Positions 1 to 64,000 of a stretch of DNA of 64,000 bases are shown in pieces. Source of the stretch: Eledone cirrhosa (lineage: Eukaryota). Positions within the stretch are counted from its first letter, which is position 1; every line of letters starts with the position of its first letter. The DNA is taken from contig OZ024746.1 of NCBI GenBank assembly GCA_964016885.1, positions 95,294,001 through 95,358,000 on the forward strand. The letters are read 5' to 3'. Position numbers and translations under genes: made by a program. The notes beneath the pieces were generated by a model that saw nothing but the letters and a program-made list of their open reading frames with translations, ran no database searches and was not told where the DNA came from.

Positions 1-144
1 TCTGAGTTCAAATCCTGCCGAGGTTAACTTTGTCCTTCATCCTTACGGGGATAAAATAAAGTACCAGTAATGTACTGAGTAATTGCTGGCCTTGTGCCAA
101 AAGTAGAAACAATTATTTAACCAACAAGCTACTCACTCACCTTC

Positions 145-153
145 ACACTTCAT

Positions 154-185
<32 letters not shown>

Positions 186-225
186 TTACTATTGTTACTA
201 CTACTACTACTACTACTACTACTAC
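145..225. repeat. (CTA)n microsatellite
   Basis: Direct inspection. Confidence 0.95.
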
Positions 226-549
226 AAATGACTGAATCAATGAGGCAGCAACAAACAAACCCAAAACTCATATTAACCACCATTAAATATAGACCAGTCC
301 TTATCCTACTTTCCTCAGTATTAAAGACAAACAAATACCAGGGATTGTCTGGCCGCTTCCTCTTCCATCTGGTAACTGTCTAGAGTCTAGACCTCAAGTG
401 TACGCAGATCTTGTACTGCTGAGCTCCTTTGCAAGATCAGAATGTCAGCAGCTCATCTGAGGAAGGAGCCCCGTGAGGTGGGTGGTTGTTGCTGCAAGTG
501 TCGCTGGCCAGACCCGACTTCCCACAGGTACAAGCTGAAGCTGAAGCAT

Positions 550-1315
550 ACAGACAATATGCTCCCACCCCCTCCCACTGAAAAGTGGTCATGTAGGCGC
601 CACGGAAAAAAAGCACCCAGCCCACACTGTAAAGTGGTCGTGTAGGCACCACGGAAAAAAAGCACCCAACCCACACTGTAAAGTGGTCGTGTAGGCACCA
701 CGGAAAAAAAGCACCCAGCCCACACTGTAAAGTGGTCGTGTAGGCACCACGGAAAAAAAGCACCCAGCCCACACTGTAAAGTGGTCGTGTAGGCACCACG
801 GAAAAAAAGCACCCAGCCCACACTGTAAAGTGGTCGTGTAGGCACCACGGAAAAAAAGCACCCAGCCCACACTGTAAAGTGGTCGTGTAGGCACCACGGA
901 AAAAAAGCACCCAGCCCACACTGTAAAGTGGTCGTGTAGGCACCACGGAAAAAAAGCACCCAGCCCACACTGTAAAGTGGTCGTGTAGGCACCACGGAAA
1001 AAAAGCACCCAGCCCACACTGTAAAGTGGTCGTGTAGGCACCATGGAAAAAAAGCACCCAGCCCACACTGTAAAGTGGATGTGTAGGCACCATGGAAAAA
1101 AAGCACCCAGCCCACACTGTAAAGTGGATGTGTAGGCACCATGGAAAAAAATCACCCAGCACTCACTGTAAATGAGGTTGGTGTTAGGAAGGGCATCCAG
1201 CTGTAGAAATAAAGCCAAAATCAGTTCCCGTATGAGCAAGACAAGGTCACCCAACAACCTGTCTAACCCATGCTAGCGTGGAAGAATGGACATAAAACGG
1301 TGATGATGATGATGA
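550..1315 (+). mobile_element. Short retroposon with ggaagggcatccagc core and RTE-like (GAT)n tail, internally expanded by a 49-bp array. Family copies at 6780-7440, 24230-24790, 29035-29245, 54875-55118, 58910-59120, 59545-59705
   Basis: Shared ggttggtgttaggaagggcatccagc and acccatgctagcgtggaa...gacgttaaacgatgatg 3' end. Confidence 0.75.
578..1170. repeat. 49-bp tandem repeat, about 12 copies
   Basis: Unit aaagtggtcgtgtaggcaccacggaaaaaaagcacccagcccacactgt; explains the repetitive ORFs at 437-1257. Confidence 0.95.
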
Positions 1316-2914
1316 GTTTTGCCTGCAGAATGCAGCCCCAATACTGCTGAACCCTACGCCCAGAGCCCATCAATCTCTCCCCTTCCCCCTCCTTTTCTTC
1401 TGTGACCCTAGAGTCCTTGCTTTTCTCGTGGTCATAGAGTCTGTGCTGTTTCCCTCCTTTTCCTCTATTTATGGCATTTATAGTCCTTTCCTCTACTTTC
1501 CCTTACAGCCGGATCTGCCCTTCTTTACTCTGTCCCCATTTTCTCATAACTTAAAGTAAGGAGTGCGGATTGCGTACGGTTTATAATTTTTTATCCTGTT
1601 AGTAAAATAATTTGGATTACTTGGAATAAATAATGAATGAATATTACATAAATTATCTACTAAATTTCGTTATTCTTGATTAAATATAAATAATATTGTT
1701 GCTTATTTAAAGATTCATTTCTTTAAAATTTTCAAATGTCAACACTTCCGGTTACCGATCGCTTAAATAAACATTCATATATTTCCGTCACTAATTTTCT
1801 CCTAATGCAGTTTATATATAATATCGTCTTCTTTAATGTATCATGGATTACGTTACTGATTACATAAGACAGTGTAACATAGTCTTCGTTCAATTTCTGT
1901 GTATATTGTCAATTACGATTTTATTTGATGTATCATATCTACATGTATATATACTTGCGTATAATATCAATATACACACTACACATGCTAGCAGAAATCT
2001 ACCCGAACGGTGGTTTTTCTGCTAGTTTGTGTAATTATCAATGGTTTTTAAGCCAACTTTGTGAATATTTGTAATGTTATTTATACAACTGTGAATAATT
2101 GTTTCTACTTTAGGCACAAGGCCAGCAATTTTGGGGATAGTCGATTAAATTGAACTCCAGTGCATTACTGGTACTTTATTTTATCGACCCCATAAGGATG
2201 AAAGGCAAAGCTAACCTCGGGGGGATTTGAACTCAGAACGTAAAAGGCCGTAATTCTATCCTGCAAAGCATGTTGTCCGGCGCTCTACCGATTCTGCCAA
2301 TCCACCGCCCTACAACTGTGAATAATGGTTTCTTATATAGGCACAAAGCCAGCAATTTTGGGGGAGGGCAAAGTCGATTAAATTGACTCCAGTGCGTGAC
2401 TGGTACTTTATTTTATCGACCCCGTAAGGATGACAGGGACGTAACGTTATGCTGCAAAGCATGGCGTCCGACCCTCTACCGATACTGCCAATCCACCGCC
2501 CTTACAACTGTGAGTAATAAAAGATATTTATACCTTTAGTGACTAAGAGTTCAAGACTATTCTCTGAACAGGACATCACTCCATCACGGGGTTAATTCCT
2601 GTTGGTATTGCATTTTCAGCAGAGTATGCTGGAGCAACGTGAAATAAAGTCCTTTGCTCAAGAGTACAATGCATCAACCAGTCCAGGAATAGGACCTACG
2701 ACATTAAGATCTTGTCCAACACCCTCACCAATAAACCACAGGCCCTCACACACAAACGTGTATTTATATATACGTGTATGTCAGTATTTATGTTCAGTAA
2801 CTTCGCAGAAAAAAATATTCACACCCACATATACATATAAAGAATTTTCCATATTCAAAATACTTTTTTAGTTTCCAAAATAATATTTTTTACTCAAGTC
2901 TTATTTTTTCCCCT

Positions 2915-3085
2915 GATATTCGATGACATCACATTTGTTTGATAAGGAAGTAACTTGTTGACAACTGTGACCCAGATATTCCACAGTGTTATTTAGAGAA
3001 AACCCGAAACGGATGTGAACAGAAAGGAGGGCGCTGACTGAAGTTAAATAGAAAACTCGTTTTATTTTAAATCTGTTACACAGTC
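2915..3085 (+). promoter_or_regulatory. Putative MyD88 proximal promoter/5'UTR
   Basis: Non-repetitive stretch directly upstream of the ATG, with TGACATCA (CRE/AP-1-like), AGGAAGT (ETS-like) and GAAAACCCGAAAC (imperfect IRF-like). These are motif matches only; the TSS cannot be determined. Confidence 0.3.
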
Positions 3086-3446
3086 ATGGCTACTGAACAT
3101 AGTGAGGCCTCGAAAAAAATATTCAACTGGACTGAAGCTCAATGTAATTATCCATTTCAAAGCGTCTTACGTGTGTCCTCTAGGAAACAACTTGCCAGAC
3201 ATCTAAACATAAAATGTGAAACTCTTTGCAATAACGGACAATGTCCTGACTTTCGTGGTTTAGCAGAAATGGTTGGCTTCGATTATCTTGATGTTAAACA
3301 GTTTGAAACGAATGCTGACCCAATTGCAATTTTGTTGGACTCGTGGAATTCTTCTTTCCATAAAACTGCCACGATGGGAAACTTGTGTTATTTTTTAGAC
3401 TATTTAGGACGCGCTGACTGTCTTTGCGACTGTCAGAAATGTTTTC
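3086..3446 (+). CDS. MyD88: MyD88 exon 1 (death domain)
   Basis: ATG at 3086. DFRGLAEMVGFDYLDVKQFETNADPIAILLDSW...ATMGNLCYFLDYLGRAD resembles the MyD88 death domain (human, from memory: [33 protein letters not shown]). Donor C|GTAAGT at 3447, phase 1. Confidence 0.93.
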
Positions 3447-4405
3447 GTAAGTTTAATAAGATATTTATATCTCTCTCTCTCTCTTTTATTTTTGTTATGG
3501 TGTTGGCTTGTCTCAAAAATTACTCAAGGGACACTCCATCTCATCTTGTGACGTGTCTTCTATCACTTTGTTCTGTCTGTTTTTTTAAATATATACGGTA
3601 TTTATGTGTATGCATTCTACCAAATATTAACACATGGAAAACTAACAACACGTTTTAAAAGTGTATGCTATGGGTAGATAGAATATTTAATCAAATGTAT
3701 TAATTATTTACTTTTGGGTTGAAATCCTAACTGGGATGAATTTTATTTTTTAATTCGCTGACTTTCAATATAAATTATTAGGTATGTGGTCCTATATATA
3801 AATAAGATCGTTAATTTATATATAATAAATAATATATACTATATATAAATAAATATTATATATCTTTTATTTTTTTTATTTTACAATATTTATATATAGC
3901 ATGTATCATTTGAAATTGAATATACTTTTACATCATTTCTACCGTTCCCTTAGGATCTAGCGCCTAAGTCTCTGATAAAATTCAAATAACAGTTAAGTAA
4001 CGTACTCTATATTCCTATAATTGTTTCTACTTTTGGCACAAGGCCAGCAAATACCCAGTGCATTACTGGTACTTTATTTTATCGACCCCGTAAGGATGAA
4101 AGGCAAAGTTAACCTCGGCGCGATTTGAACTCAGAATGCCAAGGGCCGTAACTCTATGCGTCAAAGCATTGCGGCCGACTCTACTAATACTGCCAAACCA
4201 CCGGATTATAAGAATAGTTGTTTCTACTTTTGGCACAAGGCCAGCAATTATACCAGGGTATTACTGGTATAATAATTAAAAATACACTAGCTGGATATGT
4301 CGGGCTTCGAACTCAGTATGTACAAATATAAAACTAAAGCCTATAATGTTTTTGCTTATCTTCTTCACGGCCATAATACAGGGTGTGTCATAAGTTACAG
4401 GAGGG

Positions 4406-4660
4406 GGCATACGTCAAAACGGCCGGTCTCAAAAGTGACGTGTATATATTATAGTGTGTATGTGTGCATATATAAGTGTATATGTGTGTGTACTTTTACA
4501 TTCGTTTACACACATATATACACACACACATGACTGACTTCATATCATGCTCTTATTTGCTCCTTTATTTTATATATATAAATTTAAATAACTCTTATAA
4601 CGTGTACGTAACTGTCAAAAATTAGTTTCACTTTTGAGACCGGCCGTTTTGACGTATGCC
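4406..4660. mobile_element. MITE-like element with 33-bp perfect terminal inverted repeats
   Basis: ggcatacgtcaaaacggccggtctcaaaagtga (4406..4438) and its reverse complement (4628..4660). No clear TSD. Confidence 0.6.
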
Positions 4661-5204
4661 TATTGAAACCCCCTTTGTGACTTTTGGTTCACTCTATAGT
4701 TGTGACATGGCCTCCGCCTCCAACTTAGTCGCTTCGGCCACAAACCCCGGTACTGTTGCCTGCCATGCAGAGAACAGGAAGACAAGTAAACACTGTTAGC
4801 CGTCGAGACCTCAGAAGTCATCAAACCCCTTTCTGTCGAACTCCTCTTCAAAATCCGAATGTCAGAGCCGGTCTGAGGAAGGAGCCCTACGAGGTGGGGT
4901 GGCTGTTGTAGCGGGTGTCGCTGGCCACTGTCCACAGAACCTTTGAAGTTTTGTTTGCGGGGCACACGGAAACACACTACCCCTAGGCATAGAGCCCATC
5001 ACCCTCTTCCCTTCTTCCGTGGCTCAAGAGTCCTTGTTTTTTTCCCTCCTTTTGTTTAATTATTTACTAGCTGAGGTACACGGGAGAACAGTTAAAAGAA
5101 GACGGATAAAAGAGAAAACGACTGTATTGGATGTGTTGTCAGGTATGAGGTGAGACTGTAATGTGCGTGTGTGTGTGAAAGAGAGAGACATAAAAAAAAA
5201 ACAA

Positions 5205-5410
5205 TCATAAAACTTCCATATTAGACTGGGGTAGTAAACTGCCGATTAAATGGTAGCTTTGGCCTTCGATTTTAAATATGAAATAACCATAGTCAGTATG
5301 ATCTTTTTCAGTTCCAATGGGCGTCATCTGAAACACAGCAATATACCACATAACATTGATTCTGAACTGTTTAGATTCGTTAGTAGGTTTGTAAGTAGTA
5401 TAGGGATAAA
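5205..5410 (-). mobile_element. Helitron Rep/Helicase N-terminal fragment
   Basis: FRINV.WY..VFQMT..G...FIFKIEGQSYHLIGSLLP resembles the Helitron NIRxYNxxFQMTSFG...FKxQGQVYHxIGSLLP motif. Confidence 0.7.
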
Positions 5411-5730
5411 AGCTGGAGGGTAGATTAATTTCAAATAGTATCAATTTTTCTTTGTTCTGTAAAATGAAAGACTGTAAAACGAATTTATAAAAGCTAACGC
5501 AATATTGTTAAACCTTCCTATAGATCAAAGGATCTATTGTTTAAGCCGTTTCTTGACTTTCGTGGGACATTACTCTTTCTCTCTGTGAATATCTAACACT
5601 TTAATTGTATCTCTCTCTGTATAACGGCCTATTTCTCTCTTTCTGCCTCTCCGTCTCTATCTCTCTCTTTAGATGTGTGTAGTTTTCGTGTAATTCAACC
5701 AACCAATAATCATCTCTCATTTATATTATA

Positions 5731-6772
5731 TACTAGCAGAGGTACCCGGTGTTGCTCGGATATTAAATAGCAATTGTGTATACCATTTATGTCAATACGT
5801 CAGTGCTGCTTCGAAAACTATACTTTTACAAAATCATCGGCTTTTTCCAAAAGGGGGTTCCTGCCCCCAGGGGTCCCCTACTCAATATGTGCCAATTCTG
5901 AGAGTTCACATTCATCTGTAGGACAAACGTAGCCCATGTGTCAAGTTTTGTGAAAATCGGTTGCGAACTCCAGAAGTTATGACGTTTAGTTGCACTGCAG
6001 TTCTTCAGTCGACTCCAAGGAAGTGGTTAAAGGGGTTATCTGCCGGGGGACATATAATCAATATCTGGAAAAATGACAGTGCCCATGACCATCCGGAGTA
6101 CATAAGTAACCTATGTCTTAAGTTTGGTGAAAATACTGTAGAAATGCATAAGGTTTATACACGCGCGCGCTCGTGTGTGTGTGTGTGTATTTGTGTGTGC
6201 GTATGTATGTGTATGTCCGTCGGGGCATACGTATGTACTGGCCTAAATTTTCACTATTTACTTTTACTATTTTAATAAACTCTGTCATTTTCGTTTTCAA
6301 TTTTATTTACATCCTACTTAAACTCTGGGGCTGGAAATCATTGTTATTTTAAATAGAATATTAGTCTAACGACTCCATTTATACCATAAACTTGGTCTTG
6401 TCTTTGCATGAAATTGTTCTTCACGTTCCACATAACTACGTATTATGCTCGCTTTTTTCCTGTTCATTGCCAGGGAACGTCTTCACGAACCAAAATATTG
6501 TCTTCCTGTTTTCGTTCGGTTGCAACGTTTCTCGAAATAATTACTTCTGCGTTCACAGATTACTCTCAGTTCAATTTGAATGGGAAATTCCTGTTTCATC
6601 GATTTTCTCCGTAACCATGGAAGATTGTAGCTTGAAAGTCGACCCAACGCTTCCTCGGGTCATTCGGCATAACTGTGTAAATTTTCGCTGCATTCCACCA
6701 AGCCGTTTCGACGTTTATCCGACTACACCTACATATACAACGTCCGACCACTTCCAATTTATATAGTAGATT
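5731..6772 (+). mobile_element. Non-autonomous Helitron/Helentron-like element (related copy about 14665..15418 on -)
   Basis: Terminus tactagcagaggtacccggtgttgctcgg with a subterminal hairpin, an internal microsatellite and a tatagtagat end. A similar terminus appears inverted at about 15385..15418. Confidence 0.5.
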
Positions 6773-9700
6773 TGTTTATATCATCATCATCATCATCATC
6801 ATCATCGTTTAACGTCCATGTTCCACGCTTGCATGGGTTTGGACGGGGGTTTTCCCACTTGAGGCAAGAGTGGTTGTCTTGCTCGCATAGGACTGTCTGG
6901 CGGGTTTTCTACAGCTGGATGCCCTTCCTAACACCAACCACATTTACAGTGTGGGGCTGGGAGGTTTTTACTGTGTTGCCTACACGGCCACATTACAGCG
7001 TGGACTGTCTGGCGTGTTTTCTACAGCTGAATGCCCTTCCTAACACCAACCACATTTACAGTGTGGGACTAGGAGGTTTTTACTGTGTTGCCTACACGGC
7101 CACATTACAGCGTGGACTGTGTGTTTTTTGTCGTGACACCTACACGATCTCATTTGTTTCGGCCTGGATGTTGTGGCACCAACATAACTTTGCATTGAAA
7201 GGGGCGGTGTGGATGGGGTGGGGGTGGTGGGACGGGGGTGTATTTTGTTAGAGATGCCTACTGACTGTAGTAGGTTTTACTTTGTATTTAGGTAAGGCGG
7301 GTCTTCTCTGTTACTGATTACCGCCAAAGGTCTCGGTCCAGTGACATTGTCTTGGAGAGGTGTAAGTGTGTGAGGTCGGAATTTATCAGCTCGTCCCAGG
7401 TTTTCTGGGTCTGCCTACTTTATATATGAATGACAAAAAGAAAAGTACAAAACTATACATGAATTGTTTCTACTAAACCTTCAATTTAAGACACAACCTA
7501 CATGTTTGATAGGACTCCAGCTCACTTCTTCTTCTTCTTCTTTTGCTCCCCCTGGAACATTAGGCTGCGAGCCACCCCCACACAACGCCATGTTCTGAGT
7601 CTGCTTTTCAACTCCACCGTGATGCACGGTGCGTCATGGTGTATCTAACCATTTTTTTAGGTCTTACTACGGCTGATTTCTTCCAGAGAGAAAGAAAGAG
7701 ATGGAAAAAGGCAGAGAAGATTCATCCCCGGAGGAATAATAAAAAATGTTTACACTGCACATTTCATTTTTTCAAAGCTATAAAATCAGTAATTCAACTC
7801 CCTGAAAACTTTCAAATATATGCTGTTCTAGCATGAATATTATGCTAAGGATAAGCTGTCCACAAAGTAAGATTTACTTGCATATCCCCGCTCATATAAA
7901 CACATAAATACATGCATACATACATTACAGTTGATTTTTTTTTTTATTAAAGCGTTTTCATATTATATATATATATAGTGACGAAACACAAGTCAATTGC
8001 ATGAACTCATAATCCTTTATTTACTGCTTTATTTGTATGAAATTGTAAATAAGACAAAAGTATTAGAACAGGGGGAAATAACTCACCGAATGCGAGAGTT
8101 TTGGGGCCCCAGGGACTACATTTTTCAAGTTAGAGATTTGAAACCTAGTCTATTTGCTTCCTTGGCACTTTTTACATAGGTGTGCAGATTTATGTAGTTA
8201 AAGAAGACAAAGCAGATCGAATAGATTATGTACGTTATCAGTAGCGATTTTAGGACAAATGAGGCCTTGTGCTAGTTAAGTTATGAGGCCCCAAATATTT
8301 GAAAAATTTGTAAAAAATTTCTTGGCAGCAAGATGCCCCCCTGGCCAACGGGGCCCTGTGGTTAAGCACACATAAGCACAATAGTAAATCTGGCACTGGA
8401 TGTTACATGGATTAGAGCAGAACAAGATAGAAAGAATTAGGACTGAGAATGACCTAGTTATCTATATTTCTTGCACTCTGCCGCTTTAATCCTTTAGCTG
8501 GCAGTATCGGTAGAGGGTATGACGCATGCTTTCCAGCAAAGAGTTACAGCCTTTTATGGTCTGAGTTCAAATCCCGCCGAGGTTAACTTTGCCTTTCATC
8601 CTTACGGGGTTGATAAAATAAAGTACCAGTAATGTATTGGGTAATTGCTGGCCTTGTGCCAAAAGTAGAAACAATTATCCTATTGTATTTTCACGGTAAA
8701 CACTTTATCTCACATAATGTCGAAACTACGAGATTTCGATATTTATTTTGAGACCAATACCTTAATATAAGTATGAGCAGCCAGTTACAGCCAGTTTGAA
8801 CAGAGAGAGGTGACAGAATTCTGGCCGGATACAGCTAGTTTATATGCTAAAGGGTTAATAATTATAACAGTGGTTTCTGATTTTAGGTACAATGCCAGCA
8901 GTTTCGGGGAAATGGAAAGTCAATTACATCCGTAGAAATGTCTTTGCAGTTTTGTCCGTGGAATGCTGCCAAAACACCGTCCTGCCCCAGGCATAGAGCC
9001 TATCACCCTCTCCCTCCCTTCCGTGGCCTCATAGTCCTTGCTCTTTCCCTCCCTTTCCTCTCATTTATGGCATTTATAGCCCTTTCTCCTACTTTCCTAT
9101 ACACTCAGATCTGCCCTTCTTTACTCATTCCACCCTCTGTTCGTTGTTTGGTTTCATTTTTATCCTTTTTCTTTCATATTTCCATCAATATTTGTAATGT
9201 TATTTATACATCTGTGTATTGATTTATTGTCTGTAATTCTATTAAATTATATGTTTTTACTGATCAATTACTTGATTGATAATTTATTTTATTGAACCTG
9301 GAAAGTTAAAAGGCAAAGTTGATCTCAGTAAGATTTCAACTCAGGATGTAACGAACTAACTAAATACTGTAAAACATCCTATTTTCACTACACACCTCAT
9401 AAGGTAGAAAGAGTCCTTCAGTCGAATCTATGAGTGACAACGTCTCTAGTGCATCCCGTACACTCTGTAAGGTGGTTGTTGATAGAAAGGGCTTTTAACT
9501 GTAGGAACCATGTCAGAGTTGTGAGGACTCTTCAGTTGTGTCAAGGGCAGAGGCATAATTAAAGTATGGCAAGCATGGTATGTGCCTTGGTTGCCACATG
9601 AAGGGGGCGCCACTTGGACTAGGAACATGTTCTATTAAAGTCAAATAAGCCTCGTTGGAGAGTGAAAAAAGAAACTCCTTCAGATGTATGATCTATCTCT

Positions 9701-12700
9701 ATCATGGGTGAGAACACTATGGTGGCTGGATCTTTAAACCAATTATATAAATTATTAGGCCTAAGGTAAAAATACTGTGCTGGGCAGGGGTGCAATTTCA
9801 CTGTTTACCATAGGTGCTATTTTCCCTAGTTATGCCTCTGGTCAAGGGCATAACAACCTCTCTAGTCTTGATAATCTACACAATAAACACATCCAGTGTA
9901 CTCTGTAAAGTGGTTGGTGATAGAAAGAGCATCCAACCATAGAAAACGTACTAAACAAAGGGTTGGGTGAACTCTTCAGCTGTATGAACCTCTTTAGTGC
10001 TGGAGTCATGATGAAATGTGCACGCTATAAGTGTGGGAACTTATGCAAGTGAGATGTGGGTACCTGGTCTGTGTGAATTGTCAGTAGCTTGGCTTGAATA
10101 TTGACTTGGTCTGTAACAACTCGTTCAACTCTTCCTAGCATGAATGTTAAATGATGATGATCATCATCATTAAAAAGTTAATTAAAAATAATTTTGTCAT
10201 GTGAGAAAGATAATATCTTTCTCACATGACAAAATAGCTGAGACATGAGAGAGTTGCTCCAGGTATAGCCACTACTACTTCAAATTGAGAGATTACAGCT
10301 CTGATATTATAGGCATGTGTCAGGAAAGAATCACGGGACTGATTTTATGGGCAAAACCAACCGGCAAGTGACTCAGGGGTAGACCCCGAGTAAGATGGTT
10401 GGATAACATCCATGAGCATGGCCAGATCAGTTAGTGATTGTTGCTTCAGACAGGACCCACTGGAAGGAGTGTTTGAGGATTCTACTCCTACGACCTTCTC
10501 GGGAATAAGTGGGGAAAGAAGATCAAACATGGAAATTTTAGAAGTTCTGATAATTTTAATTATACCAACACATATGTGACATAACTCTGGTCATGTTTTT
10601 ATCTTATTAGACTTCCTTAGTGAAGCATAGGTTTGATTGTAGTTGTCAAAATAACAATGAGTAAATCAATAAGTACATTATTGTCTACTAATTAGCGTAG
10701 AAAATCCACATATTGATATGGTAAAATGCACTCTGTACACTCTGTAAAGAGTCAGGAGGGCTCTTCAGTAGTATCAAAGACATGACAACCCCCATAGTGG
10801 TGGTGCCATGATAAAATGCACCTGGTGCAGTCTGTAAAGTTCAGGAGTGTATGTAAGTGAACTGTAGACCTAGGTCTGTTTGAGGAGTCAGTGGGTCTGA
10901 TTAAGTACTGACATTGTCTGTGATGATTCATCCAACCCTTGCTAGCATATTAAGTGATGATAGAAGAAGAAATTATTGAAGCGCCATCTGGTGAGAAAAC
11001 ACTCAGTAAGTTTCATCATAAAATACAGGGTGGGACCTAAGTCACGCACCAAAGCAATAAAAACAATTTAGTATACATATACTACATATAGTAGTATACA
11101 TATTTAGTTTACATATACTGAGCAAGATGGTTGGATAACATACATGAGCTTGGCTGGTCTCGGGGATCCAGCTGGATCAGTTGGAGGTGGTTGCTTCTGA
11201 AGGATCAGCTAGAAGGAGTGTTTGAGGACTCTGCCTCCATGACCCTCTCAGGTATAATGAGTGAAGAAGAAGAATATATGTTTATACTACATTGTATTGT
11301 ATTAATAACAAAAATTATATTGAAATAACAAAGATATCATTTACACCATCCTATCATCTGATTTTAAGGAACTGATTGAGTTCCAATGGTTGACATTTTA
11401 CACGACAGCTCTCGCTTGATCATTTCTCTACCTCTGTTTTGTGTAGAGAAATAGAAGTGATCCACGGCATAAAAAGAAGATTGTAATTAAATTCACCCTG
11501 TAGCATTTAAGGGTCTTTGGAGTAATGTTACTCGATAGAGTGTGTAGCTTGGAGATCAGAGAATCACTCCTGGTAGAGCTGCTACTTCTCTGAGTTGAGA
11601 GATCACAGCTCCGACACTCTGGGCATGACTTAGGAAAGAATCACTGGCCAGGGCCAGCCAGCAGGAGACCCAGGGGTAGACCCCAAGCAAGATGGTTGGA
11701 TAACATCCATGAGCTTGGCTGGTCTCGCTTGGGGATCCAGCCAGATCAGTTGGAGATGGTTGCTTCTGACAGGACTCACTGGAAGGAGTGTTTGAGGACT
11801 CTGCCACCACGACCCTCTCAGGAATAAGTGAGAAAAGAAGAATAAATGTTTATTTTTTTGTCAGAAGCCAAGTGGCCCATTAATATGGCTCTTGTCTCAG
11901 TTTTATTGGCGTTAACTCTTAACATCCTGTAATGATTTAGCAGAAAATATTTTAAAATATATTAATTCAAATGTTTAGTGTATTTTTAGTAGTGGATAAT
12001 TTGTTGTGAAAATTTGCAGTATTAGAATAAAAACTTAAATTTTAAATGTGATGCAAACATAGTGCTGTCTTGTTTACTTTTCAAGAATGTTTTGCTAGTG
12101 TGGTTTCATGTGGATCAGGGAGTTTAACACCACCCTGCTCTTGGATGGGATGCCAGTCTCTTGCAGGGTTAATTCCCCAACTGCTACTGCCGGTTTTAGT
12201 TCTTTTTCTTTTCTAGTTGAGTCGACTGGGTCAACGTGAAATAAAGTTTCTTGCTCAAGGACACACTGCACTACTTGGTCTGGGAATTGAACTCACAAGC
12301 TTATTATTTCAAGCCCAACACTCTAACTACTAGGCCATGCATTTTCACTATTCAGTATATTTACACTTGAGTGACTGGGTAATATCTTCTACATATATCA
12401 TCATCATCATTATCATCATTTTACTGTTTTCATTGCTGACATGAATTTAGTTCTTTCAAAATCCTATTTGATTTTCTTTCAAAGTGCATCTATGGTTTAC
12501 AAATGCCTTGTAGTTTACATTAGAATATTCTCAAAGCGGATGTTTAGACACACTCACACATGCTTATGTGCATTAATGAATATATATTTTACTATAATAT
12601 CGCTATTTAGATATAGATGTACATATATCTATTTGGTCTCACGACCAACGAACTGTGTAGATGTGTTTTCTTGGGGCTCTGCTAGAGTCAACAGCAACAC

Positions 12701-13299
12701 ACACAACCATGTATTTAGTTCTTATTTAGAGATACTACCTTCCTAAACAGGCTGAGAAACTATGTCTAGCTCATCATTCCATTTAGGCATGATTTCTATT
12801 GTTGGTAACCTTCCTTAACTATGTACCAGGTGTTTTTTGTTATGTCACCAGCACTAGATAGGTTATGTCCTCGGAAAGACTAAAGAATCTTCTCTATTCT
12901 ATGTTGTCTCCAATCACCCAACCACTTTACAAAGTGTATTTAACCCTTTAGTATTTACATTACTCTATATTTACTATTGTATTTTTGTGGTAAAAGCTTT
13001 ATCTTACATAATTATCTCACATAATATCGAATCTATGAGATTTGGATGTTATTTATTTTGAGAACAATGCCTTAACATCAGTATGAGGAGCTGGTCATAG
13101 CAGTTTGAACAGAAAGAGGTGAGAGAATTCTGGCCAGATACAGCCAGTTTAAATGCTAAAGGGTTTATCAAAATCAGAGCTTGCTTTTGTTATATTTCTT
13201 TCTTTTCCTTTTGAAAATGTATACCAAATATACATGTTTATTTTCAATATAGAAATAATAAAAAAGAAGGAATAGGGAAATATATTTAAAAAAAAAGAG

Positions 13300-13870
13300 G
13301 AGAGAATGAAAGAAGAAAAATTGGGAAGGAGAGGGGATGGCAAGAGCTCTGGTGTCACAGAAGAGAGGGGAGGGTGAAGGGGGAGAGTGATTGGGCTTCA
13401 AGCCTAGGGGCAAAGGGGCAGAAGTGCTGTGTCCCACTGACAAAATGGCAAAAGTATTCCCCTGGACGATGGCCAGTGACACCCGCTGCAACAGCCACCC
13501 AACCTCGTGGGGCTCCCTCCTCAGACGGGTTGCTGACACTCCAATCTTGCGGAAGAGCTCGGCAGTACGGGGTCCAAGTATGCCCGGGGTCTCAACGGCG
13601 ACCGGTTTGAAGAGGAAGCAGCCGGATAAACACTGGTATTTGTTTATTTTATGTTCTTCTGCAAGGCGGGTTGCGATGCCAGGGTTTATGGCCGAAGCAA
13701 CTAAGCTGGAGGTGGAGAATGTGTCACAGCAGATGGCATCCCAGATGAGGGATCTACCACCTTCGAATGGGAAGAGGGTGATTCCGTCGGGGCACTTCTC
13801 ATCTCTGCGGTCTAGACCTGCTGGCTCCAGTTGAGATGGAGAGCCAGCTGCGTCCAGGCTTGCTTTGTCT
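13300..13870 (-). mobile_element. CRE-like non-LTR retrotransposon 3' end (restriction-like endonuclease). Other fragments at about 325-520, 4720-5050, 8940-9140, 14300-14400, 17150-17350, 23480-23860, 24900-25240, 28080-28230, 50965-51070
   Basis: EPAGL...PDGITLFPFEGGRSLIWD...AEEHKINKY...FKPVAVETPGILG...LQRVSLAIVQGN, plus a shared pyrimidine-rich 3'UTR. Confidence 0.75.
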
Positions 13871-16800
13871 GTCCACTGCAAAACTAAGGAGTCCCCTTCA
13901 TTCTTGATAGTTACCATTCTTTCAAAGTAAAAGTGACTGAATGTGTCAACAAGTCTTGAGTGAATTAAAAAAAATGTAGGATTGGTTTTAATAGAATTAG
14001 TACACTTTTCCACCATGTTCTGTTAAGTAGAATATATATAGTACAATATATACAGTGTAGAGATAATCAAATGTAAACACTTGAATGTGAAGAGGCTAAA
14101 TTAGCAAGCCAGATTTCTCAGAAAAAGTTAATGTTTTGGAGTATGATGAGGTTTTGCCTGAAATGTTAACTTTTTTATTAGCAAATCCCCTGAAACTGCC
14201 CTTGGTTTTAGGGTACTAAAGTGTTTATTTTAATTCTTAACATTCTGTATAACATCAAGACATACTAGCAAGGCATTCTTTAAAAATACAAAACAGCATT
14301 ATCAGCAGCCAGTCTGAGGAAGGAGCCCCGCAAGGTGTGGTGGCTGTTGCAGAAGGTGTCGCTGGCATGGAAACACCTTTGCAGTTTTGTCCGCATCTTA
14401 AAGCTTGTCGGAGCCCATCCTTCTCCAGGCCTGGGTACAGCAGATTTCTTATAGAGAGGGGAAGAAAGTGAGAGAGAAGAAATGAAAAAGAGATATAGAG
14501 GAAGAATCGACCCCAGTACTAGACTGGTACTGTTTTTTTTATCGACCTCGAAAAGAGGAAAGGCAAAGTTGACCTCGGTGGGATTTGAACTCAGAGAGCT
14601 GGAAAGAATAGCACAAAGTATTCTAATGACTCTGTCAATTCGCTACCTTAGCCTATTTAAATATCTGTATATATATAAAATTAAGTATGTGTGTCTGTGT
14701 ATTACCTATGGGGACCTACATCTTACGACCGATTTTCATGAAACTTTACAGGCTCATAGATTAGTCATCGGGGAGTGTTTTCTATATATCAATGTATGGT
14801 TTTTTTATTCTGGGGTCATTCTGCAGATAAAAATCGATAGGGGCGGTCACCTTTTTTTAGGTATTGAAAAATAAGATTTTTGGCTCTAGCTCCCACATTT
14901 TGCCACCGATTTTGTTCAAATTTTAAAACAAAATAGAATTTATCATTGCACATCCTGTAATGGCTTTATATTTTGCATTTGTTATTCAGGGGGGCGTGGC
15001 AGCCGCTTAAATATTCAAAAATACCACTTTTAGACTCAAATTTCCACTTTTTCGGCTCTAGCTCCCACATTAATCAACCTACTTTGTTCAAATTTTACAC
15101 TACGCTAGATCTGATTATTTCACGTCTTAAAATGGCTTTACATTATGGACTTGTTGTTCAGGAACAGCGTGGCAGCCGCTTAAATATTCGAAAATACCAC
15201 CTTTTCGCTCAAATTTCCGCCTTTTTGGCTCTAGCTCCCACATTTTCCAACCGATTTCGTCACTTACCCGTGTATCCCAGTGATAGAGGTCATCACCACC
15301 CTCCCCTGCATGTGGCCATAGATGAGTCATCGAGAAGCAGTCGCTAAGATCAACACCTTTTCATCAAAGCAGATATTATTTTACCTACCCAGGCAACGCT
15401 GGGCACTGCTGCTAGTACTACTATAAATATATGGCTTGTGTATAGTATACATATATTATTATTTGTGGATTTGAATACAGTGGGTTGGCTGGGTTGTTAA
15501 AGCATTGGATAAATTAGTTTGCAGTATTTGTTCCAGCTCTTTATGTTATGAATTCAAATTCTGTTAATATCCCAGTCATGACCATCCATATTTTTCTGTG
15601 GCACAATGAACCATATCTTCTAAAAGAAGATTATAGAGAAAGATTTGAGGGAGATTTAGCTGCTATTTCTAGCATGTCAAACAGCCATGTAGATGCTCCT
15701 TTTACCAGAATGTCAATTTTAGTGGTAGAATGTTTGTCAACATATGTATTTGTGGTTTTACTTTTAGCTCCACAACTGCTGTAATCCTCCTCATCATTAT
15801 TTTATATCTGATTTCAACTTTTATCCCAATCTTTCATTAACCCTTTAGTGTTCAAACCGGCCAAAACCGGCCAGAATTCTCAAACTGGCTGTAACTGGTC
15901 GCTCAAACTGATGTTAAGGTATTGTTCTCAAAATAAATACTTTCAAAATCTCATAGATTCGATATTATGTGAGATAATTATGTGAGGTAAAGCCTTTACC
16001 ATGAAAATATAATAGTATATATAGAGTAATGTGAATGTTAAAGGGTTATACAAAAATGTTATTTACATAAAATACTCAAATATATATTCTAGGGTAAATT
16101 TACACAAAAATGATAACAAATTTAATATTTAGTCAAACATATAGAAAAAGAAAGTAGTAATGGAAAGACTATAAATGTTATAAATGAGAGGAAAAGAAAG
16201 AGCAAAGATTATTAGGTGACAAAAGAAAGTGGGAGAGAGGGTAACAGACACTATTCCAAGCTTGAGCAATCTTTTATGAGCAGTGAGCCACATAGGGTGT
16301 GGGTCATCATAAGGTGGAAGATGGATGTTACATGATGATAATGATTACTCTATCGTATTTTCACAGTGAAGGCTTTATCTCATATAATTACATCACATAA
16401 TATCAAAGTTACGATATTTTGATGATGTTATTTATTTTGAAAACAATACATTAACATCAGTATGAGCAGTTACGGCCAGTTTGAACGGAAAGAGGTGAGA
16501 GAATGCTGGCCGGATATGGCTGGTTTAAATACTAAAGAGTTAAGACAGAGTCCCTACAACTCCGGAGCCTATGAATGGAATAAAAAAGCAGTATTTACAA
16601 GTTCTTATGTATTGAGAAAGATTTGTTTGTGACTTTCCTTATTTGCAAATAATGTCTCCCATTCATTTAATCCTCTTGGTGCCACATTTCTATGGTTTTC
16701 AAATCATTTTCAAAATAAAGATTTGGAGGTTATGAATCTTGGGTAATTACTGAAAGAATACAATCGTGAATACAAGCAGCCGAAATGGGGTTCCTCTGAA

Positions 16801-18065
16801 GGGTTTTTAGAATAATGTTACTCGATAAAGTGCATAACTCGGAGATCATGGTGTCACTCCAGATAAAGCTGCTTCTTCTCTAAGACATCACAACTCCGAT
16901 AGTACAGGCATGTGGTTAGAATGTATCGTGAAAGAATCACTGGACAGATTTTACAGGCAAATCCAACTGGCAGGAGACCCAGGAGTAGACCCTGAGCAAG
17001 ATGGTTGGATAACATCCATGAGCTTGGCTGGTCTCACTTGGGCATAGCTGCTTCTAACAGGACCTGCTGGAAAGAATATTTGAGGACTTTGGCCCCCATG
17101 ACCCTCTAAGGAATAAGTGGGTGAAGAAGATTTAGAGGGATTTAGTAATATATACCCCTGGCAGTGGAGACTTCTGGTGTCCTTGGCCCTAGGGCTACCT
17201 CCCTACTCACCACCATAGGCGCTGAGCTGGCCAGCCGCAGGTGTGAACCCTGCGAGTTGGGATGGCTTTTCCAGTGCGTCTCCCTTGCCTTCTTCCAAGT
17301 GAACGCCTTCTCCATCCTGTCTGCCGGGGCTGTGGGGGGCCCCATCGCGTAACATTCCATATTTAGGTATCTGTGTTCTCACGTGTAGACACTCGTCCTT
17401 TACCATAGTGTTGTGTCCCTAAACGAAGTTTATTTCCTTTAATAATTACAATGTAATTTGTCTGCAGTATGTATACAATGAGATATGATCAAAATGTAGA
17501 CGTAATGTTTCACAGACCACACATTTAAGAGACTGAAATCCTTACTCATTATTAAGCTGGTATTTGGAACATAACAAAGGTTCTTATGTAAAATTATGAT
17601 GGAAGGTTTTTAGATGAATATAAACACTTTAAAACAAACAGTTTTATATCATAGAAAGTTGAACCAGGGCGGTTTCAAGTGGTGTGTTATGAAAAGTGTT
17701 AAGAGGAATATACTTTTACTCCATGCTTAATGCAGACTGTTTATTTTTAGTATCTGGTTTAAATGAAGCAAACAAGTCAAACCCATCCCTCTTTTTAACT
17801 ACTTGTCGATGAATTCAACTTCAAACACATTCCAAACATGTCCATCTGGTATAGTTTTTAACAAGAGTGTTTTCCTTTTTTTTTTTGTTGTGGGTGGGAT
17901 TATAAGATGCGTGATTTGAAGTAGATTTCACTGCTATTTCTAGCACACTGAACGACCAAATGAGCTTCACACATCTGTTTATAATAGAATCTTTTCTACA
18001 TGTGTGTATGTAGCTTCACACATCTGTTTATAATAGAATCTTTTCTACATGTGTGTATATAGCTT

Positions 18066-18432
18066 TATAGCGAGATTACTGGTTGCATGAATGTAACAAA
18101 ACGAGACAATGTTTGTGTATATAATATTTAATTAACGGTAGATAGAATACTTGACATGTCAAAGATAGATGTTAGAATGAAACAAAGTTAGTAGTTACCG
18201 TTTTGATTGCCAGGCAAATGCGGCTGGCAGAGGGCGCCTGGCTAAGGCCAGGCGCCTGTTGGCCAAATTAATGGCAGAGCCAAATGAGAAGACTCTTCGA
18301 CCTGGTGCCGAAAAGGCAAAAAGAGAGAGGAAGCTCAAAGTTGCTAGCTTTATAGGGCTCTGACCGGAAGTTGCAGAAAGGGTTCCACTTCCCGTCTAGA
18401 TCCCAATCAAAACAAGGGAGACAACCGCTACA
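18066..18432 (-). repeat. 3' LTR
   Basis: Preceded on the - strand by PPT-like GGCGGGAGG (18444..18436). Confidence 0.92.
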
Positions 18433-19521
18433 TAACCTCCCGCCAGAATTTTAGTGTATAAAAATCGAAATGAAAATATGTAGCAAGTTGGCGAGAATGT
18501 TGTAACAGGCATGAAAATTACGACAAAAGAATGTTTGGAAAAATCAATGATAGATATCAAGGTAGCCAACCGCTCTTGGCCAGAGCACGACTGGACATCC
18601 ATCTATCCATCACCCAAAGATACAATGTAATAAAGTAAAAGTAATAGAAGAGCTCAAAGTTCAAAATATAGTTCACAGGTGTGCAATCACATGACAGCTG
18701 GAAAGAAAGTGTGTTCCAGAGAATGAATGCAGGTGGTTTCTGTTCTGTGGTATATCGTGAAATTTCCAACCTCCGAATGGATTTTCTCACAGGAAGAGTG
18801 CTGCAAAAATAAATTCTCTGGCTTTGGTGAAGCTGTGTTGATGTATTGCTGTTGCTGTTATATTGCTGTTGCTGCTGCTGTTGTCTCGCTGAGTGAGCGT
18901 ATTCGGTGTTTAAATTCACAGTAAAAAATTTTTTTTTTAGAAAAAATGAGTTGCGCAAAGTGCTAGAAATAGCAGCCGAAGTTGATGGTCGATGTTGAGA
19001 ATGCGTTGACCTGGAAGGGTCAAGAGGCCAGCGACCAGAGAAATAAGCATTCTTAATAAATGCGCGGTTATCAACGGTAAATTTACATTGTAAATTTATA
19101 AACCGGCAAATAGAAGAATATAGCTTAAGGCTGAAGAATCCTTGGGGGAGAAATGCTATCTCTGGCGTGCGGCTGTCTGTGAGAAGAGACATCTCAGTGA
19201 ATCGAGAATTTATGCTGCCTACACGTGCCAATACAAGGTTGAAAAAAAATATTTCTAACGCGCGAGAAAATGATAGTGCAATTTTGAAAGTGACAATGAT
19301 GAAAAAGAAAGGCTTCAATCAGCATAATTATAGGTGTGAACTTTTGGAGAAAAAACTGCCAGCCGCATTTGCCTGGCAATCAAAACGGTAACTACTAACT
19401 TTGTTTCATTCTAACATCTATCTTTGACATGTCAAGTATTCTATCTACCGTTAATTAAATATTATATACACAAACATTGTCTCGTTTTGTTACATTCATG
19501 CAACCAGTAATCTCGCTATAT

Positions 19522-19553
19522 TGGTGACCCTGACGTGATACGAACACGCAGCC
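19522..19553 (-). pseudogene. Reverse-transcribed 3' fragment (about positions 45-76) of mature tRNA-Trp including CCA
   Basis: - strand GGCTGCGTGTTCGTATCACGTCAGGGTCACCA versus tRNA-Trp GGCTGCGTGTTCGAATCACGTCGGGGTCA(CCA). It differs at A58 (to T) and G67 (to A). Confidence 0.88.
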
Positions 19554-19557
19554 GTTC

Positions 19558-19575
19558 ATCACGTCGGGGTCACCA
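19558..19575 (-). other. Primer-binding site complementary to the 3' 18 nt of tRNA-Trp(CCA)
   Basis: - strand TGGTGACCCCGACGTGAT is the reverse complement of the metazoan tRNA-Trp 3' end ATCACGTCGGGGTCA+CCA. Confidence 0.93.
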
Positions 19576-19576
19576 A

Positions 19577-19943
19577 TATAGCGAGATTACTGGTTGCATG
19601 AATGTAACAAAACGAGACAATGTTTGTGTATATAATATTTAATTAACGGTAGATAGAATACTTGACATGTCAAAGATAGATGTTAGAATGAAACAAAGTT
19701 AGTAGTTACCGTTTTGATTGCCAGGCAAATGCGGCTGGCAGAGGGCGCCTGGCTAAGGCCAGGCGCCTGTTGGCCAAATTAATGGCAGAGCCAAATGAGA
19801 AGACTCTTCGACCTGGTGCCGAAAAGGCAAAAAGAGAGAGGAAGCTCAAAGTTGCTAGCTTTATAGGGCTCTGACCGGAAGTTGCAGAAAGGGTTCCACT
19901 TCCCGTCTAGATCCCAATCAAAACAAGGGAGACAACCGCTACA
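19577..19943 (-). repeat. 5' LTR (TATAAA at 19865..19860, GC hairpin 19744..19767)
   Basis: Direct repeat of 18066..18432; followed on the - strand by the PBS. Confidence 0.92.
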
Positions 19944-22900
19944 GCTTCATACATCTGTTTATAATAGAATCTGTTCTACATGTGTGTATGTAGCTTCACA
20001 CATCTGTTTATAATAGAATCTTTTCTACATGTGTGTATGTAGCTTCATGCATCTGTTTATAATAGAATCTTTTCTACATGTGTGTATGTAGCTTCATACA
20101 TCTGTTTATAATAGAATCTGTTCTACATGTGTGTATGTAGCTTCACACATCTGTTTATAATAGAATCTGTTCTACATGTGTGTGTAGTCTTTTAGCTAAT
20201 TCTAAAGTCTAAAGTCTGCCTCTAGCTAGGAAGCTCATCAGGCCAGTACTTATACCGGTTTCCGTGGCACGAAGTGACTGAGAGTACAAGACTTTTCCTT
20301 GGATAGGAGGTTAGTCCTTCGCAGGGTTAAACACCCTCCAGCTATTGCTGGTACTCATTTTCAGCTGCAACGTGAAATGTGTATGAGAGCGTGTCTGTTT
20401 TTACATCTGTGTTTATGTCTCATAATTTAGCAGATTGGCAACAAAGAGATTGATAAAATAAGCACCAGACTTGAAAAAATTAGAGCGATGCCCCAGCATG
20501 ACCGCTTTCTAGTATCTGCAACCAGTAAAAGTATAAAAGAATATATTTTCTTAAAGTGGGTTCCATAAAGGGTTTGTGGTTTCTGCAAGATAAAGTGTAT
20601 TTTAATAAAATGTAATAAATAAAATCTGTTATATGACTAGAGCGGTGCTCCAGCATGACCACCGTCTAATATCTGTAACCAGTAAAAGTATAAAAGAATA
20701 TATTTTCGTACGATAAAGTATCCTTTAATAATATGTAATAAAAATCTGTTATATGTTGTTTTTTTTATCAATATATCTTTCTTTAAAACAAATTTGTTTC
20801 ATCTAACATCATATTAAAATTAGGGTAGTAAGGATTTTCCATAAATTCTAGGTTTGGGTTCAATATTTCTGGGGAAAATTGTATAAGATTTATATACGAC
20901 AAAAATAAGTTTGGAAACCACTGGTATAGAATATTTGTGTGGTTGTGTGGGAAGATGTTTACATGGGTTGGTTATTTAGGTTTTTTTTTGGTTTTATTAT
21001 GTAAAATGAAATTATATGTTATAGGTGTTTTCTGGTGATTCATTATATAATTGATTTTATACCAATAATCTCTTTTTCTGAAATTATGTGAAAGCGTAAC
21101 TATGTTGATTTACTTCCTATTTCTAACTCTGAACCAATGAGAGCGCTTCCTCATATTTTGTTAAGAAAGCAGCCAGTATTTTCCATAAACCTCACCTTAC
21201 CTCAATTTTTTAACGTTTTATCATTTATAATACTCTATATTTACTATTGTATTTTCACAGTAAAGGCTTTATCTCAACATAATATCAAACCTATGAGATT
21301 TTGATGTTTTTATTTATTTTGAGAACAATACCTTAAATCAGTATGAGCAGCCTGTTGTGGCTGGTTTGAAGAGAAAGAGGTGAGAGAATTCTGACCAGAT
21401 ATGGCCGGTCATCAGGTGTGAGCCTCGCGGGCCAGAATGGCTCTTTTAGAGTGTCTCCCTCACCATCACCCAGGGAAACGCCTTATCTATTCTGTCCACC
21501 AGAGTTGTGGAGTGACCAGAGCATGCCCCCCCCCCCATTTGCTTATAATAGTAAGAGAGGCAGTGACTATACCAACATTGCTGAAGTATTTTCTTCTGTT
21601 AGTCTTCATTTAAGGGTTAAAGTTAACACTGTTTATTCCCAATACCCGTGTTTCACTCACAAAGTTGGCTTAAAAACGATTTATAATTACATAAGTATGA
21701 AAAAAAGAGAGATAAAAACAAAATTAAGTAATGAGAAAAAGGGGAAGGGGTAAAGAAGAGCAGATCTGGTTGTATGGCAAAGTAGAATAAATGAGAAAAA
21801 ATAGGAGGAAAAAATGCAAGGATTCTTGGGCCACAGAAGAAGGGGGGGGGGGTCTGGGTTCTGGGATTAGGGTGGAACATTGGATTATGTAATCCTAGTT
21901 ATACTCTGTGGTGTAGTATGGTTATTATTGAATGAGTTTCTTCAGAGCGAACCTCTGGTTGGTTTGGGCAGCAACAACAACACTATTACCAACAATCAAT
22001 GAGGGAGTCACTTGAAATGCTAGAAATAGCAGCTAAATTTCACTCATATCAAATCCTACTGTTTAAACAAAATATAGATTATGTTTTATTAATTAGATAA
22101 TAATTGTTTCTACTTTTGGCACAAGCCAGCAATTACCCAGTACATTACTGGTACTTTATTTTATCGACCCCGTAAGGATGAAAGGCAAAGTTAACCTCGG
22201 CGGGATTTGAACTCAGAATGCCAAGGGACGTAACTCTTTGCGTCAAGCATGGCGTCCGACCCTCCACTGATACTGCCAATCCACCGAATAATAGGGTGGT
22301 GAATTGGCAGAATCGGTAGAGCGTCAGACACCATGCTTTGCAGCATAGAGTTATGACTATGTTCTGAGTTCAAATCCCACCAGCTTTGCCTTTCATCCTT
22401 ATGGGGTCAATAAAATAAAGCACCAGAATTGTACTGGGGTCGATTTAATTGACTTTCCCCTCCCCCCAATTTACTGGCCTTGTGCCTATAGTAGAAATAA
22501 TTAATTAGATAATCATCATCACCATTTAACATCCATTCCCTGCTATGTAGATCTAAATTGGCTAAAAAAAAAAACAAAGATTAGGAGCCCATGTCTTATG
22601 TACCTTTGATTATGTGCCTTGACCTGGTGTTAACCCTTTTGTTACCACATTTCTAATAAAATATATACTGCACACGATTGCCAAATCATTTTGAAAATAA
22701 TCAAGAATTTTGTGAAATTTTGTAAAATAACAGATTTTCTAATTAACCCTTTAGCATTTACATTACTCTATATTTACTATTATATTTTCACATAATTATC
22801 TCATAATATCGAATCTATGATTTTGATATTATTCATTTTGAGAACAATACCTTAATATCGGTATGAGTGGCCAGTTACAGCTGGTTTGAACAGAAAGAGG

Positions 22901-25444
22901 TGAGAGAATTCTGGCCAGATATGGCCGGTTTAAATGCTAGAGGGTTAACCCTTTAGTTACCAACCCGGCCAAAACCGGCTCTTGTTTTATGAAACACAGC
23001 CAACCATTTTAAAGGTTTCCAATTTAAATTAAAATCTTCCAACATAATTTTATATAAGAATCTTACATCAAGTTACTATCTTAGTAATGAAATAATTAAT
23101 AATTTTAGTAAATCCCTCAAAATTCTTATTAACTAATTAATTAAAATAGAGTGTATTTCATTAGAAATATGGCCATGAAAAGGTTAAGCTGGTGTTTGGA
23201 ACATAAATTTTTTTTACATAAAATTATGATGGAACATTTTTAGATAAATATAAATATTTGTATTGGTGCTTCAACATAGTGATGTGGAAGATGTACGTTA
23301 AATGAAGATGATGATGATGATACGGGATGTTTATGTAAAACATTCGAAAGGTCTTTCGCTATCCAAATGTTTTTCATAAACATCCCGTATATTATTAAAT
23401 ATACAATACATTCGTTTATATATAAACACGTTAAAACAAACAGCTTTGTATAGTAGAACTAAGGCTAGTCTCAGGAAGTTCAATATCTTGGTACTGTGGC
23501 TGCCATGCAAAGGAAAGGAAGAAGCAAATACTGTGGATTGTCCAGCTGCTTCCTCTTTGCACTCATCGCCGTCTTGACCTCCGGCATACTTTGACCCCGT
23601 ACAGTCGAGCTCCTCCGCAAGATTGGAACATCAGCGGCCCATCTGAAGAAGGAGCCCGCGAGGTGGGGTGGGGTGGCTGTTGCAGTGGGTGTCACTGGCC
23701 ATTGTCTGCAGGAATGCTCTTGCGGTCTTGTCTGCAGGGCGCAGCCCCATTACCACTGTGCCCTAGGCCCAGAGCCCAATCACCCTCCCTCTTCACCCTC
23801 CCTATTCTTCTGTGACACTAGAGTCCTAGCCATTCCCTCCCTTTTTTCTTTATATTTTCCCAGTTTTCTTTCTTCTCAAACTAAATTTTCTTTTTTTCCT
23901 ATTAAACTGATGATATCTCAAATCAGTAGATAAATGCACTCCTCGTTTAATGACCAGAATCTGCTCCATTACTAAGGAGTTGGAGAGTGTTTTATTCAGA
24001 AGACCAAGTCATGCAAATAACTGGACATAAAAATACTAACTGGCTTGTTTCATTGTTTCAGGGATATATGTACTATCACGAGTATTGCATTACATTGTTT
24101 ATCATGGCAAATAAATTTAGCACCACTATATGACAGCTGTGTCTACTTAACTCTGATTAGATATTACAGGAGGATGTAGTGAATTGCTTGAGATTTTAAT
24201 AACGAAACTGTATTTAATTAACCCTTTCATGAAAGACGACAGCTGTATAAAAAAGTGCAGGGCGATCAAAATTGATGGAAGCTACGGAGTAGGCAGACCC
24301 AGAAAAACCTGGGACGATTTGATAAATTCCGACCTTACACACTTACACCTCTCCAAGACAATGTCACTGGACTGAGATCTTTGGTACGACGCAGTAATAG
24401 AAGACCCACCTTGCCTAAGTACAAAGTGAAATCTACAGTCAGTAGGCACCTCTTAACCAAAAATACACCCCCATCCCACTACCCCTACCCCCACCCCATC
24501 TACACCACCCCTTTCTCTATAAAGTTATGTTGGTACCACAACATCCAGTCCTAAATAAATGAGGTTGTGTAGGTCCATGCTGTAATGTGACCGTGTAGGT
24601 AGCACGGTAAAAACCTCCCAGTCCACACTGTAAACGTGGTTGGTGTTAGGAAGGGCATCCAGCCATAGAAAACCTGCCAGACAGTCCTATACGAGCAAGA
24701 CAACCAATCTTGCCTCAAGTGGGACAATTCTCGTCTAAACCCATGCTAGCGTGGAAGATAGACGTTAAACGATGATGATGATGATGATTACTGTATTTTT
24801 TTAATGAAAAACACTGCTTATAATTTTTTAATAAAATTTTTTAAATAGTAAAAAATTAGGAAGAAGGGATTTAGTAATACAGCCTTACCCTTTGTCTCTG
24901 GGTAAGAGGTAGGTGTCTCATCTGGGATGTCACAATCAATGACTCTTTTGCACCCTCCCACATCATGGATGCTGCAGTAAATGTGAAGGTCACTGCTTCC
25001 ATTGCCAAACGGAATAAAATTCAGAAATACCTGGACTTATCAAATAATTATTTTTTCCAGCCTGTGACATTTGAGACGTTTGGTGGAGTTGGGCCACTGA
25101 CAGCGTAGTTCTTGTCATCGCTGGCGGCTCACCTTGCTGAAGTATCAGGTGATGCCCATGAGGGTGCCTGGTTGTTTCAGTGCCTTAGCTTCACCATCAA
25201 CCGTGGTAAAGTTGCAAATGTGTTGGCTTGCTTCCGTTGGCCGATTGTTGCACCTGGTGGTGAATTGATGGTCGTTTTTGTTTTGTTTTTGCTTCCCCCT
25301 TTTTTCTCTTTTTTTTCTCTCTTTTATGCGTTTATATTTGTGTTTATCAATGACATTATATTTGTAATGTTCTTCTGAGAGAACTGGAAGCAATTTATAA
25401 TGTTATTTACACATTTGTAATGTTATTTATACAACTGTGGTGTT

Positions 25445-25755
25445 TGGTCACAAATGACCATGGGATTTGCACCTAGGAAGTTCCCCTCTGAGGCACAAGT
25501 CCGGGCAAGGTTGTTTGTGGAAGACAAGCAGTCGCCCATGCATACCAGTCTCCCCTCTCCACATCACTGATGTTGTCCAAGGGAAATGCAATGGCTGATA
25601 CAGGTTGACACCAGTGACGTCACAACTCATTTCTACAGCTGAGTAAACTGGAGCAACGTGAAATAAAGTGTCTTGCCCAAGAACACAATGCAAAGTCCAG
25701 TCCAAGAATTGAACTCACAACCTCACAATTGTAAGCCCAATGCTCTAACCACTAA
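25445..25755 (-). mobile_element. tRNA-derived CORE-type SINE (related heads at about 2590-2750, 12100-12345, 31750-31975, 49730-49850)
   Basis: - strand tagtggttagagc...gagttcaattc, followed by CORE-like ttgggcaagacactttatttcacgttgctcc. Confidence 0.7.
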
Positions 25756-26144
25756 ACTTACTAAAACTGTATTTAATTAACCCTTTCATTACTGTATCTT
25801 TTTAGTTAATTTTTAAGATAAAAAATTAGGAAGAAGGGATTTAGTAATACACCACATGGGGATGCAGTGTACAAAATATACACTAAAAACTGCAAAATAT
25901 TTTTTTTGTTACTGCTTAATCAAGGAAGGAAAGGCAGTGCCAATGAACTTTTAATTTTTTTAAGTGTTCTGAAATTGGAGGAAGAGAAGTATTCTGAAAC
26001 CAGAAACCAAGCCTGAATGCAATACAGTGAACTCTGGTAAAGGCACCCAAAGACCAAGAAGTAGTGTTATAACAGACGATAACTTAAGTATGCCACTCAA
26101 GAACTCGGTTCACAAAATGATGAAACAAATACTACAAGGCTTCT

Positions 26145-26745
26145 TTCTTCTCATCTTCTTCTTCTTTGCCCACTTATTCCTGAGAGGGTCATGGGGGCAG
26201 AGTCCTCAGACACTCCTTCCAGCAGGTCATGTCAGAAGCAACCATCTTCAAGTGATCCGGCTGGATCCCCAAGCGAGACCAACCGAGTTCATGGATGTTA
26301 TCCAACCATCTTGCATGGGATCTACCCCTGGGTCTCCTGCCAGTTGCTTTTGTCCAGTGATTCTTTCCTGAGACATTCTAACCACATGCCCATAGTATTG
26401 GAACTGTGACCTCTCAATTCAGAGAAGTAGCAGCTCTACCTGGAGTGATTCTCAGATGTCAGAGCTATGCACTCTATCGAGTAATGTTACTCCAGAGACC
26501 CTATGGAGGAACCCGTAGAGTCATGACCATAGGTAAGAGTTGACACGATTACCGAATTGAAGATAGCAAGTTTGGCTTGTACACCTACCTCCCTTCTGAT
26601 TACTGAAGCTAGTGCAGTTACTGCACCAACTCCTGCAATTTTTGCACTTAATTCAACCTCCTGCCTTCCACCATTCATGAACACAGCCCCGAGATACTTT
26701 AACTTCTTTACCTGCTTCAGTGGACCTCCATTTACAAGACATTAC
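26145..26745 (-). mobile_element. 3' fragment of a second RTE-like family with (GAA)n tail; shorter copies at about 10250-10525, 11120-11275, 11500-11845, 16790-17130, 55515-55710
   Basis: KLAIFNSVIVSTLTYG motif and a GRPR...WLDNI-like coding remnant; shared 3' end ggaataagtgggcaaagaagaag. Confidence 0.7.
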
Positions 26746-27405
26746 ATCTAAACAATTATGTCAGTTCCCTACTCTTAAATTTATCAACCTTGAGATGACG
26801 CTTTAGTTATGGACCCTAGAATTCATTTAGTGCTAATGCAAAAAAAAAAAAATGCACTTTGTACAGTCTGTGAAATGGTTGCTGCTTAGAAGGGCATCCA
26901 GCTATAAAAATAAATGACCAAACAAAGAGTTAAGAGGACCTTTCAGTTGTGTCAAGAACAGGTCAATCTCCTGTGTGCTGGTGTCATGAAAAAACCCCTC
27001 ACCCAGTATACTGTTTATAGTTGTTTATGCTAGGAAGTGCATCCAATCATAGAAAGCTTGCCAAACATAGGACTGAGAGGAATCTTCAGTTGTGTCAAAG
27101 GCACAACAACCTTCCTAGTGCTGGTGTACACCCAGTGTACTTTGTAAAATGTAGGAACATTTGTGAGATGAAGCCTGTGAGAACATTGGCTCTAATTGAG
27201 TTCTAATTCAAACTGTAACAATCCATCGAATCTATGCTAACATGGAAAAATGGACATTGAATTTTGATGATGATGTTGATGAAAGAATGAAAAGTAAAAT
27301 TGACTTTGGCAGGATTTGAACTCATAGCACTGAGAACTGACATTTTTCCAACACTCTAATGACTGATTCATCACCTTATTTGCTGTTTGTTTTTCTTAAT
27401 TTCAG

Positions 27406-27468
27406 AACTTGATTTAGAAACATATGAGTCTAGATATTTAAAAGAAGAACCTTTGCAAGAAAGTACAG
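27406..27468 (+). CDS. MyD88: MyD88 exon 2 (63 nt; end of death domain/intermediate domain, QLDLETYESRYLKEEPLQEST)
   Basis: Acceptor tttttcttaatttcAG, donor AG|GTATGT, phase 1-1, open in frame with exon 1. The EPLQ motif resembles KPLQ of the vertebrate intermediate domain. Confidence 0.85.
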
Positions 27469-28257
27469 GTATGTAAAGAATAAAAATCATTTACTTCTTT
27501 TAAATCACTTATAATGTTGGTAACAGGTTTCTAACAGGCTAATCACTGGTTCACTATATTTAAGTTGGCTTGAGTGGGGGGGAAGACATGGGCTCTGTAA
27601 ACCACAGGGAAAGCCACCTGTCTAGAAGGACAGTTACTTGAAATAGATAACATTACACAGGGTAAACTTGGGTTCTGTAAACTGTAGCAAAGGCAACCCA
27701 TCTAGGAAAGCAATTACTCTGAATAAATACGACTGCATGGAGATGTGGGCTCTGTAAGCCATGGGGAAGGCAGCCCATCTAGGAGGGCAGTTACTCCAAA
27801 TAAATAAGACAGTATGGGGCAGGCATGGGTTCTGTAAGCCATAGCAAAGACAACCTTTCTGGTGAGCAATCCCTCTGAATAAAATCTAGTACAGTGTATA
27901 GAGGACCCCTAAGTCTTGTTGGACAACCTCCCTGGTAGTGGTGGCATAATAAAATATACCCAGTCCAGTCCATGCTATAAAGTGGTTGGAGATCAGAAAA
28001 ACCCACCAATAATTATGAAATCATCAACATGTCCACAGAACAAATGAAAATAAAAGGATGATGATGATGAGGATAATTGACAAGGGAGTGTTTGTGCAAT
28101 TTGGGCAGAACAGATACCATAAAGGTTCCAAGGCATAAAGGTTGAATGGCTCTTTCAGCGTGTCTCCCTCACCATCCTCTAGAGAAATGCCTTCTTTATT
28201 CTGTCTGCAAGGGCTGCGGGTCAGCCACCGTGTGAGCCCACATTTGCTAATAATAGT

Positions 28258-28833
28258 GAGAGAGCAGGAGAGATGGAGGCAGTGGCAGTGGGAGTGTGGT
28301 TCCACTCGGACCTGGTGTATATGAGAGATGGGGGGGAGCAGGAGAGATGGAGGCAGTGGGAGTGTGGTTCCACTCAGTCCTGGTGTATATGAGAGATGGG
28401 GGGAGCAGGAGAGATGGAGGCAGTGGGAGTGGGAGTGTGGCTCCACTCGGACCTGGTGTATATGAGAGATGGGGGGGAGCAGGAGAGATGGAGGCAGTGG
28501 CAGTGGGAGTGTGGCTCCACTCGGACCTGGTGTATATGAGAGATGGGGGGGGAGCAGGAGAGCAGGAGGCAGTGGGAGTGGGAGTGTGGCTCCACTCGGA
28601 CCTGGTGTATATGAGAGATGGGGGGAGCAGGAGAGATGGAGGCAGTGGCAGTGGGAGTGTGGTTCCACTCGGACCTGGTGTATATGAGAGATGGGGGGGA
28701 GCAGGAGAGATGGAGGCAGTGGCAGTGGGAGTGTGGTTCCACTCGGACCTGGTGTATATGAGAGATGGGGGGGAGCAGGAGAGATGGAGGCAGTGGCAGT
28801 GGGAGTGTGGTTCCACTCGGACCTGGTGTATAT
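28258..28833. repeat. G-rich 73-75-bp minisatellite, about 8 copies (MyD88 intron 2)
   Basis: Unit atgagagatG(6-9)agcaggagagatggaggcagtggcagtgggagtgtggttccactcggacctggtgtat. Confidence 0.95.
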
Positions 28834-29715
28834 GTTTCATGGACACACATTTGCACAACATTTTGATTACTACTATACTTATAAAACTTATTCAAGGAAG
28901 TAGTTATATGGTATTTATTTAGAAATGTTAGTAAAGCTTCGATATTCTTCCTATATTTACTTTAGTTTAGCTTCCTGGTGCACTAAATCTCTTCTTATAA
29001 AGTCTTCAGATTAAAAGATATTTTATTAACATATTGTAATGTGGTCGTGTAGGTAACACGGTAAAAAGCTCCCGGTCCACACTGTAAATGTGGTTGGTGT
29101 TAGGAAGGGCATCCTACCGTAGAAAACCTGCCAGATAGTCCTATACGAGCGAGACACGGTCACCCAACCAATCTTACCTCAAATGGGACAATTCCTGTCT
29201 AACCCATGTTAGCGTGGAAGATAGACGTTAAACGATGATGATGATCATGATTCCTGTTTATATATTTATATTTTTTAAAATCTATTTTAATTAATGAAGA
29301 ATTTTGAGGGCTTTACTAAAAATATTTCGTTACTAAGATAGTAACTCAATATAAGGTTCTTATATAAAATTATGTTGGAAGATTTTCATTTAAATTAGAA
29401 ACCTTTAATACTTTCATGACCATATTTCTAATGAAATACACCCTATTTTACTTAATTAATGAAGAATTTTGAGGTATTTACTAAAATTAATTATTATTTC
29501 ATTACTACGATAGTAACTTAATGTAAGGTTCTTATATAAAATATGTTGCAAGATTTTAATTTAAATTGGAAACCTTTAAGATAGGTGGTTTTATTTCATA
29601 AAAAAAGAGCCGGTTTTGGACGGGTTGGTAACTAAAGTGTTAATGTTCATTGTTAAGTAACTAAAAACATCCTTCCATACTTAAGAAACAATGAATTTTA
29701 TTTTTCTCTCTACAG

Positions 29716-29784
29716 TGTCTCAAAGCAAGATAAAGGCTGATGATATGAATGTCAAAGAAACAGATGTCATAACTACAGATGATG
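29716..29784 (+). CDS. MyD88: MyD88 exon 3 (69 nt; intermediate domain, VSQSKIKADDMNVKETDVITTDD)
   Basis: Acceptor tttttctctctacAG, donor G|GTAAGA, phase 1-1. ITTDD resembles the ITTLDD motif that precedes the MyD88 TIR domain. Confidence 0.87.
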
Positions 29785-30089
29785 GTAAGATATACTATTA
29801 ACCTTCTCTACATATTGAGTACCTAAGAACCATGATAAAATGCACTCAATACACTCGGTTATGTGGTAGTACTAGTGCCACAATAAAATTCATCCAGTTC
29901 ACTCCTGCTGTAATGTGGTTGGCATCAGGGAGGGCTTCCATTAATAAAAGCCATGCCTAACATGGGGTGTATAGGCAACATGTGGTTCCTTAACCAGAAA
30001 TATAGTTTAACATTCTCATTATTAAGTTTGTATTTGAAACAACTTAAACAAAAGTTATGACAAATTTATAATGGAAGGTTTTTAAATTT

Positions 30090-30460
30090 TCAAAAAGGGA
30101 GACAAGAGAGATTGCTCCAATTAGAGAAGGATCTCCTTGTTAAGCCTCCCCAGATAAGTCTATGCTAAGTGTCTGGCAAAAAGATGCAGGGAGATTGTTG
30201 AATCCAAGCTAGTTGATGAACAGTGTGGTTTTCTACCCAGGATGTAGCACAGCCAACCAAATATTCACACTGTGGCAGGTCTTTGAGAAATCACAGGAGT
30301 ATTGCCAAGAGGTGTATCCTTGCTTAATAGACCTAAAAAGGTACATATCCACATTTTACAGAATCTGTTGTGGAAGATTCTGCAGGAGTATGGGATTGAT
30401 GGTCAGCTTCTTGTTGATCTGATGTCTCTATACAAATGCCCAAGTATTTCTGTTCACCAA
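30090..30460 (+). mobile_element. RTE RT fragment in MyD88 intron 3
   Basis: Decayed KKGDKRDCSN..ISLLSLP, STANQIFTL and LWKILQEYGIDGQL motifs. Confidence 0.7.
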
Positions 30461-30722
30461 GGGTGTATATTGTCTCTATTTTCATGGTAAAGGCTTTACC
30501 TCACATAATTATCTCGCATAATATCGAATCTAGGAGATTTTGATATTATTTATTTTGAGAACAATACGTTAACATCAGTATGAGCAGCCAGTTACAACTG
30601 GTTTGAACAGAAAGAATTGAGAGAATTCTGGCTGGATATGGCCGGTTTAAATGCTAAAGGGTTAATGTAAATTCTAAATACTTAAAACCAAGGTGAAATA
30701 TTTCTTCTTTTGTTATTTTCAG

Positions 30723-30909
30723 TTATCTCTGGTACCACAACTTATTATGATGCCTTTGTTTGTTATGCCAAAAATGATTTATATTTTGTTCAGCAAATGA
30801 TTGTTAAACTAGAATCTGCTCCTCATAATTTAAAACTCTGTATTGTTGATCGAGATGTTATACCAGGATCTTCAAAGCACACTATAAATGCTAAGTTAAT
30901 TGAAGACAG
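30723..30909 (+). CDS. MyD88: MyD88 exon 4 (TIR box 1 and BB loop)
   Basis: YDAFVCY (box 1) and LKLCIVDRDVIPG (box 2/BB loop). Acceptor ttttcAG, donor AG|GTAAGT, phase 1-2. Confidence 0.95.
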
Positions 30910-32257
30910 GTAAGTAACATTGTATTTTCCTTAAAGTTTTTGCATTTTTTTTACTGAGTCTTTTTTTTCTTTTCCCAGCCCACACTGTAAAGTGGTTGTG
31001 TAGGTGACATGACAAAAAGTGCCCAGTCTACACTGTAAAGTGTTTGTGTAGGTGTCACAACAAAAAGTACCCAGTCTACACTGTAGAGTGTTCATGTAGG
31101 TGTCACAACAAAAAGCACCCAGTCTACATAGGTGATGATTCTCAGTGGGTCCATATCAAAACTGTTAAGGCTCTAAAGCTGGGATTAGCCGTGTGAATCC
31201 AATCACTGTCATCATAATCATTATGAGATCCTTTTTGAAGCAATTTTTTTATAGTCATATACCCTTCCTCATATCAACCATGACACACAAGGATGCAGTG
31301 CACCTATGATAAACCAGATATAGTCATTATTAATGTAAGGCAATGGATTGGCAGAACCAATAGAGCATCGAACACCATATTTCACGAGCCCTTTACGTTC
31401 TGAGTTCAAATCCCACCGAGGTTAACTTTGCGTGTCTTCCTTACGGGGTCGATAAAATAAAGTACCAGTAATACACTGGGGTAATTGCTGGCCTTGTGCT
31501 AAAAGTAGAAACAATTATCAATGTAAGGCAATAGATTGACAGAATCAGTAGAGTATCGAACACTATGCTTCGCGAGTCCTTTATGTTCTGAGTTCAAATC
31601 CTGCTGAGGTTAACTTTGCTTTTCATCCTTACGGAGTCGATAAAATAAAGTACCAGTAATACTGCGGTCGATTTAATTGACTTTCCCCTCCTCCAAATTA
31701 CTGGCCTCATGCCTAAAGTAGAAACAATTATGTAAGGCAATACTAGTACTAGACTAACTTCCTCGCAGTAGGCCTGTCTCTTCTCATAACAGTTCCACCT
31801 ATAAAATCCCCGGCCAAATTTACAGTCCCGTCAGAGCAAGGTACGGCGTGGCCAATTCTGGCCAGACTTGTTTCCCGACATAGACGATCCAAGAGGTCAG
31901 TTGCTGTACAACACATAGCTCAGTCCGGGAATCAAACTCACAACCTCTCGATTGTAAGCCCAATGCTCTAACCATTTATACACAATATATACACAAACAT
32001 ACACATACACAAACATATACACATACATACATAAACATATATGCATATATACATGCACAAATATATATGTTTACATACATACACAAACATACACATGCAT
32101 ACATGCACAAACATATACACATATATTCATAAACAAACAAACATACATACACACACAAACATATACAAACATACATGTGTATATATGTATGTATTGCTAT
32201 AATACACACCTGTGAACCAGGTGAAAATAATCTGATGTTATTTTATTCTCTCCATAG

Positions 32258-32349
32258 GTGCAAGAGAATAATTGCCATTCTCTCCTCAAATTTCCTCAAA
32301 AGTAATGAATGTGATTTCCAAATAAAGTTTGCACACAGCTTATCTCCAG
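32258..32349 (+). CDS. MyD88: MyD88 exon 5 (TIR, 92 nt)
   Basis: RCKRIIAILSSNFLKSNECDFQIKFAHSLSPG resembles MyD88 [32 protein letters not shown]. Acceptor ccatAG, donor G|GTAAGT, phase 2-1. Confidence 0.95.
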
Positions 32350-32369
32350 GTAAGTATTTGTTATTTACA

Positions 32370-33805
32370 TTTAGTATTTTATAATATTTAGTATCTTATA
32401 ATATTTAGTATTTTATAATATTTAGTATCTTATAATATTTAGTATTTTATAATATTTAGTATTTTATATTTAGTATCTTATAATATTTAGTATTTTATAA
32501 TATTTAGTATTTTATAATATTTAGTATTTTATATTTAGTATCTTATAATATTTAGTATTTTATAATATTTAGTATTTTATAATATTTAGTATCTTATAAT
32601 ATTTAGTATTTTATAATATTTAGTATTTTATAATATTTAGTATTTTATATTTAGTATCTTATATTTAGTATTTTATAATATTTAGTATTTTATAATATTT
32701 AGTATCTTATAATATTTAGTATTTTATAATATTTAGTATTTTATAATATTTAGTATTTTATAATATTTAGTATCTTATAATATTTAGTATTTTATAATAT
32801 TTAGTATTTTATAATATTTAGTATCTTATAATATTTAGTATTTTATAATATTTAGTATTTTATAATATTTAGTATTTTATAATATTTAGTATCTTATAAT
32901 ATTTAGTATTTTATAATATTTAGTATTTTATAATATTTAGTATTTTATAATATTTAGTATCTTATAATATTTAGTATTTTATAATATTTAGTATCATATA
33001 ATATTTAGTATTTTATATTTAGTATCTTATATTTAGTATTTTATAATATTTAGTATTTTATAATATTTAGTATCTTATAATATTTAGTATTTATAATATT
33101 TAGTATTTTATAATATTTAGTATTTTATAATATTTAGTATTTTATAATATTTAGTATCTTATAATATTTAGTATTTTATAATATTTAGTATTTATAATAT
33201 TTAGTATTTTATAATATTTAGTATTTTATATTTAGTATCTTATAATATTTAGTATTTTATAATATTTAGTATTTTATAATTAGTATTTTATAATATTTAG
33301 TATCTTATAATATTTAGTATTTTATAATATTTAGTATCTTATAATATTTAGTATTTTATAATATTTAGTATTTTATAATATTTAGTATTTTATAATATTT
33401 AGTATCTTATAATATTTAGTATTTTATAATATTTAGTATTTTATAATATTTAGTATTTTATATTTAGTATTTTATATTTAGTATTTTATAATATTTCGTA
33501 TTTTATAATATTTAGTATCTTATAATATTTAGTATTTTATAATATTTAGTATTTTATAATATTTAGTATTTTATAATATTTAGTATTTTATAATATTTAG
33601 TATTTTAAATATTTAGTATCTTATAATATTTAGTATCTTATATTTAATATTTTATAATATTTAGTATCTTATATTTAGTATCTTATATTTAGTATCTTAT
33701 AATATTTAGTATTTTATAATATTTAGTATCTTATAATATTTAGTATCTTATATTTAGTATTTTATAATATTTAGTATTTTATAATATTTAGTATTTTATA
33801 ATATT
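32370..33805. repeat. 17-bp AT-rich satellite (tttagtatYttataata, with 14-bp variants), about 85 copies
   Basis: Direct inspection of periodicity. Confidence 0.97.
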
Positions 33806-36800
33806 ACAACAGTATTACAGTTTAACAACACAGACAATAGTCACAACACTATTACAGTTTAACAACACAGACAATAGTCACAACACTATTACAGTTTAAC
33901 AACACAGACAATAGTCACAACACTATTACAGTTTAACAACACAGACAATAGTCACAACAGTATTATAGTTTAACAACACAGACAATAGTCACAACACTAT
34001 TACAGTTTAACAACACAGACAATAGTCACAACACTATTACAGTTTAACAACACAGACAATAGTCACAACACTATTACAGTTTAACAACACAGACAATAGT
34101 CACAACACTATTACAGTTTAACAACACAGACAATAGTCACAACACTATTACAGTTTAACAACACAAACAATAGTCACAACAGTATTACAGTTTAACAACA
34201 CAGACAATAGTCACAACAGTATTACAGTTTAACAACACAAACAATAGTCACAACAGTATTACAGTTTAACAACACAAACAATAGTCACAACAGTATTACA
34301 GTTTAACAACACAGACAATAGTCACAACACTATTACAGTTTAACAACACAAACAATAGTCACAACACTATTACAGTTTAACAACACAGACAATAGTCACA
34401 ACACTATTACAGTTTAACAACACAAACAATAGTCACAACAGTATTACAGTTTAACAACACAGACAATAGTCACAACACTATTACAGTTTAACAACACAAA
34501 CAATAGTCACAACACTATTACAGTTTAACAACACAAACAATAGTCACAACAGTATTACAGTTTAACAACACAGACAATAGTCACAACACTATTACAGTTT
34601 AACAACACAAACAATAGTCACAACAGTATTACAGTTTAACAACACAGACAATAGTCACAACACTATTACAGTTTAACAACACAAACAATAGTCACAACAC
34701 TATTACAGTTTAACAACACAAACAATAGTCACAACATTATTACAGTTTAACAACACAAACAATAGTCACAACACTATTACAGTTTAACAACACAAACAAT
34801 AGTCACAACACTATTACAGTTTAACAACACAGACAATAGTCACAACACTATTACAGTTTAACAACACAGACAATAGTCACAACACTATTACAGTTTAACA
34901 ACACAGACAATAGTCACAACAGTATTACAGTTTAACAACACAGACAATAGTCACAACACTATTACAGTTTAACAACACAAACAATAGTCACAACACTATT
35001 ACAGTTTAACAACACAAACAATAGTCACAACACTATTACAGTTTAACAACACAAACAATAGTCACAACACTATTACAGGTTAACAACACAGACAATAGTC
35101 ACAACACTATTACAGTTTAACAACACAGACAATAGTCACAACACTATTACAGTTTAACAACACAGACAATAGTCACAACACTATTACAGTTTAACAACAC
35201 AGACAATAGTCACAACACTATTACAGTTTAACAACACAAACAATAGTCACAACAGTATTACAGTTTAACAACACAAACAATAGTCACAACACTATTACAG
35301 TTTAACAACACAAACAATAGTCACAACACTATTACAGTTTAACAACACAAACAATAGTCACAACACTATTACAGTTTAACAACACAAACAATAGTCACAA
35401 CACTATTACAGTTTAACAACACAAACAATAGTCACAACACTATTACAGTTTAACAACACAGACAATAATCACAACACTATTACAGTTTAACAACACAAAC
35501 AATAGTCACAACAGTATTACAGTTTAACAACACAGACAATAGTCACAACACTATTACAGTTTAACAACACAAACAATAGTCACAACAGTATTACAGTTTA
35601 ACAACACAAACAATAGTCACAACAGTATTACAGTTTAACAACACAAACAATAGTCACAACAGTATTACAGTTTAACAACACAGACAATAGTCACAACAGT
35701 ATTACAGTTTAACAACACAGACAATAGTTACAACAGTATTACAGTTTAACAACACAAACAATAGTCACAACACTATTACAGTTTAACAACACAAACAATA
35801 GTCACAACAGTATTACAGTTTAACAACACAAACAATAGTCACAACACTATTACAGTTTAACAACACAAACAATAGTCACAACACTATTACAGTTTAACAA
35901 CACAAACAATAGTCACAACACTATTACAGTTTAACAACACAGACAATAGTCACAACACTATTACAGTTTAACAACACAAACAATAGTCACAACAGTATTA
36001 CAGTTTAACAACACAAACAATAGTCACAACACTATTACAGTTTAACAACACAAACAATAGTCACAACAGTATTACAGTTTAACAACACAAACAATAGTCA
36101 CAACACTATTACAGTTTAACAACACAAACAATAGTCACAACAGTATTACAGTTTAACAACACAAACAATAGTCACAACACTATTACAGTTTAACAACACA
36201 GACAATAGTCACAACAGTATTACAGTTTAACAACACAAACAATAGTCACAACACTATTACAGTTTAACAACACAAACAATAGTCACAACAGTATTACAGT
36301 TTAACAACACAAACAATAGTCACAACACTATTACAGTTTAACAACACAAACAATAGTCACAACAGTATTACAGTTTAACAACACAAACAATAGTCACAAC
36401 ACTATTACAGGTTAACAACACAAACAATAGTCACAACACTATTACAGTTTAACAACACAAACAATAGTCACAACAGTATTACAGTTTAACAACACAAACA
36501 ATAGTCACAACACTATTACAGTTTAACAACACAGACAATAGTCACAACAGTATTACAGTTTAACAACACAAACAATAGTCACAACACTATTACAGTTTAA
36601 CAACACAAACAATAGTCACAACACTATTACAGTTTAACAACACAGACAATAGTCACAACACTATTACAGTTTAACAACACAGACAATAGTCACAACAGTA
36701 TTACAGTTTAACAACACAGACAATAGTCACAACACTATTACAGTTTAACAACACAAACAATAGTCACAACACTATTACAGTTTAACAACACAAACAATAG

Positions 36801-37610
36801 TCACAACACTATTACAGTTTAACAACACAAACAATAGTCACAACACTATTACAGTTTAACAACACAGACAATAGTCACAACACTATTACAGTTTAACAAC
36901 ACAAACAATAGTCACAACACTATTACAGTTTAACAACACAAACAATAGTCACAACACTATTACAGTTTAACAACACAAACAATAGTCACAACACTATTAC
37001 AGTTTAACAACACAGACAATAGTCACAACACTATTACAGTTTAACAACACAAACAATAGTCACAACACTATTACAGTTTAACAACACAAACAATAGTCAC
37101 AACACTATTACAGTTTAACAACACAGACAATAGTCACAACACTATTACAGTTTAACAACACAAACAATAGTCACAACACTATTACAGTTTAACAACACAG
37201 ACAATAGTCACAACACTATTACAGTTTAACAACACAGACAATAGTCACAACACTATTACAGTTTAACAACACAAACAATAGTCACAACACTATTACAGTT
37301 TAACAACACAAACAATAGTCACAACACTATTACAGTTTAACAACACAAACAATAGTCACAACACTATTACAGTTTAACAACACAGACAATAGTCACAACA
37401 TTATTACAGTTTAACAACACAAACAATAGTCACAACACTATTACAGTTTAACAACACAGACAATAGTCACAACACTATTACAGTTTAACAACACAAACAA
37501 TAGTCACAACACTATTACAGTTTAACAACACAGACAATAGTCACAACACTATTACAGTTTAACAACACAAACAATAGTCACAACACTATTACAGTTTAAC
37601 AACACAAACA
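33806..37610. repeat. 37-bp satellite (acaacaStattacagtttaacaacacaRacaatagtc), about 103 copies
   Basis: Direct inspection; two dimorphic positions. Confidence 0.97.
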
Positions 37611-37655
37611 GCTACTATAGTGACATTAGTTTAATTTTCCTTTATATTTGTTTAG

Positions 37656-37915
37656 GTTCTCGTCAGAAGAAGCTGATTCCTCTCATCATTGAACATTGCA
37701 CTATGTATCCAAAGATTTTATATCAAATAACGCCATGTGATTTCACCAAGGGAGATATGCATGAATGGGCTTGGAAACGACTGGCTGCTGCTATCAAAGC
37801 TCCTTTTGACTTTTCTGATTACAGTTCTAATGACAGTCAATTGACAAAGCTAACTCTCAGGTTACCATTATCTCGTTCCCTTTCACAGAATGGTAAAAAG
37901 GAAGCGACAGCGTGA
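37656..37915 (+). CDS. MyD88: MyD88 exon 6 (TIR C-terminus plus C-terminal extension, TGA stop)
   Basis: Acceptor tttgtttAG. SRQKKLIPLII...YPKILYQITPCDFT...WAWKRLA is in frame with the listed ORF 37703..37915. The joined CDS is 1032 nt with no internal stop. Confidence 0.94.
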
Positions 37916-38422
37916 AGAATAATGTTATCATTATCTCATTCCTTTTCCCAGAAAAGTAAAACTGAAGTGACAACATGAAGACTCCATGTTGAATCTTTCA
38001 TATTTTTTATTTTTTAACACTACTGGATTTCGATTCATTGAATCTCTGACTGCTATTAGCTGATTTTTTCCTGTACATATATAATAGGCTAATAGTTTGG
38101 AAATTTCATCTAAAAATCTCATCTAGAAGAAATCATATGGAAATCTGATCTGGAAGAACTCATCTACAAATCTCTCCTGGAAGAACATATCTCAGAAAAT
38201 ATCATTCATATTTTCTTTGTTGCTGAAAACTTATACTAACTTAAGTTTTAAAATTTTTGTTTCTAGACATCATTTTTATACATCAAATGCAAACATGGCT
38301 ATATTGTTAAAGAATTCACTTTGCTTCCATGTGATTTTGCATTTACTTCTACTTTGTGGCACCTTCAGCAAATGTGTTTTAGGTTGATGAACGTCTTGTG
38401 AAGACTTCATAATTTTTTTTAG

Positions 38423-38428
38423 AATAAA
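38423..38428 (+). terminator. Candidate MyD88 polyadenylation signal AATAAA (alternative at 39106..39111)
   Basis: AATAAA about 500 nt after the stop codon. The AT-rich context makes chance occurrence likely. Confidence 0.3.
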
Positions 38429-38875
38429 ATATAAATGTTTTTAAATATAAACCAGAAGTAATAAGATATAGGGGATTGTATTACTACAAGTGTTTTAACC
38501 CTTTAGCATTTAAACCGGCCGTATCTTTCTGTTCAAACCGACCATAACTGTATGTTCATACTTATATTAAGGTATTGTTCTCAAAATAAATAATATAAAA
38601 ATCTTGTAGATTCGATATTGTTTGAGATAATTATGTGAGGTAAAACCTTTATCATGAAAATACAATAGTAAATATAGAGTAATATAAATGCTAAAGGGTT
38701 ACAGTAATTTTATAAGTCATATAACATGTTGCATGCTAATCATAGACTCCTTTTTGTATGACTCAATGCCCTTCCTGGTGCCAACTCTTTTAGTTACTTT
38801 TTACACTCTTACAATGTGCAAGGATATAATGTGTAACTATTCTAAACTGAGTACACAATGTATTATAGGGCTTAA

Positions 38876-39083
38876 CCCTTTAGCATTCAAACCGGCTGTA
38901 TCCAGCCAGAAATGTCTCACCTCTTTCTGTTCAAATCGGCTGTAACTGGCCACTCATACTGATGTTAATGTATTGTTCTCAAGATAAATAACATCAAAAT
39001 CTCATAGATTCGATATTATGCAAGATAAAATGTTTACTACCAAAATACTATAGTATATATAGAGTAATGTGAATGCTAAAGGG
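38876..39083. mobile_element. piggyBac-type MITE of about 200-220 bp. Other copies: 12944-13163, 15841-16045, 22747-22944, 38499-38698, 49471-49691, 63400-63619; partial at about 8680-8855, 16345-16540, 21230-21410, 30465-30661, 47480-47701
   Basis: TTAA|ccctttagcatt ... aatgctaaaggg|TTAA termini, i.e. TTAA TSD and CCC...GGG TIRs. Confidence 0.85.
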
Positions 39084-39289
39084 TTAATTTGTATTTTATT
39101 TCTTGAATAAAATGAAATGCAAGGCTGTTTCCATCTACAATTTCAGCTAGCATTACTCATGTGTGTGTGTGTGTGCGTGTGACAACATACATTCATCAAA
39201 CTTTACAAAACTTCACTCCACTGTCACTACTGAATAATACTAATATTGTTGCCTGAAAATGCAGGCAAATACGCTATACATATATATAA

Positions 39290-39466
39290 CCTGTTCGCTT
39301 GAGTGCCCAATTCAATATAATATTAAGATCTGTTCACTTGAGTGCCCAATTCAATATAATATTAAGATCTGTTCACTTGAGTGCCCAATTCAATATAATA
39401 TTAAGATCTGTTCACTTGAGTGCCCAATTCAATATAATATTAAGATCTGTTCACTTGAGTGCCCAA
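39290..39466. repeat. 39-bp tandem repeat, about 4.5 copies
   Basis: Unit ctgttcacttgagtgcccaattcaatataatattaagat. Confidence 0.93.
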
Positions 39467-39782
39467 ATCAAATTTCACATCTTGTGTTAAATATTAGCTG
39501 TTAGTCTAACATCTAACCTCATTATATTTTACAAAGTGATAATTTTTTATATTTTCATTTGATTAATTTTGATGATTCAACTTTTTGTTCATCTAATTAA
39601 TTAAGTAATAATTAATTATGAAACGTGTTAATTTATTAAAATGTAATATAATTAACAGTTTTGGGTCTTGTGTATTATTGTATATATATATATATGTGTG
39701 TGTGTATGTGTGTGTATATATATATATATATATATACACCCTTGCGAGCAGGGAAAGGCGGATGTAAAATGATGATGATACA

Positions 39783-40590
39783 CATCGTCATCATCATCAT
39801 TTTACATCCGCCTTTCCCTGCTTGTCACGGTCCTTTGTCATCTCCCCCGTGAGCTTCAGTGATCTGAGCTCTGCTCTCACCACCTCCGCCCATGTTTTTC
39901 TTGGTCTACCCCTACTGCATCTTCCTTCTACTGGGATTTCTTGGCACTTCTTTACCCAGCGGTCATCCTCCATGTGCATCACATGTCCATACCCATGTAG
40001 TCTTCTCTCCCGCACACTACAACTTATCCCTCTCATACACAATTGCTCTCTCAACTCATCTATGCTTAATCGTTCACGTACATACTGTGCATGCTTGCTT
40101 CATTTCTCTCCAGCCATCGCATATCCTCTGCACTTGCTGCCCGTGTCTCACTGCCATGCAGCATCGCACATCTCACACAGGCATCATATAACCGCCCTTT
40201 CATACGTAGGGAGAAACCCTTCTTTGTCAACAGAGGAAGCAGCTCCCTAAACATCTTCCAACCCATCCTTATTCTAGATACTATGGCCTCGGAACATCCC
40301 CCTCCCATGCTAATCTGATCACCTAGGTACCGGAAGCTATCAACCACTTCTATAGAACGTACCTGCATTTGAAAAATGTGTCTATCACTGCGGCTCCTAC
40401 TGTAAAATTTCCCTGTAAATCTACTGCATATGTATTTCTCCCTACCTGTTAGTTTGCCTGCTATCCCGCTACATCTCTTGTGTACCCAAGATTTGCATTG
40501 TGTACATTTTATAGAGTTTATGTCAGCTCCTTTTCTACATATCAAACATGGCCATTTCTCTGACGGAATCAGAGTTTGTACCTCTTTTCT
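39783..40590 (-). mobile_element. RTE LINE 3' fragment (frameshifted), same family as 52381..53680
   Basis: FRYLGDQISMGGGC and RGRPRKTW motifs; (GAT)n tail. Confidence 0.9.
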
Positions 40591-40767
40591 ACTTATGTAT
40601 ATATATAGATAAATATACACGGGAGTGTATGATTGTGTATAGAAGATTATATTAATAAAAGGAATTCCAACTTTGTCTGATTTACTCGTTTTATTTACAA
40701 TCCTTTAAAATGTAAAATGGTATTAGAATGAAATAGTATGGTAGAATGTTAAATGTTAAGTGTTAAT

Positions 40768-40806
40768 TGAACAAGTACTTTCATGCTTTCGCAATCTTCA
40801 GGTTCA
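40768..40806 (-). ncRNA. Minimal type I hammerhead ribozyme motif (Penelope-like pLTR remnant, about 40620..40845)
   Basis: - strand TGAAC CTGAAGA TTGCGAAAGCAT GAAA GTAC TT GTTCA: stem I TGAAC/GTTCA, CUGANGA and GAAA core, GNRA-capped stem II, palindromic stem III, AATAAA downstream. Confidence 0.7.
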
Positions 40807-40899
40807 TAATGTGTGGTGACAGTCAAGTTTGCAATTTTTAACTGTCATATATTTATATATATATATGTATATATATAAGTATATGTATATATATATATA

Positions 40900-42550
40900 G
40901 GTAAGGAAGAGCAATTAGAGACGTGCAATATAGAGGAACAGTGGGAATTCTTGAAAGTGAACCTGCTGAAAGCAACGGATGAAATCTGTGGCTGGAGCAG
41001 ACCTATTGGCAAGCGGAGAGTAACTTGGTGGTGGAACAGTAAGGTGGATGAGACAATCAAGGCCAAAAAGCAAGCTTGGAAACTATGGCAGGATGGGGGA
41101 AGTAGAGAGCACTATCAAGTGGCCAGGAGAGAAGCTAGGGGACAAGTGTACCTTACAAAAAGGGAAGCAGAGGCTATAAAGTTCAAGCATATTCTACAAC
41201 GTGAGGACCAAAAACGTGAGGTGTTCAGGATTGCTAGACAATGTGTCAAGGAAAACCGTGATATTGTCGAGGAGAAGTGTGTCCATAATGATAACAGTGT
41301 ACTTGCCCTCACTGATACTGATAAGAAGATAGCCTGGAAGTGTCACTACGAGAGACTATTAAATGAGGAGAATAAATGGGAAAAAGATAGTCGGCCCCAA
41401 ATCGATCCAATAGAAGGACCAACGGTGCAAGTTAAAGGTAGTATACAATCAAAGATATGAAGACAGGCAAGGCAGCTGGGCCTTCGGGGATAGTTGCTGA
41501 GATGTTGAAGGCATCTGGAATGGTGGGACATACTATGGTCACCCGTATAGTTAACCAAGTAATATAGAATGGGGTCATACCAAAAGACTGGCATAGCAGC
41601 ATCATCATTAACTGCTACTAGGGGAAACTATAGAGGCATTAAGTTAATTGACCAGGTCATGAAGGTCACAGAAAGAGTTACAGCGCAACTAATCAGAGAG
41701 CGAATTGATCTAGATGAAATGCAGTTTGGGTTTGTGTCAGATAAAAGTACCAGAGATGCTATTTTCTTTGTACGACAACTACAGGAGACGTAAAAGTAAA
41801 CCCCTCTACTTAGCTTTTGTAGACCTGGAGAAAGCCTTTGATAGAGTCACCCGCTCCATTATATGGTGGGCTCTTAGAAAACTAGGTGTAGATGAATGGC
41901 TTGTGAGAGCTATACAAGCTACATATAAAGAAACAGTCTGTAAGGTTAGAATTAACAATGAATATTGTGAAGAATTTAGTGTAAAAGTTGGTGTTCATCA
42001 AGGCTCTGTCCTTAGCCCCCTCCTATTTATTATTGCCCTTCAGGCTATAACAGAGGAGTTCAAGACCGGCTGCCCACGGGAACTCCTATACGCAGATGGT
42101 CTAACTCTCATAGCTGAATCTATGGCTGAACTAGAGAAGAAATTCCAAACATAGTAGCATGGCCTAGAATCAAAAGGCCTTAAAGTTAACTTGTCTAAGT
42201 CTAAAGTTCTAGTTTATAGAAAGGAAAATAGGGCACAGGTGCCCTCAGGGAAATGTCCATGCTCAGTGTGTAGGAAAAGAGTAGGCAGAAATTCCATTTT
42301 ATTTCCCAAATGCAAACTATGGGTACATAAAAGATGTAGTGGGATCACAGGTAAACTAAGAATGTAGACTTTATATGTGGCCGATGCTCAGGTGCAATAA
42401 GTAGCAAGTGCCCACAGGATAATAGCTCCTTCTATTGCCCAGATGGTTCTATAGAAATAGTGGACACTTTCCGTTACCTGGGTAACGAAATCAGCAGTGG
42501 TGGAGGGTGTTCTGAAAGTACAGTAGTCAGAATGGGATGGAAAAAGTTAG
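40900..42550 (+). mobile_element. Degenerate RTE LINE fragment (linker plus RT)
   Basis: TWWWNSKV, NYRGIKL, MQFGFV, AFVDLEKAFDRV, GVHQGSVLSPLLF and LLYAD motifs, with stops and frameshifts. Confidence 0.9.
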
Positions 42551-42780
42551 GTTCATAGGTTTCCCACTATCATTGTTCAATTCATCTACCACTGAGTTTA
42601 GGATATCAACCAAATCTTGTCCTAGCCCGTTAGCATTCATCTCCTCAGTGGCCTTATCTTTGTTCCAGGTATTATTTATTTCAGCATTCAGATCATTGTC
42701 TGCTTCAGATGGTTCCTCTGTTCTCTCAACCTCTTCACCTTCATTTCCCACTGGCTCCCACAATTATTATTATTATTATT

Positions 42781-43068
42781 ATGGCCCGAGTGAATGGGCC
42801 TACTCTGAGTATGTGTCTGTAAATTAAAGGTGGGAAACTGGGAGAGGGCACTTGCCCTGGTGGTCAGGGTCACTGTGGTCTTTTAATGGGCTTTCTCCAC
42901 AAATGTTCCTCGGAAGTCTCCCCCCTATTGGGGAATTTTTCTTTGTTATTTTATTACATCCTCTGTTTTTTTTTACACGCAGAAATGCCCATTTGTACCG
43001 TCCTGTATTGTCCTGTACTGTCCTTAATGTCTACTTTATGTAAACCCTTGTGGTTAATAAAGAAAACA
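42781..43068 (+). mobile_element. Short LINE-like 3' end inserted in a (TTA)n tract
   Basis: Flanked on both sides by (TTA)n; ends with AATAAAG-AAAA; T-rich 3'UTR-like body. Family not identified. Confidence 0.4.
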
Positions 43069-44399
43069 TTATTATTATTATTATTATTATTTTGTGTAAG
43101 TGTTATAAGAACATTCGTTGGGGTTAGTTAAACCACATACAATCAGAGAAGCAAAATAGTCCAGAGACCACAACAGTAATTAGTTTTTGCATTAATAGAT
43201 ATGTAAAAGGTAAATACATACTTATTATTAGTCCAGTTACTCGCTCAAGTATAAAGGAAGATTAGAAGTAGAAAACATAATTGTTTCTACTTTAGGCACA
43301 AGGCCAGCAATTATCCAGTGTATTACTGGTACTTTATTTTATCGACCCCGTAAGGATGAAAGGCAAATGATAATAATAGCCATTCTCACAGCAAATTGAA
43401 ACCAGAGAAGCTGTGTAATTTTACGCAGTATATTGCAGCGTAAAGTAACCTGTTTAATTTTTGACCTGCGTTAGAAGAAAACGTTTATAGTTAGTCCTAT
43501 ATATATGATAAAGAGAGTTATTACTTCTACTGGCAACAAAGAGATTCTCTCTTTGAGTAAAGGCAGATTGTATACTGCTTATATATAAAGTACAACATCG
43601 CATTGTATTGAAACCTGGGCATTGGATGAGTCGGATGTGTGGTGGCTATAAGAAAATACAGGGTATAAGAGGAATCAAATGTAATGTGGTATTGAAAAGG
43701 AAAATACCCCAGCATTTGACTAGATATAAGTACCTATATTTGTGAGCATATATAAATAATTATGTATGCTTAAATATATGTTTTAATGAATATTTATATG
43801 GTATATGACATAAGAATTATTTAAGTAATAGACATAAAGCTCAATTTCTGTTGTGGTGCTGAAAGGGAAATACCCCAGCATTTGACTAAATATAAGTATT
43901 TATATTTATAGATAAGTATGTAATTAACAGCAGCAAATTGGCAGAGTTGTTACAATGTCAGATAGGAGGCTGTTTTGTTTTGGAGCTCCATAGTTTCCAA
44001 TGAGTGTTTCAGTTGTTTGATCAATGGTGAAACCTGCTCAGGAAATTAACACACAGGAGGCTGAGCATTCCAGAAAAACATGTACCCATAACATAGTTCT
44101 CAGGGAGATTCTGTGTGACACAGTGTGTGATAAGGTTAGCCCATTGAATTACTAGGACAACTCATTTTTTTTTTTTTCTAACTGAGTGGACTAGAACAAG
44201 GACACAATGTGCCTGGCAATGGAAATAATGTCCTTATGATCGTGAGCCAAACAGGCAGACCACTAAGCCATGATATGATGTATATGGAGTAGGAAAGTCA
44301 GGTAAAGACATGCCAAATAGAAGAATCTTGCAAAAGAGGAATAATGAAGTAAATATGATAAAATGCCCAAGACATGCCAGGACCATACATACAATTAAT

Positions 44400-45170
44400 G
44401 ATCTTGTTTCAGATATCACTTGAAAGTCCAGAAAATGTGCAGTTAGCATTTTTCTTCACAAAATCTAAATGTGATCATTGTATTCTGCTACTGCTTCACA
44501 TATAGCCAGGAAATTACTCTTATTGTTTGATCCTTCTGTTTCATCATGTCTTCGAAATAGTAATTTTTGACAGGCCAACATTCCAATATAATAAATTAAC
44601 CTTTTCAATATATCAGGATTTTTCTTGACTAATCTATTATGCAACTTAATCGAAGCTGTTTTCCAGTGATCAATCACTGTATCAATTCATTGTCAGCCAA
44701 AGGTTTTCAGAGCAATTATGGAATTCAGATGGTTCTGAGATTCTTTGTGTCTTGTCAAAGCTGTAATCAGGCGGCGGCAGCGGGAATATATATATATGTG
44801 TGTGTGTGTGTGTATATATGTGTGTATACACACACACACTTTGTGTCTTGTCAAAGCTGTAATCAGATTTTTCAAATCCCAATAACTGTTAGTTGATGTA
44901 TTCTTAAGTTGACAAAATAACAGACATGGGGAACAGAACAATTTGTTCACAATGGGACATCATATCATCCACTCATATTGTTCATAATACTTGGAATCAA
45001 AATAACGATAACATTCCTTGCTGTCCACTTTGGTTTTGATTTTCAGTTCCATCTTTGGCTTCTCTCTTCCAAGAATGATAATATTCTTCTTCTCTTTGAA
45101 GTTTCTTGTTGCAAAAGATGGAAAGTAGAGGGGAAACTGAGTTTATTGACACTTTTGCCATCATGTTGTT
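44400..45170 (-). mobile_element. Degenerate hAT transposase (ZMYM1/DUF4371-like) fragment
   Basis: KLFCSPCLLF (TTF-type zinc-finger region) and QKLLFRRHDETEGSNNKSNFL (FRGHDE..N.GNF motif), interrupted by a microsatellite-bearing duplication. Confidence 0.7.
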
Positions 45171-46439
45171 GAGTGAAAATGTGATAAATGTTACAGAGTT
45201 ATAATTTTTTTTTTATGAATTCAAGCTTCACTCTAACAAAAAATAGGTGGGAGTATACTATTTTATGTAACTTTAAAAAAAATAATTTGAAATATTTAAA
45301 ATTAAATTTTAAAGCATTAAAATGAAGACTTTACCTTTTTCATCACAAAAACAAACACTGTTGGCTACTCCTTTTCACCCCAAGTGTGAACTGGTTAAGA
45401 AGTAAATTCTGGGTAGTGGTCACATGACAGAATCCAGGTCTTAAAACAGTAAAAAAAAGAAACTTTTTAAGTGACATTAGGGTCACCAAATGTTCCATAT
45501 ATACTCTTCTACAGTACTGAATTGTATGAAATAAACCAGAATCAGCAATGATTCTAAATCTGTTCGAAAATGCAAGTCTTTGATCTCAATCATACAGGGT
45601 AATAAAAACATCATTGCTTTGCTTCGGCTGGTAGGCCTGCAAAATATATTCTGCTTTTACTTGACTATCTCTCTCTTACCCCCTTCACAATAGGAAAAAG
45701 ACAATATATTAACGAAACTAACAACATTGGTTTTTCTTAAGGTCACTGGAAGACAAGCACAACAAAAATTACTTTTGTTTGCCTATTGCTTACCTCCCAC
45801 TCCTTTGTTCAAAGGTGAAAAGGGAAAGTAATTTAATTCAATGTATTTCATTCACTTCTCCCTAAGCAAGCAGGTACTTTATCTGCTTACACATTTTAAA
45901 TAATATCGTTTGTTTACAAATTATCCAGAGAAATGAAGGAATGAGAAACACAAAAAAATAAAATAAAATGAATAAACAGATCATGAGTACAATGATGATA
46001 GTGAAAATTATCAATAATTGATTTTATATCACACAAACATTGTTTATCCTGGAGAAAAGCAAGGCATGCAATGCATGCATTGCATACATAGACCCTTCAC
46101 CCCTGATGTCAACCACTTCATGGCATGTACCGGATGAATTTTTATGTGGCACTATTAATACCACCTTACAGAGTGGACTGGGTACGTTTTATCGCAGTAC
46201 CACTACTACCACCCAACACTGGGTGCTTTTATCGTGGCACCTTCACTTCTCCTTGGCAGTGTGGGCTGAGTGCATTTTATTGTGACACCAGCACTACCAC
46301 CAGATATATATTTAGGAAATTGGAATATGGTTTCTATTTATTTACACATTAAACTGCAAATAACCACACACAGTAGATCCTGTACGATTGTTAGTGTTAG
46401 GAATATACGTAATATATAATTACAAAGTCTTTGTTGTAA

Positions 46440-47350
46440 GGACAAAGAAGATCAGGTAGAAGGAACTTTTGTCAGGGAAACCAACCAGAACCAGTTTTTT
46501 GGTTTACTCTGTCTATGAGATGTTTCCTAGTTATACAAACCTAAAACGTTGGAAAGTAGAAGATAGTGGCCGTTGCCAAAGAAAAATGGCCAGAACAATG
46601 AAGCATATAATATCCAGTTGTCCACTAGGCCTGAAGAACAGAGACATGTGGCAGCATAACCGGGTACTGGCTGATGCAGTGAAAGAGAAGGTGAAGAGGA
46701 TTGAAAAACAGCAAGAGACTGCAAGTGGCGGAGAAGAGCAGGATCACGTTTTGTAATGAAGGAAAACACTATAAGCCAGCCATTGTTAAAAGAAGATTAA
46801 TTCAAATTGGGAGTGGATTTGAGCGAATTTAGTTGACCTGGACTGCCAATAACACTTCCCCCTTTTTACCACCAAGAGACCTAACCTCATCTTGAGGTGC
46901 AAGGAAAGGAATGTAGGGAAGATGGTGTAACTAACTGTCTCTTGGGAGTCAGACATTAATGATGCATTCAACAGGAAAGCCAAGAAGTACAGTGAGCTAG
47001 TTTAACTCTGTGAAACCTGTAGATGGGAGGCAAGATATTTCTCTGTAGAGGTAGGAATCAGAGGATTCCTCAGAACTATAGGGTTGACTCAAAGGCCTTG
47101 GACTGATGGCAAAAGAAATGAAACACCTTTCAAGGGTATTATCGAATGCAGCTGAGAAAGTGAGTCACTACATTTGGTTCAAGAGAGAAGATGATGAATG
47201 GTGCACCTGACACATTGAGGTAGATGGAGACACCTTGCTTGGAGTCACAGCATCAGACTCATCTAATATTGGGCTGCCGTGCAGGAGTTTCATTGCCTAC
47301 ATCAGTGGATGACCCCAAGCAGTTCTGGTGTCTCAGTAGCAGAGGCCAAA
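46440..47350 (+). mobile_element. Degenerate Hero/R2-superfamily non-LTR 3' fragment
   Basis: NLKRWK...HIISSC...WQHNRVL and RPNLIL...LTVSWE...RKAKKYSEL...VEVGIRGF motifs. Confidence 0.7.
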
Positions 47351-48824
47351 ACACCTACAGAGTTACTTCACTGCCTGATAAGACATTGATTCCTGCCTTC
47401 AAAGACAGAGTACAGCAGCAGACAAGTGTGTTTACCAATTATGTGTATATATTTATGAAAATATATACATATGTTTGTCTTTTAACTCTTTACCATTTAC
47501 ATTACACCATATTTACTATTGTATTTTCATGGTATACACTTTATTTCACATAATTATCTTACATAATATTGAATCTATGAGATTTTAATATTTATTTTGA
47601 GAACAATACCTTAACATTAGTATGAGCTTCCGATTACAGCCAGTTCAAACAGAAAGAGGTGAGAGATATGGCCTGATATGGCTCGTTTAAATGCTAAAGG
47701 GTTAAGGGTTGTGTATGTGGTATATGGTATATGACATAAATTATTTAAGCAATAGAGATACATGTTCAGTTTCTGTTGTTGTACTGAAAGGGAAAATACC
47801 CCAGCATTTGACTAGATATAAGTACCTATATTTGTGAGCATATATAAATAAGTATGTATGTTTAAATATATATTTTAATTAATATTTATATAGTATATGA
47901 CATAAGAATTATTTAAGTAATAGACATACAAACTCATTTTCTGTTGTGGGGCTGAAAAGGAAAATACCCCAGCATTTGACTAAATATAAGTATCTATATT
48001 TATAGATAAGTATGTAATTAACAGCAGCAAACTGGCAGAGTCGTTAGAACTTCAGATAGAATGGTTTGTGCTATTCATTCCAGCTCTCTGCTCTCTGAGT
48101 TCAAATCCCGCCGAGGTCAACTTTGCCTTTCATCATTTCAAGGTCGATAAAAAAGTACCAGTCAAGCACTGGGGTGGATTCTTCCTCCATATCTCTTTCT
48201 CATTTCCTCTCTCTCACTTTCTATCTTTCCCTGGAAGAAATCTGCTGTACTCAGGTCTGGAGAGGGATGGGCTCTGCCAGGTTTATGATGCCCAAGAAAC
48301 GCTGTATGTCAATACGGCATCCCTATGACTCCATGAGGAGTTATGGGACCATACCATAGATAAGTATGCATGTTTAGGTATATGTATTAATGAATATGTA
48401 TATGGTATATGACATAAGAACGATTTAACCAATAGACACACATGTTCGCTTTTTGCTGTGATGAAGTACAAAAAAGCAATCTTATTTCTGTGTTTGACTA
48501 AATATATGTGAATATGCATGTATATATTTTTTACATCATCATCATTATCATCACCATTTGAGCTCCGTTTTCACTGCTAGCAAGGGTTGGACTATATATG
48601 ATATATAATATAGACAATATACCATACACTATATGCCATATATTCATTTGTAATAAGTAGGTGGTACAAAATTGTATTAAATGACCAGGTTCACATCTCA
48701 AAGACAAGAGGGTAATTGAACATAACTTCCTGTTTTTCGTTTTTTTTCATTATAGTCAAACAGACATAAAGTGGTATAAATATATGTAATTCAAGACTAG
48801 CTTTTTGTTGTTTTTTGTTATTTC

Positions 48825-49195
48825 TTATCATTATCATCATCAACACCGCTGCCATCATCATCATCATCACCAACACCACTATCATTATCATCATCACCAC
48901 CAACACCACTATCATTATCATCATCACCACCACCACAATTGACATCATCACCACCACCATCATCATCCTCAACGTCACCACCACCATCACCATCACCATC
49001 ACCATCATCATTGCCACCAGCACCACCAGCACCACCACCACCACCACTATCACTACTGCCATTGCCATCATCATCACCACCACCACTGCCGCCGCCACCA
49101 CCACCACCACCGTCATCACCAACACCACTGCTACCGTCAACCTCGTTGTTGTTGTTGTTATTATTATTACCATTATTTTTAATATTATTATTATT
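48825..49195. repeat. Compound trinucleotide microsatellite (CAT/CAC/CAA, then TTG/TTA)
   Basis: Low-complexity triplets that give spurious ORFs in four frames. Confidence 0.95.
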
Positions 49196-51813
49196 TCTTC
49201 CAGATCTCCTTGACAAATGTGGGTTACAACAAACTCTCCTTATTTCTATTACAATTACTTCAAATACTTCAAGTATTTCTTTGCAAACTTACAACAGAGA
49301 ATTGCAGTCTCAAAGCAGAAAGTATGACGAAAGAAGCAACATGGCTAATTTACCAAACCTGCTTGGCTCTTACAGTCTGTTTATTACCAAAGGTTAGAAG
49401 AATTTCCATATTTTACTTTATCTTACTTTCATTCTTAGTTGCATAAAGTTTGTTTCATTTATTGTTTTAACCCTTTAACATTTACATTATTCTATATTTA
49501 CCATTATGTTTTCATGGTAAAGACTTTACCTCACATCATTATCTCACGTAATATCGAATCTATGAGATTTTGATATTATTTATTTTGAGAACAATACCTT
49601 AACATTAGTATGAGTGGCCAGTTACAGCCAGTTTGAACAGAAAGAGATGAGAGAATTCCGGCCGGATACAGCCGGTTTAAATGTTAAAGGGTTAACCATT
49701 TTCTCACTGTATTTCTAATGAATTTAGTGAAGGCGTGTGGCTGAATGGTTAGAGAATTGGATTTGCAATTTTGAGGTTGTGAGTTCGATTCCCGGACTGG
49801 GTGATGCGTTATGTCCTTGAGCAAGACACTTTATTTCACGTTGCTCCTTCTGCTTAGATTTGCAACCGATAGTTAGTATTAGCAATTGGAAAGACCAATG
49901 GAAACATTGTTTCCTTGGTCCGATTTGACGAGCTCCACCCCATTCGTTAAGTGAATGATGTCTAGGATCTTGTTGATCAACTGTTGATATTTTTAATTAA
50001 TTACATTATATTTCAATTCATTAAAGAAGAAGTTGAAAGGATTTACTAAAATTAGTGAGATAGTAACCTAACACTGACTCTTTTGCTACCTCCCACATCA
50101 TACAGGGGTGGATTTAATGGGGGGGGGGGGGGGGGGCAAAGGGGGAAATTTCTCTGGGTGCCCTGTAACTGGGGCCCTACCAGCGACAGCCATAGCAATT
50201 TATTTGTGCCCTCAGCTGGCTTTTTAGTTTTAGGATGGTTAGAATTTTTGAATTTAATACCTGTATGTATAACTTTTCAATTCCAATTACTTGTGTCAAG
50301 CTAACTTTGATATGGAAAATTAAAGGGTTTGCTGTGTATTCTAATTTTTTGTGTATGAATATATTTCTATACTGCATGATACTATACTATACTATATTAT
50401 ACTATATTATACCATACTATACTATTACTATATATATTTTTCAACCAAATTTAGCGTCTCTCAATCTATGGTAAAATATGTGATTTATTATGAAGGAGTT
50501 GGTATAAAAATAACTGAAGAAATTGTTATATTATTTAAAAAACAAAAACAAAAAAAAAATTATGTTGAACAATTTTAATTTAAAAAGGAACCCTTTAAAA
50601 TGAGCAGCTTTGTTTCATAGAACAAAAGACAATTTGGATTGGGTTGGTATCTCATCAGATTGGAGCAAAGAAACGATGTTTCCATTGGTCTTTCTAATTG
50701 CTGATACTCTCTACCGATCACATCTTCTGGCAGAAAGACATAGCACATTGCCCAGCCCAGGAATCGAACTCACAACCTTATGATTGAGAATCCGACTCAC
50801 TAACCACTAAGATAATTAAATTGTAGAAACAATTATATATGTATATATATATAACCATTAAAGTATTCAAATCTAAATTTAAATCTTGGACTGAAATTTC
50901 AATGTGATGACATTTCAGATAAAAAGTAGATTCTGGTAGTTAAAAATTTATCTTTTATTAAGTTTTGCGGGGCTCACACCTGCGGCTGGCCAGCTCAGCA
51001 CCTATGGGGGTGAGTAGGGAGGTAGCCCTAGGGCCAAGGACACCAGAAGTCTCCACTGCCAGGGGTACAACTGCAAACCTTTCGGAGAGCGACCAGTATT
51101 TGAGGAGCTTGCTGGACGTGCAGCAGAACCCAGGTTAATCGCAGACTGCACCAGGTTGCGGTCTCATTATTCTTGGTGACTTTGATAATTAGAACACAAA
51201 GGCAATATATTATTTGTATAAATAAAGTCACAAAGGGTTACTATATTTGTGACATTAAATAGCTTGTGTATATTTATATATATATATATATAGGAGAAAG
51301 TATGACCCCAACGGCAGAGCTCAAGCCGTTTCGACAGCTATTTCTGGACTCAGAAATAGTCCGGAAATAGCCGTCGAAACGGTTTGAGCTCTGCTCACCT
51401 GTAGAAATGAGTACCAGCCTGCCCGCCCAGCCAGTGGGATGGCGTTATCTTATGGCTAAAACAGCACGACGTGCTATGACCAGCGGCGCCGATTGGTGCC
51501 CGACAGACTGGTCGGTCAAGGTGATCAAGGTGATATATATGTATGTAAAAGGTAAACAGTAATAACAACACAATTGGTACAGTATATGGAAGGGATATAT
51601 ACACACACATTATAAAGAGTCAAGGCCCAATAGCTGAACTCTTGCCATTTCAACAGCTAGTTCCAGACTCTGGAACTAAATGTTGAAATGGCAAGACCTC
51701 AGCTGTTGGATCCTGACTCTTTATAATACAGCCATACTCTACTGCACACTGCACCAAGTATAGAGTACTCTGTTGAGTAATGGTCAAACTAGTTTTAAAC
51801 TGGTTCTACTCTG

Positions 51814-51847
<34 letters not shown>

Positions 51848-52162
51848 TGGTATGGTATGGTATGGTCTGGTAACTCCTGACAGAGTTGTAGGGGCACCAC
51901 ATTGACATATGGCGTTTCTTGGGCAGTTTAAGCCTGGTGGAGACCATCCCTCCCCAGGCCTAAGTACAGCAAATTTCTTCCAGAGAAAGGAAGAATCGAC
52001 TCAAGTACTAAAACTGGTACTTTTTTTATCGATCTTAAAAGGATGAAAGGCAAAGTTGACCTCGGCGGGATTTGAACTCAGAGAGCAGAGAGCTGGAATG
52101 AATAGCACAAACCATTCTATTCGATGTTTTAACGACACCATTTACACCAACACATCATGGGT

Positions 52163-52234
52163 GATGTGTTGGTGTAAATGGTAGCACAGTGGTCCGGATA
52201 ACCAAAGATGTGGGTTCGACTCCCATGTACGTCA
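52163..52234 (+). pseudogene. tRNA-like sequence (pseudo-tRNA or SINE head)
   Basis: Foldable cloverleaf with A box TGGTGTAAATGG and B box GGTTCGACTCC, followed by a T5 run. Several G-U pairs in the acceptor stem and no U33, so unlikely to be a functional tRNA. Confidence 0.6.
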
Positions 52235-52380
52235 ATACTCATCTTTTTCCATTTCTCCGAGGGTTCTTAACCCCACTATCAGGCTAAATAATTTCTTTAA
52301 TTGCCTTAGTCAAAATACGGCGATTTCTAATAATCTCAAATCAACTCGTTGTTTCGAAAATATTCTTACTATATATATAT

Positions 52381-53680
52381 CATCATCATCATCATCATTT
52401 TACGTCCGCTTTTCCCTGCTTGCAAGGGTGGGACGGGTCTTATTCAGCACAGCATCTCTCCACTCGTCACGGTCCCTCATCATCTCCACCGTGAGCTTCA
52501 ATGATCTGAGGTCTGTTCTCACCACCTCCGCCCATGTTTTTCGTGGTCTACCTCTACCACGTCTTCCTTCAACTGGCATTTCCTGGCACTTCTTCACCCA
52601 TCGGTCATCCTCCATGCGCATCACATGTCCATACCACCTCAGTCTCCTCTCCCGTACACTACATTCTATCCCTCTCAGACACAGTTTCTCTCTCAACACA
52701 TTTATGCTGGGTCGTTCTCGCACATTTACACTGCACATCCAACGGAGCATGCTTGCCTCATTTCTCTCCAGCCGTCGCATATCTTCTGCGGTTGCTGCCC
52801 ATGTCTCACTACCATGCAGCATCGCGCTCCTCACACAGGCATCATACAACCGGCCTTTCGTACGCAGGGAGAAACCCTTCTTCATCAACAGAGGAAGCAG
52901 CTCCCTAAACTTCTTCCAACCCGTCCTTATTCTAGATACTATGGCCTCGGAACACCCTCCTCCCATGCTAATCTGATCTCCTAAGTACCGGAAGCTATCC
53001 ACCACTTCTATAGCGCCCTCTCGCATTTGAAAAATGTGTCTATCAGTGCGACTTCTACTGTCTAATTTCCCTGTACATCTACTGCATACATATTTCTCCC
53101 TACCTGTTAGTTTGCCTGCTATCCCGCTACATCTCTTGTGTACCCAGGACCTACATTGTGTGCATTTTATAGAATTTATGCCAGTTCCTTTTCTGCATAT
53201 CGAACATGGCCATTTCCCTGACGGAATCAGGGTTTTGTCCTCTTTTATACTCATCAACACTTTTGTCTTAGCTAGATTTACTCTCAGTCCTCTTGCTTCC
53301 AACTGCTGTTTCCATAGCCGGAATTTATTCTCTAGCTCCTCTACTGATTCTGCCATAAGAGCCAGATCGTCAGCATAGAGAAGTTCCCATGGACAGCCAG
53401 TCTTAAACTCCTCTGTTATGGCTTGGAGGACTATAATGAACAAGAGCGGGCTGAGGACCGAACCCTGATGTACTCCTACTTGTATCTGGAATTCCTCACT
53501 AAACTCCATTCCTACCCTGACTTTACTGAGAGTACCTCTGTACAAAGTTTGCACTGTCCTTACAAGCCATTCCTCAACACCCAGCTTCCTTAGGGACCAC
53601 CAGATGACAGATCGGGGTACCCTATCAAAGGCCTTCTCTAGGTCAACAAAGGCTAAGTATAGTGGCTTATTCTTCTCTAA
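52381..53680 (-). mobile_element. 5'-truncated RTE-clade LINE, young copy with an open RT C-terminal frame
   Basis: AFVDLEKAFDRV, GVHQGSVLSPLLF, LLYADDL, RERRLRWYGHV and RGRPRKTW motifs; ORF 52400..53554; (GAT)n 3' tail; flanked by (TA)n. Confidence 0.93.
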
Positions 53681-53785
53681 GAAGAATAAGCCACTATACT
53701 TAGCCTTTGTTGACCTAGAGAAGGCCTATATATATATATAGTGACGAAACATAAGTCAATTGCATGAACTCATAATCCTTTATTT

Positions 53786-53841
53786 ACTGGTATATATATT
53801 TCGATGATAGCCATTGAATGGCTATGACCTCATCAGGCAGT
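53786..53841 (-). ncRNA. Minimal type I hammerhead ribozyme motif (Penelope-like pLTR remnant)
   Basis: - strand ACTGC CTGATGA GGTCATAGCCATTCAATGGCTATCATC GAAA TATATA TA CCAGT, then AATAAA. The partial sister copy at 55121..55200 has GCAGT, which restores stem I. Confidence 0.7.
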
Positions 53842-53916
53842 TAGTCAGTTCTTAGATATGCCAGCTCTGTGTTTATGGTGTTGATGGTATCAGAGCCTTG
53901 GGACATAAGGGCACTG

Positions 53917-53961
<45 letters not shown>

Positions 53962-54218
53962 TATATACAGTGCCCTTATGGCAAATATAAAAAAGATGAC
54001 TGAAGCTCACGGTGGAGATGACGAAGGACCGTGACGAGTGGAGAGATGCTGTGCTGAATAAGACCCGTCACACCCTTGAAAGCAGGGAAGAGCGGACGTA
54101 AAATGATGATGATGATATACAAGGGAACAGGTGAAGGCTTCAAGAACATCATCTTTGTCTGTTCCCTTGTTGTTTTAATTTGGATTGCCTTGGGAATGGA
54201 ACCTTATTGTGTAAGAAG

Positions 54219-54291
54219 CTGTCTGATGAGATCATGACACTGGTTAGGCGGAATCGCATGGCCATTGTCGCCATTGAAATATGTATCACAG
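54219..54291 (+). ncRNA. Degenerate type I hammerhead ribozyme motif (Penelope-like pLTR remnant)
   Basis: CTGT CTGATGA [long degenerate stem II] GAAA TATGTA TC ACAG, followed by AATAAA and a tail ending in (TA)n. The same tail occurs inverted near 59950..59985. Confidence 0.6.
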
Positions 54292-55347
54292 TATTATCAA
54301 TAAAGGACTTTAACTTATGAAACTACTTCGTATTTTCTTATTCTATATATATATATATATATATATAATTGTTTCTACTTTTGGCACAAGGCCAGCAATT
54401 ACTCAGTACATTACTGGTACTTTATTTTATCGACCCTGTAAGGATGAAAGGCAAAGTTAACCTCGGCGGGATTTGAACTCAGACCATAAAGGGCCGTAAC
54501 TCTATGCTGCAAATCATGGCGTCCGACCCTCTACCGATACTGCCAAATATAACCAAGTTAGCTAGGTTGAAAAAATACTAATTTAAAACAATATGGTTTG
54601 CTTTTTATTGATTTATTACTTTAGATTTCTATTGATTTATTACTTTAAATCGAGTCAGGCAAACCATATTGTTTTAAATTAGTATTTTTTCAACCTAACT
54701 AACTTGGTCATTTACAATTGGAACACATATATACTTATATCTGTGTTTACCCCTCTCATATATCCAATTATATTACACGGCTCGGAAAGATTCCCATCTT
54801 TGAGCTATTTAATTGTAAAAGACTATTTTGAGTTTCTAACTCAATCTATGATATATATATATATATAGAATATATCATCATCACTGTTTTACATCCGTTC
54901 TTCTGTGTTAGCATGGGTTAGACAGGTTGTCCTGTTGTGGGCAGTGTCCAGTTGGCTGACCTTGTCTTGCTCATACAGGAACTGATTCTGACTTGATTTC
55001 TACAGCTGGATGCCCTTCCTAACACCAACCTCATTTACAATGAGTGCTGGGTGCTTTTTTTCCGTGGCGCCTACACGTCCACTTTACAGTGGGAGGGGGT
55101 GGGGGCATTTTGTCTATCATAATGGCTATCATCGAAATATATATAGCAGTAAATAAAGGATTATGAGTTCATGCAATTGACTTATGTTTCGTCACTATAT
55201 ATCTATATATATATATATATATAGTAATAATAATAAATTTGAAGACTAAAATCCAAAGAGGGCTCGATAAGGATAAATATATATCAAATATATAAGAACC
55301 GTAGAGCAAATATTTATTAAAATAACAGATTAAAGTTTAATCTGTTA

Positions 55348-55398
<51 letters not shown>

Positions 55399-56011
55399 TT
55401 TTTAACTTACATCTTTTATTTATTGTGTTGTCTACACAGTTATTTATTATAAATCTTTGATCTTTATGTAATTTTTGTCTTTGTATATCATCCCTAACCT
55501 ACCGCCACCATTATCTTCTTCTCCTCTTCCTCCTTCTTCTTTGCCCATTTATTCCTGAGAGGGTCGTGGGGACAGAGTCAGAGTCTTCAAACACTCCTTG
55601 TAAAGGGTCCTGTCAGAAGCAGCTGTCTCCAACTGATTTGGCTGGATACTCAATTGAGACCAGCCAAGCTCATCGATGTTATCCAACCATCTTGCTCGGG
55701 GTCTACCATTCATCTATCATGAATGGTTAACTTTACCATTCATTATTTTGTGGTTGACAGGCAGTAGTGGATTGTTAGTATCAGTAGAAGGCCGGACGCC
55801 ATGCTTTCCAGCATAGTTACGTCCCTTTACGGTTTGAGTTCAAATCTCGCCGAGGTTGACTTTGCTTTTCATCCTTAGATAAAATAAAGTACCAGTAATG
55901 CACTGGGTAATTTGCTGGCCTGGTGCCAAAAGTAGAAACAATTATTTTGTGGTTGATAAAATAAAGTATCAGTCAAGTACTGCGGTCAACATAATTGACT
56001 TTCTCCTACAC

Positions 56012-58447
56012 CACAGGTTCTCAACCCATTTAGGCCAAACGCCCCTTTTTGTCCCTCGAAATCACAAACGCCCCCTACCCTATTTTTCCTTTTTTCAATA
56101 TACTACTGATTTTGATATCAGTAGATTACTAAAAAATTTATTAACAATATTCCAAAGATACGATTGCAGGCAGCTGAGAGTATAAATACATTCCTTGAAA
56201 GGAAATATATAAATTTAAAAAAAAGAACATAAATGTTCTTTTTTATGAATAAGGACCAGTTGAATTTGTTATATTCCCACCAGGCGATACCAGCTATTTT
56301 GAACAGTTATACAAGAGCAACTCTGTCTATCCCAAGAGTGCTCTTATCTGGAAGAAAGTGGCAATTATATCATTTCAAAGCTTTCCAATGTTCCCTTTAA
56401 TGAAATGGACAGAATAAATGTTGATATCAAACTTGATGTCCCCTCTGCTTTGTGAGCTTAGAGACCCCGAAAGAGGGTTTTCATGACCACGCTGGAGGAT
56501 ATATTTATTAATAAATGGTAAAATATATACAACAAATGAGTAAGTGAATTGTGGTAGATAGTTTCCAGTCCAGTCAGACTGCAACTACAAATAAAAAAAT
56601 TATTAGTTTGCTTTGTAACAATAGCATATCCAAGTTTTCGGATAAATTAACTTACTTTAATTTTGACCTCATTTCAATGGGACCCTTGAGCTTCATGGAG
56701 TCTAGCTAACTCGTTGACGTGAGGGTGAATTTTCCTAAGATGTAGCCAGAGATCTCCACGTGTAATTACATTGTAGTGGTTGCGAGACTTACTGTGCAGT
56801 CTGGAAACAGCACCAAACCTCCTCTCGACTAAGTATGAGCTTGGAAAAGGCAAAGCAAATCTCTTAGCCTCTGCATGTAGGTGTAGAAATTAACGCTGAA
56901 TTTCCTCTTGCATCCCAGAAAGAGGTTCACCTATTTTGGGAAATCTAATTTTGATCATGTCATCTGCTTGAGTTCAATGAATTCTTCTTGAAATTTAACG
57001 TCCAAATCGTCGACGTTAGCTATGAAGGGATCTGCTATCCACATTGGGATGTCCATCGGCAAAAGGTCGACAAACCGTTCTCTCATGTTGTCTTGTAGCG
57101 CACGGAGGTGAGTGGTATAAATTTGGAGTTGGTCATCGCTTACAATGTTTTGAACATTGGCGACACTAGGAAAATTATAGAATTCCCGTCAACAAAGATT
57201 CCTTTCGATGACATTCAATTTGGCCAAGAATGTTTCACAGCATTCCTTGCTTTAAGCAAGGTGATCTTCTTCCCCTGCAAAGCCAAAATGACGCTATTAC
57301 ATTTGTCGAAGATGTCGGGGAGGTAGGTGCAGTCTTGCCTCACATCGAGGGTTTTCTTGTACAGTTCTGTGTTGCGTCCTCGCAGAAACTCAATGATAGA
57401 GTCGAAGAGTTCAAAGAAGTGAGTAAAGCATTTGCCCTTTGAAAGCCACCTCAGTATGAAGGAGCAACTTGACGAATTCTTCATCATTATCTTGGCACAG
57501 TTGCCGGAAAATTTGTTCATTGAAGGAATGCCGTTTGATAAAATTGATGCCATCAATGGCCACCTGCAAGGACTTGCTTAGCGGCTCACTGAGTTTCTTC
57601 GCAGCCAAGTGTTGTCGATGAATGACACAATGAACAACAAATACAGATAGATTTTCTCTCTTCAGAAGAGTGACGAAGCCCTTATGTTGGCTGACCATTG
57701 CTCTTGCGTTGTCCGTAGCACATGATACAATGTGTATTGTATGTGGTCCTAGATGTATGTATTACCTGCCTGTGTGTTGTATGTGGTCCTAGATGTGTGT
57801 ATTACCTGCTTATGTGTTGTATGTGGTCCTAGATGTTTGTATTACCTGCTTATGTGTTGTATGTGGTCCTAGATGTATGTATTACCTGCCTGTGTGTTGT
57901 ATGTGGTCCTAGACATGTGTATTATCTGATTATGTGTTGTATTTTATCCTAGATGTGTGTGCTACCCGCTTCTGTTTTTTCTTTTCTTTTTTTATTTATA
58001 ATATTATTTATACAATAGGGAATAAAATAGATCTACATAGTGTTAACTCGTTACTGTTGAGTTAATAATTTCAGACATGAAATACATTGTTATCGATGAA
58101 TGAAATATAAGATTCTAACTGGCTGTGCTCAAAGTATCCTTGACCCAGTTGACTGTGGGTTTTTCCATTTTTAGGATCTCAATTACTGGTTAATGTTTCA
58201 ATTACCAGACATGTCTGCACACCTGCTCACAGTTGCTGTCAGACTATAGTTATGCTGTCTGCAAGCTCATTCAAATGCATTCACACTGGCTGTCTCAAAG
58301 ACATACAAATATGGCTTATAAAACTTAGCAAAATAAATAGCCTTCCATCACCCCCTAATGGAACCTTGCTCCCAAATGCCCCCCTGGAGTTCCCAAACGC
58401 CCCCCCGGGGTGCATATTCCCCCCCCCCCCCCTGTTGAGAACCTTTG
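56012..58447 (-). mobile_element. Internally deleted hAT (Buster/Charlie-like) DNA transposon nested in a SINE tail
   Basis: TIRs cacaggttctcaac and gttgagaacctttg (1 mismatch). Degenerate 8-bp TSD tccTAcac/accTActa. Transposase remnants HCVIHRQHLAAK, LLLHTEV-RWLSKG and FPSSYLVERRFG. Confidence 0.85.
57731..57970. repeat. 40-bp tandem repeat, about 6 copies, inside the hAT element
   Basis: atgtggtcct recurs at 57741, 57781, 57821, 57861 and 57901. Confidence 0.93.
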
Positions 58448-60059
58448 ACCTACTAGCCTTGTGCTTAAATCAGAACTCGTTATTATTAATTGTCCTCCTT
58501 TCATCCTTATGGGGTCGATAAAATAAAGCACCAGTAATGCACGTGGGTCAATTTAATCAACTTTCCTCTCCCCCAAATTGCTGGCCTTGTGCCTATAGTA
58601 GAAATCATTATTATTAACTGTTCTATTAAAGGCAGTGGATTGGCAGTATCAGTAGAGTGTTGGACACCATGCTTTGCAGCAAAGAGTTACATCCCTTTAC
58701 GGCCTGAGTTCAAATCCCGCCAAAGTTAGCTTTGCCTTTCATCCTTATGCAGTCGATAAAATAAAGTACCAGTAATACACTGGAGTCGATTTTTTCAACT
58801 TTCTCCTCCTCCAAAATTGTTGGCCTTGTGCCTAAATCAGAAAATATTATTAACTATCCTGCTTGCTATTTCCTAGTGTTATACATCACACATTTTTGGG
58901 CTTATGTCAAATGGTCGTGTAGGTGTCACAACCAAAAGCACCCGGTACTCACTGTAAATGAGGTTGGCGCAAGGAAGGGCATCCAGCTTTAGAAACCAAA
59001 CCAAAATTGGTTTTGTATGAGCATGAAATGATCACCTGACCTAGCATTGCTCACAACAGGATAACTCGTCCAACCCATGCCAGCGTGGAAAAATAGATGT
59101 TGATGATGATGATGATGATATGAAACAGCTGCTATCATATGTAGTACAGATCTAGCTATCAGTGAAGAAAGAAAATCAAACCCCACACCTTCTTTTGGCA
59201 TTCAAGGATATCAAGTCTTCCTATGCTGTAATGGTAGACAGAACTGAGAGGTTTGCGGATAAGGATCTCCCTTATCTCAAGCTCTCATCAACTTCTTTAA
59301 GTACCACTAGAAGAAGAAGAGGAGAGCAGAGAGAGGATGGAGAGCTACCTTCTACTGTGTTTCATGAAAGGTGGATGAGAATGGCAAGACTAGGGAGGCT
59401 GGGTTTATTCTGACTATGATTTTCTAAACTGGAGCAGTTTTGAATGGCTTTCGTGCAACCTAGTAACCTGGAATTTTGTGGTATTGGGGAAGTCCCTGGA
59501 ATTTATCCTATGTAGTCTTCCCATCCTATTGAAGAACTTTTCTTTCATCATCATCACCATTTTATGTCCATTGTTCCACACTGGCATGGGTTAGATAAGT
59601 TGTCCTGTTGTGGGCAATGCTAGGTCAGGTGACCATGCCTTGCTTATACAGAACCGATTTTGGCTTGGTGTCTACAGTTGGATGCCCTTCCTAGCACCAA
59701 CCTCATTTTTTATTGAACTTTATTGTTTTTTATTGTATTGTTATTATTGCCATTCATGATTATTACTAGATGGATTAGCAGTATCGGTAGAGAGTCTGAC
59801 ACCATGCTTTGCAGCATAGAGTTATGGCCCTTTACGGTCTGAGGTTAACTTTGCCTTTCATCCTTACAGGGTCGATAAAATTAAGTACCAGTAATGCACT
59901 GGGATAATTGCTGGCCTTGTGCCAAAAGTAGAAACAATTATATATATATATATAGAATAAGAAAATACGAAGTAGTTTCATATGTTAATGCACTGGGGTC
60001 GATTTAACCTACTTTCCCCTCCTCCAAAATTGCTGGCCTTGTGCCTAAACCAGAAACCA

Positions 60060-62535
60060 TTGTTGTTATAATTATTGTTCTTTGAGTCTCAGTCATTGAT
60101 GTTAGTTAACTGGAAAGTTTGTTCAAATGAACATCAAGCCGCTACCTGCAGCCTCAGATATTCAGGATATATTGGAGGGTTCTTGCTGTTCCCAGCTAGC
60201 ATGCCCTTTGAAGTGTTCCAAAAAAGGGGACTGGACTAATTTTATTTAACCATCCTTGAAAACTCTTTGAGATAGTACCTAGTGCTCCTACGACAATCGG
60301 GACGACCTTGATCTCATGACAGTCCCAAATCCTTTATATTTCCCACTTTAAACCCTGGTGTTGGTTAATTTTTTCTCTCTCCTTTTCTTGCATTCTCGTG
60401 TCAAAGGGACAGGCTACATCTACAATCATGCACAATCTTTTTTTCTTTGTCAAAAACCAACTGGTCATGCCTATTGTGTTCTAATTTCTTTTCTATCACT
60501 GATTCTGGCTTATACTCATACCACTTCTCAGAATGTGGTAAATTATTTAGTTTGCATAGATGCCAGTGAATCACCTTTCCTATCATATCACGCCTCCATA
60601 CTTTATAGTGAGTCTGGGCTAGATGTTTACACTCAGATACAATGTGAGCCATGGTCTCCTCTCTCTTTCCACAGACCCTATAGTGAACTAGCCTCCTCCT
60701 TGTCAATATGGTGTTTCACCCATTTCGTTTTGAGGGCTTGCTCCTGTGCATCCAGTAGCATTCCCTCTAGATTTTTTAAGGTCTCTTTTTAACCAGCTTC
60801 ATGTCTGTGGATCTCTGAATTCCGTTTATTAAAAAAGGTGCTATAAAAGGTTTTTTCATGAAGGTTGCTCTTCCTCTTTGTTGTTACTTCCTTCTTGGAT
60901 ATCCCCTGGTCTATTGTCTTCTCTTTCAGTACAACTTTGAGCATCAGCTCCCTACTCTCAGACACATATTTGTGTAGATCGCTCTTCTCCATCTAAACAC
61001 AATCTTCTACACTGATAAGACCTCTTCCACCTTCAGATCTCTTTAAGTAGAGTCTATCAACATCACTCCTCTTGTGGAACATGCTGTAGGTCATCATTAG
61101 TTTTCTAGTCTTTCTATCCATTTCTTTTTGTTCAGTTACATTCCATTTGAGAATTCCTGCACTGTACCTAATGATAAACACAGCTCGGGTATTTACTGCA
61201 CTTATAACATTCTTACTATTTAGATGTGATTTCAATATGTTCCCATCTCTCCTTATGTATTCAGTTCTTATAAATTCCTTCATTTTATTGTTCTTGATGT
61301 CATCTGCCTCCAGAATACCCAAATACCAGTACCATTCTTCAGTGTCGATTTCCTTTATCATCTCACCCATTGGCATTTGAATTCCATTGCTTCTGTTCAA
61401 TTTACCCCTCTTCATCACTGGGACTCCACACTTATTAACACCAAATTCCATACATATTACTGAAAATACAGACAGTGTTAACAAGTACATCCAACTCCTT
61501 CTCACTTTTCTCAATAAGTTTTAGATCATCCATGAAGAGGAGGTGGTTGATAGTAAGCTCTCCCCTTTCAAGCTTGTATCTTGCGTTCACTTATCGCAAT
61601 ATAAGGGACAAGGGTATGAGGGTAAGGCCAAACAATAGAGAGGACAAACTATCTCCTTGGAAGATACCTCTCTTGATCTTCACTCCTCCCAAGGATTCTC
61701 CACTTGATGTTAGCTGTCTCCCAGAACTTCATACTTTTACTTAATAGCTGTCTGATGTTATCTGCCACCTTGAAGATCTCTAGGCTTTTGGTTATCCAAG
61801 AATGAAGAACCATGTCGAATGCCTTGTAATCTATCCATCCTATGGCAAGACCAGTATGCGTCCTCTTGCAGTTCCTTATTACCATCTTGTCAATAAGTAA
61901 CTGGCCTTTTGTAGCATGGGACTTCTTTTAGCATCCTTTCTGTTCATCTGGCAATAAGTTGTTTATGTGGAGGTGATAGTAGATTTCCTCAGACACAATG
62001 CTTGTTAACAGTTTCCATATTATAGATAGACATGTGATAGGCCTATAGTTGGTAACATCATTACCCTTGATTCGGTCTTTCATTACCAGAACTGTGGTAT
62101 CTTTTGTCAACCACTCTGGTACTTCACCCAACACATGGCTGTCAGTTTTGAGTGGAGAGATGTTATATTTTTTGTCCAATATCCTTGCATACCATCTGGA
62201 CCTGGTAATTTCCAGTTGGTTAGTTTATTTGCCTGCTTTCTAAGAGTTTCAACCTTGATACTCATATCAGGTTGTTGGAGTGCTTGTTCACTAACCTCCT
62301 TTTTAACAGTCTCAATCCACACTGCCTGACTATTATGTTCAACATCCTACTCCTATATTCCTCTCCAGAATGCCTTAGACTGTTCAGCTCAGGGATCACG
62401 TTGTTACCTCTTTCTTTACCTTCAAGCTGTTCAAATAACATCTTCTGGTTGTTGTTAAACATGCAGTTCTGTCTATACCGACTAACTCTGTTCTCTTTTG
62501 CACTTTTTGCTATAATGCGTTGCTTAAGTTCATTA
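60060..62535 (-). mobile_element. Degenerate R4/Dong-clade non-LTR retrotransposon (RT, CCHC knuckle, restriction-like endonuclease)
   Basis: NYRPITCL, WIDYKAFDMV, GIFQGDSLS and LFMDDL motifs; RSEGGRGLISVED; VCGKREETMAHIVSEC; VPIVVGALG; LGTART near the C-terminus. Many frameshifts. Confidence 0.85.
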
Positions 62536-63674
62536 TTATAATGGCGGATTGGCAGTACCGGTAGAGGGTCGGACGCCATGCTTTGACGCATAGAGTTACA
62601 ACCCTTGCCATTCTGAGTTCAAATCTCGCCGAGGTAAACTTTGCCTTTCATCCTTACGGGGTCAATAAAATGAAGTACCAGTAATGTACTGGGTAATTGC
62701 TGGCCTTGTGCCAAAAGTAGAAACAATTATTATCATTGTTATTAACAATAAATCATTATTACTATCATTTTCATTTTTCTGTGGTAGTAGTGGTGGTGGT
62801 GGTGGTGGTGGTGGAATGGGTGTCATTGGAGTGGGTGTATTTTTTTTATTATTATTATATTGACAGTATCGGTAGAGGGTTGGACGCCATGCTTCACAGT
62901 AAAGTTGTGTCCCTTTACAGTTTGAGTTCAAATCCCGCCGAGGTTAACTTTACCGTTCATACTTATGGGGTCGATAAAATAAAGTACCAGTAATGTACTG
63001 GAATAATTGCTAGCCTTGTGCCAAAAGTAGAAACAATTATTATTACATAAAAGCAATGAGTTAGCAGAATGATGGAAAAATGCATTACGGTATTTAGTTA
63101 CTATTAAGGAGTGCGAGGTTCAGTTCTTAAGGGTGCAAGCAGAGGTCAAGAAAAACAATTTTTTTCATTTTACTTCGAATCATTCAGTGTTTCCTAGCGT
63201 TTTTTTTTTGTTTCAACATAGTATTTATTTAATTAAATCATAGTAGTTAATTAATTAAATAGTAGCAGCTAAGTCGCTGATAATTTGACCTGAAAATTCA
63301 TCTTCCTTTTTCTTATGTGCTAGGCCTAGGAGTGCGGGATGGAATTTCAAAATCTCAAGGGGTGCCACGATAGAAATATGTTAAGAACCACTGCCTTAAC
63401 TCTTTAGCATTTAAACCGGCTGTTTACAGTCAGAATTTTCTCACCTCTTTCTGTCCAAACCAGTCATAATCGGCCTTCATGCCGATGTTAAAGTATTGTT
63501 CTCAAAATAAATAACATCAAAATCTCATAGGTTCACTATTATGTGAGATAATTATGTGAGATAAAGTATTTTCTGTGAAAATACAAAAGTAAATATAGAG
63601 TAATGTGAATGTTAGAGGGTTAAACTGATGACCTTGTGCCAATGTTAAAAAGTATCATTATTATTCAAATCTAA

Positions 63675-63868
63675 GGGCGGTGGATTAGCAGTATCAGTAG
63701 AGGGTCGGACGCCATGCTTTGATGCAAAGAGTTACGTCCCTTTACGATCTGAGTTCAAATCCTGCCGAGGTTAACTTTGCCTTTCATCCTTACGGGGTCG
63801 ATAAAATAAAGTACCAGTAATGTACTGGGTAATTGCTGGCCTTGTGCCAGAAGTAGAAACAATTATTA
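63675..63868 (+). mobile_element. tRNA-derived SINE with Meta/MESC-like core, about 190 bp. Many copies, e.g. 1-115, 2097-2310, 2325-2501, 4017-4203, 8497-8677, 22100-22287, 22294-22500, 31338-31517, 31526-31730, 54366-54546, 55760-55945, 58630-58850, 59770-59940, 62541-62730, 62860-63040, 63884-64000
   Basis: A-box-like TGGCAGTATCGG, B-box GAGTTCAAATC, core gcctttcatccttacggggtcgataaaataaagtacc, (TTA)-type tail. Confidence 0.85.
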
Positions 63869-64000
63869 TTCAAATCTTGAAGAGGGCGGTGGATTGGCAG
63901 TATCAGTAGAGGGTCAGACACCATGCTTTGATGCATAGAGTTACGGCCCCTTCCATTCTGAGTTCAAATCCTGCCGCGGTCAACTTTGCCTTTCATCCTT

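What the first reader, a model, noticed from the sequence alone, without database searches (positions are those of the whole stretch)
18066..19943. LTR element carrying a built-in DNA copy of its own tRNA primer plus strong-stop cDNA (184-bp hairpin over the PBS)
Seen, in element orientation (- strand): 5'LTR, PBS(Trp), GAAC, 32 nt of tRNA-Trp 3' end with CCA, 165 nt of antisense LTR 3' end, 923 nt non-coding, PPT, 3'LTR. The LTRs look identical and the GCTT TSD is clean, so an integrase inserted it recently. Established: tRNA joined to antisense U5/R is the structure of the minus-strand strong-stop intermediate of LTR reverse transcription. Inference, two models. (a) A non-autonomous family whose transcript folds back and supplies its own pre-annealed primer, a tRNA-mimic form of self-priming conceptually like Tf1. 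(b) A one-off fossil in which the growing minus strand switched onto a stalled tRNA-cDNA intermediate and then onto plus strong-stop DNA, deleting gag-pol. I do not know of a described family with this architecture.
Basis: partly seen in the sequence, partly recalled or inferred. Interest (0 to 1): 0.9.

Follow-up and report, generated by a model that had tools for sequence, protein, structure and literature searches.

The report
Retrotransposon misprimed by its DNA by-product
This is a one-off, rearranged copy of a common protein-less jumping gene whose central hairpin was likely made when a leftover DNA piece from the copying reaction stood in for the normal tRNA primer; the same join occurs at ten places in this genome, which suggests a built-in weak spot rather than a new self-priming family.

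Summary
The anatomy is as described; the interpretation changes. The element belongs to a non-autonomous CsRn1-type LTR family (456 motif matches) whose ordinary copies already carry a 40-nt long primer-binding site. The 'tRNA copy' is that site read backwards: it has the family's two differences from host tRNA-Trp. No gag-pol was lost, only about 450 non-coding nt.

This copy is unique, so a self-priming family is not supported. But its central join recurs 14 times at 10 loci, 7 with clean 4-bp duplications, with LTRs of three families including the likely helper; one origin is rejected. The 18-nt PBS side is tRNA-type and ends at the m1A58 stop, unlike ordinary copies (1 of 30). The join sits on the element's best predicted annealing site.

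Best reading: dead-end plus-strand strong-stop DNA likely misprimed on the family's RNA and was integrated. No raw read across the junctions was obtained. The scan had not noted this join before; one note describes stacked primer sites in a related element. New variant of a known kind of reverse-transcription error.

The parts
19944..19947 (.). Target-site duplication, upstream copy (GCTT on +)
19577..19943 (-). [quoted passage not shown]
   Evidence: role inferred
19744..19767 (-). GC-rich hairpin in the LTR (nt 177-200); the inverted arm ends 2 nt short of it; likely pause site
   Evidence: -28.7 kcal/mol for nt 166-215
19558..19575 (-). 18-nt PBS, perfect complement of host tRNA-Trp 3' end (tRNA-type; 1 of 30 ordinary copies is)
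19521..19560 (+).
19356..19520 (+). Inverted copy of LTR nt 203-367, identical to the LTRs
19349..19357 (-). Junction 2: jump into the U-tract of the internal region; unique in the assembly
18433..19355 (-). 3' 923 nt of the family's non-coding internal region (up to 98.6% to ordinary copies)
18648..19128 (-). Stretch shared (85%) with the 3' UTR of autonomous family B, the likely helper
18433..18444 (-). Polypurine tract
18066..18432 (-). 3' LTR, identical to the 5' LTR
18062..18065 (.). Target-site duplication, downstream copy

Best explanation
This is a single integrated copy of a non-autonomous CsRn1-type LTR family, rearranged likely during reverse transcription when plus-strand strong-stop DNA (LTR plus 18 nt copied from the tRNA primer) is inferred to have annealed to a partly complementary site 20 nt behind the PBS and primed synthesis there in place of tRNA. 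Steps. (1, shown) Ordinary copies carry a 40-nt long PBS followed by a stretch that can pair with the PBS. (2, inferred from Ty1/Ty3 biology and the 1-of-30 count) The first strong-stop DNA, bearing the tRNA copy, is normally a dead-end by-product. (3, inferred; site predicted) Its 3' end paired with the decoy on a plus-sense template, likely the RNA, and was extended backwards through the long PBS and U5/R. (4, inferred) Synthesis stalled before the LTR's GC hairpin at nt 203 and jumped to a minus strand stalled in the U-tract. (5, shown by the TSD and identical LTRs) The finished DNA was inserted recently. At other loci the same priming went further and captured almost the whole strong-stop DNA of the helper or of the family itself.
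For: Same join 14 times at 10 loci, control pattern 0; partner LTR is family A at 4 loci, B at 4, a third type at 2. 7 of 10 loci have exact 4-bp duplications. Junction copies scatter among ordinary ones: 8 changes for 10 rows from 8 loci, one clade rejected, p-AU 0.0003. The PBS side stops at nt 18, where plus-strand synthesis stops at m1A58 (PMC8599865, passages). It is fully tRNA-type at 4 of 4 A-sided loci against 1 of 30 ordinary copies, Fisher p 1.1e-4; the search pattern did not cover the diagnostic letters. The junction site ranks first of 463-465 scanned sites in each of 3 ordinary copies, -16.0 kcal/mol, next anchored site -10.6. Ty1/Ty3 do not inherit the primer sequence and accumulate dead-end strong-stop DNA (PMC5371799, passages). 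RNA template: locus L059 has 7 A>G changes in 41 nt of this arm, absent from its other LTR copies and found at no other place by the edited pattern; in L058 the arm runs on through the LTR into PPT and internal sequence, as after a first strand transfer. Co-packaging with B: L126 has B LTR sequence at the 5' PBS and A internal part and 3' LTR. L145 lands in the same U-tract.
Against: No raw read across either junction. The decoy is only moderately strong: 9 of 100 resampled sequences had an equally good site, and energies use RNA-RNA parameters for a DNA-RNA hybrid. For the window alone the two PBS copies differ at one position, a CpG, which decay could also explain. The arm shares a change private to this copy's LTRs (nt 214), so its U5 part may have been read from strong-stop DNA and not from RNA. 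3 of 10 loci have no exact TSD shown (one mismatched, two not delimited). The short tree has many weak branches; starred branches force only 4 changes.
Confidence: 0.8

Rival explanations
1. An ordinary inserted copy was rearranged later by a DNA-replication template switch at the PBS hairpin (inverted duplication with deletion).
For: The arm is identical to the LTRs including a private change; both junctions have 2-3 nt microhomology.
Against: Cannot give the 6 loci where the partner is another family's LTR; does not explain the exact stop at nt 18, the tRNA-type PBS or the A>G cluster in L059.
Confidence: 0.07
2. One reading: the minus strand switched onto a tRNA-cDNA intermediate and copied the tRNA itself, deleting gag-pol.
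For: 30 of 32 nt match the tRNA-Trp 3' end with CCA.
Against: Both mismatches and the flanking GAAC are the family's own; the parent family has no gag-pol, and the lost piece is about 450 non-coding nt.
Confidence: 0.04
3. Assembly or long-read fold-back artefact.
For: Near-perfect 184-bp palindrome; no bridging read obtained.
Against: The loop is asymmetric, the sequence returns to the forward strand and closes on a TSD, and the same join occurs with other families' LTRs at other loci.
Confidence: 0.04
4. One reading: a non-autonomous family that self-primes with a built-in tRNA mimic.
For: The central join recurs; the transcript would fold over its PBS.
Against: Junction 2 occurs once; the LTR variant occurs only in this element's two LTRs; the 10 loci differ in layout and do not form a clade; no free 3' end at the CCA; Tf1-type priming needs pairing with the RNA's first nucleotides (PMC5445492, passage).
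Confidence: 0.02

Closest known systems
CsRn1 clade of Ty3/Gypsy LTR retrotransposons (CsRn1, PwRn1, AgCR; PMC2582038 and PMC3630058, passages read)
   Same: Trp PBS, 4-bp TSD, modified LTR ends; the likely helper B has CHCC Gag, RT-RH-IN order and GPY.
   Different: The window's family encodes nothing, has a 40-nt PBS with mismatches and a pairing stretch behind it.
Dead-end plus-strand strong-stop DNA of Ty1/Ty3 (PMC5371799 and PMC7472051, passages; the Lauermann and Boeke originals were not read)
   Same: Primer sequence rarely inherited in ordinary copies; tRNA-type PBS turns up in aberrant products.
   Different: Here the by-product appears to be reused as a primer at a fixed site and integrated; I found no such report.
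Aberrant strand-transfer products of retroviruses (deleted, inverted, asymmetric-LTR HIV-1 proviruses, PMC9278108 passages; Pulsinelli and Temin, recalled, not retrieved)
   Same: Non-homologous template switches at homopolymers and hairpins; strong-stop DNA moving between co-packaged genomes.
   Different: One recurring junction, antisense extension from the PBS end, and capture across families.
Helenus TRIMs (PMC10886601, parts 1-3 of 6 read)
   Same: Non-autonomous LTR elements holding tRNA-like sequence.
   Different: Helenus has it in the LTR as a Pol III promoter, not complementary to the PBS; here it is internal, PBS-derived and in one copy.
Tf1 self-priming and the conserved hairpin site of fungal GalEa (PMC5445492, passages)
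   Same: A hairpin at the PBS position.
   Different: Those are family-wide and replace a tRNA PBS; this family keeps its Trp PBS and the long hairpin is not inherited.

Membership tests
CsRn1 clade (window's family A as non-autonomous dependant) | PBS complementary to tRNA-Trp | tested here: met
   18 of 18 against host tRNA-Trp gene plus CCA
CsRn1 clade (window's family A as non-autonomous dependant) | 4-bp target-site duplication | tested here: met
   window and 6 other loci
CsRn1 clade (window's family A as non-autonomous dependant) | CHCC Gag motif, GPY integrase, RT-RH-IN order in the element itself | tested here: not met
   no coding capacity; so it is filed as a dependant, not a full member
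CsRn1 clade (helper family B) | CHCC Gag motif, GPY integrase, RT-RH-IN order, Trp PBS, 4-bp TSD | tested here: met
   one copy, L124
CsRn1 clade (helper family B) | RT phylogeny with named CsRn1 members | not tested
   no reference sequences fetched
Non-autonomous partner of B | Shared cis sequence and recombinants with the helper | tested here: met
   3' UTR shared at 85-92%; A/B chimeras L126, L137, L145 and 4 junction loci
Self-priming elements (Tf1 type) | Priming structure inherited by the family's copies | tested here: not met
   junction 2 single; 30 of 30 sampled copies lack the hairpin join
Self-priming elements (Tf1 type) | cDNA synthesis without tRNA | not testable with these tools
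   needs an in vitro assay
Helenus / TRIMp3 | tRNA-derived sequence inside both LTRs, element under about 1 kb | tested here: not met
   tRNA-like piece is internal; element 1878 nt; ARAGORN finds no tRNA there
Product primed by plus-strand strong-stop DNA | LTR plus exactly 18 tRNA-type nt on one side of the join | tested here: met
   14 of 14 joins break after nt 18 (required by the pattern) and carry the tRNA-type letter at nt 10 (not required); 13 of 14 perfect
Product primed by plus-strand strong-stop DNA | Template of the antisense arm is RNA | tested here: inconclusive
   A>G cluster in L059 and run-on in L058 favour RNA; the window itself does not decide

The most novel reading that the evidence does not exclude
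A parasitic LTR family carries a PBS-shielding stretch that traps dead-end plus-strand strong-stop DNA, including its helper's, and uses it as a tRNA-free DNA primer: a second, DNA-primed route into retrotransposition that yields about 2% of the family's insertions (10 loci against 456 motif matches) and 6 of 37 of the helper's LTR-PBS junctions. The long, mismatched PBS and its hairpin may be a selected device, for example against 3' tRNA fragments, with the window's hairpin as its footprint.
Probability: 0.3. Interest if true: 0.7.

Novelty: new variant of a known kind. Interest (0 to 1): 0.48.

Why it matters
It gives genomic, in vivo evidence that the Ty1/Ty3-style dead-end strong-stop DNA exists in an animal Gypsy clade and can re-enter the cycle as a primer, at a site that can be predicted from sequence. 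It shows how a non-autonomous family and its helper exchange LTRs and how PBS hairpins and long PBSs arise. It also warns that a 'tRNA copy' beside a PBS need not mean self-priming. The window copy itself is most likely a dead end.

Tried and rejected
Reads: 17 runs listed, no RNA holder listed. Laying 4 of them on 17900-20100 showed only short repeat-collapsed pieces and no listed record bridging either junction; uninformative. A junction-only read test could not be completed, so read support stays open.

The 253-codon open frame: no Pfam family, open in 0 of 33 other copies; rejected as a gene.

Descent of all junction copies from one event: rejected (L032, L039, L043 and L044 left out because their arms are too short).

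Sister or daughter copies of the window's LTR variant: none.

Decoy strength as a stand-alone signal: not significant against resampled sequence, 9 of 100; only its rank within the element is used.

Literature: 10 searches found no description of this join or of strong-stop-primed genomic copies. The library lacks most subscription and pre-2000 papers; two older originals could not be retrieved; supplements were not read, and the PBS alignment of PMC2582038 is a supplementary image that may show long PBSs.

Earlier scan notes by sequence and by words: nothing.

Full report
OBSERVATION. The window lies in a 3.0-Gb genome, G000, at C6:95294001-95358000. On the - strand, 19577-19943 and 18066-18432 are identical 367-nt LTRs with a 4-bp duplication, inside a 49-bp array. 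Behind the 5' LTR come an 18-nt Trp PBS, 37 nt reading as tRNA-Trp sense, 165 nt of inverted LTR (nt 203-367), 923 nt of internal sequence, a PPT and the 3' LTR. The 184-nt inverted repeat is real in the assembly and far beyond chance (z -14.8 for the central 101 nt). A 253-codon open frame in the internal part is not a gene.

THE FAMILY. A search with the junction region gave 1440 candidates, 40 scored. Of the 30 loci fetched, 2 were the window, 2 one other hairpin locus and 26 ordinary copies. An ordinary copy (family A, L010) is about 2.1 kb and non-coding: LTR, 40-nt long PBS, about 1345 nt, PPT, LTR. A 19-nt motif of the long PBS matches 456 places; the first 30 along contig 1 all continue in the ordinary way. 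Host tRNA-Trp genes were read from 4 of 6 stretches fetched. The window's 'tRNA' piece differs from them at positions 58 and 67 but matches an ordinary copy's long PBS at 40 of 40. So it is the family's own PBS copied backwards. Against L010 the window has lost about 450 non-coding nt, not gag-pol.

THE HELPER. Family B is a 6-kb element with Gag (277 aa, CHCC motif), Pol (1051 aa; RT, RNase H, integrase, GPY), an 18-nt Trp PBS and a 4-bp TSD (motifs checked in one copy). These are the CsRn1-clade marks (PMC2582038, PMC3630058; passages). Its 3' UTR shares about 480 nt with A at 85-92%. L126 joins B LTR sequence to A's long PBS, internal part and 3' LTR, which implies reverse transcription in the same particle (inference).

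UNIQUE COPY, RECURRENT JOIN. Junction 2 occurs once and the window's LTR variant only in its own two LTRs. Junction 1 occurs 14 times at 10 loci, control pattern 0. The LTR on the 18-nt side is A at 4 loci, B at 4 and a third type at 2. Seven loci have exact, different 4-bp duplications; L060 matches 3 of 4 letters; L056 and L057 were not delimited. Layouts differ. In L052, L051 and L059 an A element carries a nearly whole LTR plus 18-nt PBS in antisense behind its long PBS. In L058 a B LTR plus PBS is followed by antisense long PBS, whole A LTR, PPT and internal sequence. A tree of 52 ordinary and 10 junction rows (8 loci; 4 short-armed hits left out) needs 8 changes, at least 4 forced by well-supported branches, and rejects one clade at p-AU 0.0003.

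WHICH INTERMEDIATE. Plus-strand synthesis stops after 18 nt of the primer, before m1A58 (PMC8599865, passages). The 18-nt side carries the tRNA-type letter at nt 10 in 14 of 14 joins and is perfect in 13. At A-sided loci it is perfect in 4 of 4, against 1 of 30 ordinary copies (p 1.1e-4). That 29 of 30 ordinary copies keep a mismatched PBS fits Ty1/Ty3, where the primer sequence is not inherited and the first strong-stop DNA accumulates as a dead end (PMC5371799, PMC7472051; passages). The 18-nt side is therefore best read as plus-strand strong-stop DNA.

WHY THIS SITE. Scanning the 18-nt PBS against the plus strand of three ordinary copies puts the junction site first of 463-465 sites (-16.0 kcal/mol; next 3'-anchored site -10.6). 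In the RNA the same stretch is predicted to fold back on the PBS (-21.1). Against this: 9 of 100 resampled sequences hold an equally good site, B's best is -14.0, and RNA-RNA parameters were used. The point is the coincidence of join and top rank, not the absolute energy.

TEMPLATE AND SECOND JUMP. In L059 the arm has 7 A>G changes in 41 nt that its other two LTR copies lack, and the edited pattern occurs only there; this points to an edited RNA template. In the window the arm ends 2 nt before a GC hairpin and resumes in a long U-tract, where L145 also lands; hairpins and homopolymers favour RT dissociation (PMC10986323, passage). The arm shares a change private to this copy, so part of it may have been read from DNA. 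The order of events is inferred, not shown.

WIDER PATTERN. Of 37 B LTR-PBS junctions, 24 are ordinary, 1 unclear, 6 this join, 1 a regular A chimera and 5 other mis-transfers (the C28 hit was read). Other families have 28-40 nt of tRNA complement. A's long PBS is followed by what resembles a duplicated LTR end and a dead PBS, as in L147, so A probably arose from an older read-through event; misincorporation at m1A is a known RT signature (PMC4787781, passages), but the A at position 58 is not proven to be one. An earlier scan note, e1-9554435, describes stacked primer junctions in a CsRn1-type element of this genome; it is an unchecked note that agrees with this.

LIMITS. No read bridges the junctions in what I could see, no expression data, no relatives. 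Counts come from exact or one-mismatch patterns and are lower bounds.

VERDICT. Real, young, and most likely a dead-end product of strong-stop mispriming at a recurring, sequence-defined site (0.8). Self-priming family 0.02, direct tRNA capture 0.04, DNA-level fold-back 0.07, artefact 0.04. Aberrant strand transfer is a known kind of event; a fixed site that recruits the helper's strong-stop DNA as primer was not found in 10 literature searches, within a library that lacks most older papers. New variant of a known kind; interest 0.48.

Noticed in passing
L005-L030, L062-L091 (ordinary family A, just behind the 5' LTR): The 40-nt long PBS is followed by what looks like a duplicated LTR end and a dead second PBS, so the family itself may descend from a read-through of the primer tRNA and a mis-transfer. 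L147 shows the same layout in another family.
   Followed up: partly
L045-L050, L097, L098, L158, L181, L187: Other Trp-primed families, some with gag-pol remains, also carry 28-40 nt of tRNA-Trp complement instead of 18; family B has 18.
   Followed up: partly
L059:4963-5003 (G000:C2:372.13 Mb): 7 A>G changes in 41 nt of U5 end and long PBS, in one arm only: looks like ADAR-edited RNA fixed in DNA. ADAR-type changes in retroviral LTRs and inverted repeats are reported (PMC12925331, passage). Earlier scan notes call the host a probable octopod; not tested here.
   Followed up: partly
L104, L117, L137, L138, L145, L150, L152, L155: Further aberrant plus-strand transfers: LTR plus all or part of the PBS joined directly to pol, to internal sequence or to the LTR start. 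12 of 37 family-B LTR-PBS junctions are chimeric or aberrant, 24 ordinary, 1 unclear.
   Followed up: partly
L060:4649-5625: Three tandem 325-nt LTR units joined through the 18-nt PBS and about 10 nt of the inverted long PBS; flanks match at 3 of 4 letters.
   Followed up: no
window 17963-18065 and 19943-20183; L051, L052, L126, L127: Several of these young insertions sit inside tandem-repeat arrays.
   Followed up: no
window 52162-53725: A tRNA-Ser-like sequence (+) beside a 441-codon frame (-) with RT followed by a PHD finger; another PHD at 40066-40704 (-).
   Followed up: no
window 3071-3658 (+): Death-domain match, probably an exon of a host gene.
   Followed up: no
window 32369-37610: Adjacent satellites: 17 bp x 87 and 37 bp x 103.
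   Followed up: no

Follow-up and report, generated by a model that had tools for sequence, protein, structure and literature searches.

Structure of the element

The 54-nt stretch at 19522..19575 is the centre of an inversion within a 1,878-bp non-coding LTR element, which lies on the minus strand of the window (the whole 64,000-nt stretch of Eledone cirrhosa DNA analysed here). The element has identical 367-bp LTRs, an 18-nt PBS, a purine-rich PPT-like stretch and a 4-bp TSD, as in an LTR retrotransposon insertion, and its insertion site is a 49-bp tandem repeat. Behind the 5' LTR and PBS stands an inverted segment of ~200 nt that consists of leader, PBS and the final 165 nt of the LTR. The inversion shows up as an inverted repeat of 184 bp, nearly perfect, and each of its two joints has a short microhomology. 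The features are as follows.

18062..18065, no strand: left copy of the TSD, GCTT, 4 bp, inside the 49-bp tandem repeat
18066..18432, minus: 3' LTR, 367 bp, identical to the 5' LTR
18433..19355, minus: 3' part of the internal region, non-coding; ends in the purine-rich PPT-like stretch adjoining the 3' LTR
19356..19520, plus: the final 165 nt of the LTR in inverted orientation, without a difference from either LTR
19522..19539, plus: genomic PBS of the family with A67 (T at 19531), lying within the inverted segment
19540, plus: base opposite tRNA position 58; T58 in tRNA sense, inherited family-wide
19541..19553, plus: 13-nt perfect complement of tRNA-Trp 57-45; inherited primer over-extension
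19554..19560, plus: native leader GTTC-ATC, in which ATC (19558-19560) is the junction microhomology
19558..19575, minus: PBS adjoining the 5' LTR, G67, at most 18 nt; presumably a fresh primer copy stopped at position 58
19577..19943, minus: 5' LTR, 367 bp
19744..19767, no strand: GC-rich hairpin, 24 nt, in the LTR; the inverted segment ends at the foot of the corresponding hairpin
19944..19947, no strand: right copy of the TSD, GCTT, 4 bp

The inverted LTR copy (19356..19520), together with 19521-19560, stands in place of the ~450-nt leader of ordinary copies. The longest open frame in 18433..19355 (252 aa) has no Pfam match, and no coding remnant of a CHCC Gag motif or of Pol was recognised in the element. 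At 1,878 bp (~2.1 kb in an ordinary copy) it is larger than a TRIM as defined in the available text of PMC10886601 (<1,000 bp, non-coding). Like CsRn1-clade Gypsy elements, it has a tRNA-Trp PBS and a 4-bp TSD. Among the matches listed, it shares nothing beyond the PBS region with the fetched autonomous elements, and no autonomous parent of its family was found among the fetched loci in those matches. Judged by sequence, it would be at most a non-autonomous dependant of a CsRn1-clade Gypsy element.

ARAGORN calls no tRNA at 19522..19575; its sole match in the window starts at 52162, a tRNA-Ser(GGA) (52162-52235) with an unusual anticodon, possibly a SINE or pseudogene. Elsewhere in the window, a strongly strand-skewed 37-bp tandem array of ~100 units occupies 33700-37600.

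An inherited tRNA-Trp complement in the family leader

With tRNA positions counted back from the discriminator base 73, the minus strand from 19553 to 19522 provides 32 nt that match positions 45-73 plus CCA of the host tRNA-Trp gene L085, far beyond chance. Only two differences separate them: at 58 the stretch has T where the gene has A, and at 67 it has A in place of G. The initial annotation had reported two tRNA-derived copies here, one with T at 58 (TTCG-T-ATC) and one with GTTC in front of a perfect 18-nt PBS (19558-19575). The letters of both are confirmed, the former against L085, and the tRNA-like stretch proves longer than was seen, its 8-nt "loop" being tRNA 45-52.

The interpretation of these letters changes once the family is considered. 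Searching the 3.0-Gb genome of the element itself, we obtained 1,321 candidates, scored 40 and examined 28 distinct loci: 25 ordinary copies, the window, one locus with the same joint (L003) and one with a deletion from the PBS end (L006). In 25/25 ordinary copies the LTR is followed by the PBS, an A and the 13-nt tRNA complement (T58), and GTTCATC comes next in 24/25. Complement of the tRNA thus stands directly 3' of the PBS, as in a primer over-extension. Genome-wide, the family leader has 465 exact matches with T58, 5 with C58 and none with A58 or G58, and the family counts at least 465 copies. As T58 and GTTC both belong to the ordinary leader of family copies, both are inherited. The second arm had been read as a tRNA copy that skipped G57-A58, but the letters next to its PBS are ordinary leader in the relatives, and its sequence 5' of position 59 is family leader instead of tRNA copied in the same pass. 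Nor did two separate read-through events take place here, as had been proposed: T58 is inherited, and what looked like a skip is the place where the leader adjoins an 18-nt PBS. Because no A58 revertant was seen in the family, it appears not to have been re-copied past 58.

A sister subfamily has GTTCA behind the extension and then repeats its own LTR end exactly, together with 12 nt of PBS, so that ATT stands after GTTC. Since the sister subfamily duplicates its own LTR end there, the letters after GTTC are LTR-derived and do not represent tRNA 59-61. We had considered GTTC-ATC...GGTCACC as an ancestral tRNA-sense relic and rejected this from ATC onward, given the plain LTR-end/PBS duplicate of the sister subfamily. 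The founder's GTTC itself could, among other possibilities, be a slipped copy of tRNA 44-42. In two sister-subfamily loci (L174, L175) the whole LTR-end/PBS/extension unit is tandemly duplicated.

The PBS of the family carries A67 in 90 and G67 in 10 of the first 100 copies among the matches listed. Host gene-like copies have G67 in 72/74, and only two A67 sequences were found in the host: an A67/A58 gene, from which the family allele could descend, and a single CCA copy with A67. The initial annotation had explained the G67/A67 difference by two isodecoders or an RT error. An A67 host gene does exist, but two isodecoders are not needed, as A67 is the family allele and the junction arm has G67 in 14/14 matches. 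Many family copies (e.g. L014, L017, L062) have a second PBS mismatch, T72, alongside A67; no host gene with both T72 and A67 was found. The over-extension may compensate for a PBS weakened by T72 and A67.

The host genes largely look as had been predicted: A58 is present in 72 of 74 gene-like copies, and none encodes CCA. A native T58, which would have offered another source for the family's base, does occur in two of the 74, both degenerate: L138 (A57/T58) and L076 (G57/T58), the latter differing from the family at 49. L076 (2290-2360) has T at both 37 and 58, the positions misread in retro-copies, either by chance or through conversion by cDNA. Contig C4 has two clusters (L075-L080 and L133-L143) in which tRNA-Trp genes and pseudogenes are tandemly arrayed by the dozen; one array is mostly A57, the other mostly G57.

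A recurrent head-to-head joint

The supposed skip of G57-A58 is a template-switch joint at the 3-nt microhomology ATC. The exact joint is present in 14 matches at 10 loci, some of which may share an ancestor, and with a free gap of 0-30 nt allowed, 9/9 head-to-head joins use the same leader site. The partner LTR ends are of three kinds: 6 matches have an LTR of the same family, and the other 8 have LTRs of two further families that are also Trp-primed. All 14 junction PBSs carry G67, 13 are perfect, and none goes beyond 18 nt (position 59), as would be expected if copying stopped normally at m1A58. A native PBS is retained in 11 matches, 10 of them with A67, and the G67/A67 difference fits a fresh primer copy facing the family allele. 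On our reading, the primer was copied anew into plus-strand strong-stop DNA that ended at m1A58, in keeping with the standard scheme (PMC13191261), and this DNA supplied the partner arm. The length of this fresh arm is 15-18 nt, because the joint is fixed only to within the 3-nt microhomology.

Within ~500 nt of leader, the best pairing site for the PBS is GGTCACC (7 bp), nine letters past the joint. The backward copy ends at the foot of the 24-nt GC hairpin, which suggests a single-stranded template. A link between A67 and fold-back was dropped: the first sample had been biased by a G67 query, and with A67 as the usual family allele (90/100 among the matches listed), 10/11 at the joints is as expected.

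Two loci show further peculiarities. L003 (1530-1580; the same as L066) has seven A-to-G changes on the sense strand within 41 nt of U5, PBS and extension and few elsewhere, a cluster that resembles A-to-I editing of the RNA template. L129 (600-700) represents another head-to-head type, in which two LTR-PBS-extension arms, both T58, are joined via the anticodon stem; this fits self-primed fold-back of a read-through product.

Position 58 in tRNA-Trp copies across the genome

We take the host tRNA-Trp to carry m1A58, a modified G37 and a modified G26, from general tRNA knowledge. As one founder event cannot be tested, all tRNA-Trp copies were surveyed. Matching tRNA-Trp 42-76 with CCA, at most 2 mismatches, against the whole genome gave 45 matches, or 44 after one gene (L128) was dropped. 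These 44 CCA copies run into LTR-end-like sequence, judged by eye for most, and 3 have one change within CCA. Simple grouping by flank similarity places them in 37 lineages. The comparison set comprises 74 gene-like copies from fetched clusters.

Position 58 is non-A in 12/44 CCA-type copies (T 7, C 3, G 2) versus 2/74 gene-like copies (Fisher p=1e-4). Counted by lineage, it is changed in 9/37 versus 2/55 (p=0.006), and across the 37 lineages the 29 other positions together collect 28 changes, compared with 9 at 58 alone (binomial p=3e-6). The runner-up, position 49, is changed in 5 lineages, and the other four A positions in 0, 0, 0 and 1. The excess holds for C58 or G58 alone (5/44 versus 0/74, p=0.006) and without five A57/T58 copies that L138 could have templated (7/39 versus 2/74, p=0.008). 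A wider set (27/64 non-A58) was not used as a test, being inflated by relatives of the window family (16/64 copies).

Most read-through copies (32/44) keep A58, which fits partial modification or correct bypass. Changes at 58 are found in 9/16 A57 copies versus 3/28 G57 copies. This difference is not explained by context, since PMC4787781 reports, in the section available, no effect of the -1 base on the m1A signature. T at 58 is ~15 times likelier than a given background change, and on this ground the family's T58 is very probably of modification origin.

Copy ends and positions 37 and 26

The 5' ends of the 37 lineages lie at 41-44 (6), 35-40 (24) and 27-29 (7), with none at 30-34 and none reaching G26; a match back to ~42 was needed, and shorter copies are outside this count. 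The host tRNA-Trp gene has G at both 37 and 26. In otherwise exact context, non-G37 is present in only two places genome-wide, both CCA copies, i.e. in 2/7 copies spanning 37 versus 0/52 genes (p=0.012). Marks at G37 and G26 are suggestive, not proven. The ends near 37, scattered over 35-40, could also arise from anticodon-loop cleavage, and those at 27-29 from fold-back on the anticodon stem, as seen in L129. A p of ~1e-6 for the 27-29 cluster was set aside because it assumed a naive uniform null. At L101 (1490-1510), a CCA copy has apparently slipped 5 nt across G37 between two short repeats.

Trp-primed Gypsy relatives with an extended PBS

Behind AAN-type LTR ends we found 290 perfect PBS copies, of which 64, in 28 lineages, continue with at least 9 further nt of tRNA complement. 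Two of these lineages, families D and E, are full-length Gypsy families of ~5.6-5.9 kb that encode protease, RT, RNase H and integrase. The extensions of full-length CsRn1-like Gypsy relatives measure 14-22 nt. Pfam domains occur in the order PR-RT-RH-IN in L144 and L146, and the CHCC motif CX2HX9CX3C in 7/10 loci scanned. By motif, domain order and PBS, the autonomous Trp-primed relatives would thus fit the CsRn1 clade as characterised in the accessible part of PMC2582038.

In family D, the extension reaches 45 and A58 is present in 18/18 copies; a further copy (L051) has G58. In family E, it reaches 37-38, and 2/6 copies have T58 on separate branches of a small tree, which hints, in a small sample, at re-copying from the primer. 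One copy of the window family, with identical LTRs, is nested in a family E element (L154:3528-5648).

Tentatively, and with rather less than even confidence, we suggest that Trp-primed Gypsy elements may read through m1A58 often, and that over-extension sequences of 14-22 nt would now be carried by active families and re-copied from the primer. The genome might then serve as a natural, datable tRNA-seq library for the tRNA-Trp of the germ line, in which 58, 37 and 26 would bear readable marks and isodecoders would differ.

Origin of the stretch

We consider it likely (probability about 0.8) that the stretch is an inversion joint in one copy of a large non-coding LTR family, that strong-stop DNA mis-primed on the family's own leader, and that the inherited T58 goes back to m1A58 misread in one ancestral read-through. 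To account for a leader made of PBS, T58, 13 nt complementary to tRNA 57-45 and GTTC, the founder plus strand would have run beyond m1A58 to 45, with A placed opposite m1A, and then switched back to the U5 end, leaving a duplicated LTR-end/PBS behind the extension. The window copy joins a G67 PBS head-to-head to this leader at ATC. Here, strong-stop DNA from the common G67 tRNA could have annealed by its 3' GAT and 5' GGTGACC to ATC...GGTCACC in the leader, copied ~200 nt backwards to the GC hairpin, joined the minus strand at a T-run and integrated normally. Other CCA-type tRNA-Trp copies in the genome are changed at 58 far above other positions; this excess would reflect m1A58, and the end clusters presumably reflect modified G37 and G26.

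The letters alone would also agree with two separate m1A58 read-throughs at the locus, one misincorporating and the other skipping G57-A58, given that GTTC equals tRNA 53-56. We regard this as highly improbable: T58 and GTTC sit in the ordinary leader of the 465 matches, the identical joint recurs with LTRs of other families, and the sister subfamily has ATT after GTTC, where its duplicated LTR end begins. What the two arms preserve is therefore different: in one, an old read-through passed down in the family, and in the other, a strong-stop product of normal length trapped by a template switch. Read-through of m1A58 on a mature, CCA-bearing tRNA-Trp, as originally invoked for both arms, stays the most likely source of T58 in view of the genome-wide enrichment at 58, and falls away for the second arm.

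The same architecture could have arisen with T58 as an ordinary founder mutation or as a copy of a rare host tRNA-Trp with native T58. The two host gene-like copies with T58 speak for this, as does the fact that a single founder event is not statistically testable by itself. It is nevertheless unlikely, because independent copies are changed more often at 58 than anywhere else, to T, C or G, the likelihood ratio of ~15 goes against it, and the sole G57/T58 host copy seen differs at 49 and is otherwise damaged. Less probable still is that the inversion was made at the DNA level after insertion, by replication fold-back or repair, or is an assembly artefact. The near-perfect inverted repeat and the microhomologies at its joints would suit such an event, and no piece from four public read runs aligned to the element spans the inversion, although the reads are mixed from all copies and therefore uninformative. 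Against this, the two arms differ in their PBS allele, and one of the alleles is that of the common tRNA; the joint is found at 10 loci, with different LTR families joined exactly at the PBS end; and the LTRs are identical and the TSD is intact. Statistics support the idea of a genomic record of primer modification at position 58; at 37 and 26 the support is weak.

Relation to known systems

The extended PBS may act like the primer over-extension sequences of lentiviruses and spumaviruses, a candidate function by analogy. In those viruses, tRNA complement behind the 18-nt PBS lets plus strands that pass 58 transfer (PMC13191261, in excerpt). There it serves stops at 54-55 and spans a few nt, whereas here it is three to five times longer, occurs in Gypsy elements and reaches 45 (window family, family D) or 37-38 (family E). 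In the window family it also has a fixed mismatch at 58. Plus-strand strong stop at m1A58 is described as an 18-nt stop, with minor longer products ending at later modified bases (PMC8599865 and PMC13191261, both in excerpt). In these excerpts, products past 54 are unable to complete or integrate; here, longer products have been fixed via template switches.

CsRn1-clade Ty3/Gypsy elements share the tRNA-Trp PBS and 4-bp TSD with the window element, and the CHCC motif and PR-RT-RH-IN order with its autonomous relatives. The part of PMC2582038 available makes no mention of an extended PBS, and the window element differs in being non-coding. In mouse ERVs, the common PBS mismatches the primer and some copies revert (PMC7472051, in excerpt), comparable to G67 in 10/100 family copies among the matches listed. 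As far as that excerpt goes, the mouse study considered changes within the 18 nt and saw no match to modified positions, whereas the record described here lies beyond 18 nt. For Ty1 and Ty3, the excerpt denies that primer sequence is inherited, a statement at odds with the fresh G67 copies found here. Helenus and Ajax TRIMs are likewise non-autonomous LTR elements with tRNA-like sequence; according to the text available (PMC10886601), that sequence lies in the LTR as a promoter, whereas here it is antisense, behind the PBS and CCA-ended.

During reverse transcription, m1A causes arrest and mixed misincorporation (PMC4787781), and methylations of G26 and G37 also disturb copying (PMC8062790). 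Both papers, in the portions available, deal with RNA copied by laboratory enzymes, whereas the pattern described here has become fixed in the genome. The open literature gave no description of a genomic modification record or of a long extended PBS in Gypsy elements; older subscription work on aberrant strand transfer was outside its scope, and priority is uncertain.

Most work on how the enzyme deals with modified primer bases has been done on HIV-1 and in vitro. Although the locus itself is a dead, rearranged copy, the set around it provides in-vivo germ-line evidence on how an LTR retrotransposon enzyme behaves at such bases. Because overshoot can found high-copy families, overshoot far past 54 is not always a dead end. 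For species that lack tRNA sequencing, the results suggest that an assembly by itself could be enough to infer tRNA modification.
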